From: a virus
Lineage: Duplodnaviria > Caudoviricetes
IMG/VR virus record: IMGVR_UViG_3300048897_000119
Span: 1 to 41,157 of that record
Length of the DNA: 41,157 nt
Reading direction: 5' to 3' (one strand)
The translations under genes and the position numbers were made by a program. Below are positions 1-41,157 of the stretch, in pieces. The first letter of the stretch is position 1, and every line of letters starts with the position of its first letter. The notes under the pieces are model-generated. The model ran no database searches. It was not told the DNA's origin and saw only the letters and a program-made list of their open reading frames with translations.

Positions 1-384
1 ATGCCAACAACTATTGACAAGGAGCGGTTAAAAGAACTGGCTTCAGATCCCGAGCAGACCAGCGAATCTATCAGGGCAGCGCTGGGAGTGAGCGATCTCT
101 ACTACGAATTCAAGAAGGACCCAGCGCTCAAAACCATTTTTGAGGAAGCGAGAACAGCGGCACGAGCTGCCGGCGGAAGATTGAGAGGGCGTAAGCAGAC
201 CACTAAGGCGTCAGCGAAGAAACGCTCAACCCCCCCCCGCAATGGTAATGCCAAGGGCGGCGTGAGCAACGAGCTGCTCCGCAAGTTGATTCTGGAATTT
301 AGCCACGTCGATGTATATGGCAGGCCGAGCGAACACTTCAATGAAATCAGAGAAGAATTGGGAGCGGTGCTGCTTGTCTCTTAA
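1..384 (+). CDS. hypothetical phage protein, possible N-terminal HTH and basic linker
   Basis: 127-aa ORF from base 1; helical N-terminus (SESIRAALGVS) followed by a K/R-rich stretch. Confidence 0.6.
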   Translation: MPTTIDKERLKELASDPEQTSESIRAALGVSDLYYEFKKDPALKTIFEEARTAARAAGGRLRGRKQTTKASAKKRSTPPRNGNAKGGVSNELLRKLILEFSHVDVYGRPSEHFNEIREELGAVLLVS

Positions 385-396
385 ACGGAGAATCAA

Positions 397-684
397 ATGA
401 GCCCCACAAAGTTTCAATTTCAAAATGCAAAAGAATTTCGGAGTGGTGGCAACGATCTGCCTTCGGCCGTGGAAGCAACCTTGAAAGAGTTCCAGAAAGT
501 TGCGGCCGACAATCTCAGAAGAGGCGAAGGCAGCATCGTCACATCAGTGGTCAGCCCAAAAGAGGGTGCTTACTTCGCCATAGTTCTCGCCGGCCCCTTC
601 GATAACCTCGGCACGTTGCAGGACTCATTGAAGGACTCGGCGGAACAGATGCCCATCCATCTCGACCGACTAGGTTTCAAGTGA
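397..684 (+). CDS. hypothetical phage protein
   Basis: GGAG RBS upstream; GTGA overlap with the next ORF. Confidence 0.7.
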   Translation: MSPTKFQFQNAKEFRSGGNDLPSAVEATLKEFQKVAADNLRRGEGSIVTSVVSPKEGAYFAIVLAGPFDNLGTLQDSLKDSAEQMPIHLDRLGFK

Positions 685-962
685 AAAGGAAGCTTGAACA
701 AATTTCAGCCGCCGCGATGCCGCGCGTTACGCGGACCGAGATCGTGTGCGGCGATTGCAGCGGCATAGCGTTACTGCCACGGCGAACGCTGCTTACCACA
801 AATGGCGACTGTGCCGGCTGTGGCGGACGCAGTTTCGAGCTGGCTTCAAAGCTCTGCCAGAAGCTGGCTACCCATTTAACCGAGAGGCAAACAATGCCGA
901 CAGGCCCAGGCACCGGAGACGTGCTGATCGTGGACCAGGCGAGTTTTGACTACCCGAATTGA
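681..962 (+). CDS. small Zn-ribbon protein
   Basis: CGDC...CAGC cysteine pairs; GTG start coupled to the upstream stop. Confidence 0.65.
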   Translation: MKRKLEQISAAAMPRVTRTEIVCGDCSGIALLPRRTLLTTNGDCAGCGGRSFELASKLCQKLATHLTERQTMPTGPGTGDVLIVDQASFDYPN

Positions 963-980
963 ACGAAAGGACAAATAGAA

Positions 981-1673
981 ATGCAGCAGCAATATGTGAC
1001 ACGAACTCCGATGCAGCAGGCGGTAGTGGACCAGCTTGTGCGCAACTTCAATATTCAAGGCGACCGAGTCCTGTTTCTCAGCAGGCAGGACCCGATCGAT
1101 CCGTGGATTCCCTACGATCAGCTCGTGGCGATCGCGCGCCAGTCAGGGAGGTTTCAATCGATCGCTGAGTCGTACGTGGAATACATTTCCGACCTCAAAC
1201 AACTGATTCATTCAGCCACGGTCATTGATCCGGATGGCCGCAGTTACATTCGTTCAGGCGCTGCAACCATTGGAGAGAAACTGCCAAACGAAGAGATTCC
1301 AGACGAGCATGCACTCGCCGCGGCGCGCGCGCTAAAAGCTGCGCTCGATGCCGCCGGCTTTAATCCTGTTAAGGCCGCTCCGATTCTCGATCTCAATCTG
1401 CAACCAAAAGAACATGAAGTTGCGGATCAGGCAGAGTCGCGTCGACAAGACCTGAAAACCATTCATGCACTTGCGGAGCAAAAAGGTCTGATCGTGCCGC
1501 TGGATGAAGATGCTTCTCAGAAGGACTTCACGGCCTATCGCGGGTTTCTGGAAACAAACTTCGGCACAAAGACGACCGTGAGCATGGGACCGTCAGATCG
1601 GGCGCGGGTAATCAACGCCCTCCGAAATCTGCCGGATCTTGATGCGCCAAAAAACGTAGCGTGGAGGATGTAA
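981..1673 (+). CDS. hypothetical protein, possibly a RecT/Bet-like ssDNA-annealing protein
   Basis: 230-aa ORF with AAGGA RBS; PWIPYDQLVAIARQSGRFQSI loosely recalls the SSAP core. Gene is likely real, function is weak. Confidence 0.45.
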   Translation: MQQQYVTRTPMQQAVVDQLVRNFNIQGDRVLFLSRQDPIDPWIPYDQLVAIARQSGRFQSIAESYVEYISDLKQLIHSATVIDPDGRSYIRSGAATIGEKLPNEEIPDEHALAAARALKAALDAAGFNPVKAAPILDLNLQPKEHEVADQAESRRQDLKTIHALAEQKGLIVPLDEDASQKDFTAYRGFLETNFGTKTTVSMGPSDRARVINALRNLPDLDAPKNVAWRM

Positions 1674-1677
1674 TCGT

Positions 1678-1762
1678 GTTGACCACTGCCTTCGGTGAGG
1701 CACAGCTCAGAAGTGGTCAACCAGGCGAGGCGGGAGCTTGGGGGCATGCTCCCGCCTTCGCC
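1678..1762 (+). ncRNA. candidate structured cis-RNA: two adjacent stem-loops
   Basis: GTTGACCACT(1678-87)/AGTGGTCAAC(1712-21) perfect 10-bp stem enclosing GCCT/AGGC; then GGCGAGGCGGGAGC/GCTCCCGCCTTCGCC (1724-62) with one bulge. Confidence 0.5.
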
Positions 1763-1780
1763 AGCTTCAAACGAGGAATC

Positions 1781-2044
1781 ATGAAGCATCTTTGTCATCA
1801 CCCAACATGTGAAAAACCGGTACCGCCGAGCATGCTCGCGTGCAGGCAGCACTGGTTCGCGTTGCCGCCAGAGATTCGAAAACTAATCTGGCGCACCTAC
1901 AGACCAGGGCAGGAAGTAGATAAGCGGCCGAGCAGAGAGTACCTCGACGCTTTCAAGCAGGCCGAGGACTTCTGGAACCGACATCTGGCGAACGCAGCAG
2001 TCGTCAACGATTGCCCGCTCTTTGAAACAGCACTGAAGGACTGA
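1781..2044 (+). CDS. small Cys/His (Zn-binding) phage protein
   Basis: Start reassigned to ATG 1781 (GAGGA RBS); CHHPTC...CRQHWFALP motif. Confidence 0.75.
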   Translation: MKHLCHHPTCEKPVPPSMLACRQHWFALPPEIRKLIWRTYRPGQEVDKRPSREYLDAFKQAEDFWNRHLANAAVVNDCPLFETALKD

Positions 2045-2056
2045 GAGAACGCAGTT

Positions 2057-2245
2057 ATGACTGAAAACAAAATTACCCTTTCCCAAAAGACCGATATCGA
2101 GCTCCTGCTAATGAACATTCGGAACGCGAGGGCCGCGGCTCGTCACTGCATGATTAGCCGAGAACTCTATGTCGCAATAATAAATATCGAACAAGCCGAA
2201 ATGTGGATGGAAAAATTCCTGCGGGAGCATCCGGTCGAGAATTGA
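2057..2245 (+). CDS. hypothetical protein
   Basis: 62-aa helical ORF filling the operon gap. Confidence 0.6.
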   Translation: MTENKITLSQKTDIELLLMNIRNARAAARHCMISRELYVAIINIEQAEMWMEKFLREHPVEN

Positions 2246-2254
2246 AGCGGAGCA

Positions 2255-2557
2255 ATGAAAGTCGGACACCAATCAGGAAACACAACCAGCGATTTGTTCA
2301 TTCGTGTGGTGAAGCCGCACTCAAAATTTTGTACTGCTCCCAGGCGTCGCGGCGGGCACTGGCGGATCGACGTCGACAAAGACGATCGAGTGCAGCTCCT
2401 GCAGCGAAGCTGGTCAGGTGACATGCGGGGCAGTATGTACACGTTCATTCCGTTGTGCTGCAACATCACGCCTGGCTGCGAGGCTTTTATTCTCGCGCCG
2501 GCGTCGCATCTCGAGTGGGCCGTCGAAGCCGTCGTCGAGCAAAACGATCTTGAGTAG
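2255..2557 (+). CDS. hypothetical protein
   Basis: GGAG RBS; 100 aa; tiles with neighbours. Confidence 0.6.
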   Translation: MKVGHQSGNTTSDLFIRVVKPHSKFCTAPRRRGGHWRIDVDKDDRVQLLQRSWSGDMRGSMYTFIPLCCNITPGCEAFILAPASHLEWAVEAVVEQNDLE

Positions 2558-2984
2558 CAATTTTAATTTCGAAGCATTTGAGCACGAGCTGCTGAATCCG
2601 TTACGCGGCCATCAGTTGACGGAGTACGAGGCGTTTGTCGCCAACCTGCTGTTGGAAGCGTCAAGCAAGAATCCGATGCAAATAGCCGAAATCATTTTGG
2701 AGATCGGAAGGCGCTTCGGCGATTGGCCCAAAGAAAGAGAAGTCAAAAACATTGTGCGCACGCTTCGTAAGGAGCACGCGTTTCCGATCATTTCGCGGCG
2801 ATGCAAGCCCTCTGGTCTTTGGTGGTGCGGCTCCGCTGAGGAGATGAACGAATTCATCGAAACCTTTCGCAGTCAGGCGCTGGATGAGCTGCACACGCTC
2901 ACCAGAATCGTGAAGGAGAACTACCCCGCACTGGCGGGGCAGTTAACGCTGGAGGAGCAAAGCGATGGTCCCACGACCCACTGA
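2550..2984 (+). CDS. hypothetical protein, possible winged-helix DNA-binding domain
   Basis: Probable TTG start at 2550 overlapping the upstream stop; EREVKNIVRTLRKEHAFPIIS...GLWW pattern. Confidence 0.6.
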   Translation: MSSNFNFEAFEHELLNPLRGHQLTEYEAFVANLLLEASSKNPMQIAEIILEIGRRFGDWPKEREVKNIVRTLRKEHAFPIISRRCKPSGLWWCGSAEEMNEFIETFRSQALDELHTLTRIVKENYPALAGQLTLEEQSDGPTTH

Positions 2985-3288
2985 AGAAGAAATCATTCAA
3001 GACTTAATCTTTGAAGTTCAGACTGCGGCGACACTGGCGTGGGTGTATCAGCAAACGGAGGAGATTATCCACCAGATCATAGAGCAGCTCTTGGAGAAAG
3101 GCCTTGTCGCTCCCGTTGGGGGATCTCGCCTGGGTGACGTGCGCTGCACAATCTGTGGTGCGGAGTACGAACGCGAATACGAACTGCCTCGCGATCCTTG
3201 TCAGCAATGCGGCGGGTATGTGGAAGACGGCTGCAAGTGGTTCTACATCGGCGGTCCTATTTCGGAAGCTCTCGCGGCTGTTGCGTAA
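2965..3288 (+). CDS. hypothetical Zn-ribbon protein
   Basis: GGAGGAG RBS; CTIC...CQQC. Confidence 0.7.
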   Translation: MVPRPTEEEIIQDLIFEVQTAATLAWVYQQTEEIIHQIIEQLLEKGLVAPVGGSRLGDVRCTICGAEYEREYELPRDPCQQCGGYVEDGCKWFYIGGPISEALAAVA

Positions 3289-3300
3289 AGAGGAACCACA

Positions 3301-3534
3301 ATGAAAACCGTCGACGAACTGCCGATAACGACAAAACGGCTGCGCACAAACCGGAAGCTGCTCGCAGCTGAGATTAAGAAGCTAACGGCACTGTCGGCCA
3401 TGAAAGTCGACAACGCGCACAGTCGCACCGCTATGTGTTTGGGAGCAGTTTACGCGATCGGGTGGGTCTTAGGTGAATGCGAGACGCCGACTGAGAAGAT
3501 CGCGGCGGCGTTGCAGAAAGGACGCCACGCATGA
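3301..3534 (+). CDS. hypothetical protein
   Basis: AGAGGA RBS; ATGA overlap with the next ORF. Confidence 0.7.
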   Translation: MKTVDELPITTKRLRTNRKLLAAEIKKLTALSAMKVDNAHSRTAMCLGAVYAIGWVLGECETPTEKIAAALQKGRHA

Positions 3535-3854
3535 AGAAACGTCGCTGCCAGGGTGTGCTGATCGAAAACGAGTTCTGCCAGAACGACGGCAAAGATGCTT
3601 TTGTATGCATCTGGTGTGGAACCACTTACGACAGGAAGCCAGGCATTGATGCCGATGATCGGTGTCGAGCCAGGTTTCTGACTTATAAACCCGTTCGAGG
3701 GTTAATTGATCAGGTTTGTGCGGCTAGCGCTGGGGCACGCTCGCTGCACGAGGAGGAGAGCCGTCGAGGTGGGTCGGCGGGTCTCCCCAGGGGAGCCGTC
3801 GAAGTGGATGCCGGCGGCTCTCCCAAAACAAAGCTGCAGAAACGCATTGCATGA
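3531..3854 (+). CDS. hypothetical Cys-rich protein
   Basis: ATGA coupling on both sides; several Cys including CIWC. Confidence 0.6.
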   Translation: MKKRRCQGVLIENEFCQNDGKDAFVCIWCGTTYDRKPGIDADDRCRARFLTYKPVRGLIDQVCAASAGARSLHEEESRRGGSAGLPRGAVEVDAGGSPKTKLQKRIA

Positions 3855-4111
3855 AACGGACGATCACGCTAATTGGCGCGGCGAACTATCGCGGAGAGGA
3901 ATACGATCCGCGAACAAAGTCGCTGAAGATCCAGATTGGAAACATTGTTTTTGAGACCGTCGATATATTGGGTCGCTACACCTGGTTGGCGCGAACGGAG
4001 GGAATCGGAGACCTGGCCAAAGAGCAAAAAATGCTTCGGAGTCCTCGCGGCCAGTTCCGTGGAGTACTGGAAACGAGGCAACGCCGAAAGGTCCATGAGG
4101 AAGTTTATTGA
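3851..4111 (+). CDS. hypothetical protein
   Basis: ATGA coupling; 86 aa. Confidence 0.6.
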   Translation: MKRTITLIGAANYRGEEYDPRTKSLKIQIGNIVFETVDILGRYTWLARTEGIGDLAKEQKMLRSPRGQFRGVLETRQRRKVHEEVY

Positions 4112-4138
4112 GCGGTTGGTTAAGCATCAGGAGTAATC

Positions 4139-4777
4139 ATGCAGTTAGCAGCACGTCAAGAACGTCGCCGTCGAAGCTCACCACGCTCTACGCGTGACCG
4201 CACGATCGCGGCCATTCATATTACCTGGAAAAAGATCAGACGCGATTTGCGAGACGCAGAAGAGTCGCGAGAGCAAAGACTGGCCTTTATGGTTGGGGTG
4301 CTCAACTTAAGGCGACCGATCGCGTCTTCGCGAGATCTGACTGACAGGCAGCTTGGGAAAGTGCTGGACCGGATGCGCGAGCTCGAGAGACAGCCTGAGT
4401 TGCCAGGCGCGCAAACCATTCATGCAGTGACCGCGGAAGAATCGGCGAACACCGGAGCTGAGATCATTCACCTGGCGACGGCGGCACAAGTTGCGACGAT
4501 CGAGAAGCTGTTGGTCCACCTGGGATGGAGTCCGGAAGCGCAAGCTGGTTTCATCCAGAAAAGATTTCAGCGAACCTCACCGCGGCTGCTCACACCCACG
4601 CAGGCCAACAGCCTGACAATGATCCTGCTTAACATCGCAGCCGCAAAAGCGATCCGCGAGCGTGAGGATGTCATGCGCGTGACGCGCACCATGATTCGTG
4701 TAGAGATCCCGCAGCTGAAGCGCCGCCTGGGGATAGATCAGAAGCTGGTGGTGGAAAGAAAGGACTACGACGAATGA
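4139..4777 (+). CDS. Mu gp16/GemA (DUF1018)-like regulatory protein
   Basis: AGGAG RBS; IAAIHI...SSRDLTDRQLGKVLDRM and Q..TIEKLLVHLGW...FIQKRF...LTPTQANSL patterns; Mu-like position. Confidence 0.75.
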   Translation: MQLAARQERRRRSSPRSTRDRTIAAIHITWKKIRRDLRDAEESREQRLAFMVGVLNLRRPIASSRDLTDRQLGKVLDRMRELERQPELPGAQTIHAVTAEESANTGAEIIHLATAAQVATIEKLLVHLGWSPEAQAGFIQKRFQRTSPRLLTPTQANSLTMILLNIAAAKAIREREDVMRVTRTMIRVEIPQLKRRLGIDQKLVVERKDYDE

Positions 4778-5055
4778 GCGCGAACCGCAGAACAGAAAAG
4801 GAGTGGCCGGCACACTACAATCCTAAACCAGGCGAACTCAACGCCGCGTGGCCCACCGTCCGTACGGAAACTCTCGTCGAGTTGGTCCTGGGCGCAATCA
4901 AACGCGGCGCGGAGACGGAACGAGAGATCAAGAAAGCCACAAACCTGAAGGACCATCAGCTGAGTAACGCCCTGGCAGAACTGATCCTATGGCGCAAACA
5001 AATCACCTGCACTGTCGATGAAACCGCAGACGTTAGAAGGTATTTTCCAGTCTGA
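4774..5055 (+). CDS. putative winged-helix DNA-binding protein
   Basis: VLGAIKRGAETEREIKKATNLKDHQLSNALAEL HTH-like pattern; ATGA coupling. Confidence 0.6.
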   Translation: MSANRRTEKEWPAHYNPKPGELNAAWPTVRTETLVELVLGAIKRGAETEREIKKATNLKDHQLSNALAELILWRKQITCTVDETADVRRYFPV

Positions 5056-5112
5056 TTGAGGAGAGCCCTATGCAGATTGATCTTGGCCGGAAAGTTGCGG
5101 GGGGGGGCAAAG

Positions 5113-5412
5113 GTGAAGGTGGTTCGCGTGAAGAATCGCGTCTACCACAACGGACGGCTCGTCTCCCATTCAGAATATGCAGTGATCGATCCTGATGGCA
5201 CGCGAGGCGTTATAGCGCACCTGGTTTTCAACCGAGGCGCATGGATCGCGGTCCAACGAACGACAGAGCGAAGCTTTGGTAAGGCAGTTTCACCGATCAA
5301 CATGAAGCTGCTTCGAGACGTGAAGCAGTGGGTGTTCGAAAAGTGGGGCCAGCCGGATGAAGGCCAAATTACAATCAAAACGAGTAACAACAGCGAGGCA
5401 CCAACGCCCTAA
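5113..5412 (+). CDS. hypothetical protein
   Basis: Probable GTG start 5113 behind a G-rich RBS-like run (ORF track starts it at 5056). Confidence 0.55.
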   Translation: MKVVRVKNRVYHNGRLVSHSEYAVIDPDGTRGVIAHLVFNRGAWIAVQRTTERSFGKAVSPINMKLLRDVKQWVFEKWGQPDEGQITIKTSNNSEAPTP

Positions 5413-5423
5413 AGGAAGTCGTC

Positions 5424-5711
5424 ATGCAGGAACGCCAAATCATCAAAGAGATCGGAAGTGATCAGATCGGCTTTTACTTTTCTCTCGGCCGCGAGGCGGA
5501 AGACACCTTTAAGGTTGACATCGTTCGTGAAGACTTTGAGCGGGCGTACTTCTGCGCGGTGCGGGCGTTACGACATCTGAAGTTTAAGAAACACAACTTC
5601 ATGCCTCTAAAGTGTGACGGCTGCAAAGAGGTTGCGTTGTTTCTCACGGAACCAGGGTATCGAGGCGATGAACATAACCCAATCGGCACCGATTGCGAGC
5701 GGTCTTACTAA
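5424..5711 (+). CDS. hypothetical protein
   Basis: AAGGA RBS; CDGC motif. Confidence 0.65.
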   Translation: MQERQIIKEIGSDQIGFYFSLGREAEDTFKVDIVREDFERAYFCAVRALRHLKFKKHNFMPLKCDGCKEVALFLTEPGYRGDEHNPIGTDCERSY

Positions 5712-5744
5712 GCGATCTGCCTAACCGGACCAGTGAAGTGAACC

Positions 5745-5966
5745 ATGCCACGCGGTAAAGCGAAACAACTAACAGAGAGTGATTTGATCAAGCGGGAACA
5801 ATCGCGCCGCGAATCTGCCGCTGAATTCGAGCGGCTTAAAGAGCACTGGCCCGAACTCCGCCAGGCGCTCGCACCAGAGGCCGTTTTAGCAATGTGGATA
5901 CTGCTTGGTGATGCAATATTTGTGAAGGAGCAACACAATGGCGCAACCACGAAGGGAGCGGACTAG
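5745..5966 (+). CDS. hypothetical protein
   Basis: 73 aa; stop overlaps the next start. Confidence 0.6.
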   Translation: MPRGKAKQLTESDLIKREQSRRESAAEFERLKEHWPELRQALAPEAVLAMWILLGDAIFVKEQHNGATTKGAD

Positions 5967-6277
5967 TGAGCAAAACGCCTGAGCAAATCACAGCGTATCT
6001 CGACCGCAAAAGGTTGGCGCTCGACGATCCGAATTACCATTCTCGCTTCTGGACAGAACTCGCGGACGGGAACGACATCAACTTCGAGGTCAACGCAGAC
6101 CATGACGCGGAGGTGCAGATCCAGGTTCAGGCCCTTTCTGTAACAGTGTTTGTGAACATGATGCTTGCTGAGGCCCGCGCGGTTCATGACGCGCTGGGCC
6201 GAGCTATCGCAGAACGAGCAGAGGAAGTCGAGTACATTGGAGCTGGAGCAAGCGATAACACGGAGGAGCATGCCTGA
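5966..6277 (+). CDS. hypothetical acidic protein
   Basis: GGGAG RBS; 1-nt overlaps on both sides. Confidence 0.65.
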   Translation: MSKTPEQITAYLDRKRLALDDPNYHSRFWTELADGNDINFEVNADHDAEVQIQVQALSVTVFVNMMLAEARAVHDALGRAIAERAEEVEYIGAGASDNTEEHA

Positions 6278-6591
6278 TGTTAACAGTCCGATTTCCTGAC
6301 GGGACTACCGTTGAATACAACACGGCTCACTACCTGATCCGCGACTCGAATGGCTGGGTGCTCTACACAGCGAAAGACGGCGATTGGGTAGCTTGGATCT
6401 CTGCCGCGTCGGGCTGCATTATCGAGGCCACTCGCCCTTGCCGGATCTACAACGCGATGCACACAACGGAACAGTTGCGTTTGCTGATACAGGAGCTCCG
6501 CCGCATGAACTATAGCGATCTTTCAATCGCCGTGACGCTGAAGCGCGAGCTGGCGAAATTCAATTCGAGAACGAGAACCTGGAAGGAGTAA
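6277..6591 (+). CDS. hypothetical protein
   Basis: GGAGGAG RBS; TGATG coupling. Confidence 0.7.
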   Translation: MLTVRFPDGTTVEYNTAHYLIRDSNGWVLYTAKDGDWVAWISAASGCIIEATRPCRIYNAMHTTEQLRLLIQELRRMNYSDLSIAVTLKRELAKFNSRTRTWKE

Positions 6592-6598
6592 ACGCAAA

Positions 6599-6829
6599 AT
6601 GCCTGACGTATTAGCTGATGGGCGGTTCGGCCGAGACGACGGAATTAAGTGCGACGAATGTGGAAGCAAGACATTTCTCGTCGACGATCAGGGCGGCGGC
6701 CTTATGAGTTACGAATGTGAAGAATGCGAGCTAGTGTTCTTAGTTCAATACGAACATGAGGATGACGAAGAATATGAAGCGGAGGGTTGGGAAGAAGCGA
6801 TGTTCGACGAGCGAGGCAGTCCGGTGTGA
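6599..6829 (+). CDS. Zn-ribbon protein with acidic tail
   Basis: AAGGAG RBS; CDEC...CEEC followed by a D/E-rich C-terminus. Confidence 0.7.
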   Translation: MPDVLADGRFGRDDGIKCDECGSKTFLVDDQGGGLMSYECEECELVFLVQYEHEDDEEYEAEGWEEAMFDERGSPV

Positions 6830-6852
6830 AGAGCGGCTGCACAAAAACCATG

Positions 6853-6988
6853 TTGCACGTAAGGCGAAGCTGGGCTACATTCAAAGGCCGAACATTGTGC
6901 CCTTCAACAGGGCCTGACTAAAGCACAAAAAGAAAGAGGCTCGCAGCAGCCCATCGACCCTTTGAGGTCGATGGGCTGTTTGCTTTTT
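6853..6988 (+). promoter_or_regulatory. late leader copy 1: sigma70-like promoter + small hairpin + AGAGGCTC box + terminator
   Basis: TTGCAC(6853-58)-17-TACATT(6876-81); GCCCT-tcaac-AGGGC (6899-6913); AGAGGCTCGCAGCAGCCC (6935-52); 13-bp stem 6947-59/6966-78 followed by TTTGCTTTTT. Confidence 0.8.
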
Positions 6989-7017
6989 ATCAATCATTCG
7001 AAAAGGAGAAAGGAAAA

Positions 7018-7164
7018 ATGTCAGACGAGTCGACGACGGAACAAACCAACACAACCACAACCACAGAAACGGTTGAGAAGTCCGCACCTGCAGCCGAATC
7101 CGCTGAGACGGATGAGCAGAAGAGTAAAGACGAAAAGGCTGACGGCGCATCGTCCGCTGAATAA
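7018..7164 (+). CDS. 48-aa acidic low-complexity peptide (not in ORF track)
   Basis: AAGGAGAAAGGA RBS; MSDESTTEQTNTTTTTETVEKSAPAAESAETDEQKSKDEKADGASSAE*. Confidence 0.7.
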   Translation: MSDESTTEQTNTTTTTETVEKSAPAAESAETDEQKSKDEKADGASSAE

Positions 7165-7182
7165 CTGAAACCATCGGGGAGC

Positions 7183-7743
7183 GTGCAACGCGTGCCAGCA
7201 CCTAAATGGACAGAAGCAGACCTGAGGAGGCAATTTGCCTCCTCGGTAAAACTGCTGCCGCATTTTCGAGAGGCGGCGTCCAGCTTCAATCTTCCGATCG
7301 AGATCCTAATGGCGATCGCCAGTCGTGAAACGAATATCCAAAACATCGTCGGAGACGGCGGTCACGGCTATGGCCTAATGCAGGTCGACAATCGCAGTAA
7401 CGCTTTGTGGGTTGCAAAGGGCCTGTGGCGAGAGATGCGAGAAGCGATCCGGAAGGGAGCCGAAATCCTCAACGCCAAACGCACCTGGGTAATTCAGAAC
7501 CAGTCAAAGCAGCTGCGTGTGGGCGGCCGTGAATTCAAAGGCAGGGGCTTTCAAAACGCAGACGAGATATTGCGCGTAGCGATCGCCGGCTACAACTGCG
7601 GGGAAGGCTGGGCCTACTACCACTTTTCCACCAGCGGAGATCCGGATCGCGGCACCACCGGTCGAGACTACTCGGCCGACGTGTTGAAGCGTGCCGCGGT
7701 CTTCTCACAACTATTAACCCCGCGCGCTGAACAACGCGCTTAA
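7183..7743 (+). CDS. endolysin, goose-type lysozyme / GH23-like
   Basis: AIASRET (catalytic Glu), GYGLMQVD, AGYNCG and DRGTTGRDYSADV motifs. Confidence 0.88.
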   Translation: MQRVPAPKWTEADLRRQFASSVKLLPHFREAASSFNLPIEILMAIASRETNIQNIVGDGGHGYGLMQVDNRSNALWVAKGLWREMREAIRKGAEILNAKRTWVIQNQSKQLRVGGREFKGRGFQNADEILRVAIAGYNCGEGWAYYHFSTSGDPDRGTTGRDYSADVLKRAAVFSQLLTPRAEQRA

Positions 7744-7753
7744 CTGAAAGGAG

Positions 7754-8341
7754 ATGATCCACTTGTTGCATTTAAGAGTTCCTCTCATGCTCATATTGAC
7801 GATTGTGTTTGTTGTGTTCTCTGCTCTCGCGTTTCCATCAGCAACGCGCGCACAAAACACGGAGGTATTTGTCGGCGCATCATTCGTCAGGGCCAATCCG
7901 CATTTCACTCGACCCGATTTTCGTTTCAACCACGATACTGATCAGATCGGTTTCGACGTGGCTATAACCGGCTACTTCGGCGACCGTCCGATCGGTCTCA
8001 CGGCTGATATCGCAGGCAGTTGGCGCAGCAAAGATCGGGCAGACTCGAGTTTGTTGACGATCATGGCTGGTCCAACAGTTAAAGTGAGGGGACATCGCGT
8101 TGAGCCGTTCGTTCACGGCCTGGTCGGTGTCGGTAGATTTGCAGCGGCGGGCCAACAGACCAGCTTCCGTTTTGACAAGAGCACTACCGGATGGGCCTAC
8201 GCTTTGGGAGGTGGTTTGGACATAAAGATAAATCGGCGGTTAGCGATCCGGCCGCTTCAGCTCGAGTATCTGTCCACACGGATACTCGAAAAGAACGTCC
8301 GGTACATGCGAGCCGCGGCCGGCATTGTGATCAGCTTCTGA
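7754..8341 (+). CDS. small outer-membrane beta-barrel protein
   Basis: Signal peptide ending ATRA|Q; alternating strands (EPFVHGLVG, YALGGGLD); C-terminal aromatic residue (GIVISF). Confidence 0.8.
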   Translation: MIHLLHLRVPLMLILTIVFVVFSALAFPSATRAQNTEVFVGASFVRANPHFTRPDFRFNHDTDQIGFDVAITGYFGDRPIGLTADIAGSWRSKDRADSSLLTIMAGPTVKVRGHRVEPFVHGLVGVGRFAAAGQQTSFRFDKSTTGWAYALGGGLDIKINRRLAIRPLQLEYLSTRILEKNVRYMRAAAGIVISF

Positions 8342-8389
8342 AAAGGACCCCCATAGAACAACCATCAATCAGACGAAAGGAGTGACAAA

Positions 8390-8653
8390 GTGACTGACCA
8401 GGGAAAACCAAGATTCAATCCGATAGTCCTGGCGCTGATTACCGGCAACCTGCAGGCTTTTGGAGTCACGCTTCAGGGCCTCGACGAAAATAGCACCGGC
8501 AGAGATGACGTCGTGGGCAATTTTCTAGTTGCCGGCTCTGAGATTCTACCGGCGTATTTGCAAAGCAATGACGGCAGGTTGGACCGTGCGCTGCTGGCAA
8601 CTTACAAGAGCATCGGCAGTTATCTCCAAGCACGCGGCATCGCAGTCTCATGA
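8390..8653 (+). CDS. hypothetical lysis-region protein
   Basis: AAGGAG RBS, GTG start, ATGA coupling. Confidence 0.65.
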   Translation: MTDQGKPRFNPIVLALITGNLQAFGVTLQGLDENSTGRDDVVGNFLVAGSEILPAYLQSNDGRLDRALLATYKSIGSYLQARGIAVS

Positions 8654-9120
8654 TCATCGCGGCCGCACTACAGTCCTGGACAGATCTCGGGCCGTTGCTG
8701 CAATACGGCCCGACGATCATTTTGCTTCTTCTCGTGCTGGGATTTTTGCTGAAGAGCATGCCGGCCTGGAAAGAAGTAAAGCTGAAAGAGTTGGAGTTGC
8801 GGAATCACGAGATTGCCGTGCGCGGTGAAGAGGCCAAGTCCCTGTCGGCTCTTTCAGAAGTATTGCGAGACGTTGCCGTTGAGCAGCGAAAAGCCACCGA
8901 CGAACAACGGAGAGCGACTGAAACGATTGATATACTGCAGCGGGTCAACTCGGACGCCAGCGATCGTCTGGCGTCGAATGTCGCGGTTCTTAACGATCGG
9001 TTGGATCGAATCGAAAGACTCTCACAGCTAAGTACGCAACATGAAAGCCTCAGCAATCGAGTAGGAGCCCTGGAAGCACATTCAAATGTTCAATCTGGCA
9101 CAACAACAGCGGGAGCGTAG
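8650..9120 (+). CDS. N-terminal TM + coiled-coil protein (Mu gp25-like or holin/spanin-like)
   Basis: TM segment IILLLLVLGFLL then a long heptad region; lies before gp26-like gene and TerS. Confidence 0.6.
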   Translation: MIIAAALQSWTDLGPLLQYGPTIILLLLVLGFLLKSMPAWKEVKLKELELRNHEIAVRGEEAKSLSALSEVLRDVAVEQRKATDEQRRATETIDILQRVNSDASDRLASNVAVLNDRLDRIERLSQLSTQHESLSNRVGALEAHSNVQSGTTTAGA

Positions 9121-9466
9121 CGCGCGTATTCGGGGATGGATCATCTATCTCCTGTACAAAGGGCGGCCTCATCCGCTACCTCTGTCCTCTCTCTGGAAAA
9201 TGCTCGATAGATACAATATGCCGCTTACCAGGCGTCGTCTGGCTGAGGAGATTGACTATTTGCGCGGCCTGCGACTGCTTGTTGTCTTTCCTCAGGATTC
9301 TGATACAGAAGTGAGCAATGTTGAGCAAGCCAAGCTGACACAGCGTTACGCCGAGTGCGAGAGTGATCAGGAGATGGGGCTTGTGCTGAGCGCGAGAATC
9401 AGCACTGCAGGTACCAATTTTCAGGAAGGCCTAAGCAATTACGAAGGCATCACTCGAGTTGAATGA
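9086..9466 (+). CDS. Mu gp26-like protein
   Basis: IRGWIIYLL...EIDYLRGLRLL...ARISTAG.NF.EG...GI pattern; immediately upstream of TerS as in Mu. Confidence 0.65.
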   Translation: MFNLAQQQRERSARIRGWIIYLLYKGRPHPLPLSSLWKMLDRYNMPLTRRRLAEEIDYLRGLRLLVVFPQDSDTEVSNVEQAKLTQRYAECESDQEMGLVLSARISTAGTNFQEGLSNYEGITRVE

Positions 9467-9481
9467 CACCGCAGTCGCAAT

Positions 9482-10078
9482 ATGCCAAGACGCCATGCAG
9501 TCGAAACCCTGCCAGCAGATCAGTTTGAATTTCTGCTAAAGGCCATCACCAATGGTGGCACCGATCGCGAGATCTCCACCAGCTTCGAAAAAGAGTTCAA
9601 TAGAAAACTCTCCAAGAGCGCCCTCCATCGCTGGCGTTCGGTGGCTGGTGATGAGCTCGCCGACAGATATCGCTTCGTGCGTTTTCAGGCCAGGCAGTTG
9701 ATTGAAGATCTCAAGGAAGAAGATGCCGACAAACATCATCTGCTTATTGCGAACATCGAGGACCGTTTACTCACGGCAGCCGGTGAGATCATTTCGCAGG
9801 ACCCGATAAAGCTGCTCGGTATTCACCAGGAAGAGAAACGCCGGCAGTTGAAAGAAAGAGAACTCGCGCTCAGGGAACGCACGCAGGCGTTCCAGGAAGA
9901 ACAAGCCCAAAAGTCGGACCAGCTACAGCACGATCGACTGAAGATCGGGGCTGATGTTTGGCACTTCATTCTTTCATATCTGTTGCAGGCTGAACCCGAA
10001 GCCGCGGACCTCCTTACTAAACACAACGAAGCGATATTGAATGGCCTCGAAGCACACCTCGAAAATCAACCTGCCTAA
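9482..10078 (+). CDS. terminase small subunit (Mu gp27/DUF3486-like)
   Basis: MPRRHAVETLP N-terminus; LSKSALHRW HTH; directly upstream of TerL. Confidence 0.8.
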   Translation: MPRRHAVETLPADQFEFLLKAITNGGTDREISTSFEKEFNRKLSKSALHRWRSVAGDELADRYRFVRFQARQLIEDLKEEDADKHHLLIANIEDRLLTAAGEIISQDPIKLLGIHQEEKRRQLKERELALRERTQAFQEEQAQKSDQLQHDRLKIGADVWHFILSYLLQAEPEAADLLTKHNEAILNGLEAHLENQPA

Positions 10079-11792
10079 AAAGCCAATCACGCGCGAAGAG
10101 TTTCGCGATCTGGCGCACCAGGCGACCGAAGCTGTTCAGCAACAGAGAGCGGCCACGCAAATTCTCGCCGAGACGCTAAGCGCGGGCCGCGCGGCATTCA
10201 CTGAAGCAGACGGCACGCGTGAGGACCGGCTGCAGCGAACGCGCGAATCCGCTCTGGAGTTTGGCCGCACTTACCTGCCTCATTTTTTCGAACAACCATC
10301 GGCGCCATTTCATTCGGCACTCGACAAGGTCATCACCGGTAACTACACCGACGACGATCTGGAGCGCTGGCGGGAGGAGTACGGCATCGAGGTGCACCGC
10401 GGAGATCCGGATCTGAATCTACTGGCGGTGCAGATTTTTCGCGGCGGCGGCAAGTCTGTCCTGGTGAACTTATGCGATCACCTGCGTCGCATCTGTCACG
10501 GTTTAGATCCTTACATCATTATCGCCGGCGACACGTTTGCGCAGGCTGGAGCCCAGCTCGAGGACATCAAGGATGAACTCGCCGGCAATGAAAAGATCCG
10601 TGCCGACTTCGGTGCGCTGAAACCTGATAAAGGAATCTGGAAGAGCGTTGAGTTACTGCAACGCCCCGATGGTCGTGTGACCTGGCGTGAGGGGCAGATC
10701 ATCACCACCAACGGCGTGCGCGTCGACGCTATCGGTCGCGGCGGCAAGATGCGCGGCCGTCGTCATGGACCACAGCGACCGACCTGCTTCACTGGAGACG
10801 ATCTCGACAATGACGAGAACGTTGTAACAAAAGAGCAGCGCGACAAAGCGTGGAACTGGATCATTAGTGCAGTTGTGCCGGCGATGGACCCGATACGCGG
10901 CAAGCTGCGCGTCATCGGCACTACCATTCATTTCGACTGTGTAATCGCTCGTGCCGTGCGTAAAACCGACGACGAAGGTCAACGCTTCTTCACTTCGATT
11001 AGTTTTCCTGCAATGCACCGTGACGACAACGGCAAACTCGAGTCAAATTGGCCGGCTCGGTTTTCAACGGACTCGCTGCTGAAGAAGCGCGCGATGCTGG
11101 GTCCGAACAAGTTCGGCGCTGAATACATGAATGATCCGCGTGATCCTGAGACGCAATTATTTAACGCGAATCGCTTCACTTACTACACGCCGCTCGAGCT
11201 CGAGGGGAAGGATCTGCGGCGCATTCTTTATGTCGACCCCTCAAAAGGCAAGAAGGGCAAAGGCAGAAAGAAGTCGGACTTTTCGGCGTTTGTGGATTTA
11301 CTGTACGACGGTGATAGCCGCATTAGCTACATTCACAACGCATACCGCAAGCGGTTGACGCCCACCGCCGCGAGAGCTGAAGTGATCGAGTGGTATCTGG
11401 ATGCGCTTAAAGGTCCCTGGCCAGTGGAGCTTTGGGTGGAAGAAAACGCGTTCGGCGACATCCTTGCCGAACACTGGCAGGACGAGCTGCGAAGACGCGG
11501 GGTCGACATTCCCGTAAGCACTCTGCTGCATTCAACAGAAAAGGCCGCTCGCATCGAGCGACACTCGACCCGCGTTGAAACGGCCGGTGTAAGGTTTCCC
11601 GATCGCTGGCAGCGCGAGGATAGACGGCCAGAGTGGTTTTCTGAGTATGAAGACTTTCCGGCTGGCAGCTTCGACGACACGATTGATGGCATTGAGTCGG
11701 CTGATCACATTGCGAGAGAAATGTCAGTCGGTAAACCGGATTTTGTTTCCAGCGGACAGAAACAATCTTTCGCGCAGGCAAAAGCCTACTAA
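10041..11792 (+). CDS. terL: terminase large subunit
   Basis: Walker A FRGGGKS, RGRR, Walker B GDDLD, IGT, nuclease YVDPS...SDFSA...FDDTID. Confidence 0.95.
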   Translation: MASKHTSKINLPKKPITREEFRDLAHQATEAVQQQRAATQILAETLSAGRAAFTEADGTREDRLQRTRESALEFGRTYLPHFFEQPSAPFHSALDKVITGNYTDDDLERWREEYGIEVHRGDPDLNLLAVQIFRGGGKSVLVNLCDHLRRICHGLDPYIIIAGDTFAQAGAQLEDIKDELAGNEKIRADFGALKPDKGIWKSVELLQRPDGRVTWREGQIITTNGVRVDAIGRGGKMRGRRHGPQRPTCFTGDDLDNDENVVTKEQRDKAWNWIISAVVPAMDPIRGKLRVIGTTIHFDCVIARAVRKTDDEGQRFFTSISFPAMHRDDNGKLESNWPARFSTDSLLKKRAMLGPNKFGAEYMNDPRDPETQLFNANRFTYYTPLELEGKDLRRILYVDPSKGKKGKGRKKSDFSAFVDLLYDGDSRISYIHNAYRKRLTPTAARAEVIEWYLDALKGPWPVELWVEENAFGDILAEHWQDELRRRGVDIPVSTLLHSTEKAARIERHSTRVETAGVRFPDRWQREDRRPEWFSEYEDFPAGSFDDTIDGIESADHIAREMSVGKPDFVSSGQKQSFAQAKAY

Positions 11793-11796
11793 CAGC

Positions 11797-12537
11797 ATGA
11801 GGCCATATTACGAGTCGCAAGGCATAACCATTTACCACGCCAGTTATCAGGAGCTCCTTCCTTCTCTTCGACCCAACAGCGTCGATCTTCTCTTAACCGA
11901 TCCGCCTTATGGCACCACTAATCTGCAATGGGATAAGCCGGTAGACTGGCGCTGGTTCTGGCCCATCATTGAACAGATTTGCAAGTGCTACGCCAATCTG
12001 GTCCTGTTTAGCTCGGGGCAGTTTACGCACACGTTGATCGCTTCCAATCGGGCGCGCTTTCGTTACGAGCTGATTTGGGAAAAGCCGATGCCGGCTGGGT
12101 TCCTCAGCGCGAATCGTCGACCGCTGCGGGCGCACGAAAACATTCTCTTGTTCAATAGGTCATACAAGCACAGCGTTTACAACCCACAGTTCGTCAAAGG
12201 CAAGATGCATATGCGCGGCAATTTAGGATCGTCGTCGGGACACTATGGAGCAGTGCGCAGAACACCAGGAATAATGACGAACAAGTATCACCCTCGCAGC
12301 ATTCTCCGCTTCAGCAAACCGCTGGGAACAAAGTCTCTGCATCCAACACAAAAGCCACTTGAACTGATGCGGTGGCTCGTGCGCAGCTACTCGCGACCAC
12401 GCCAGCAAGTGCTTGATCCATTCATCGGTTCAGGCACCACCCTGGTGGCGGCGCAAATGACCGGCCGGCGAGCGATCGGCGTCGACGTAGAAGAACGCTT
12501 TTGCGAGATCGCCGCCAATCGTCTACGGCAGCTCTGA
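11797..12537 (+). CDS. orphan beta-class N6-adenine/N4-cytosine DNA methyltransferase
   Basis: TDPPYG (motif IV) precedes HPTQKP and LDPFIGSGTT (motif I); start reassigned to ATG 11797. Confidence 0.93.
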   Translation: MRPYYESQGITIYHASYQELLPSLRPNSVDLLLTDPPYGTTNLQWDKPVDWRWFWPIIEQICKCYANLVLFSSGQFTHTLIASNRARFRYELIWEKPMPAGFLSANRRPLRAHENILLFNRSYKHSVYNPQFVKGKMHMRGNLGSSSGHYGAVRRTPGIMTNKYHPRSILRFSKPLGTKSLHPTQKPLELMRWLVRSYSRPRQQVLDPFIGSGTTLVAAQMTGRRAIGVDVEERFCEIAANRLRQL

Positions 12538-12542
12538 ATGGC

Positions 12543-12779
12543 TTAGTTCCTATTGACGGCGTTTAATTGTGCGAGTCTCTCGATCGCGTAGCTGGTGGCG
12601 TGCGCGAGCATTTGCTCAAACAACGTGGGCCATATCAAGTCAAACTCTTCGCAGCAACTATTGGGATAATGGCAAAGCCAGACGGCGAGCGTCCTCATCT
12701 TCATGTAGCTAACGAGCATCCAAAACCATTCCTGCCTGGTCGCCGCAACCGCGCTTTCAGCAACATCGTTGTCATGCAT
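12543..12779 (-). CDS. 78-aa hypothetical protein downstream of the TPR regulator
   Basis: GAAGGAG RBS 7 nt before ATG; perfect TATAAT on the minus strand at 12833-12828. Confidence 0.65.
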   Translation of the reverse strand: MHDNDVAESAVAATRQEWFWMLVSYMKMRTLAVWLCHYPNSCCEEFDLIWPTLFEQMLAHATSYAIERLAQLNAVNRN

Positions 12780-13042
12780 GCGAGGACTCCTTCAGTGTAG
12801 CTAACGTGGGAGACAGAAGGCGGGCGCATTATATTTAGATTGAAGGAGCCGAAAGCGGAAATTTTTAAGTTCCCTGCTGATCCTGATTGGCGAGAGGTAC
12901 GAAGGAGCCAGCGCGATCGACGCAGACTGTTTGCTGTGCTTGTGGTTAGAGCCACTAGCAGGAGAGATTGAAATAAAGTAACGAGTGCTGCGACATTACT
13001 CCGGAGCGACTGTCCAGCCTGCGGTTCGCCGATCTGCATGAT

Positions 13043-14503
13043 CTATTGCTTCTTAACGATCGACTTTCGTCGCACTCTTTTCTCACGCCTGGCGGGTCCG
13101 AGTGTTTTACGATGACGACCTTCGAGGATATAGCACAAACCCTGATGGGTGATTCCTAAAAGGCGGGCAGCGCGAGTAACGCTGCCGCCCGACTGGTCCA
13201 ATGCTCGGCGGATCAATCGCGCTTCGAAATGAAGCATCTCCTTTTCGAGAGAACCACCCATCAGCTCCTCGTCCTGAACGCGCTCCATGCTTTCCATTGT
13301 TTCAATAACTACGCGGACACAGCGGCGAAGCTGCTCCAGATCCGATGGCGTCGCGTAGTCGCCCAGGTGCTGATCCGCACTGTGGTATAAGGTGAGCAGC
13401 TCGCCGCTGGTAAGGTCATTCTTGATTTCTTGAATCGCGGTGAGCTGTGCGATCGCAGCCGAGCGCGAGTCACCGGCCGCGGCCGCGACTTCAGCTGCTC
13501 GTTGAAATGCTCGGCGCGCGTCAGTGCCCTTGCCGCTTCTGGCCAAGGCGATGGCCTGCGTCGTCAACGCCTCGGCCAGTAACGAGTGTTCATCACCCTG
13601 CTGCAGCGTGGTGATGGCCGCGAATGCGGCACGCTCAGCGTCCGCGAATCTCTTTTGAGCGAGAAAGACGCGGGCGCGTGTTTCATTCACCTGAGCAACG
13701 CTTCCGGAGTCCTTAAGCGAGATAAAAATTCTGCGCGCCTTGTCCAGGTGGTCCAGGGCTTCGGCGGCCCGCTCTAGTTGCAAGAGCGTAAACCCGATGT
13801 TGTTTTCTACTCGTGCCAGGTATCGGAGGTGTCCGGCATTTGCCAGGTGCATGCTCGCAGCACTGTATTCGACTAAAGCACGATCAAGGTTCTCTTCTCC
13901 GCCGAGGTTCTTATAGACGAGTGCGCGCTGCAGGTGATAGCGACCGTGACTGGCAGCATCTGAAACCTCGGCGAGCAGCGGAGCAGCTTCGTTCAAGACG
14001 GCCAAAGCATCGAGATATCTGCCCGACGAGATCTCAACGGTAGTGGCGTTGGTAAGGGTGCGTAGTTTTGTCTCCGGTGCTTGCGCTTGCGTAAGCGCCT
14101 GCTGAAACACGACGCGACCTTCGTCCAGTGCTCCCGAGCGCCAGTAACAAAGCGCGAGATCTGTTAGCGCCTCAGCGCATTTATCCGGTTGGCCCAAAGA
14201 TTCAAATAGGGTGATGCTCTCCGTTATGAGATCCCGCGCCGACTCTTGTGCTCCAGGAATCTGTCTCGCACTACCCAGCCAGCCGCATAAAGCGCCAACT
14301 CTCAACAACACCTCAGCCTGCGTATCGGGCAACAGCTGGTCGATCGCCGGCCGCTCGCCAATGTTGGTCCAGAGCTTGCCCAGCGCGGACCGCGCGCCTT
14401 CATAATCTCCAGCTCGTTCCAGGTCGCGGGCAATTTCGCAGTCTCGTCTTGCCTGCCAGTCACGGTACTGCCGAACTTCGGTGGGTTTCCTGGTAGTTTC
14501 CAT
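13043..14503 (-). CDS. TPR-repeat transcriptional regulator with C-terminal Fis-type HTH (candidate peptide receptor)
   Basis: Serial TPR-like helices (AEALTDLALCYWRSG, ARVENNIGFTLLQLE, AQVNETRARVFLAQK); C-terminal EARLIRRALDQSGGSVTRAARLLGITHQGL. Confidence 0.88.
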   Translation of the reverse strand: METTRKPTEVRQYRDWQARRDCEIARDLERAGDYEGARSALGKLWTNIGERPAIDQLLPDTQAEVLLRVGALCGWLGSARQIPGAQESARDLITESITLFESLGQPDKCAEALTDLALCYWRSGALDEGRVVFQQALTQAQAPETKLRTLTNATTVEISSGRYLDALAVLNEAAPLLAEVSDAASHGRYHLQRALVYKNLGGEENLDRALVEYSAASMHLANAGHLRYLARVENNIGFTLLQLERAAEALDHLDKARRIFISLKDSGSVAQVNETRARVFLAQKRFADAERAAFAAITTLQQGDEHSLLAEALTTQAIALARSGKGTDARRAFQRAAEVAAAAGDSRSAAIAQLTAIQEIKNDLTSGELLTLYHSADQHLGDYATPSDLEQLRRCVRVVIETMESMERVQDEELMGGSLEKEMLHFEARLIRRALDQSGGSVTRAARLLGITHQGLCYILEGRHRKTLGPARREKRVRRKSIVKKQ

Positions 14504-14520
14504 CGCAGTGCCTGTTGCTA

Positions 14521-14575
14521 ATTAGTCGGGATGCCGACTAATGATGGTATGATACGTGGGCTCAACTATTTGAGC
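14521..14575. promoter_or_regulatory. divergent promoter region with palindromic operator
   Basis: ATTAGTCGG-gatg-CCGACTAAT (14521-42); extended -10 TGgTATGAT (14545-53, +) overlapping TATCAT (-); second IR GCTCAA-ctat-TTGAGC (14560-75). Confidence 0.65.
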
Positions 14576-14618
14576 GGACTGCCTGTCGGTACGCTCCCGC
14601 TGTAGAGGACCCACACTA

Positions 14619-14849
14619 ATGAAACAACTTCGATGCATTCTCTTTGGGACCATATTGGCGCTGTCAAGCTCGACGCTCGCGTTGGGAGGGGATATGCAGG
14701 GGCCAGGCCGGAACGATCCGCCTCCGCCTCCACCTGCAGCTACGACCGAGTCGACGACGGACAGCACGCCGGCTTCGGTTGAAGAAGTTCAGCTTACGCT
14801 GCAAGACCTCGCAGAAGTACTCAGCGAAATCTTGCTGACGGTGCTCTGA
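14619..14849 (+). CDS. small secreted pro-peptide (candidate signalling peptide precursor)
   Basis: AGAGGA RBS; Sec-type signal MKQLRCILFGTILALSSSTLALG, then GDMQGPG, poly-Pro/Thr linker and amphipathic C-terminal helix. Confidence 0.8.
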   Translation: MKQLRCILFGTILALSSSTLALGGDMQGPGRNDPPPPPPAATTESTTDSTPASVEEVQLTLQDLAEVLSEILLTVL

Positions 14850-14965
14850 GACCTCATCTGGGCGAGATAAATAAATTTGCCCTTGAAGGCGCTGCTGGTG
14901 CGGTGCGCTAAAAGGTCGCCGTGTGCGCTGGGAAAGGGCAAGCGATCCTACTCTGAAAATGCCGG

Positions 14966-15109
14966 TTGTGACAACACCGGACGTGCCTTATATTACGAGG
15001 CGATTTTGAGTCTCTAAACGAGACCACTCATCGTTCATACAAAACAATCAGAGGCTCGCAGCAGCCCGCGGGAAAAGTTGAAAGGTTTCCTGGCGGGCAT
15101 TTCATTTTA
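14966..15109 (+). promoter_or_regulatory. late leader copy 2 (before portal)
   Basis: TTGTGA-17-TATATT(14989-94); GTCTC-taaac-GAGAC (15010-24); AGAGGCTCGCAGCAGCCC (15050-67); stem GCCCGC.../...GCGGGC(15093-98) then ATTTCATTTT abutting the ATG. Confidence 0.8.
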
Positions 15110-16582
15110 ATGAGCAACGACAAAATCATCGCTGCTGATGTGCTGACAGGGGAGATCCTGTCGAGCGAACGCCTGGGCAATTACATGGCCTTCGCTTACA
15201 ACCTGGGACTCACCGCATTGCCCGACGATCCCTCGTGGGCGTGGATACAATTAAAAACTAATCCGTGGCTGGCAATGGCGATCTACGAGGACCTGGAAGA
15301 GAAAGACGACAAGATCAGCTCTGATCTCGATACCCGAAAAGAAAGTGTATTGGCGAAGTCGCGCACGGTGCTGCCGGCCAGCGAGAAACGCCAGGACAGA
15401 AAGCTCGCGGACTTCATCGGCGAAACTCTCGAAGGTTACATGGGCGGCGGTGATGGTCTCCGGTTCGGTTTTGACAGCTTTTTGTGGGAAGCTCTTGACG
15501 CGATTGGGAAGGGCGTGGCGATCGGTGAGAACATCTATGAATCGGCCAACGATCGCCTCTACATCAAGAGCGTCAACTTCAAGCCGCAGTTCCTTTTCAG
15601 CTTCGGCGAAGGTGCGCTGGCAAACTATTCGACGTATGCGCTGCCTCAGACTGGACCGCTGCGTCTCCGTCCTGATGTGTTCCTCGGCGGCGTCGGATCT
15701 GGCGAACCTCTTCCGGAGCAGAAGTTCTTTGTACACACGTTTCGCTCTTACCAGGGCAATCGCTGGGGCACACCACTGTTGCGTCGCGTGTTCTGGTTGT
15801 CATGGTTCAAGCGCGCCGGCGTGAAGCAATGGCTTCGTTATCTGGAGCGTGGACCAGGCACAGTCCTGGCCCGCTATTCGGACGGTGCTTCAGCCGATGA
15901 AAAGAAGAAAGCACTGGAAGCAGCTCAGGCGCTGGCTGAAGAGATGGCGGCCGCGATCCCGAAGAAGTTTGAAGCTGAAGTCCTGGAAAACACCCGACAC
16001 GCGATGGGCAGCTCGCACAGCGAACTCGTCGACGATTACTGCAACAACGGGATCGCTCGCGTGATTCTCGGCCAAACGCTCACCAGTCGCGGCAGTGAAG
16101 GCGGAGGCTCGCGCGCGCTCGGCGAAGTGCACGAACGTGTCGCCGGACGAAAAACTGAAACCGACGCGAAGTCATTGATGCTTGCGGTAAACACGCGACT
16201 CGTGTGGCCACTGACGATCCTCAATTACGGCGTGGTTGAGCGACCCCCAATCTGGACCATTCAGTATGAGCCAGGCGCTGACATGAAGATGATGTCAGAA
16301 GTGCTCTATAAGCTGTGGCAGATGAATGTCCCGCTCGCGGTGAAACCGTTCTATCAGACCTTCCAGATTAAAGAGCCGACTGAAGGCGAAGAGGTTCTGG
16401 CACTGCCGAAAAGCAACAACGGCGCTGAGCAGGTTGATACCGAGGAAGAGGATACAAGCTTCGCTGAGAAAGGCGACGACGTAAAAAAAAAGTCCGGCAA
16501 CAGGCGATCGAAGCCGCTGAGCTCGAGCAGGGAGCGCTTCGGGAAGCTGCGCCCCTCTATGATGCGATACTCACGCGAATAA
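15110..16582 (+). CDS. portal protein (Mu gp29/DUF935 family)
   Basis: YEDLEEKD.KI.S.L..RK, G.PLLR..FW...FK, IARVILGQTLTS...GSRALGEVHERV motifs. Confidence 0.93.
   Translation: MSNDKIIAADVLTGEILSSERLGNYMAFAYNLGLTALPDDPSWAWIQLKTNPWLAMAIYEDLEEKDDKISSDLDTRKESVLAKSRTVLPASEKRQDRKLADFIGETLEGYMGGGDGLRFGFDSFLWEALDAIGKGVAIGENIYESANDRLYIKSVNFKPQFLFSFGEGALANYSTYALPQTGPLRLRPDVFLGGVGSGEPLPEQKFFVHTFRSYQGNRWGTPLLRRVFWLSWFKRAGVKQWLRYLERGPGTVLARYSDGASADEKKKALEAAQALAEEMAAAIPKKFEAEVLENTRHAMGSSHSELVDDYCNNGIARVILGQTLTSRGSEGGGSRALGEVHERVAGRKTETDAKSLMLAVNTRLVWPLTILNYGVVERPPIWTIQYEPGADMKMMSEVLYKLWQMNVPLAVKPFYQTFQIKEPTEGEEVLALPKSNNGAEQVDTEEEDTSFAEKGDDVKKKSGNRRSKPLSSSRERFGKLRPSMMRYSRE
16481..16492 (+). other. A9 run / A_AAA_AAG slippery site linking portal to gpF in the -1 frame
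   Basis: GTA AAA AAA AAG in the portal frame; the -1 frame is open from 16468 through 17469. Confidence 0.75.
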
Positions 16583-16692
16583 TCGACCTCGTCAGCAGCC
16601 AGGACCCTCAGTCTTTCCTGGTCCACGAACCCGCGTTTGATTCTCTTAAAGATCTACTGGCCGATTCACTGCTTGCCTCATACCTGCAGGGG

Positions 16693-17469
16693 ATGGACCA
16701 CGCTTCTGAAGCTTCCGCATTGTCGTTACGGGAAGCAGTTGAGCGGCGCTTCGATCAGCCGCCAAAACGAGCCATCGAATACTTCAAAGCGAAGAACACT
16801 GTCCGCAAACGCGAGTTCGAAAAGCTGACGACGGAAGCTCGCGCGGCCGCATTCACCGTTGGCGGTGTTTACCAAAACGACGTATTGGAGGGATTCAAAG
16901 ATGAGTTGCGGCGGTCTCTCGAGCAAGGACGCACGCAGGCGGCAACCGTAAAACGCTTCCGTGAAATTCTCTCCGGCGCCGGCCACCGTCAGCTTGGTGA
17001 GTTCCATCTCGAGACGGTTTTCCGGACCAACATGCAGACGGCTTATGGTGTCGGCCGGCGCAATCACCTGGAACAGGTAAAAGACGTTCTTCCGTGGTGG
17101 ACCTATCACGCCGTTGGCGATGATCGAACACGCCCAACCCATGAGGCGCTGACGGGAATAACTCTGCCGGCGGACAATGAGTTTTGGTCGACGCACTTCC
17201 CGCCCTGGGGGTTCAACTGCAGGTGCTCCGTCACGGCCGCGGCAGAACTGCCTGACTCCTACGATCCGCGCAATCCCTCCGGCCGGCGTGACGATTACGG
17301 CGAGCCACTGGTCCAGGTGTCATACGATGCGAATGGTGTTCCCGCGAAAGCGGAGTATGGCACGACGCTCTACGATCTTCAGGTCGGGAACTTCAGCGGG
17401 ATTCCCCCGTTTGCCACCTTGAAGACCGCGATTGAAGCCGGCGCAGCTCGCGCGGCAAGGAAGAAATGA
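16693..17469 (+). CDS. head morphogenesis protein (Mu gpF / SPP1 gp7 family); probably expressed as a portal fusion
   Basis: RAAAFTVGG, LETVFRTNMQTAY..GR, D.RTRPTH, PP.GFNCRCSV motifs; frame is open upstream to 16468. Confidence 0.92.
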   Translation: MDHASEASALSLREAVERRFDQPPKRAIEYFKAKNTVRKREFEKLTTEARAAAFTVGGVYQNDVLEGFKDELRRSLEQGRTQAATVKRFREILSGAGHRQLGEFHLETVFRTNMQTAYGVGRRNHLEQVKDVLPWWTYHAVGDDRTRPTHEALTGITLPADNEFWSTHFPPWGFNCRCSVTAAAELPDSYDPRNPSGRRDDYGEPLVQVSYDANGVPAKAEYGTTLYDLQVGNFSGIPPFATLKTAIEAGAARAARKK

Positions 17470-17785
17470 TTTGAGCGAGCGAGGACCTCGCGTAAAAAAA
17501 GGCAGTTGCAGTTAACCAGGTTCAATATTATGTTCCTGCCCGAGCCGGACGCGGTCCTCGGCATGCTTCTAGTGCTGGGTGAGAGCACTAGTCGCAGGCT
17601 TTTCCTGATCCGGCTCAATTTTAAACTTCGCGTTTATTTGCCCTGTGCCGAAAACGTGCAGCTTACCCTAGCCGCTTCGGGGAGCGGCCCGTTTTGGATG
17701 ATATTTGCGCCATTGAACGACCCTTTGAGGGCATATTTTTTTGATTCCCGATCGCTCTTTTTAGACTTTTGGTGTTATCCCTCGC

Positions 17786-17998
17786 ATGGAAGACAAGAAC
17801 TGGCAGGAAGTACGTTGTAAATATTGTCGCAGGCTCCTAATGGAAGCAGCGGAAGGTACGGTCGGCCTGATTAGGATCAAATGCACGCGCGCAGTCTGCC
17901 GGCGAAAGTTGGAGCTGCGCTTTCCTTTTGAATCGCGGAAGACATCTGGTGGGGAACGCGGTGCTGCACACGGCAAAAACCCTGTTGCGGTAACATGA
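17786..17998 (+). CDS. Mu Com-like zinc-finger regulator
   Basis: EVRCKYCRRLL...IRIKCTRAVC matches the Com Zn-ribbon pattern. Confidence 0.8.
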   Translation: MEDKNWQEVRCKYCRRLLMEAAEGTVGLIRIKCTRAVCRRKLELRFPFESRKTSGGERGAAHGKNPVAVT

Positions 17999-18117
17999 GG
18001 AGTCGGTTAGACTCAGCTTCCGAATAGCGCCTCTCAAAGAGGCCACTCAGCTGAACGCCATCGATAGAGGCTCTAAAGCAGCCCGTTGGTCCAAAGGGAC
18101 CGGCGGGCCTTTTGTTT
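17985..18117 (+). promoter_or_regulatory. late leader copy 3 (before protease)
   Basis: TTGCGG-17-TAGACT(18008-13); GCCTC-tcaaa-GAGGC (18029-43); AGAGGCTCTAAAGCAGCCC (18066-84); 12-bp stem 18081-92/18097-108 then CTTTTGTTT and ATG. Confidence 0.8.
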
Positions 18118-19206
18118 ATGACTAAAAAAAAGAAACCAGGCTTCAACGGACAATTCGTCGAGACCCTCGCCGTCGGCACTTACACCGACATGAACGGCAA
18201 CCGTGTTGAGGTGACTCCCGATTACTTGAAAAAGCTGGCAACGAATTACAACCCAGCGCTGCATGAAGCGCCGGCGGTAATCGGCCATCCGGAAACGGAT
18301 GCTCCGGCATACGGCTGGGTGAGAGCGGTACGAGTGAACGGAGACAAGCTGGAGGTTCAATTCGCCGACACCGATCCGGAATTCGAGGAGATGGTTCGCA
18401 AGGGTCTTTTCAAAAAGCGGTCACTCAAAATTTACAACGACCCGAAAAAATTCTCCGTGGCCGCCGTTCCTTACATAGGCCACGTCGGTTTTCTCGGTGC
18501 GGCCCCGCCCGCAGTCAAAGGTCTCAAGAACATTCATTTCAATGAAGCCCCAGGGGTCGAGATCGAGGTTGCCGGCGACATCACTTTCAGCGAAGGAGAC
18601 ACAGTAGTGGATGCAAAAGAACGCGCCGAGCTTGAAAAAACCATCGGCGAAAAGATCGCAGAATTCTTTAAGGGACTGGCCGGCGGCAAGGATGACAAGC
18701 CAGCGACCACGTTCAGCGAAGCAGACGTACGCACCTTGGTCAAAGATGCTGTAGCCGCTGTCGAAACCAAGTTCTCCGCGCAGATCACCGACCTGGAAAA
18801 CAAAAACAAGAAGCTGCAGGAGAAAGTGGATCACCAGGGCAATGCGTCGCAGCGCGCGTCGATCGTGAAGTTCCTGGACAGTGTTGGCGCTGAAAGAATT
18901 CTGCCGGCGTTCAGGAATTCCGGCGTGATTGAGTTTATGGAGTCGCTTGCCGCGAGCGAAGTAAAAGTCGAGGTCGCGACTCTGGCCGAAGAGAACGGCA
19001 AGGAAGTGGAAAAGAAAGTCCAGATGCAGCCGCTCGAATGGTTTCAAAGCTTTCTCAAATCACTGCCGGCATTTGTTCGTCTCGGCGAGCAATTCGGCGA
19101 TCTGAAGCTGAGTGGTGACGGCTCAGAGATCGTCGATCCAAAACAGATCGACGCATTGCGCTCGAGCATGGGCGTGAAGCCCGCGGAAGCGGCGGCCGCC
19201 AAATAG
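18118..19206 (+). CDS. prohead protease/scaffold (Mu gpI-like)
   Basis: EAPAVIGHP...PAYGWV, HVGFLGAAPPAVKGL; coiled-coil scaffold-like C-terminus. Confidence 0.9.
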   Translation: MTKKKKPGFNGQFVETLAVGTYTDMNGNRVEVTPDYLKKLATNYNPALHEAPAVIGHPETDAPAYGWVRAVRVNGDKLEVQFADTDPEFEEMVRKGLFKKRSLKIYNDPKKFSVAAVPYIGHVGFLGAAPPAVKGLKNIHFNEAPGVEIEVAGDITFSEGDTVVDAKERAELEKTIGEKIAEFFKGLAGGKDDKPATTFSEADVRTLVKDAVAAVETKFSAQITDLENKNKKLQEKVDHQGNASQRASIVKFLDSVGAERILPAFRNSGVIEFMESLAASEVKVEVATLAEENGKEVEKKVQMQPLEWFQSFLKSLPAFVRLGEQFGDLKLSGDGSEIVDPKQIDALRSSMGVKPAEAAAAK

Positions 19207-19255
19207 TTCTTCTAAGTTGTTTCGAGAAAGAATCTTTGCAGGGAGAGGAAAGTAA

Positions 19256-19813
19256 ATGCCAACCAAAACAGTCGAAACCTTCACCAGGCGCGAACAACTC
19301 GAGGCGTTGAAATCAGAGCTCGCCGTTCAAATCCCGATGACGGTGAAGGTTGGATTTAAAGCGGTCCGCGGAGCCGTGATGGGAATCATCACCGCGTCGG
19401 GATTGCTGCGCCGGCGTTCACGCACCACCACCGCAGGCACCGGTTTCTCTAATGCCTCTCCGGTTGGCCAGGTAACTGACGCCTCAGTCTTTGCTGTCGG
19501 CGATGTGCTGAAGAAGACTGACGGCACCGTGATCGGAACTGTCCAGGGAATAGATGTCACGACGAACCCCGATACGGTCACGCTGCAGGCAAACGCTGCC
19601 GTCAACGTCGCCGCCGCCACGGACATCGTCGCGTCAGACGGATCGGAGAAAGCGGCCGTCATAGCTGACGAGGCGACAGATGGTGCCGAGGACACGGTGA
19701 TCTCCCCGTACATCTCTGGTCTGCTTAAAGAGAATCTTTTGTCAGGCCTTGACGCTTCCGCGAAAACGGAGCTCGGCGGTCGCAGTTTGCCAGGAAACAT
19801 TTTTAAGTTCTGA
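19256..19813 (+). CDS. head decoration protein
   Basis: Between protease and capsid; RGAVMGIITASG...SDGSEKAAVI pattern. Confidence 0.75.
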   Translation: MPTKTVETFTRREQLEALKSELAVQIPMTVKVGFKAVRGAVMGIITASGLLRRRSRTTTAGTGFSNASPVGQVTDASVFAVGDVLKKTDGTVIGTVQGIDVTTNPDTVTLQANAAVNVAAATDIVASDGSEKAAVIADEATDGAEDTVISPYISGLLKENLLSGLDASAKTELGGRSLPGNIFKF

Positions 19814-19868
19814 GGACGAGGGCTGGTTGCCTGGTCCAATCGCTTTAAACCTTCGCAGAGGAGACTCA

Positions 19869-20930
19869 ATGATTACTTTCAGATTTCCCACTAACGTTTC
19901 CCTTGACCGCGTGGTCCAGGAGTACGTCATTCAGCGTGACAAATTGAAGGGCATTAAGATCATGCCGTTTAATTCCGTGCAGACGGTGCGGGTGCAGTGG
20001 GACGAGCTCGACAATGAGCGGGGCATGACCGCGCCGCACAACATGAATGCCGATCCGAAGGTGAGCGAACGGCCTGGCTCGAAGGTGAAGGAGTACACTC
20101 CGCTCTACTTCAAGGAAACGGATCTGCTCAGAGAAAGTGACATCATTATGCCGCGAGCCTTCGGCACGTTTGGCAACATGATCGATCTCACTACTGAAGT
20201 TGGCCGCGTCACGAAAGCCCGTGTCGATAAAAACTATCTGCGAGCTGAGTGGGCCATCTGGCAGGCGCTTGGTGGCGCGCTGAACTTTAACGAAAACGGT
20301 GTGAAGGTAAATGAGGTCTTTCCGGTGCAGCCGTACGACGTGCTGGTCGATTGGGATGAATTTGACACCGCCACACCGCTGCGCGACCTGAACGCAATCA
20401 AACTGTTGATGCGTGGCACGGGCGCGAGCATCCAGGGCGCGGTGCTGCACATGAATCAGACCACCTGCAACTGGCTGCTGCAGAACAACAATCCCGCGGA
20501 TCTGAAGGGCTATCAAAATCAGAACTTTCAGAACGTCACCTACAGCGTTGATGACCTGAACAAGATCCTCACCGGCCGCGGCATGCCGACAATTGAGGTT
20601 TACGACGAAGGCTATCACGACGCCGCCGGCAACTTCACCTTGTTCCTGCAGGACGGTGATGTTCGTTTGATTGGCAAACGGCCAAACATGGAAACCGTTG
20701 GCGATTTTGTCCTCACTCCGACACTGCATCGCACTGGTCCTGACGGACAGCCTGCACCTGGCTTCTTCAGCTTCATCGAGGTGAATGGTCAACCGAATCC
20801 TGGCAGCGTCAGCGTGCCGGCACTAGGCGCCGGAAAGAACCCGAAGGTTGAAATTACGGGCGGCTTTGCTGGTGGACCACGCATGATCTTCCCGCGCTCA
20901 GTGGTGAAGATTCGAGCGAAGGTCACATAG
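19869..20930 (+). CDS. major capsid protein (lambda gpE-like)
   Basis: GGAG RBS with ATG at 19869; 353 aa; PLYFKE, RAEWAIWQAL.G, W...TATPLRDL motifs; position. Confidence 0.88.
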   Translation: MITFRFPTNVSLDRVVQEYVIQRDKLKGIKIMPFNSVQTVRVQWDELDNERGMTAPHNMNADPKVSERPGSKVKEYTPLYFKETDLLRESDIIMPRAFGTFGNMIDLTTEVGRVTKARVDKNYLRAEWAIWQALGGALNFNENGVKVNEVFPVQPYDVLVDWDEFDTATPLRDLNAIKLLMRGTGASIQGAVLHMNQTTCNWLLQNNNPADLKGYQNQNFQNVTYSVDDLNKILTGRGMPTIEVYDEGYHDAAGNFTLFLQDGDVRLIGKRPNMETVGDFVLTPTLHRTGPDGQPAPGFFSFIEVNGQPNPGSVSVPALGAGKNPKVEITGGFAGGPRMIFPRSVVKIRAKVT

Positions 20931-20953
20931 TCTCTGGTCCAACTGGTCTTTGA

Positions 20954-21412
20954 ATGAGCTATATCACTAAACAAGATCTGGTGGACGAGCTGGGCGAAGA
21001 AAAGCTGCTCCAGCTCGTCGACAACTCTGGAACGGCCGATCTTAACGCTCCGGCAGTCAACGCTCGCATTCAGCAGGTAATCGATGACGCGGTCGGCACC
21101 TTCGATGCTTATGCGCGCACGCGTTACACCCTGCCGGTTCCGCTCACCGCCAAGGTCAAATCCACTTGTCTGAAGATCGCGGTCTTCAGTTTATATGAGG
21201 GACGCTCCACTGCTGACGAGGGTATCTACAAAGTAAAAGAGAATGCGTATAGACACGCGCTCAGGTTCCTCGAAGCGGTGCAGGCAGGCAAGGCGGCGCT
21301 TGATGTGCCGGCGGCGCAAGAGAGTGAAAGCAACCCAGCCAGTCCCGACGAAGTGTTGAAAGGCGGCTCGCGGCCGTCGCCGTTTGCGGAAGATAACTTG
21401 CGCGGCTTCTAA
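20954..21412 (+). CDS. head-tail adaptor (Mu gp36/DUF1320)
   Basis: MSYIT..DL...GE..L.QL, D.Y...RY.LP, Y..A.RFLE.V..GK..L. Confidence 0.9.
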   Translation: MSYITKQDLVDELGEEKLLQLVDNSGTADLNAPAVNARIQQVIDDAVGTFDAYARTRYTLPVPLTAKVKSTCLKIAVFSLYEGRSTADEGIYKVKENAYRHALRFLEAVQAGKAALDVPAAQESESNPASPDEVLKGGSRPSPFAEDNLRGF

Positions 21413-21512
21413 AGAGCTGAGATCAGAGGTCGACCGTTTGAAAACTGGTGAACTAAAGAAGGCGGACTCCGGTTACAGTGCGAACCTGATCGACTTCTGA
21501 TCTTAGTTCTTT
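21411..21512 (+). repeat. 23-bp inverted repeat (RNA stem with 3 G-U pairs) enclosing 56 nt
   Basis: AAAGAGCTGAGATCAGAGGTCGA (21411-33) / TCGACTTCTGATCTTAGTTCTTT (21490-512). Confidence 0.8.
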
Positions 21513-21693
21513 GCATCGCGAAATTTTTCATGCGCTGAGATGAATGAAAATGGCGGGACTAGGCTACGGACCTTTGAAGGCTTAATTGCACAGTTGACTC
21601 TACTGCTGATGTGAAGCACGAAAGCATCGCAAAGGTTACGCCGACAGTCCGGAAGTCCATCCTTAAAAATCTGGCGCAAGCTTTACCACCACA

Positions 21694-22146
21694 ATGGCTG
21701 ACGACATTCAGGGTCTGACGCGTCTGCTGGGTCGCATGTCTCAACTCGCGACCGACACCAGGCATGTCGAGCGCGCGCTGCATGCGGCCGGTAATTATGC
21801 GGTCGGCTCGATCGAGAAAACGTTCGAACAGCAGGGCCGGCCAAAGAAATGGACTCCGTTGGCGCCGGCAACTCTGAGTCGCCGTCGTAAGGGCAGAGGC
21901 CGTGGCGGTTCAAAGATCCTGATCGATACGGCGAAGATGAAAAACTCGATCGAGTACCAGGTTCACAGCGAAGGAGTCTCGGTAGGTTTAAATGCCGTGC
22001 AAGCGCGTCGTCAGCACTTCGGTTATCCAGGCGGAAAGGGACGTGGCCACTCGCGCACGCCGGCGCGGCCGTTCCTCGTGCTGCAGGAGCCTGAAGACGT
22101 GGCCGCGATCGGCGACATCTTTCGCCGGCACATCGCGCGCCGCTAG
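21694..22146 (+). CDS. virion morphogenesis protein (Mu gpG / P2 gpS-like)
   Basis: FEQQGRP..W.PLAP.T, ILIDT..MKNSI, PARPFL. Confidence 0.9.
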   Translation: MADDIQGLTRLLGRMSQLATDTRHVERALHAAGNYAVGSIEKTFEQQGRPKKWTPLAPATLSRRRKGRGRGGSKILIDTAKMKNSIEYQVHSEGVSVGLNAVQARRQHFGYPGGKGRGHSRTPARPFLVLQEPEDVAAIGDIFRRHIARR

Positions 22147-22189
22147 CTCCTAATAATTCCCTGAGAGTTCTTTGAGAAAAAATTGATCA

Positions 22190-22840
22190 ATGCCAGGCTT
22201 CGAATTTTTTGTTGGCGGAATAGAGGACGGGATAATCGAGCTGCTCACTAGCCTGCTAAGTGTTAAAGCCGATCCACCTGGTTATCTAAAGAACATTGCG
22301 TCCTATGGAGGCGAGCTCGACGAATCAACTCTCAAAAAGTTCGTCGAACAGCTGGCGCCAAGATTCCCGCTGATGCTGGTTTGTTATGGCGACGGTGACG
22401 ATCGTCTGCTGCCGGCAACGTCTCCTGCTTTAGATGCTCCCCGAATATGGCAACACAACTGCACCTTTACCGTGATTGCCTGTTCAGACGACGCGCGTGG
22501 TGATAGCGCGCAGCGCAGAGGCACAGAAGCGAAGCCTGGCGTTTACAAAATGATCGAGGATGCGCGCGAGCTGCTTGCCGGCCGGCGTTTCCGCAGGGCG
22601 ATCGGGAACGAGCAGGTTCTTTTGACGCTCGAGCCGCTGCGACCTGCAGGGGTTGAGTACCTGGCACGGTTGCCGCAACTGACCGCGTATGCACAGCACT
22701 TCGATACGTACTTCAAATGGACCGAGCCGGATCGTCGCGCTGCGCCTCGTCCAGTTGACGATCTGATTTTTGATGTAACTCCGTTGAACGCTGAAACCGA
22801 GCCAGGCGGATTGCCTGGCACTGTCCTGGAAATCAATTAA
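22190..22840 (+). CDS. tail terminator-like protein (Mu gp37/DUF1834-like)
   Basis: IEDGII..L, ASYGGELD, G.YKMIEDAR.LL; position before sheath. Confidence 0.78.
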   Translation: MPGFEFFVGGIEDGIIELLTSLLSVKADPPGYLKNIASYGGELDESTLKKFVEQLAPRFPLMLVCYGDGDDRLLPATSPALDAPRIWQHNCTFTVIACSDDARGDSAQRRGTEAKPGVYKMIEDARELLAGRRFRRAIGNEQVLLTLEPLRPAGVEYLARLPQLTAYAQHFDTYFKWTEPDRRAAPRPVDDLIFDVTPLNAETEPGGLPGTVLEIN

Positions 22841-22854
22841 GGGAAAGGAAGCAA

Positions 22855-23070
22855 ATGAAAATAGTCACCAATCTTCACACGCAGTCGCTGACGCTCGCCG
22901 ACGGCACTGTGTTAGGAGCGGCCAGTCATACAGGCAGCACCAAACAAGTTCCGGATCTGAGTGAGGAAGATGCGCGGCTAGTCGAGCGCGGCTTAATCAG
23001 CGTGAACGACGCGCCGCTGAGAGCTGTATCGAGCAAGACCAATTCAGCGGCCGCGAAGGAGGCGCAGTAA
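22855..23070 (+). CDS. small hypothetical protein before the sheath gene
   Basis: AAAGGAAG RBS; 71 aa. Confidence 0.7.
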   Translation: MKIVTNLHTQSLTLADGTVLGAASHTGSTKQVPDLSEEDARLVERGLISVNDAPLRAVSSKTNSAAAKEAQ

Positions 23071-23076
23071 GTTAAC

Positions 23077-24609
23077 ATGCAGAATCTCGTTATCGAAAAC
23101 AGTCTGCCAGGCGTTATCGCGATCGTGAACGCGGGTCAGGTGGCGCGGCCGATTGAACGACAGCCTACGTCGACATTTTTTGTGGTTGGCTACACTCCCT
23201 GGGGTCCAGTCAACACGCCGACGGTAGTTACCAGCTTTGCCGACTTCGTTGCTCAGTTTGGTCCATTCGACGCGAACTCTTTTCTGGATGACGCACTCTA
23301 CACCTTTTTCAATGTCTTTCCAGGCAAGCAAGCAGTTGTGAGCCGCGTCGTAGGAGCGGCCAAGTCGCTCGGCACTTTGAATCTCAAAGATCGTTCAGTC
23401 GGCGCTGGTCTCAACACGCTGCGCGTCGACGCGAAGTATCCATCAACACGCGTCGACATTCTCTGCACCATCCAGGATGGCACGGTAGCCAACTCGGTCA
23501 AGCTCACCTTCCGCAGTGTGCTGCTGAATCGGAAAGAAGTTCATGACAACGTGAAGGTCGCCGATGCCACGACACTGGCCAGAGTGAATCAAGACTCCAG
23601 GCTGGTCACGTTGACTAATCTCAACAGCGCGACGGCAGCGCCAGATAATAATCCGCGAGCTCTGGTGGAAACTGCTCTGGCTGGCGGCAGCGATGACTTT
23701 GTCGGATTAGCTGCTGCTGATTACATCGGCAATGACGACGGCGTGACACGCACTGGTCTACAGGCGTTTAAGGATGAGCAGCTGGGCACCGGCCAGGTGG
23801 CGATTCCTGGATTGACAACGAACGCAGTGCACGCGGCGCTGGTGGCGCACGGCGAGGCCTATCATCGGCTCGCTTTGTTAGATCCTCCGTTCGCCAGTGA
23901 CAAGGCGGCAGTTGCAGCAGTTCGCGCGTTGTATGGGACCTCCTACGGCGCGATTTACTGGCCGTGGGTGCAGATGCAGGCCTTCGAGCAATCCGGTCTG
24001 CTGAAATTCTACCCACCGTCCGCGTTTGCGGCTGGAGCTTGTGCCCAGGTCGATCGAACGATCGGAGTGCATAAGGCTCCTGCGAATATCCCGATTCCTG
24101 GAGCGCTCGACGTCGAGCGCAATGCTGCCGGTGGTCCACAAACCGATGACAACACCCGCGAGTTTCTCAACGGCAAAGACGTGAACGTGATCACGCCGCT
24201 GCCTCAGCAGGGGGTGAAGATCTACGGCGCGCGATTGATGGCTGCCGATCGGCGAGTCGCGTTTGTGCACCAGGCTCGGTTGCTGAATGAGTTCTATTAC
24301 GCGGGCAAACTCGCGTATAGCTGGGCCGCATTTCAGGTAGTCGACGGCGCCGGCCGGTTGTTCCGTGACCTGAGGTCGACTGGCCGCAGCTTTCTCCGTG
24401 CGTTTTGGGAGGCAGGTGCGCTGCACGGCGACACTGAAGAGGAAGCGTATCTGGTGATCGCGGATGCTTCCAACAACCCAGCACAGGATCTCGAGAACGG
24501 CATCGTTCACGTTCAATGGGCTGTGAAGATTTCGCCTACCGCTGAGCGAATTGTTTTGAATATCGATAACGTGCCGCTGTTCCAGGATCTCGGCGCGCTG
24601 CAGCAGTAG
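23077..24609 (+). CDS. contractile tail sheath protein
   Basis: PGV N-terminus, GP.NTPT.VTSF.DF...FG, A.YWPW, G.HKAPAN, G.KIYGAR, P.AE.I. Confidence 0.95.
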   Translation: MQNLVIENSLPGVIAIVNAGQVARPIERQPTSTFFVVGYTPWGPVNTPTVVTSFADFVAQFGPFDANSFLDDALYTFFNVFPGKQAVVSRVVGAAKSLGTLNLKDRSVGAGLNTLRVDAKYPSTRVDILCTIQDGTVANSVKLTFRSVLLNRKEVHDNVKVADATTLARVNQDSRLVTLTNLNSATAAPDNNPRALVETALAGGSDDFVGLAAADYIGNDDGVTRTGLQAFKDEQLGTGQVAIPGLTTNAVHAALVAHGEAYHRLALLDPPFASDKAAVAAVRALYGTSYGAIYWPWVQMQAFEQSGLLKFYPPSAFAAGACAQVDRTIGVHKAPANIPIPGALDVERNAAGGPQTDDNTREFLNGKDVNVITPLPQQGVKIYGARLMAADRRVAFVHQARLLNEFYYAGKLAYSWAAFQVVDGAGRLFRDLRSTGRSFLRAFWEAGALHGDTEEEAYLVIADASNNPAQDLENGIVHVQWAVKISPTAERIVLNIDNVPLFQDLGALQQ

Positions 24610-24650
24610 GTACTCTATAGCGCACCTATCCTATAGAGCACCTATTGTTG
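24601..24650 (+). repeat. 20-bp stem covering the sheath stop codon
   Basis: CAGCAGTAGGTACTCTATAG / CTATAGAGCACCTATTGTTG with 1 mismatch and 2 G-U pairs; 10-nt loop. Confidence 0.7.
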
Positions 24651-24694
24651 ATGGGCCACTAATCGGTTTAATAGCTTAGAGGAGAATCTGAAAA

Positions 24695-25129
24695 ATGCCA
24701 GGACAAGGAACACACGAGAACCGCTATCTCATCGAAGTCGACGGCGTCGCTGCTGTTGCTGCTTCAGAAATGACGCCGCCGAGCAAGGACCACACTCCGG
24801 TAGAGCTGTATGTCGGCAACCAGCCCAATCCGGTTCTTTCTCGTGGCAATTTCAAGATCGGCGACTTCTCGTTTAAGCATGCGCACGCGTTGAACCAGGC
24901 CGGCGCTGATCTCTTTCAATGGATGGACAACTACACGGACGGCATCGACCTCACGAAGCGCACCGCGCGTCTGGTCGTCCTGGATGAAGACGGAGCGACG
25001 CCGGTAGCCGAATACGAACTGCAGGAGTGTGTGCCGACCAGCTTTAAGCCGGAGACGCATTCGGCCAGCGGCACAAACGCTTCGATGTTCAGTTTCACTT
25101 TGCGCCCGACCAATATGCGTAACTTCTAA
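24695..25129 (+). CDS. tail tube protein (T4 gp19-like)
   Basis: GAGGAG RBS; follows sheath; Y.IE.DG, LFQW, KR...LV.LDEDG.TPVAEY.L..C.PT. Confidence 0.88.
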   Translation: MPGQGTHENRYLIEVDGVAAVAASEMTPPSKDHTPVELYVGNQPNPVLSRGNFKIGDFSFKHAHALNQAGADLFQWMDNYTDGIDLTKRTARLVVLDEDGATPVAEYELQECVPTSFKPETHSASGTNASMFSFTLRPTNMRNF

Positions 25130-25132
25130 TTC

Positions 25133-25810
25133 GTGACTGGACCAACCCATACAATTGAGCTCACTGCCGGCTACGTGGACGCGAAGAACCGTCGCCACAC
25201 CCGCGTTGTGTTTGGCCATCGCATAACCGCCAGGGATCTATTTGCGATCGACGAGTCGCCGCAGTCGCAACATCCGACTCAATACAACGATCTGGTGGTG
25301 CGCGGTCATATCACTGAATTCGGATCGTTGGAAATGCCGGTGCCGCTTACTACGCTGCTTTCTCTCGACTCGATCGACAGAGAAGATCTCACCGAAGGTT
25401 GCAACACCTTTCAGGCAATCAGCGCCGAAGGTCATAGCGCACAGTTCCTTCCTGGGAATAGCGTGAGGCTGGCGTGGGGATTCAAGATCAAAGACCTTGT
25501 CTACGATCAGGTGACATTCGGCAAGCGCATCACCGGCATGGACGAAGTGGAAGCCGATCGCGCAGGCCTGAAGGTAGGTATTCGTCGTCTTTGTTTTCTG
25601 CTGGGGAAGCAAATCGAAAAGATTTCCAGCGCCGATGGTCTATCCACGATCGATGGGCCAATCCCGCTGGAGTACTTTGAGTCGCTCGACGGTGCCGACG
25701 TCGCGACGCTGCGAGGTGCCGCCGAGTTGTGGCGGCAGTCGTTTCGAATCTCTGGAAGAGAGTTATCGCGAAATGGGCGAGGCCCGCAACGTTCTGATCC
25801 TGGCACTTAA
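25133..25810 (+). CDS. tail assembly chaperone with two tandem domains
   Basis: Between tube and TMP; internal repeat VVFGHRITARD/VTFGKRITGMD and SLDSID/SLDGAD. Confidence 0.75.
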   Translation: MTGPTHTIELTAGYVDAKNRRHTRVVFGHRITARDLFAIDESPQSQHPTQYNDLVVRGHITEFGSLEMPVPLTTLLSLDSIDREDLTEGCNTFQAISAEGHSAQFLPGNSVRLAWGFKIKDLVYDQVTFGKRITGMDEVEADRAGLKVGIRRLCFLLGKQIEKISSADGLSTIDGPIPLEYFESLDGADVATLRGAAELWRQSFRISGRELSRNGRGPQRSDPGT

Positions 25811-25904
25811 AACCGGCTGGAGCGAAGTGGAGATTCTCAACATGCCGGTGGAGCGTCGTAACAGCTACATCCTCGAGCTTAATGATCTCTACGCCAAAAA
25901 GTGA
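25773..25904 (+). CDS. tail chaperone C-terminal extension (gpE'/GT-like); separate ORF or +1 frameshift product
   Basis: LALKTGWSEVEILNMPVERR motif; +1 frame relative to the upstream ORF; TCG TTT CGA at 25739-47. Confidence 0.7.
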   Translation: MGEARNVLILALKTGWSEVEILNMPVERRNSYILELNDLYAKK

Positions 25905-25910
25905 ACGCAC

Positions 25911-28529
25911 ATGCGTGATGTTTACGAGCTTGCAATTCTCCTATCCCTTAAAGACGCTGCCAGCGGTGGCCTGAACCGCATAGAGGATCGCCTTCGCGCC
26001 GCTGGTAAAGAAGGGCGCGCCACCGTCAAAACCTTCCAGGATCTCAGAGCTGATCTAAAACGAGACCTAACAATCGCCGGCGCCGGTGTGGCCAGCCTCG
26101 CGATGTTGCGCGCAGGCGTACAGGAGGCTGGTAACTTTGAAGCGGCTATGGCGGATCTGCGTATGTCAATCGAAGAAGTCAGCGCGGACGGCCGCGTAAA
26201 CATGCAGAAACTCAATTCCGAGATCGGCCGCTTCGAAACCCTGGGGGTCCGGCTCGGCAACATGCTGCCTGGCACCACGCAGGATTTTATTGAAATGTTT
26301 TCGACGCTGAAGCAGGGCGGCCTCTCGACGGAAACGATTCTCAATGGCACCGGTGAGGCAGTCGCAAATCTCGCGGTTATTACAAAGCAGGTTCCTAAGG
26401 ATCTGGCTGAGCCGTTTGCGCAATACGCGCAGCAGTTTCAACTGACCGGTGAGGAGGCGAAGAAGCTCACCAGCGTGTTGGCAAAGATTCAGTTCGCTAC
26501 GGGGTTGAAACCGCAGGAGCTGATCGAGGGATCGAAGTTCTTCCAGCTACGTGCCGGCTTGCCGCTTGGACTGACCGGATTGTCAGGCGCGGACGTCAGC
26601 GGCCGATTACTCGCAACGCTGCGAAGCTTCGGTTTGGAAGGAGGCATCGGTGGCCGTGAGCTGGGCGGCTTCATGCTCTCGCTGAACTTCAACACTAAAG
26701 ACAAACAGAAGATGCTGGCTGAGCTGAAAAGCCAGAAAGGAATAGAGCTCCAGTTCTTCGATAAGAAGGGATCGTTCCTCGGCATGGAGAATGTCTTCAA
26801 GCAGATGGAAAAGTTCCGGAAGCTCAGCACTCAGGAGCAGCTGAAGTTCGGCGAGAAGCTTTTCGATCGCGAAGGTATGGCGATCGCGTCCGTGTTCATG
26901 AAAGCGGGCGTCGAAGGCTGGCACAAAATCAATCAGCGCATCGACAAAATTCCGGACCAGCAGGATCTGATCAATCAGAAGACCGCAACCTACAATGCAA
27001 AGCTCGAAGCCGTTAAAGGTACTTTGACAAATCTGGAGGCGACCGCATTCACGCCGATGCTTGATAGGCTGAAACCACTACTGGACCTTACCAACCAGGA
27101 AGTCGGCAGCCTGCAGGAGTGGGCTAAAGCCAACCCAGGTATCACAGGCACAGCGACGGCTCTGTTTGCAATGGGCGGAGTGACCCTTACCGTGGTCGGC
27201 GGCATCGGCGCAATGACTACCGCCTGGCGGCTCTGGAAAATTGCATCGTCAGTCGGGATCAACGAAGCCGGCCAGCTTACATTCCTGCGTACTCTGCGAG
27301 CAGAGACCACTGCGACGTCGACGACCATGACGGTGGCCGCCGGCCGCGCCGGTTTGTACAGCAGGACGCTCGGCCGGATTCCGTCGACAGTCACCACCAC
27401 CATCGCGCTCATCGGCGTCGAATATGCGATCACCAAGCTGGTCGAACTGATCAACACGCTTCACGAGTACGAGGAAGCAAAGAGCCACGAGCATCAGGCA
27501 GGACAAAAGGGCGTTCAGTCGCTTCGTAATCTGGAGCAGGATTACCAGCGCCGTGGTGAACCTGTTCCTGTTAATGTCTACTCTGAAAGAGCCAGAGATG
27601 TGATTGCGGTTTTAAATCGTGAGAATGAGCTGCGAGAATCGCTCGAGCCAGGCAGCCACTTCTTCAGTGGGTTATTCAAGTTCCTCACTTTCCAGCCGGA
27701 GAATCCCTACGCCGGCGGACCGAGCAATACCTTCGATCCGGCCAGAGCCAGCTATACGATTAAGGAACGTGCGCCTGAGCTCGCCAGCCCTGAAATAATG
27801 GTGGAGTTCCTTAAGCGACTGCGAGAGTTTCAACTGCCCGCCGAGAAACAGGGCCAGACTCAGCTCGCCGAGATCCAGCGTAAAGAACTGTCTGAAGCAA
27901 TCGAAAAGGCGTTTCCGGAAAGCTTTCAAAAAGCGATGGGCGTAATGAACCTGCAATCGCTCACCGGACTCGATACCACCTACAATTCGGTGACAAAGAG
28001 TCTTCAAGAGCTGCAGCAGCCGATCAATGCGTTGCCTGCTCCGCTCACAAAGACGAGCGACGCGGCGACGCGCGCGGCAGCAAATCTCGATCGCTTTTCC
28101 GGACGGTTGGCAGGCTTTCAAATTCCTGATCTTACAAGGCCCGCTGGTCCACAGCCTGGACAGCCGGCGTTTACCTTTACGCCAACTCCGGTGCCGAGCC
28201 GCGCGACCGGCGGCATCGTGCGCCGTGGCGGGTTCGTTGAGGTGCACGATCGTGAAGCCATTGTGCCGGCGAGTGTCACCGACAGGTGGCATGACGGAAT
28301 CGAAAGAGTGCCGCTGCGCGATGATGTCGCACGCACGATCCTTACAGAAAGAACGGCGGCGGCGCCGACGGTGCAGATGACAGTAACTTACGCGCCGCAC
28401 GTCGAGATTACCGGCGACACAGACGCCCACGCGATAGGCCAGATGCTGCAGCTGCATTCACGCGAGCTGCTTGGTCAGATGGAGCGGGGCATAACGGGAA
28501 AGCTCGATCATTACAAGGAGCGAGGTTAG
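25911..28529 (+). CDS. tail tape measure protein
   Basis: 872 aa, Ala/Gly/Leu-rich helical; LSLKD.AS N-terminus, FEAAMA; follows chaperones. Confidence 0.93.
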   Translation: MRDVYELAILLSLKDAASGGLNRIEDRLRAAGKEGRATVKTFQDLRADLKRDLTIAGAGVASLAMLRAGVQEAGNFEAAMADLRMSIEEVSADGRVNMQKLNSEIGRFETLGVRLGNMLPGTTQDFIEMFSTLKQGGLSTETILNGTGEAVANLAVITKQVPKDLAEPFAQYAQQFQLTGEEAKKLTSVLAKIQFATGLKPQELIEGSKFFQLRAGLPLGLTGLSGADVSGRLLATLRSFGLEGGIGGRELGGFMLSLNFNTKDKQKMLAELKSQKGIELQFFDKKGSFLGMENVFKQMEKFRKLSTQEQLKFGEKLFDREGMAIASVFMKAGVEGWHKINQRIDKIPDQQDLINQKTATYNAKLEAVKGTLTNLEATAFTPMLDRLKPLLDLTNQEVGSLQEWAKANPGITGTATALFAMGGVTLTVVGGIGAMTTAWRLWKIASSVGINEAGQLTFLRTLRAETTATSTTMTVAAGRAGLYSRTLGRIPSTVTTTIALIGVEYAITKLVELINTLHEYEEAKSHEHQAGQKGVQSLRNLEQDYQRRGEPVPVNVYSERARDVIAVLNRENELRESLEPGSHFFSGLFKFLTFQPENPYAGGPSNTFDPARASYTIKERAPELASPEIMVEFLKRLREFQLPAEKQGQTQLAEIQRKELSEAIEKAFPESFQKAMGVMNLQSLTGLDTTYNSVTKSLQELQQPINALPAPLTKTSDAATRAAANLDRFSGRLAGFQIPDLTRPAGPQPGQPAFTFTPTPVPSRATGGIVRRGGFVEVHDREAIVPASVTDRWHDGIERVPLRDDVARTILTERTAAAPTVQMTVTYAPHVEITGDTDAHAIGQMLQLHSRELLGQMERGITGKLDHYKERG

Positions 28530-29039
28530 TTGGCCCAACTAGGTCAATTCGTCTTAATCAATCTCGAGGGTAAAGGAACATTCGTTTTTGATCTCTTTCC
28601 TCGCGAGATTCAAAGTTCGCGGCGCACAGTGTGGGAGCCGCAGGACGTCACGCGCGGCACTAAACCATTGTTCTACGGCAATCGTGATCCAAAGCGGATC
28701 ACGATCAATGAAGTGGTGTTTGACGGTACCGAATTGAATGAATCCATCGAGCCGCAAATCGCCGCTCTCTACGCGCTGCAAAACGAGGACGCGCGGCTTG
28801 GCCGGCCACCGATGCTGCTCGCGATTTGGGGAGATCGGCAGGAACGTTGCGTGCTTGAGGAAATATCGATCGTTGAGAAGTTCTTTTCTACGAGTGGTGA
28901 GCCCTTGCGCGCGATGGTAAGCATGCAGCTCGTGGAGATCCAGGAGCAGGGTGAAGCAACCAGTCTGAGCGTGAACGATGAAGTTGAAGCACCGCCCGAA
29001 ATCCGCACAGGTCGACCAGTGTTTGGACCACAACCGTGA
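28530..29039 (+). CDS. tail tube initiator / baseplate tube-like protein
   Basis: TTG start; F...P.EI, PP.LL.IWG, F...GEPLRA.V...L.E. Confidence 0.8.
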   Translation: MAQLGQFVLINLEGKGTFVFDLFPREIQSSRRTVWEPQDVTRGTKPLFYGNRDPKRITINEVVFDGTELNESIEPQIAALYALQNEDARLGRPPMLLAIWGDRQERCVLEEISIVEKFFSTSGEPLRAMVSMQLVEIQEQGEATSLSVNDEVEAPPEIRTGRPVFGPQP

Positions 29040-29284
29040 GAAGTCTTACCCCTTATGAACGATTCGGGCAACCAAGCCCCGACGCAGACGCTCACCTCGA
29101 GGAGTATACGGTGCGCGCCGGCGACACAATATCGGGCATCGCTAATCGGTTCTATGGCGATTGGCGTTTGTGGCGCTTGATAGCGGATCGCAACGAGCTG
29201 GTCGACGTGCGCGAGCTGTCGATCGGCACGCGCCTGCTGCTTCCACCGAAGCCGCTTGAGAAAGGACGGTTTGAATCGACATGA
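29036..29284 (+). CDS. LysM-domain baseplate protein (gpX-like)
   Basis: YTVRAGDTISGIANRFYGDWRLWRLIADRN. Confidence 0.9.
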   Translation: MRSLTPYERFGQPSPDADAHLEEYTVRAGDTISGIANRFYGDWRLWRLIADRNELVDVRELSIGTRLLLPPKPLEKGRFEST

Positions 29285-30321
29285 GTAATCCGCATGCAAT
29301 AGTGGAGATCGACGGCTTTCAATGGGACTCCTGGAAGCATCCGAACTTATTCAGCCGTGTAACCGTCGAGCTCACCACGGGCATGGCGTCAGAAGCTGAG
29401 TGGGAATGCGTGGACGAGGACTTCCGGATTATTAACAAGTACACCGTGCAGGGCGGAGTGGCGTTCTCGGTGATGCGTGTGTGGCTTGGCTTTGGCGAGT
29501 CTCTCGGAGAACCAGTCTTTAAAGGCCTGCTCACTCGCGTTCAGCGCGGTGCCGCGCGAACGACGTTTGTTGCTTACGATATGGGCTTCAAGATGCGTCT
29601 GGTCCAAAAAGCCGAGTACCACAAAGGCACGGAACTGGAAATCATCGCAAAGCTGGTTAAACGCAACGGTCTGCTGTTTCAGGGTCCGGCAAAACCGCTG
29701 AAGCTAGAGGCGCACAAAGCTATGGCCCAGGACGGCCAGACGGATTGGGAGCATATCGCAGAGCTCGCGCACGACGCCGGCTTAATGCTTTGGTGTCGCG
29801 GAGACACGGTGTTTGCAGATTATCCGGCAAAGGTCGGGGTGCCGAAGACGACTCTGAAAAATCGGCAGGACTTTACGATCCTGAACGACTTCGATCTCAC
29901 GTTCAGAGTTCCGGAGAACAGAGGCGGCCGGCCAAAGGGTGTGGAAGTGCGTGGGCGGGGTCGTGGCGGCAAACGATTAACCGGATCTTCCGATAAGAGC
30001 AGTCGTGGCCATCAAGAGTTACTCATCAAGCGAGACCTTGCGCGACACACGAAAGCTTACGCAACCATGCGAGCACAGGCACAGAAGGAATTGGATCGCG
30101 AGCATGCTTTTACTCTTTTTGTTAGATCCATTTCTGCATTGCCTGACTCACGCGTTGACGTGCGGGACACGATCGCTATCGTGGAGGTGGGTGATCTCTT
30201 TAGTTCGAAAGGGCAAGCTGGTAAGCCGTCTGGTTACATTGCGGACAAGGTGGTCCATGAGCTTACTCCTGGCAGATTGACCACGAGCTACGATCTACAT
30301 CGCGACACGAGAGAGTCATGA
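29281..30321 (+). CDS. baseplate hub (gpD / gp27-like)
   Basis: VWLGFG...VFKG, Q.GQTDWE.I..LA...G, V.VRG; position. Confidence 0.85.
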   Translation: MSNPHAIVEIDGFQWDSWKHPNLFSRVTVELTTGMASEAEWECVDEDFRIINKYTVQGGVAFSVMRVWLGFGESLGEPVFKGLLTRVQRGAARTTFVAYDMGFKMRLVQKAEYHKGTELEIIAKLVKRNGLLFQGPAKPLKLEAHKAMAQDGQTDWEHIAELAHDAGLMLWCRGDTVFADYPAKVGVPKTTLKNRQDFTILNDFDLTFRVPENRGGRPKGVEVRGRGRGGKRLTGSSDKSSRGHQELLIKRDLARHTKAYATMRAQAQKELDREHAFTLFVRSISALPDSRVDVRDTIAIVEVGDLFSSKGQAGKPSGYIADKVVHELTPGRLTTSYDLHRDTRES

Positions 30322-30806
30322 GCAATCTATTTCAGCTACTTGGTGGAAAGCGCGCGACAGGTGAGCAGACGGCCAACTGGCTGCAGGGCCTAGAGGCGAT
30401 CGTGGCTGTGAACGAAGATCCGGAGCACCAGCATCGGATTAAGGTCGTCATCCCCTTCCTTGATGAAAACACGGTCTATGACAAATGGATTAGACCTATC
30501 GGCGTGTTTGTGCTGGGACCTGGTTATGGCTCTTTCTTTGTCCCGCCGTTGGGCAGCGAGGTAACTCTCTTTGCTCGCCTCGGCGGTAAGCACAATCTTT
30601 TTTATGCCGGCGCCTACAATGAAAGTTTTGTGGTGCCGGCAGATTTTAGAGATGCCGCTGTCTGTGGCATTCGCGCACCAGGCGAGCTGAAGCTCATCAG
30701 CGAGTTGGATCTGCAGCTGCGTTCAGGAAGAACTCACATTGAAGCAGACTCAACCGTGCGCATCATCGCGCCAGGCGGAGTGTTTATTAACGATCGACGC
30801 GTATGA
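30318..30806 (+). CDS. baseplate spike (gpV / gp5 OB-fold)
   Basis: V..NEDPE...RIKV..P, W.R, G.G.FF.PP.G.EV. Confidence 0.88.
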   Translation: MSNLFQLLGGKRATGEQTANWLQGLEAIVAVNEDPEHQHRIKVVIPFLDENTVYDKWIRPIGVFVLGPGYGSFFVPPLGSEVTLFARLGGKHNLFYAGAYNESFVVPADFRDAAVCGIRAPGELKLISELDLQLRSGRTHIEADSTVRIIAPGGVFINDRRV

Positions 30807-31330
30807 GTGGTCCAATCATACCGCAGCCGAAGCTGCCACACTTGCCGTTGCCGCACATCCGTGGCATTCCGAACATTCCGCACGTCGGTTGTTCCGGAGC
30901 AAGCGGCACGAGCTACCTCGGAGAGCAGTTTGGAAACCTGCCGGATCTGCATGCGGCGCTCGCCATGAAGAACCTGAAGAAAGCGATCGAAGAACAAATC
31001 TACGCGCTGATTCAAGGCGAGCTTCCGGACGCGGTCCGCCCACCGGTATATGCAGCGCGGGCGGCCCAGCTCATCAACGAAGTTGCGGAGTTGGTCCAGA
31101 CGTTGAACCAGGTGATCGCCGGAGTCATCGCCGAAGCAAATGCTTCAATCAATTTTATCAACGGGAAAATCAACGACATCAACGCCGCAAAAAATACTGT
31201 GCTGGCAATTCCGGCAGGCGCGCGAAGCGCAGTGCAGAGGTTGGCGCTGCAACGCTATAACGAATACCTGGGAGAGTTGAATGCGCAAGTCGGTCGGTTG
31301 CAGACTACGATCGGCTGCATTTCTTCGTAG
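30803..31330 (+). CDS. hypothetical helical/coiled-coil protein
   Basis: ATGA-type coupling to the spike gene; Pro-rich N-terminus then long helices. Confidence 0.7.
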   Translation: MSGPIIPQPKLPHLPLPHIRGIPNIPHVGCSGASGTSYLGEQFGNLPDLHAALAMKNLKKAIEEQIYALIQGELPDAVRPPVYAARAAQLINEVAELVQTLNQVIAGVIAEANASINFINGKINDINAAKNTVLAIPAGARSAVQRLALQRYNEYLGELNAQVGRLQTTIGCISS

Positions 31331-31347
31331 GTTTGTTATTAGAGTTA

Positions 31348-31566
31348 ATGATGGCATGGCGTTGCGTCAGGAATCCGAACGACGATTTTGTGCACATCAT
31401 TCCGATCGGAGATTTCGAGCCGCATGACGAAAGTGAAGATTGCCGTTGTGAGCCTTATAGGAAACCGGTGGATGGTGGCGCTCGCGATCTGCTGATACAT
31501 CGACCTTATGACGACTCTTTGTTGGACGGCGATAAAATAAAAGATTCTTTACACTCCGCCGGCTAA
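31348..31566 (+). CDS. small His/Cys metal-binding protein
   Basis: VHIIPIGDFEPH...CRCEP...LIH motif; start codon uncertain. Confidence 0.6.
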   Translation: MMAWRCVRNPNDDFVHIIPIGDFEPHDESEDCRCEPYRKPVDGGARDLLIHRPYDDSLLDGDKIKDSLHSAG

Positions 31567-31603
31567 CGTAACATACATGTTGCACAAGGGAATGCCTGAG
31601 TAA

Positions 31604-32011
31604 ATGTCGCTGCACGGTTCATGGCTAACTCATCCGATTCAGTTCGACCAGCGCGGGTCGCTGCAAACTACTGCCGATCGGTTGCAAATGGTTGCTCAAT
31701 CTATCGCCAGTATCGTGGAGACGCGTCAGGGCGAGCGGGTGATGGTGCCCGACTATGGCATTCCTGATTTCGTGTTCGAAGTGATGGACGCCGGATTCAG
31801 CGCACGCCTGGCGTACTTCCTTGAGCGACAGATCCGCAGGTACGAACCGCTGGTCGATCGCGTTTCGATTCGCGTAGGAACTCTGAAAGGCGACAAGTTT
31901 GCGCCAGGCTTCACGGCCGACGAACAGTTGGCAGCCATAGAAATCGAGTTTACTGTCCGCGGCTCAAACACACCAAGAAACCTGGTTTACCCTACGTGGG
32001 AGCTGCGGTAA
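31604..32011 (+). CDS. baseplate wedge subunit (gpW / T4 gp25-like)
   Basis: QSI..I..TR.GERVM.PDYG, I.RYEP.V. Confidence 0.92.
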   Translation: MSLHGSWLTHPIQFDQRGSLQTTADRLQMVAQSIASIVETRQGERVMVPDYGIPDFVFEVMDAGFSARLAYFLERQIRRYEPLVDRVSIRVGTLKGDKFAPGFTADEQLAAIEIEFTVRGSNTPRNLVYPTWELR

Positions 32012-32113
32012 TATCGTAGCTCCTCAGCACCGCACAGACGGTCCGGTAAACAAAATAACGAGAGGCTCCGCAGCAGCCCGTGCTTCAGCCGAAGCATGGG
32101 CCTTTTTGTTTTT
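31986..32113 (+). promoter_or_regulatory. late leader copy 4 (before baseplate J)
   Basis: TTTACC-17-TAATAT(32009-14); ACCG-cacaga-CGGT; AGAGGCTCCGCAGCAGCCC (32061-79); 11-bp stem 32076-86/32091-101 then CTTTTTGTTTTT and ATG. Confidence 0.8.
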
Positions 32114-33328
32114 ATGGCGTTACTTGTCCCTCCAGATCTCGACATTCGCGACGAAGAGCAGCTCGCCGCTGAAGCGATCGGGCGCGTGTCGGGCAGTCTT
32201 ACGGTCGAGCGGATCGACAGCCAGATCCTCAGCCTGCGCAAACTGCGAACACTGGTTGAGGGCGGGACCTTGAATGCGCCTATCTGTCCGGAGCTCGCAA
32301 ACGCAAACCCGTCCTCACCGCACACCGTTCTGCTGGAGACCTTTGGTTGGTTGATGGCGCAACAGGCCCGCCGCATCAACCAGCTGCCGGAAAGAGATCA
32401 AATTGAGTTTCACCGTCTCTTCGGCATTGAGCTGCGCGAGGCTACGGTGGCCACCACTGTGCTGCAGTTCACCGTCACGGCGGTTGAAGACACCGACGTC
32501 ATTATTCCGGATCAAACACAGGTCAGTACTCCCGATGGACAACTCACGTTCGAAACCGATCAGGAGATCATTATTCCTTTTCCTGAGACGGTTGGCTCAG
32601 TTGGCGCGACGCGGCGCACGGCCGGCCGAGTACTGCTCGCGCCAAACGCGCTGACTCAAATGATCGACCCGATCGCGTTTGTTGAATCGGTGACTAACCT
32701 GCAGCCGGTGGATTCCGGTACCGATGCAGAAACAGTGGAAGAAGCTTTAGCGCGAGCGCGTAACTTTCAGCGTCGTGCTGAACGACTGGTCTCCGCCAGG
32801 GATCTCGAAGACGCGATTCTCGAAGACGTGCTGCTCGGCTCCGGCATCGTCAAAGCCTTTCCCTTGATCATGGCCGGAGACTTCACGCAGCTGAATCACC
32901 CGCGCGCCGGCCACACCACGATCGTCGTCATGACTGAAACCGGAAACGCAGTCAGCGACGACGTTAAAGCGCGCATTGAAGAGACGATGAAGGAGGCGAT
33001 TGGCAGCCAGTTTATCTACGTCATCGATCCGCGATTCGTGCAGTTCAGCATCGAGGCCAGCATTAAGATCGAAGGCATCACGCCGCAGTCGGCAATCAAG
33101 GCCGGAGTTGAAAAAGCCCTCCGCGACTTTTACGGCACGAAGCGCGGCAACTTCGGCCGGCCGGTCCTCCGTTCCGAAATCATCGCCATTATCGAAGGTA
33201 CTCCTGGCGTCGATCGCATAGCTTCAGATGCGAATGGACCAATCGTCGGCAATCCGGCTGCAGATATACCACTCGCGCCTTACGAGCTGCCAAAGCTGAA
33301 CACGGTAACGCTGAATGTCGTCCCTTAA
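32114..33328 (+). CDS. baseplate J-like protein
   Basis: P.LD.R, LLE.F...INQLP, A...LQFT, V.N.....G.DAET.EEA..R, R.VS..D.E; start reassigned to ATG 32114. Confidence 0.92.
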   Translation: MALLVPPDLDIRDEEQLAAEAIGRVSGSLTVERIDSQILSLRKLRTLVEGGTLNAPICPELANANPSSPHTVLLETFGWLMAQQARRINQLPERDQIEFHRLFGIELREATVATTVLQFTVTAVEDTDVIIPDQTQVSTPDGQLTFETDQEIIIPFPETVGSVGATRRTAGRVLLAPNALTQMIDPIAFVESVTNLQPVDSGTDAETVEEALARARNFQRRAERLVSARDLEDAILEDVLLGSGIVKAFPLIMAGDFTQLNHPRAGHTTIVVMTETGNAVSDDVKARIEETMKEAIGSQFIYVIDPRFVQFSIEASIKIEGITPQSAIKAGVEKALRDFYGTKRGNFGRPVLRSEIIAIIEGTPGVDRIASDANGPIVGNPAADIPLAPYELPKLNTVTLNVVP

Positions 33329-33992
33329 TAATCTCGATTACCTGTATTCGCATTTGCCGGCGCGCCTGCGGCGTGACGACGAGACGCTGTTTTTGAAGCG
33401 GTTTTTGTCGTTCTTTGGAGAGACGTTGGATGGCTTCGATCGGCAGCTCGAGACTTTTTTTCAAACGATCGATCCCGAGAGCGCTTCACAAGCTTTCATC
33501 GACTGGTGGTTGTACTCGCTGTTTGGCTGGGGCTGGTTTCCGGAGTGGTTCACCGAGGATCGCCGTCGCGCATTCTATGCCGCAATTACCGGCCATTACG
33601 CCAGGCGCGGCACGATCGGCGGCATCAAGACTTTCCTCGCCGCTTTTGGACTCAGAGTCATCGTCGAAAAAGAACCACGCGTGTGGAGCGAAACGGCGTG
33701 GGGTGAAGACTCATGGACCGTGACCGCTCCCCTCGGAGTGGTGGTGCGGCTGCTTCCGGATGCGCCGGCGATCGCCGACGACTTGGAGTTCTGGATGGAA
33801 GCAACATTCGGCGAGGCCATTGGCGCAGCGCCAGGAGAAAACATTCAACGGGCGGATCTCGACGAGCTGCTTCGATTCGTGTGGCCACTCGGCAACATCA
33901 TCATGATCGAAGACCTGCCTTTTCAAACGGAACAGACGGGCGAGCCGTTCACTTACGGCGAAGCCGAATACGGGGAAGAAATTCCAGGATGA
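33315..33992 (+). CDS. baseplate/tail protein I (P2 gpI-like)
   Basis: LY..LPA..R..D, FL.RFL..F, DP....F..WL...GW, Y.RRGT..GI. Confidence 0.85.
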   Translation: MSSLNNLDYLYSHLPARLRRDDETLFLKRFLSFFGETLDGFDRQLETFFQTIDPESASQAFIDWWLYSLFGWGWFPEWFTEDRRRAFYAAITGHYARRGTIGGIKTFLAAFGLRVIVEKEPRVWSETAWGEDSWTVTAPLGVVVRLLPDAPAIADDLEFWMEATFGEAIGAAPGENIQRADLDELLRFVWPLGNIIMIEDLPFQTEQTGEPFTYGEAEYGEEIPG

Positions 33993-34003
33993 AGGAGACT
34001 GTA

Positions 34004-34057
34004 ATGAGAGCATTGTTAATATTGAGAGCATTGTTGCCATTGAGAGCATTGTTGCCA
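34004..34057 (+). repeat. 18-bp tandem repeat x3 in the signal-peptide coding region
   Basis: atgagagcattgttaata / ttgagagcattgttgcca / ttgagagcattgttgcca, encoding MRALLI-LRALLP-LRALLP. Confidence 0.92.
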
Positions 34058-36052
34058 TTCGTGGCGCTGCTGATCTTTTACAGCTCCGCGTTTGGTCAGG
34101 GCACACCTGGAACGGTCCGGTTTCCTGGCAACCTTGATACCCCTGACTCGCTGTTCCGGATCAAAGACACGCCACGAGCGCGTCTGACGAGTTCGATCAC
34201 CAGCTCGAGCACGACCATCAACGTCGACTCGACTTCGTCGTTTGATATCAGCGGCTCGATCAAGCTGGACGACGAAGTAGTCTTTTACACCTCCAAGACC
34301 ACTACTCAATTCCAGGGGCTGACGCGCGGTGCTGCCGGCACCACGGCCGTCTCTCATGCTTCAGGCATTGTCGTGCGCGCCCCAATTCTCGCGGTCCATC
34401 ACAACACGTTGGCAGCAGCGATTCTCGCCACGCAGACAAAAGTAGGCAGTGGTTCATCCGCGCCAGTTAATGGCGCTGTTTTCATGGGTATCGGAGCCGG
34501 TAGTTCAGCATGGGTTTCACAGCCGGTGATTGACTGCACCAACTGCATTAACGTTCCTGGAGGCGGCGGTGGCGGCCCTGGTGATGTGACTGGACCGTCA
34601 GCTTCAGCAGACGGCGAACTGGTCCTGTTCGGGGCCTCCACTGGAAAGCAAATAAAGCGCTCGAATGGACTAAACGGCTACGTAAAGGTTGCCGGCGGCA
34701 TTGTTGCGGCATTGCCTATTCCGGAAAGCGATCTGCCCTCGGCAATCAACGCCGCGAAGATTGCAGACGGTTCAGTATCGAATGCGGAGTTTCAATTTCT
34801 CGGCAACGTTACTTCAGACCTTCAGGTTCAACTGAACAATAAAGTCGGCACGGCGCGCGTGGTAAACACCAACTCGCCACTGACTGGCGGCGGCGGCCTG
34901 AACGCGGACCTCACGCTCAATTGTCCTACCTGCCTGACAACCGGCAGCACTTCGGTGCTTGATGGATCAATTGCTTACTGTGCCGATGCAGGTTCGACTG
35001 ACACATACTCTTGTTCGCTATCTTCGTCAGTGACCTCTTTAGTCGTCGGTGGCCACTACCGATTTAAAGCCAACACAGCGAACACCGGTGTAGCGACGAT
35101 CAACTTCAGCTCCTTCGGCGCGAAGACAATTAAAAAGCGTCACGATCTGGATCTGGCCGACAACGATATCGAAGCGAGCCAGATCGTCGACGTCGTTTAC
35201 GACGGCACATTCATGCAAATGCAGTCGCAACTGGCCACGTTACCAGCAGGCAGTGGCGACATGTTGCTTGGGACTGCGCAGACCGTAACGGCAGCCAAGA
35301 ACTTTAATGACGGCACTCTTGTAGTCAACGGTGGCGACTACGGCGCTACTGACAGCTCGCTGCCAAGCGGTGTTGAGAAGGCGTTTTTCCTTAACACAAA
35401 TGTGGGTAGCCGCCGACTCTTTATTTACAACAACGGCCAGTTCCGCGCTCTGCTTCAAGCTGGCATCGATCTGGTGTCACCAGCGAACGGGGGGACGGGC
35501 GATGACACAAGCGCCACGACTGGCCTGCCTCGAGTTGCGAGCGGCAACTGGACCTACGACGGAGCCGCGTCGATCAGCGACACCAACACCGGAACTGAAA
35601 CGAATAAGGCAGTCACTCCAGATGCGTTAGCTGGCTCAAACTTCGGCACGCGTACCGCGCAGCTCGTCGTCTTCGATTTCACTGTCGATACGGCAACTGG
35701 TGACGGGAAGTACTACTTCGTGATTCCTGCCGAACTTAACGGCATGAATCTCGTCGCGGTCTCGGCTCAGGTTGTAACTGCCGGCACGACGAACACACTT
35801 AACGTTGACCTCGCGCGTTGTGCGGCAGTGGCCACAGGCAATATGTGCTCCGGCACTGTTGTCGACATGCTTTCCACAAACCTCACGATCGATTCCGGTG
35901 AAAACAAATCTTCCACTGCGGCAACTGCAGCAGTGATTGACACCAGCAACGACGATGTGGCCACAGACCAAGTAATTCGCGTCGACGTGGATGCGGTGCA
36001 CACGACCGCGGCCAAGGGACTAATTGTCACGCTTAGCTTCAGACTGCCATGA
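34004..36052 (+). CDS. tail-fibre-like modular protein with N-terminal signal peptide
   Basis: AAGGAG RBS supports ATG 34004; hydrophobic N-terminus ending SAFG|Q; fibre-type motifs (TRGAAGTTAVSH, GDVTGP, FKANTANTG..TIN, TNKAVTPDAL). Confidence 0.75.
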   Translation: MRALLILRALLPLRALLPFVALLIFYSSAFGQGTPGTVRFPGNLDTPDSLFRIKDTPRARLTSSITSSSTTINVDSTSSFDISGSIKLDDEVVFYTSKTTTQFQGLTRGAAGTTAVSHASGIVVRAPILAVHHNTLAAAILATQTKVGSGSSAPVNGAVFMGIGAGSSAWVSQPVIDCTNCINVPGGGGGGPGDVTGPSASADGELVLFGASTGKQIKRSNGLNGYVKVAGGIVAALPIPESDLPSAINAAKIADGSVSNAEFQFLGNVTSDLQVQLNNKVGTARVVNTNSPLTGGGGLNADLTLNCPTCLTTGSTSVLDGSIAYCADAGSTDTYSCSLSSSVTSLVVGGHYRFKANTANTGVATINFSSFGAKTIKKRHDLDLADNDIEASQIVDVVYDGTFMQMQSQLATLPAGSGDMLLGTAQTVTAAKNFNDGTLVVNGGDYGATDSSLPSGVEKAFFLNTNVGSRRLFIYNNGQFRALLQAGIDLVSPANGGTGDDTSATTGLPRVASGNWTYDGAASISDTNTGTETNKAVTPDALAGSNFGTRTAQLVVFDFTVDTATGDGKYYFVIPAELNGMNLVAVSAQVVTAGTTNTLNVDLARCAAVATGNMCSGTVVDMLSTNLTIDSGENKSSTAATAAVIDTSNDDVATDQVIRVDVDAVHTTAAKGLIVTLSFRLP

Positions 36053-36741
36053 AAAAACTGACTGCACTGCTAATTCTGCTCGCCATCCTGTGTCTGATCG
36101 TTCCGACGCCAGGTCAGGACATCATTGTCCCGAAGCGCAGGCCAGCTGCAGGCGGTGGGGCACCCGCTAACTTTGTAAATGACACGTTCACGGAGACCAC
36201 GGATACGGCGTATGGCTCTCACACTCCGGAACTCGGTGGTCCAGTGACGCTGCATCCCGCTTACAGCGCTGCCGCCACAGTTGATGCAACATCAGACCGC
36301 GTCTACCCAACCGGCACAACCGCTTACTTCTATAACGCTACGCCAACGAGCGCCGACCAGTGTGTTCACGTCGACTTTTACGCGGCTTCCATTATTTCAG
36401 TGAACATCAGCATCGGGCTGCGGATGAGCACGACCAGCGACGACATGTATCTGTTCCAGCTTAACAACGGGACACAGTGGAGATGGATTGAAAGACTTAG
36501 CGGTGCAAATGGTGTCTTGGGAGCGGTCTCAACGTCGAATCTCCCGAGCGTTGGCGGCTTCACCACAGTCGAGGCGTGTGTGACCGGCTCGAACTTGACC
36601 GTGTCATTCAACGGCGTGCATGACACTTCGATGGACCGCTCCAGCACAGCGATAACGGCAGCCGGCAGAGTTGGCTGGCGGGCTTCGGGCGCAGCTTCTG
36701 CCACTACCGGCTTTCACTTAGACAACTTTTCCGCGAGGTAA
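36049..36741 (+). CDS. secreted beta-rich protein, possibly a lectin-like beta-sandwich
   Basis: Signal MKKLTALLILLAILCLIVPTPG|Q; DTFT...; GRVGW...DNFSA C-terminus. Confidence 0.7.
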   Translation: MKKLTALLILLAILCLIVPTPGQDIIVPKRRPAAGGGAPANFVNDTFTETTDTAYGSHTPELGGPVTLHPAYSAAATVDATSDRVYPTGTTAYFYNATPTSADQCVHVDFYAASIISVNISIGLRMSTTSDDMYLFQLNNGTQWRWIERLSGANGVLGAVSTSNLPSVGGFTTVEACVTGSNLTVSFNGVHDTSMDRSSTAITAAGRVGWRASGAASATTGFHLDNFSAR

Positions 36742-36743
36742 GA

Positions 36744-39335
36744 ATGATTAAGCGATTCCTTCTCACAACCCTGCTGCTGCTGCTCTGGACCACCGCGCAC
36801 GCGCAGAGCACTGTCACCTTCAAAACCGCCAACCTCCAGCACGGCATGGGCACCGATGGTGTAACAAACTACGGCCGGCAGATCACCAAGTTGATGGAGG
36901 ACAAACCGGACATCATCTTTGTGCAGGAGAGAACGACCGGCGATACAGGCTGGGACTCTCCCATGTCGAGTGCGGGTCTAGCTGAGGCGGTCTATCGAGA
37001 GAATGCGCCAGCACCCGATCAGGGCGATGGACCAGCCATTTGGTATAAATCCTCGAAAGTTACCAAGCTGCAAACGTGGTCTCACGATCTCAACACCGGC
37101 ACAAATCCGAGCTGTGGTACGGCGAATCTCGGCAACGACTGCTCGACACGAGTGACGAAGGCCGCCGTCGCAGCGAAGTTCCAATACGGCCGGTTTCGTT
37201 TTTACGTCGTCAACACGCACCTGTGCTGGTCGCTTTGCAACAACAGCACGAGCACTACCCTAAGCGTTCAGCGGGAAAACCAGATCGCCGATTTGCTTTC
37301 GTGGACAGTCACTATTACAGGCGGCGATCCAAACGTGGTGTTCGGCGGCGATTTTAACCTCGCACCTGACTCACCAAAGATCGGCGGCGGCTTTCAAAAA
37401 GACTACTTCACCGCGGCCGGCTACACCGATATGTGGAGCGCGGGAGTCAGCGCCGGCAGAGCCACAACTCCGTGGTTAGATCGCGACGCAAACGGAGTTG
37501 CTGATATGACCGTCAGCGACTCGGGGACAAATAACGTACAAACGCATGACAATCGTCGCATCGACTGGTTTTGGCTTAACACAGCCGCCACCGTTCTGAG
37601 ACTGAATACCATCAGCGTTCCCGACTCGCGCGCAACGTGCAGTGTAGCTTTGACAAGTAATCAGCCTTCGGGAAGTTCTGCTTTCAAAGAGTGTCCGAGC
37701 GTTTCGCAGTTGTGGGATATAACCAGCGATCAGGGTATTCGTGTCAGTGACCACAACTTCATTACCCTGACGCTCTCGCTGCCACCGCCCACGAGTTACA
37801 ACGTCCCGACGAACCGAACGGCTTTCCCCGAGCCCGCGCTGACTGGAGCGTTGGATTTAACTCAGCCTGGCCGAGGCGCCGGTTACACCTTTATCGACCC
37901 AACCTTTGGCACCACTATCACACGCTGCACTGACGAACACTTCTGGCCGGATGAGCCTGGCAAAAACCACATGCCGCCAGACACGGCCGAAGTGCGGTCA
38001 ATGTCCATCAACTCGACTAAGCTGTATGTAATGAACATCGAGGGCGGTGGCATCACGCCACTCGCCTGGAGCGGCTCGCCTAAGCAGTGCGTGCGCCTGG
38101 GTGACACCAGTATTGCGCGGGGCGGCATCACGTTGGTGGGTGCGATCACTGGCGGCTCTGCCCTCCCTTCGTGGTCCGGCAAGGATGATGACTATTTGTG
38201 GGGAACGAACGGCTACGAGTTGCGGCGCTTTGACTTCTCAGGCCTCACCAGTACTTCAACCAGTGTCCCATTCACTGCCGTAGCCAACTACGCGACCATC
38301 TACAACACCGTGACCGGCGGCACGCTGTCGGGCGGTGTTTGCAGTCTGGGCGTGTCCGGAGTGGCAGCGGCCAACGATTTCATCGTTACTGCAATTCAGG
38401 GCAATCAGGACGACTGGAAAAAGGCGGTTTGGTACAACACGGCCGACGGCAGCTATAAAGTGCTCGACAGCGGAGTCTCTCCAGTGCGATGGTGGTCCAG
38501 CACTACCAACAGTTGGACCAACTTCACCGGCACCACCGGCAATTGGGATATGCACAACGTCAAGATCACGAAGGAAGGGCGTTATGTGCTCATCACCGTT
38601 GCCAACACCGAGGATGACTTCGTAACGCCTGAATTCACTGGCACCGGTAACGGCTACTTTGCAGTTTGGGACACAACCAACAACACGCTCATCTTCACGA
38701 GCACGGCTTACGATGGAGGGCATCGCAGTGGCGGCGTCGGCTATCAGATCAATCAGTACGCCAATGGTAGCGATGCCAGCCAGTGGGTATTGCGGGACCT
38801 AACCAACAGCACCACCTACAACAGTCCATCGTTCCTTATTTCGCCGCTACTCAGCGACGCCAGCTCCGTGCCTCAGCACACAGCTCTTAACCCTGACTTC
38901 GACGAGCACTCCAGTTGGGAGACAGCGCGCGCCGAGGCGTTCTATCCGGCGTTCTCGTTGACGAGTCGCACTATAGCTGTTGATGGCTCGCATCCGTGGC
39001 GAGCCTGGGAGAACGAGGGTCTGGCTGTACGCACCGATGCCACAGGCAACAACTCGGTCTTTCGGTTCTTCCACACTCACTCGGCGCGGATCTTCCCGCC
39101 GCCGACGCCATACGACTACTACGGCTACTCGTTTGGGCAGATTTCTCCAGATGGCTTGTACGCGCCGTTCTCAAGCAACTGGAACTTCACCCTCACGTAC
39201 GCGACCGGCACCGATCCAAATACTGGTAACAATTGCGCTCCCAGCTGCAAGCGGATTGATACTTTTATTGCCAGCCTGCCGGCGACTGCTCCAACTGGCG
39301 TTTGCACCTGGCACACAAATCCTTCTTGCAACTAA
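36744..39335 (+). CDS. secreted EEP (exonuclease/endonuclease/phosphatase) domain protein with beta-rich C-terminal half
   Basis: Signal ending AHA|Q; TANL, DIIFVQE, VNTHL, GGDFN, RIDWFW and SDH motifs; later SPDG...FSSNW propeller-like segment. Confidence 0.82.
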   Translation: MIKRFLLTTLLLLLWTTAHAQSTVTFKTANLQHGMGTDGVTNYGRQITKLMEDKPDIIFVQERTTGDTGWDSPMSSAGLAEAVYRENAPAPDQGDGPAIWYKSSKVTKLQTWSHDLNTGTNPSCGTANLGNDCSTRVTKAAVAAKFQYGRFRFYVVNTHLCWSLCNNSTSTTLSVQRENQIADLLSWTVTITGGDPNVVFGGDFNLAPDSPKIGGGFQKDYFTAAGYTDMWSAGVSAGRATTPWLDRDANGVADMTVSDSGTNNVQTHDNRRIDWFWLNTAATVLRLNTISVPDSRATCSVALTSNQPSGSSAFKECPSVSQLWDITSDQGIRVSDHNFITLTLSLPPPTSYNVPTNRTAFPEPALTGALDLTQPGRGAGYTFIDPTFGTTITRCTDEHFWPDEPGKNHMPPDTAEVRSMSINSTKLYVMNIEGGGITPLAWSGSPKQCVRLGDTSIARGGITLVGAITGGSALPSWSGKDDDYLWGTNGYELRRFDFSGLTSTSTSVPFTAVANYATIYNTVTGGTLSGGVCSLGVSGVAAANDFIVTAIQGNQDDWKKAVWYNTADGSYKVLDSGVSPVRWWSSTTNSWTNFTGTTGNWDMHNVKITKEGRYVLITVANTEDDFVTPEFTGTGNGYFAVWDTTNNTLIFTSTAYDGGHRSGGVGYQINQYANGSDASQWVLRDLTNSTTYNSPSFLISPLLSDASSVPQHTALNPDFDEHSSWETARAEAFYPAFSLTSRTIAVDGSHPWRAWENEGLAVRTDATGNNSVFRFFHTHSARIFPPPTPYDYYGYSFGQISPDGLYAPFSSNWNFTLTYATGTDPNTGNNCAPSCKRIDTFIASLPATAPTGVCTWHTNPSCN

Positions 39336-39351
39336 CACCGGAGCTGATTAG

Positions 39352-41157
39352 ATGAAAAAAGTTTTCGTTCTTGGCGTTCAACCTGATCCTGATGGTCCAG
39401 TGTTTGGGCGCGTGATGGACCCGAATGACTTTCAGAAGTCACAGGACTTCGCCCATGAGCACATCAACCAGGTGGTTAGAGATCTTCTGGTCGCTGGTGC
39501 TGCCTCGGCACAGGCAGCCGGCTTCGCCGCGGCTCTCGCGGGAGGTTTGAACGTCAGCATTGATGTTGGCGCGGTGGTAGATGCGCTGGGAGAGAGTTAT
39601 GAGTCGCCGACTAACGCCACAGTGGTTGCGTTGAATGCAGCGAACCCGGCCCTTCCTCGGATCGATCTTATCTATGCAGCTCTCGAGATCGATACTCCTA
39701 CAGCTTCCGAGTTCCGGCCGTTTCGCAGATTGCGCACGCAGGCGGAGCTAGAAGCCGGAACTCCTGAGTTTCCGCCGGCCCAATTCAATCAGCCTACTGA
39801 GCTGCATACGCGCGCCACGATCGGCGTGAAAACGGGCGTCGCCAACGCTAATCCAGTAGCTCCTGCCGCCGGCGCCAACGAAGTTCCATTGTGGACCGTG
39901 CACGTAGCGGCCGCACAGGTGAATCTGGTCAACGGAGATCTCACTGACGTCAGAGTCAGGATGAAATCACTTTACCAGGCACTGCTTGATATCACCGTTT
40001 TGCAGGCACAGATGGCTGCGTTGGGCGAGACGGTCCAGGACATAGTCGGCGTCTTTATCCTTGAGGGTCCAGGCATCGATGTCGTCTACAACGACATCGC
40101 CAATCAGTTCACCGTGTCCCTGGAACCCGCGTTGAAGGCTTTGCTCGACAATGCAACGAACGCAAATAACATCAGCACACTCGTAAAGCGAGACGCGCAG
40201 GGAAACTTTGCCGCAGGAATAATGGATTTGAATGCAGGGCAAACGGTCCTTGGCGCGGGCACCGCGGCAACGCCAGGCGGTCTGCGATTAAGAGCGCCGA
40301 CGAATAACGTGACTGCGCTCTTGACCTTGATGTCGCAGGTTGAGGGAGGAACGAAGTTTGTTATCGCAGGAGATGTCAGTCAAAACAGCCCTGTCTTCCA
40401 GATCTATCACGGCCGAGGCCCTAATGAGTCTCTTCGAATGCAAATCGGTTCACTCGGAGAGATCGCCTTTGTGGGCAACGTATCGATTTTCCCCGCATCA
40501 GACCCACCGCGAGCTGGCGACCTCGCTATAAGCGGCAACCTGTCAAAAGCCTCGGGCACCTTTGAAATCGATCATCCGCTCGATCCCGCCAACAAGGACC
40601 TGCGCCACGCCTTCGCTGAGTCACCACGCTTTCTGCTGATTTATGACGGCGAAGCAACGCTTGCTGCTGGTCAGGCGGTCGTCGACATTGATCAGTCGTC
40701 CGGCATGAGCAACGGCACATTCGCTGCGCTCACCAGAAAAGCCAGAGTGTTTCTCCAAAACAAAGACGGCTTCACTCGAGTAAAACACAGCCCGATTGTG
40801 AACGGGCAATTCACCATAATCGCCGAGGACTCGAATTGTGAGGACACCGTTGCCTGGTCGGTGCAATGTGAGCGACAGGACGTCTACATTAGAAAGACCC
40901 CCATCTCCGACGATGACGGTAACTTGATAGTTGAAACCGACAAGCCTGAACCTGATCTCGGCCTTCTAAATCCGACAACTGTTCTTCTGCACGCTCAGCA
41001 ACCAGCACCTGATCGACAGGACACGGAAGTTGTTTGGCAGTTGGCGGGAACAAAGGGATTTCCGCGCCATGCTCACATGGGCGACCCGCAGTCCCTACCG
41101 ACTCGAGTGCGCACCTTCCATACTGTCGACATGAATGGGAATGAATTCGAAGACTGA
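39352..41157 (+). CDS. tail fibre protein
   Basis: N-terminal baseplate-attachment-like region (PRIDLIY, P......VPLW.V.V); TLVKRDAQGNFAAG; C-terminal LSKASGTFEIDHPLDP.NK.L.H.F.ESP domain; no signal peptide. Confidence 0.8.
   Translation: MKKVFVLGVQPDPDGPVFGRVMDPNDFQKSQDFAHEHINQVVRDLLVAGAASAQAAGFAAALAGGLNVSIDVGAVVDALGESYESPTNATVVALNAANPALPRIDLIYAALEIDTPTASEFRPFRRLRTQAELEAGTPEFPPAQFNQPTELHTRATIGVKTGVANANPVAPAAGANEVPLWTVHVAAAQVNLVNGDLTDVRVRMKSLYQALLDITVLQAQMAALGETVQDIVGVFILEGPGIDVVYNDIANQFTVSLEPALKALLDNATNANNISTLVKRDAQGNFAAGIMDLNAGQTVLGAGTAATPGGLRLRAPTNNVTALLTLMSQVEGGTKFVIAGDVSQNSPVFQIYHGRGPNESLRMQIGSLGEIAFVGNVSIFPASDPPRAGDLAISGNLSKASGTFEIDHPLDPANKDLRHAFAESPRFLLIYDGEATLAAGQAVVDIDQSSGMSNGTFAALTRKARVFLQNKDGFTRVKHSPIVNGQFTIIAEDSNCEDTVAWSVQCERQDVYIRKTPISDDDGNLIVETDKPEPDLGLLNPTTVLLHAQQPAPDRQDTEVVWQLAGTKGFPRHAHMGDPQSLPTRVRTFHTVDMNGNEFED

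Follow-up and report, generated by a model that had tools for sequence, protein, structure and literature searches.

Cytoplasmic TPR receptors that recognize re-imported peptides have been described for Bacillota and their mobile elements. The question raised by the locus described here is whether a soil prophage of a diderm host carries a system of the same kind. The locus lies in a stretch of 41,157 nucleotides (the window), which is the whole of an IMG/VR provirus record with a CheckV completeness of 49%. A Mu-type portal, F, gp36, gp37, GemA and Com are present, together with a contractile tail; scanning of the window ORFs identified neither a repressor nor a transposase, and the early region of the phage is therefore probably absent from the record. 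The reading preferred here, with a probability of roughly 0.6, is that a conserved Pyrinomonadaceae-type cassette, consisting of a receptor and a propeptide, is cargo of this Mu-like prophage, and that the exported heptapeptide GDMQGPG re-enters the cell, binds in the groove of the TPR domain and is likely to release the regulator from a palindrome. Acidobacteriota are a dominant and mostly uncultured soil phylum. In the literature searched (supplements and RRNPP survey tables, which could bear on novelty, lay outside its scope), neither a description of such receptors in Acidobacteriota nor a co-mention of RRNPP and Acidobacteriota was found. With a candidate ligand (GDMQGPG), a candidate specificity residue (K198), a predicted operator and two predicted promoters, the question of peptide signalling in diderm bacteria and their phages is now testable. 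The genes and protein segments concerned are as follows.

13043 to 14503, minus strand: receptor gene, 486 aa, with about eight TPR hairpins at residues 7–407, a Fis-type HTH at about residues 419–461 and a basic C-terminal tail
14619 to 14849, plus strand: propeptide gene, 76 aa, with the RBS AGAGGA at 14604–14609
14619 to 14687, plus strand: predicted Sec signal peptide, residues 1–23, with A-L-G at its end, called from charge, hydropathy and the −3/−1 pattern
14688 to 14708, plus strand: predicted mature signal GDMQGPG, of the family G-[DE]-[IM]-Q-x-P-G
14772 to 14843, plus strand: conserved acidic-hydrophobic C-terminal helix

The receptor matches TPR_12 (E = 5e-18) and TPR_2 in Pfam, with HTH_8 at residues 426–456, and in the structure model (pLDDT 86.8) an all-helical solenoid reaches to about residue 407 and is followed by the C-terminal HTH. 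Coordinates, Pfam and model thus agree with the initial annotation, which had described a TPR-rich protein of 486 aa ending in a Fis-type HTH. No AAA+ domain was found in the receptor by Pfam or by comparison with protein P0269. In a protein search, 3369 of the 7999 scored candidates matched at E ≤ 0.001, and generic TPR proteins will be among them; the best 120 of the 3369 are 62–73% identical to the receptor over nearly the full length. Homologues with names belong to Pyrinomonadaceae and the Atlas clusters are mostly acidobacterial, from which the host of the phage itself would be a Pyrinomonadaceae-type acidobacterium; this agrees with the Blastocatellia-type origin suggested in the initial annotation. 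A single-protein scan of genome contigs gave at least five generic TPR matches (23–34% identity), a plasmid search gave one weak match, BFVD gave generic TPR proteins only, and annotated phages gave none. The cassette is common in Acidobacteria, and its receptor family is for the most part non-viral, with one other viral contig in three scans. A horizontal origin of the cassette was considered from its composition and rejected, as its GC3 is the same as that of the phage.

The pairing of receptor and propeptide is real and conserved. There were 64 receptor copies with enough upstream DNA, the window and the related phage L006 included, and at 56 of these a divergent ORF of 55–100 aa with a signal-like N-terminus was present, compared with 15 of 1046 random positions. 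The linkage holds down to 44% receptor identity, and 52 of the 56 paired peptides are distinct; the gap between the two genes is 115 nt in the window. The initial annotation had called for a search of this kind, with a G-[DE]-x-x-x-P-G core in the adjacent signal-peptide ORF, and that is what was found. A metagenome scan, in which 596 of 609 stretches were confirmed, returned 75 loci. Eight receptor copies are unpaired: in L051 a looser filter recovers an intact peptide, in six the peptide gene is a remnant with a frameshift or nonsense mutation (two of these, L009 and L010, being the same sequence), and L058 has no remnant at all.

The propeptide has the features first claimed for it. A basic N-terminus and a hydrophobic core lead to A-L-G and GDMQGPG, which are followed by a poly-Pro run, a Thr/Ser linker and a predicted helix at residues 52–75 with a hydrophobic moment of 0.35. 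A profile search gave 130 proteins, of which 116 were kept after removal of 13 without the core pattern and one long protein. Alanine is at −3 in 73 of the 116 (A or G at −1 is demanded by the pattern), and A-x-[AG] is followed by G-[DE]-[IM]-Q-[TG]-P-G, a few variable residues and then prolines; 88 distinct heptamers occur among the 116. The first heptamer recurs inside the linker, at five or more of its seven positions, in 17 of the 116 homologues (exactly in five of these), whereas the mean in 500 shuffles was 0.09 and the maximum 2. Second copies are closer to the first copy of the same protein than to those of other homologues (4.45 vs 3.21, p = 0.0003).

These repeats bear on what the ligand is. 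It could be the C-terminal helix, or else the whole mini-protein could stay uncleaved and act as an anti-regulator tethered to the membrane: the family shares a C-terminal L-L-x-I-F pattern, the helix mostly ends in F or Y, and long peptides are bound by TPR grooves such as that of LGN, which leads the fold matches. However, internal duplication affects the N-terminal heptamer (17 of 116) and not the C-terminal one (0 of 116), the N-terminal heptamer co-varies with the receptor groove, and the signal peptide would put the C-terminus outside the cytoplasm, which makes the helix a very unlikely ligand. The repeat test and the co-variation thus both speak for the N-terminal mature peptide first suggested. 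The helix may serve as a tether or as a protease tag. Its conservation is not accounted for by the preferred reading.

The co-variation was followed in 43 usable pairs, i.e., the 56 less nine with truncated receptors, two off-pattern and two duplicates, and groove positions were assigned by TPR register rather than by contacts. Conservation is higher at polar positions in the groove than at polar positions of the outer helices (0.76 vs 0.64, p = 0.027). For peptide position 2, receptor column 198 (K198 in the window) ranks first of 380 columns, with the qualification that it was picked after inspection of the data, from a small number of related loci. An acidic residue at position 2 occurs with K or R at 198 in 36 of 38 pairs, and a non-acidic one with I, E or T in 5 of 5, such that the charge rule fits 41 of the 43 pairs; within the xxPG group, D goes with K and E with R in 23 of 25. 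Independent contrasts on the tree gave 5:0 (p = 0.06) and 6:0 with two ties (p = 0.03). Among 20 held-out pairs, not used to find the rule, it fits 17, and the finer D-K/E-R rule fits 12 of the 15 acidic/basic pairs (p = 0.04); four of the 20 peptides were read from search output, and six pairs come from wrapped 2-kb contigs, where the peptide could be that of a neighbour lost by collapse. Glutamine at peptide position 4 occurs with Q192 in 35 of 35 pairs, and residue 192 is changed in 7 of the 8 pairs with another residue there, in about three lineages. Co-variation of the peptide core with receptor residues had been named as a check in the initial annotation. Exceptions are L014, L067/L068, L069, L019, L017, L031, L077, L028 and L008. 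Peptide position 5 varies most in the close clade, and no groove residue is clearly paired with it; tandem copies with identical receptor residues 101–300 (L030, L031) carry different peptides; thus, specificity is not one-to-one.

Where the peptide acts is a separate matter. It might stay in the periplasm of its producer, tethered by the helix, and report the status of export or of envelope proteases, or serve as a timer, rather than report density. The diderm host, the conserved hydrophobic helix with its aromatic end and the peptide mass of 661 Da would all suit such an autocrine sensor. On the other hand, the 88 distinct heptamers with their co-varying receptors suit private channels, and a peptide gene that is broken or missing at 7 of the 64 receptor copies suits listening to others; an autocrine role is judged unlikely. 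A peptide of 661 Da would need to cross the outer membrane to reach other cells.

The preferred reading, i.e., a peptide that returns to the cytoplasm and acts on the receptor, draws on two elements in the gap between the genes.

14523 to 14540, not stranded: palindrome TAGTC-N8-GACTA, the predicted operator, spanning about −37 to −20 relative to the peptide promoter
14545 to 14553, plus strand: predicted peptide promoter, its extended −10 TG-n-TATGAT; the spacing to the palindrome is fixed in both clades

The palindrome is kept at 9 or more of its 10 positions in 25 of 34 intergenic regions of the close clade, and a variant palindrome is found at the same place in the distant clade. The proposed sequence of events is that the 76-aa protein is exported and that signal peptidase creates the N-terminus of the heptapeptide; a periplasmic protease would then strip the C-terminal helix and the linker and halt near the poly-Pro run, and GDMQGPG would be re-imported by a peptide transporter. 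Binding of the heptapeptide in the TPR groove would probably take the regulator off the palindrome at the peptide promoter. The site covers the −35 region of the extended −10 promoter, as might be expected if the receptor is a repressor, and a repressor released by its peptide would give positive feedback. The position of a site does not of itself distinguish repression from activation, since one and the same site overlapping the −35 serves Rgg2 for activation and Rgg3 for repression, as described in PMC3509411.

The likely outputs would be genes that lie behind copies of the peptide promoter. At five loci (one of which, L010, repeats L009), a gene for a sensor-less sigma-54 activator is located 3′ of the receptor gene, and in 5 of 5 cases a second copy of the peptide promoter, with its palindrome kept, is aimed at it. 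This AAA+ activator gene is the best candidate target of the receptor. Enhancer-binding proteins need an AAA+ domain to activate sigma-54; the receptor, from which this domain is absent, therefore cannot do so itself. When the window was scanned with the operator PWM, the site of the cassette scored 21.3 and the next best 9.4, with shuffled maxima of 8.3–16.6, so that no second operator stands above background in these 41 kb of a 49%-complete phage whose early region is absent. A palindrome with one mismatch at 8424 was rejected as an operator, being inside a reading frame and outside the top PWM scores.

Further elements lie behind the peptide gene, where about 110 nt are conserved in the close clade.

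14876 to 14942, not stranded: element capable of forming a hairpin (structure tentative), conserved in sequence in the close clade only
14945 to 14974, minus strand: predicted sigma-70 reverse promoter TTGTCA-18-TAGGAT, directed back through the hairpin into the peptide gene
14966 to 14994, plus strand: predicted phage promoter of the portal operon, TTGTGA-17-TATATT, overlapping the reverse −35 and found also in a phage without the cassette

A reverse promoter, mostly of the form TTGTCA-17/18-TAnnAT, occurs in 29 of 32 close-clade elements, compared with a mean of 3.3 and a maximum of 8 in shuffles, the sequences being related to one another. Its hexamers are conserved (0.92 and 0.91) and the middle of its spacer is variable (0.57). 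The predicted start of the reverse transcript is at the base of the hairpin, a structure with weak support (z = −1.6; two compensatory pairs). Rfam has no meaningful match for the conserved element, and a DNA pattern made from it found nothing in viral contigs, although this pattern was too strict and missed even L006. The sequence GTTGTGACAAC was rejected as an attachment site: by eye there is no matching copy behind terminal receptors, and on either strand it has the form of a −35.

A parallel to this arrangement is prgX/prgQ of pCF10, in which receptor and peptide genes are likewise divergent and a promoter on the opposite strand runs across the peptide transcript (PMC3181467, PMC5552905); there, PX opposite prgQ yields Anti-Q and prgX mRNA, as reported in PMC3181467. 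In the present locus the reverse promoter could, by analogy, give an antisense RNA or receptor mRNA and so sharpen the switch. The two differ in that promoter and RNA are here predicted, and in that the peptide strand from 14850 to 14980 gave no factor-independent terminator comparable to IRS1; nor is a second peptide known for the cassette.

The overlap with the portal promoter raises the matter of phage control, which the initial annotation had addressed by assigning an effector role to a small gene downstream of the receptor.

12543 to 12779, minus strand: 78-aa resident phage gene, outside the cassette, with RBS AAGGAG at 12792–12787 and −10 TATAAT at 12833–12828

The ribosome-binding site and −10 of this gene are present upstream of it as annotated. 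Its assignment as a small, AimX-like effector does not hold: two phages that lack the cassette have homologues (51% and 44% identical) in the corresponding position, and the gene is missing from the other 76 receptor loci. These two phages, L084 (portal 61% identical) and L086 (45%), known from partial records of 46% and 27% completeness, have the DNA methylase, the 78-aa homologue and the portal, and in L084 the portal promoter and the −10 in front of the 78-aa gene are present as well. The 78-aa gene is thus a resident gene. It was also claimed that the whole block interrupts terL–portal, which is true of the receptor and propeptide (about 2 kb), whereas methylase and 78-aa gene are native between terL and portal in the relatives without the cassette. 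In L006, with a portal 81% identical, the cassette is at the same site, and the simplest history is that it was gained in an ancestor of the window phage and L006.

A phage-borne TPR regulator with a predicted exported peptide and a conserved non-coding element behind the peptide gene resembles arbitrium, and the cassette might set lysis, lysogeny or late output through read-through into the portal or through an operator in the early region. This would accord with its shared position in L006, with a peptide gene co-directional with the head genes, with an incomplete record (49%) and with a reverse −35 that overlaps the portal −35, by which an effect on the head operon is possible. It is at odds with a portal promoter and 78-aa gene that predate the cassette, with the late-leader hairpin between the overlapping −35 elements and the portal, with two related phages (partial records) that have no cassette at the site, and with the single operator in 41 kb. 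Arbitrium differs, furthermore, in lying beside the repressor; here the cassette is in the packaging region, outside the immunity region, the AimX-like candidate is unrelated to it and the receptor family is mostly non-viral. An arbitrium-like decision is therefore improbable, and lysis–lysogeny tuning, as first suggested, is unsupported, given that no second operator was found in the half-complete phage. The most likely role in the phage is self-regulation of the cassette and participation in the peptide network of the host, rather than a decision between lysis and lysogeny.

The likeness to RRNPP systems extends to all five points of the signature as given in PMC10075063, among them a propeptide of 10–100 aa, a Sec signal, a TPR receptor of 250–500 aa and adjacent genes; the present locus has 76 aa (71–88 aa in homologues), a Sec-like signal, 486 aa and a gap of 115 nt. 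Internally duplicated pheromones are shared with Phr propeptides (PMC11343458), and carriage on mobile elements is shared as well. The divergent layout, which had been offered as a difference, is a further likeness, since rgg2/3 and shp2/3 share it (PMC5167397), and there the operator likewise covers the −35 region (PMC3509411). Membership of RRNPPA fails on architecture, homology, host and pheromone position. According to PMC9765709, RRNPPA receptors have an N-terminal HTH or three-helix bundle, the pheromone is usually at the C-terminus of the propeptide and the hosts are Bacillota; here, as the initial annotation rightly noted of the DNA-binding domain, the HTH is of Fis type and C-terminal (in 20 of 20 family members scanned), the predicted pheromone is N-terminal and is followed by poly-Pro and a hydrophobic helix, and the host would be a diderm of Acidobacteriota type. 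RRNPPA peptides are taken up again by Opp and bound in the TPR groove, for which the co-variation is indirect support in the present case. No RRNPP receptor is among 25 PDB profile matches, no RRNPP-specific Pfam family is among the 14 matches of the window protein or the 25 of 56 listed for the alignment, and in the fold search Rap appears only at ranks 31 and 35, below the eukaryotic LGN. The resemblance to RRNPP is probably convergent.

Diderm bacteria offer one comparison of another kind. In cyanobacteria the PatX/PatS signal moves along a filament, and its target HetR is not a TPR protein. PatX–HetR is nevertheless a diderm precedent for an exported and processed peptide (predicted in the present case) that acts on a cytoplasmic transcription factor, as described in PMC12756182.

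The origin of the receptor can perhaps be found among sigma-54 enhancer-binding proteins with a TPR sensor. Identity between P0269 (TPR-AAA+-HTH-GGDEF) and the receptor is 44% in the TPR region and 54% in the HTH, and in L072 a receiver domain is present in addition, which shows the sensor to be modular. TPR and HTH are shared with P0269, and the AAA+ domain between them is gone. By these alignments, the receptor looks like a TPR-AAA+-HTH activator minus its AAA+ domain, and its Fis HTH is likely to derive from an enhancer-binding protein. If this is true, the likeness to RRNPP would likely be due to convergent evolution from a sigma-54 activator scaffold. A wider claim can be made from the same material, i.e., that a Gram-negative phylum has an independent peptide system, with a TPR-Fis receptor derived from a sigma-54 activator, an exported N-terminal heptapeptide with a charge code at position 2, a switch by convergent transcription and diversification in tandem, through which Mu-like prophages sense lysogen density and gate the head operon or manipulate the host network; in its entirety this is speculative and unlikely.

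On the best reading, the unit is an RRNPP-like signalling cassette of Acidobacteriota that a Mu-like prophage carries as a moron. Most copies of the distant clade (about 50–55% identity) occupy a single syntenic locus, alongside radical SAM and methyltransferase genes. A RiPP interpretation of that locus was rejected: the radical SAM gene is convergent, falls below all family cut-offs and is missing from the close clade. Neighbours in the close clade are XRE, receiver, ECF, transposase and conjugation genes, and head-to-tail arrays of units of about 2 kb occur at 21 of 50 close loci, compared with 0 of 26 distant loci. Such arrays, with their homogenised copies and broken peptide genes, would also be expected of a self-amplifying passenger unit without signalling, conserved by recent spread and gene conversion. 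However, the distant clade, single-copy and syntenic, keeps the motif, the operator and the co-variation, which makes a mere passenger extremely unlikely. Within the arrays, the basic C-terminal tail is, by eye, missing from 17 receptor copies at junctions and kept in 25 terminal copies, and pairs of tailed and tail-less receptors co-occur on one contig of 4.68 Mb and one of 506 kb.

Tandem arrays of the cassette (a TPR-Fis-HTH receptor gene with a divergent propeptide gene) were found in L008, L014, L026, L030 and L031, and in wrapped contigs of about 2 kb; in these, the junction receptors lack the basic C-terminal tail. Within arrays, the TPR cores have been homogenised and the peptides differ between copies. 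The peptide gene is broken or absent beside the receptors at L008:4630-4890, L009, L011, L019, L023 and L058, and these receptors are possibly signal-deaf-producer “cheaters”, or else the result of decay.

Cassette genes and their neighbours at four loci were:

L072:4525-9661, TPR-HTH-receiver receptor, propeptide and two aspartyl protease genes
L014:1-3600, ArdC, NikA and coupling protein (conjugative element), adjoining the cassette
L012:1337-2578, ComM-like gene, adjoining the cassette
L047:3-722, dprA, near the cassette

In L072, the motif is present twice in the propeptide, and of the two aspartyl proteases encoded downstream, the one with a PDZ domain is a candidate processing enzyme. 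In L009, L018, L035, L042 and L077, a duplicate of the cassette promoter and predicted operator precedes a sigma-54 activator, the N-terminal sensor of which is nearly absent.

The genes considered in the window phage and its cassette-free relatives, L084 and L086, were:

window 10041-11792, L084 6795-8639 and L086 4321-6156, terL (from cross-phage comparison)
window 11647-12537, methylase gene
window 7754-8341, outer-membrane beta-barrel gene, adjoining the SLT gene
window 36744-39335, 863-aa protein with an endonuclease/exonuclease/phosphatase domain, within the tail genes

The terL of the window does not align with that of L084 or L086, save for the last 43 residues with L084, despite the phages being otherwise syntenic; the large terminase appears to have been swapped. 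The true methylase start is probably at 11797 (residue 51), the point at which homologues begin. By eye, a lysis-region ORF in both relatives (L084:4680-5129; L086:2297-2689) resembles a lone receiver domain.

Upstream of both the lysis region and the portal operon (window 6936-6990 and 15051-15110) stands the motif GAGGCTCGCAGCAGCCC, with a terminator-like hairpin after it. This arrangement possibly serves the phage in late antitermination or attenuation, and a stretch resembling it is present in both L084 and L006, a second Mu-like phage with the cassette at the same site.
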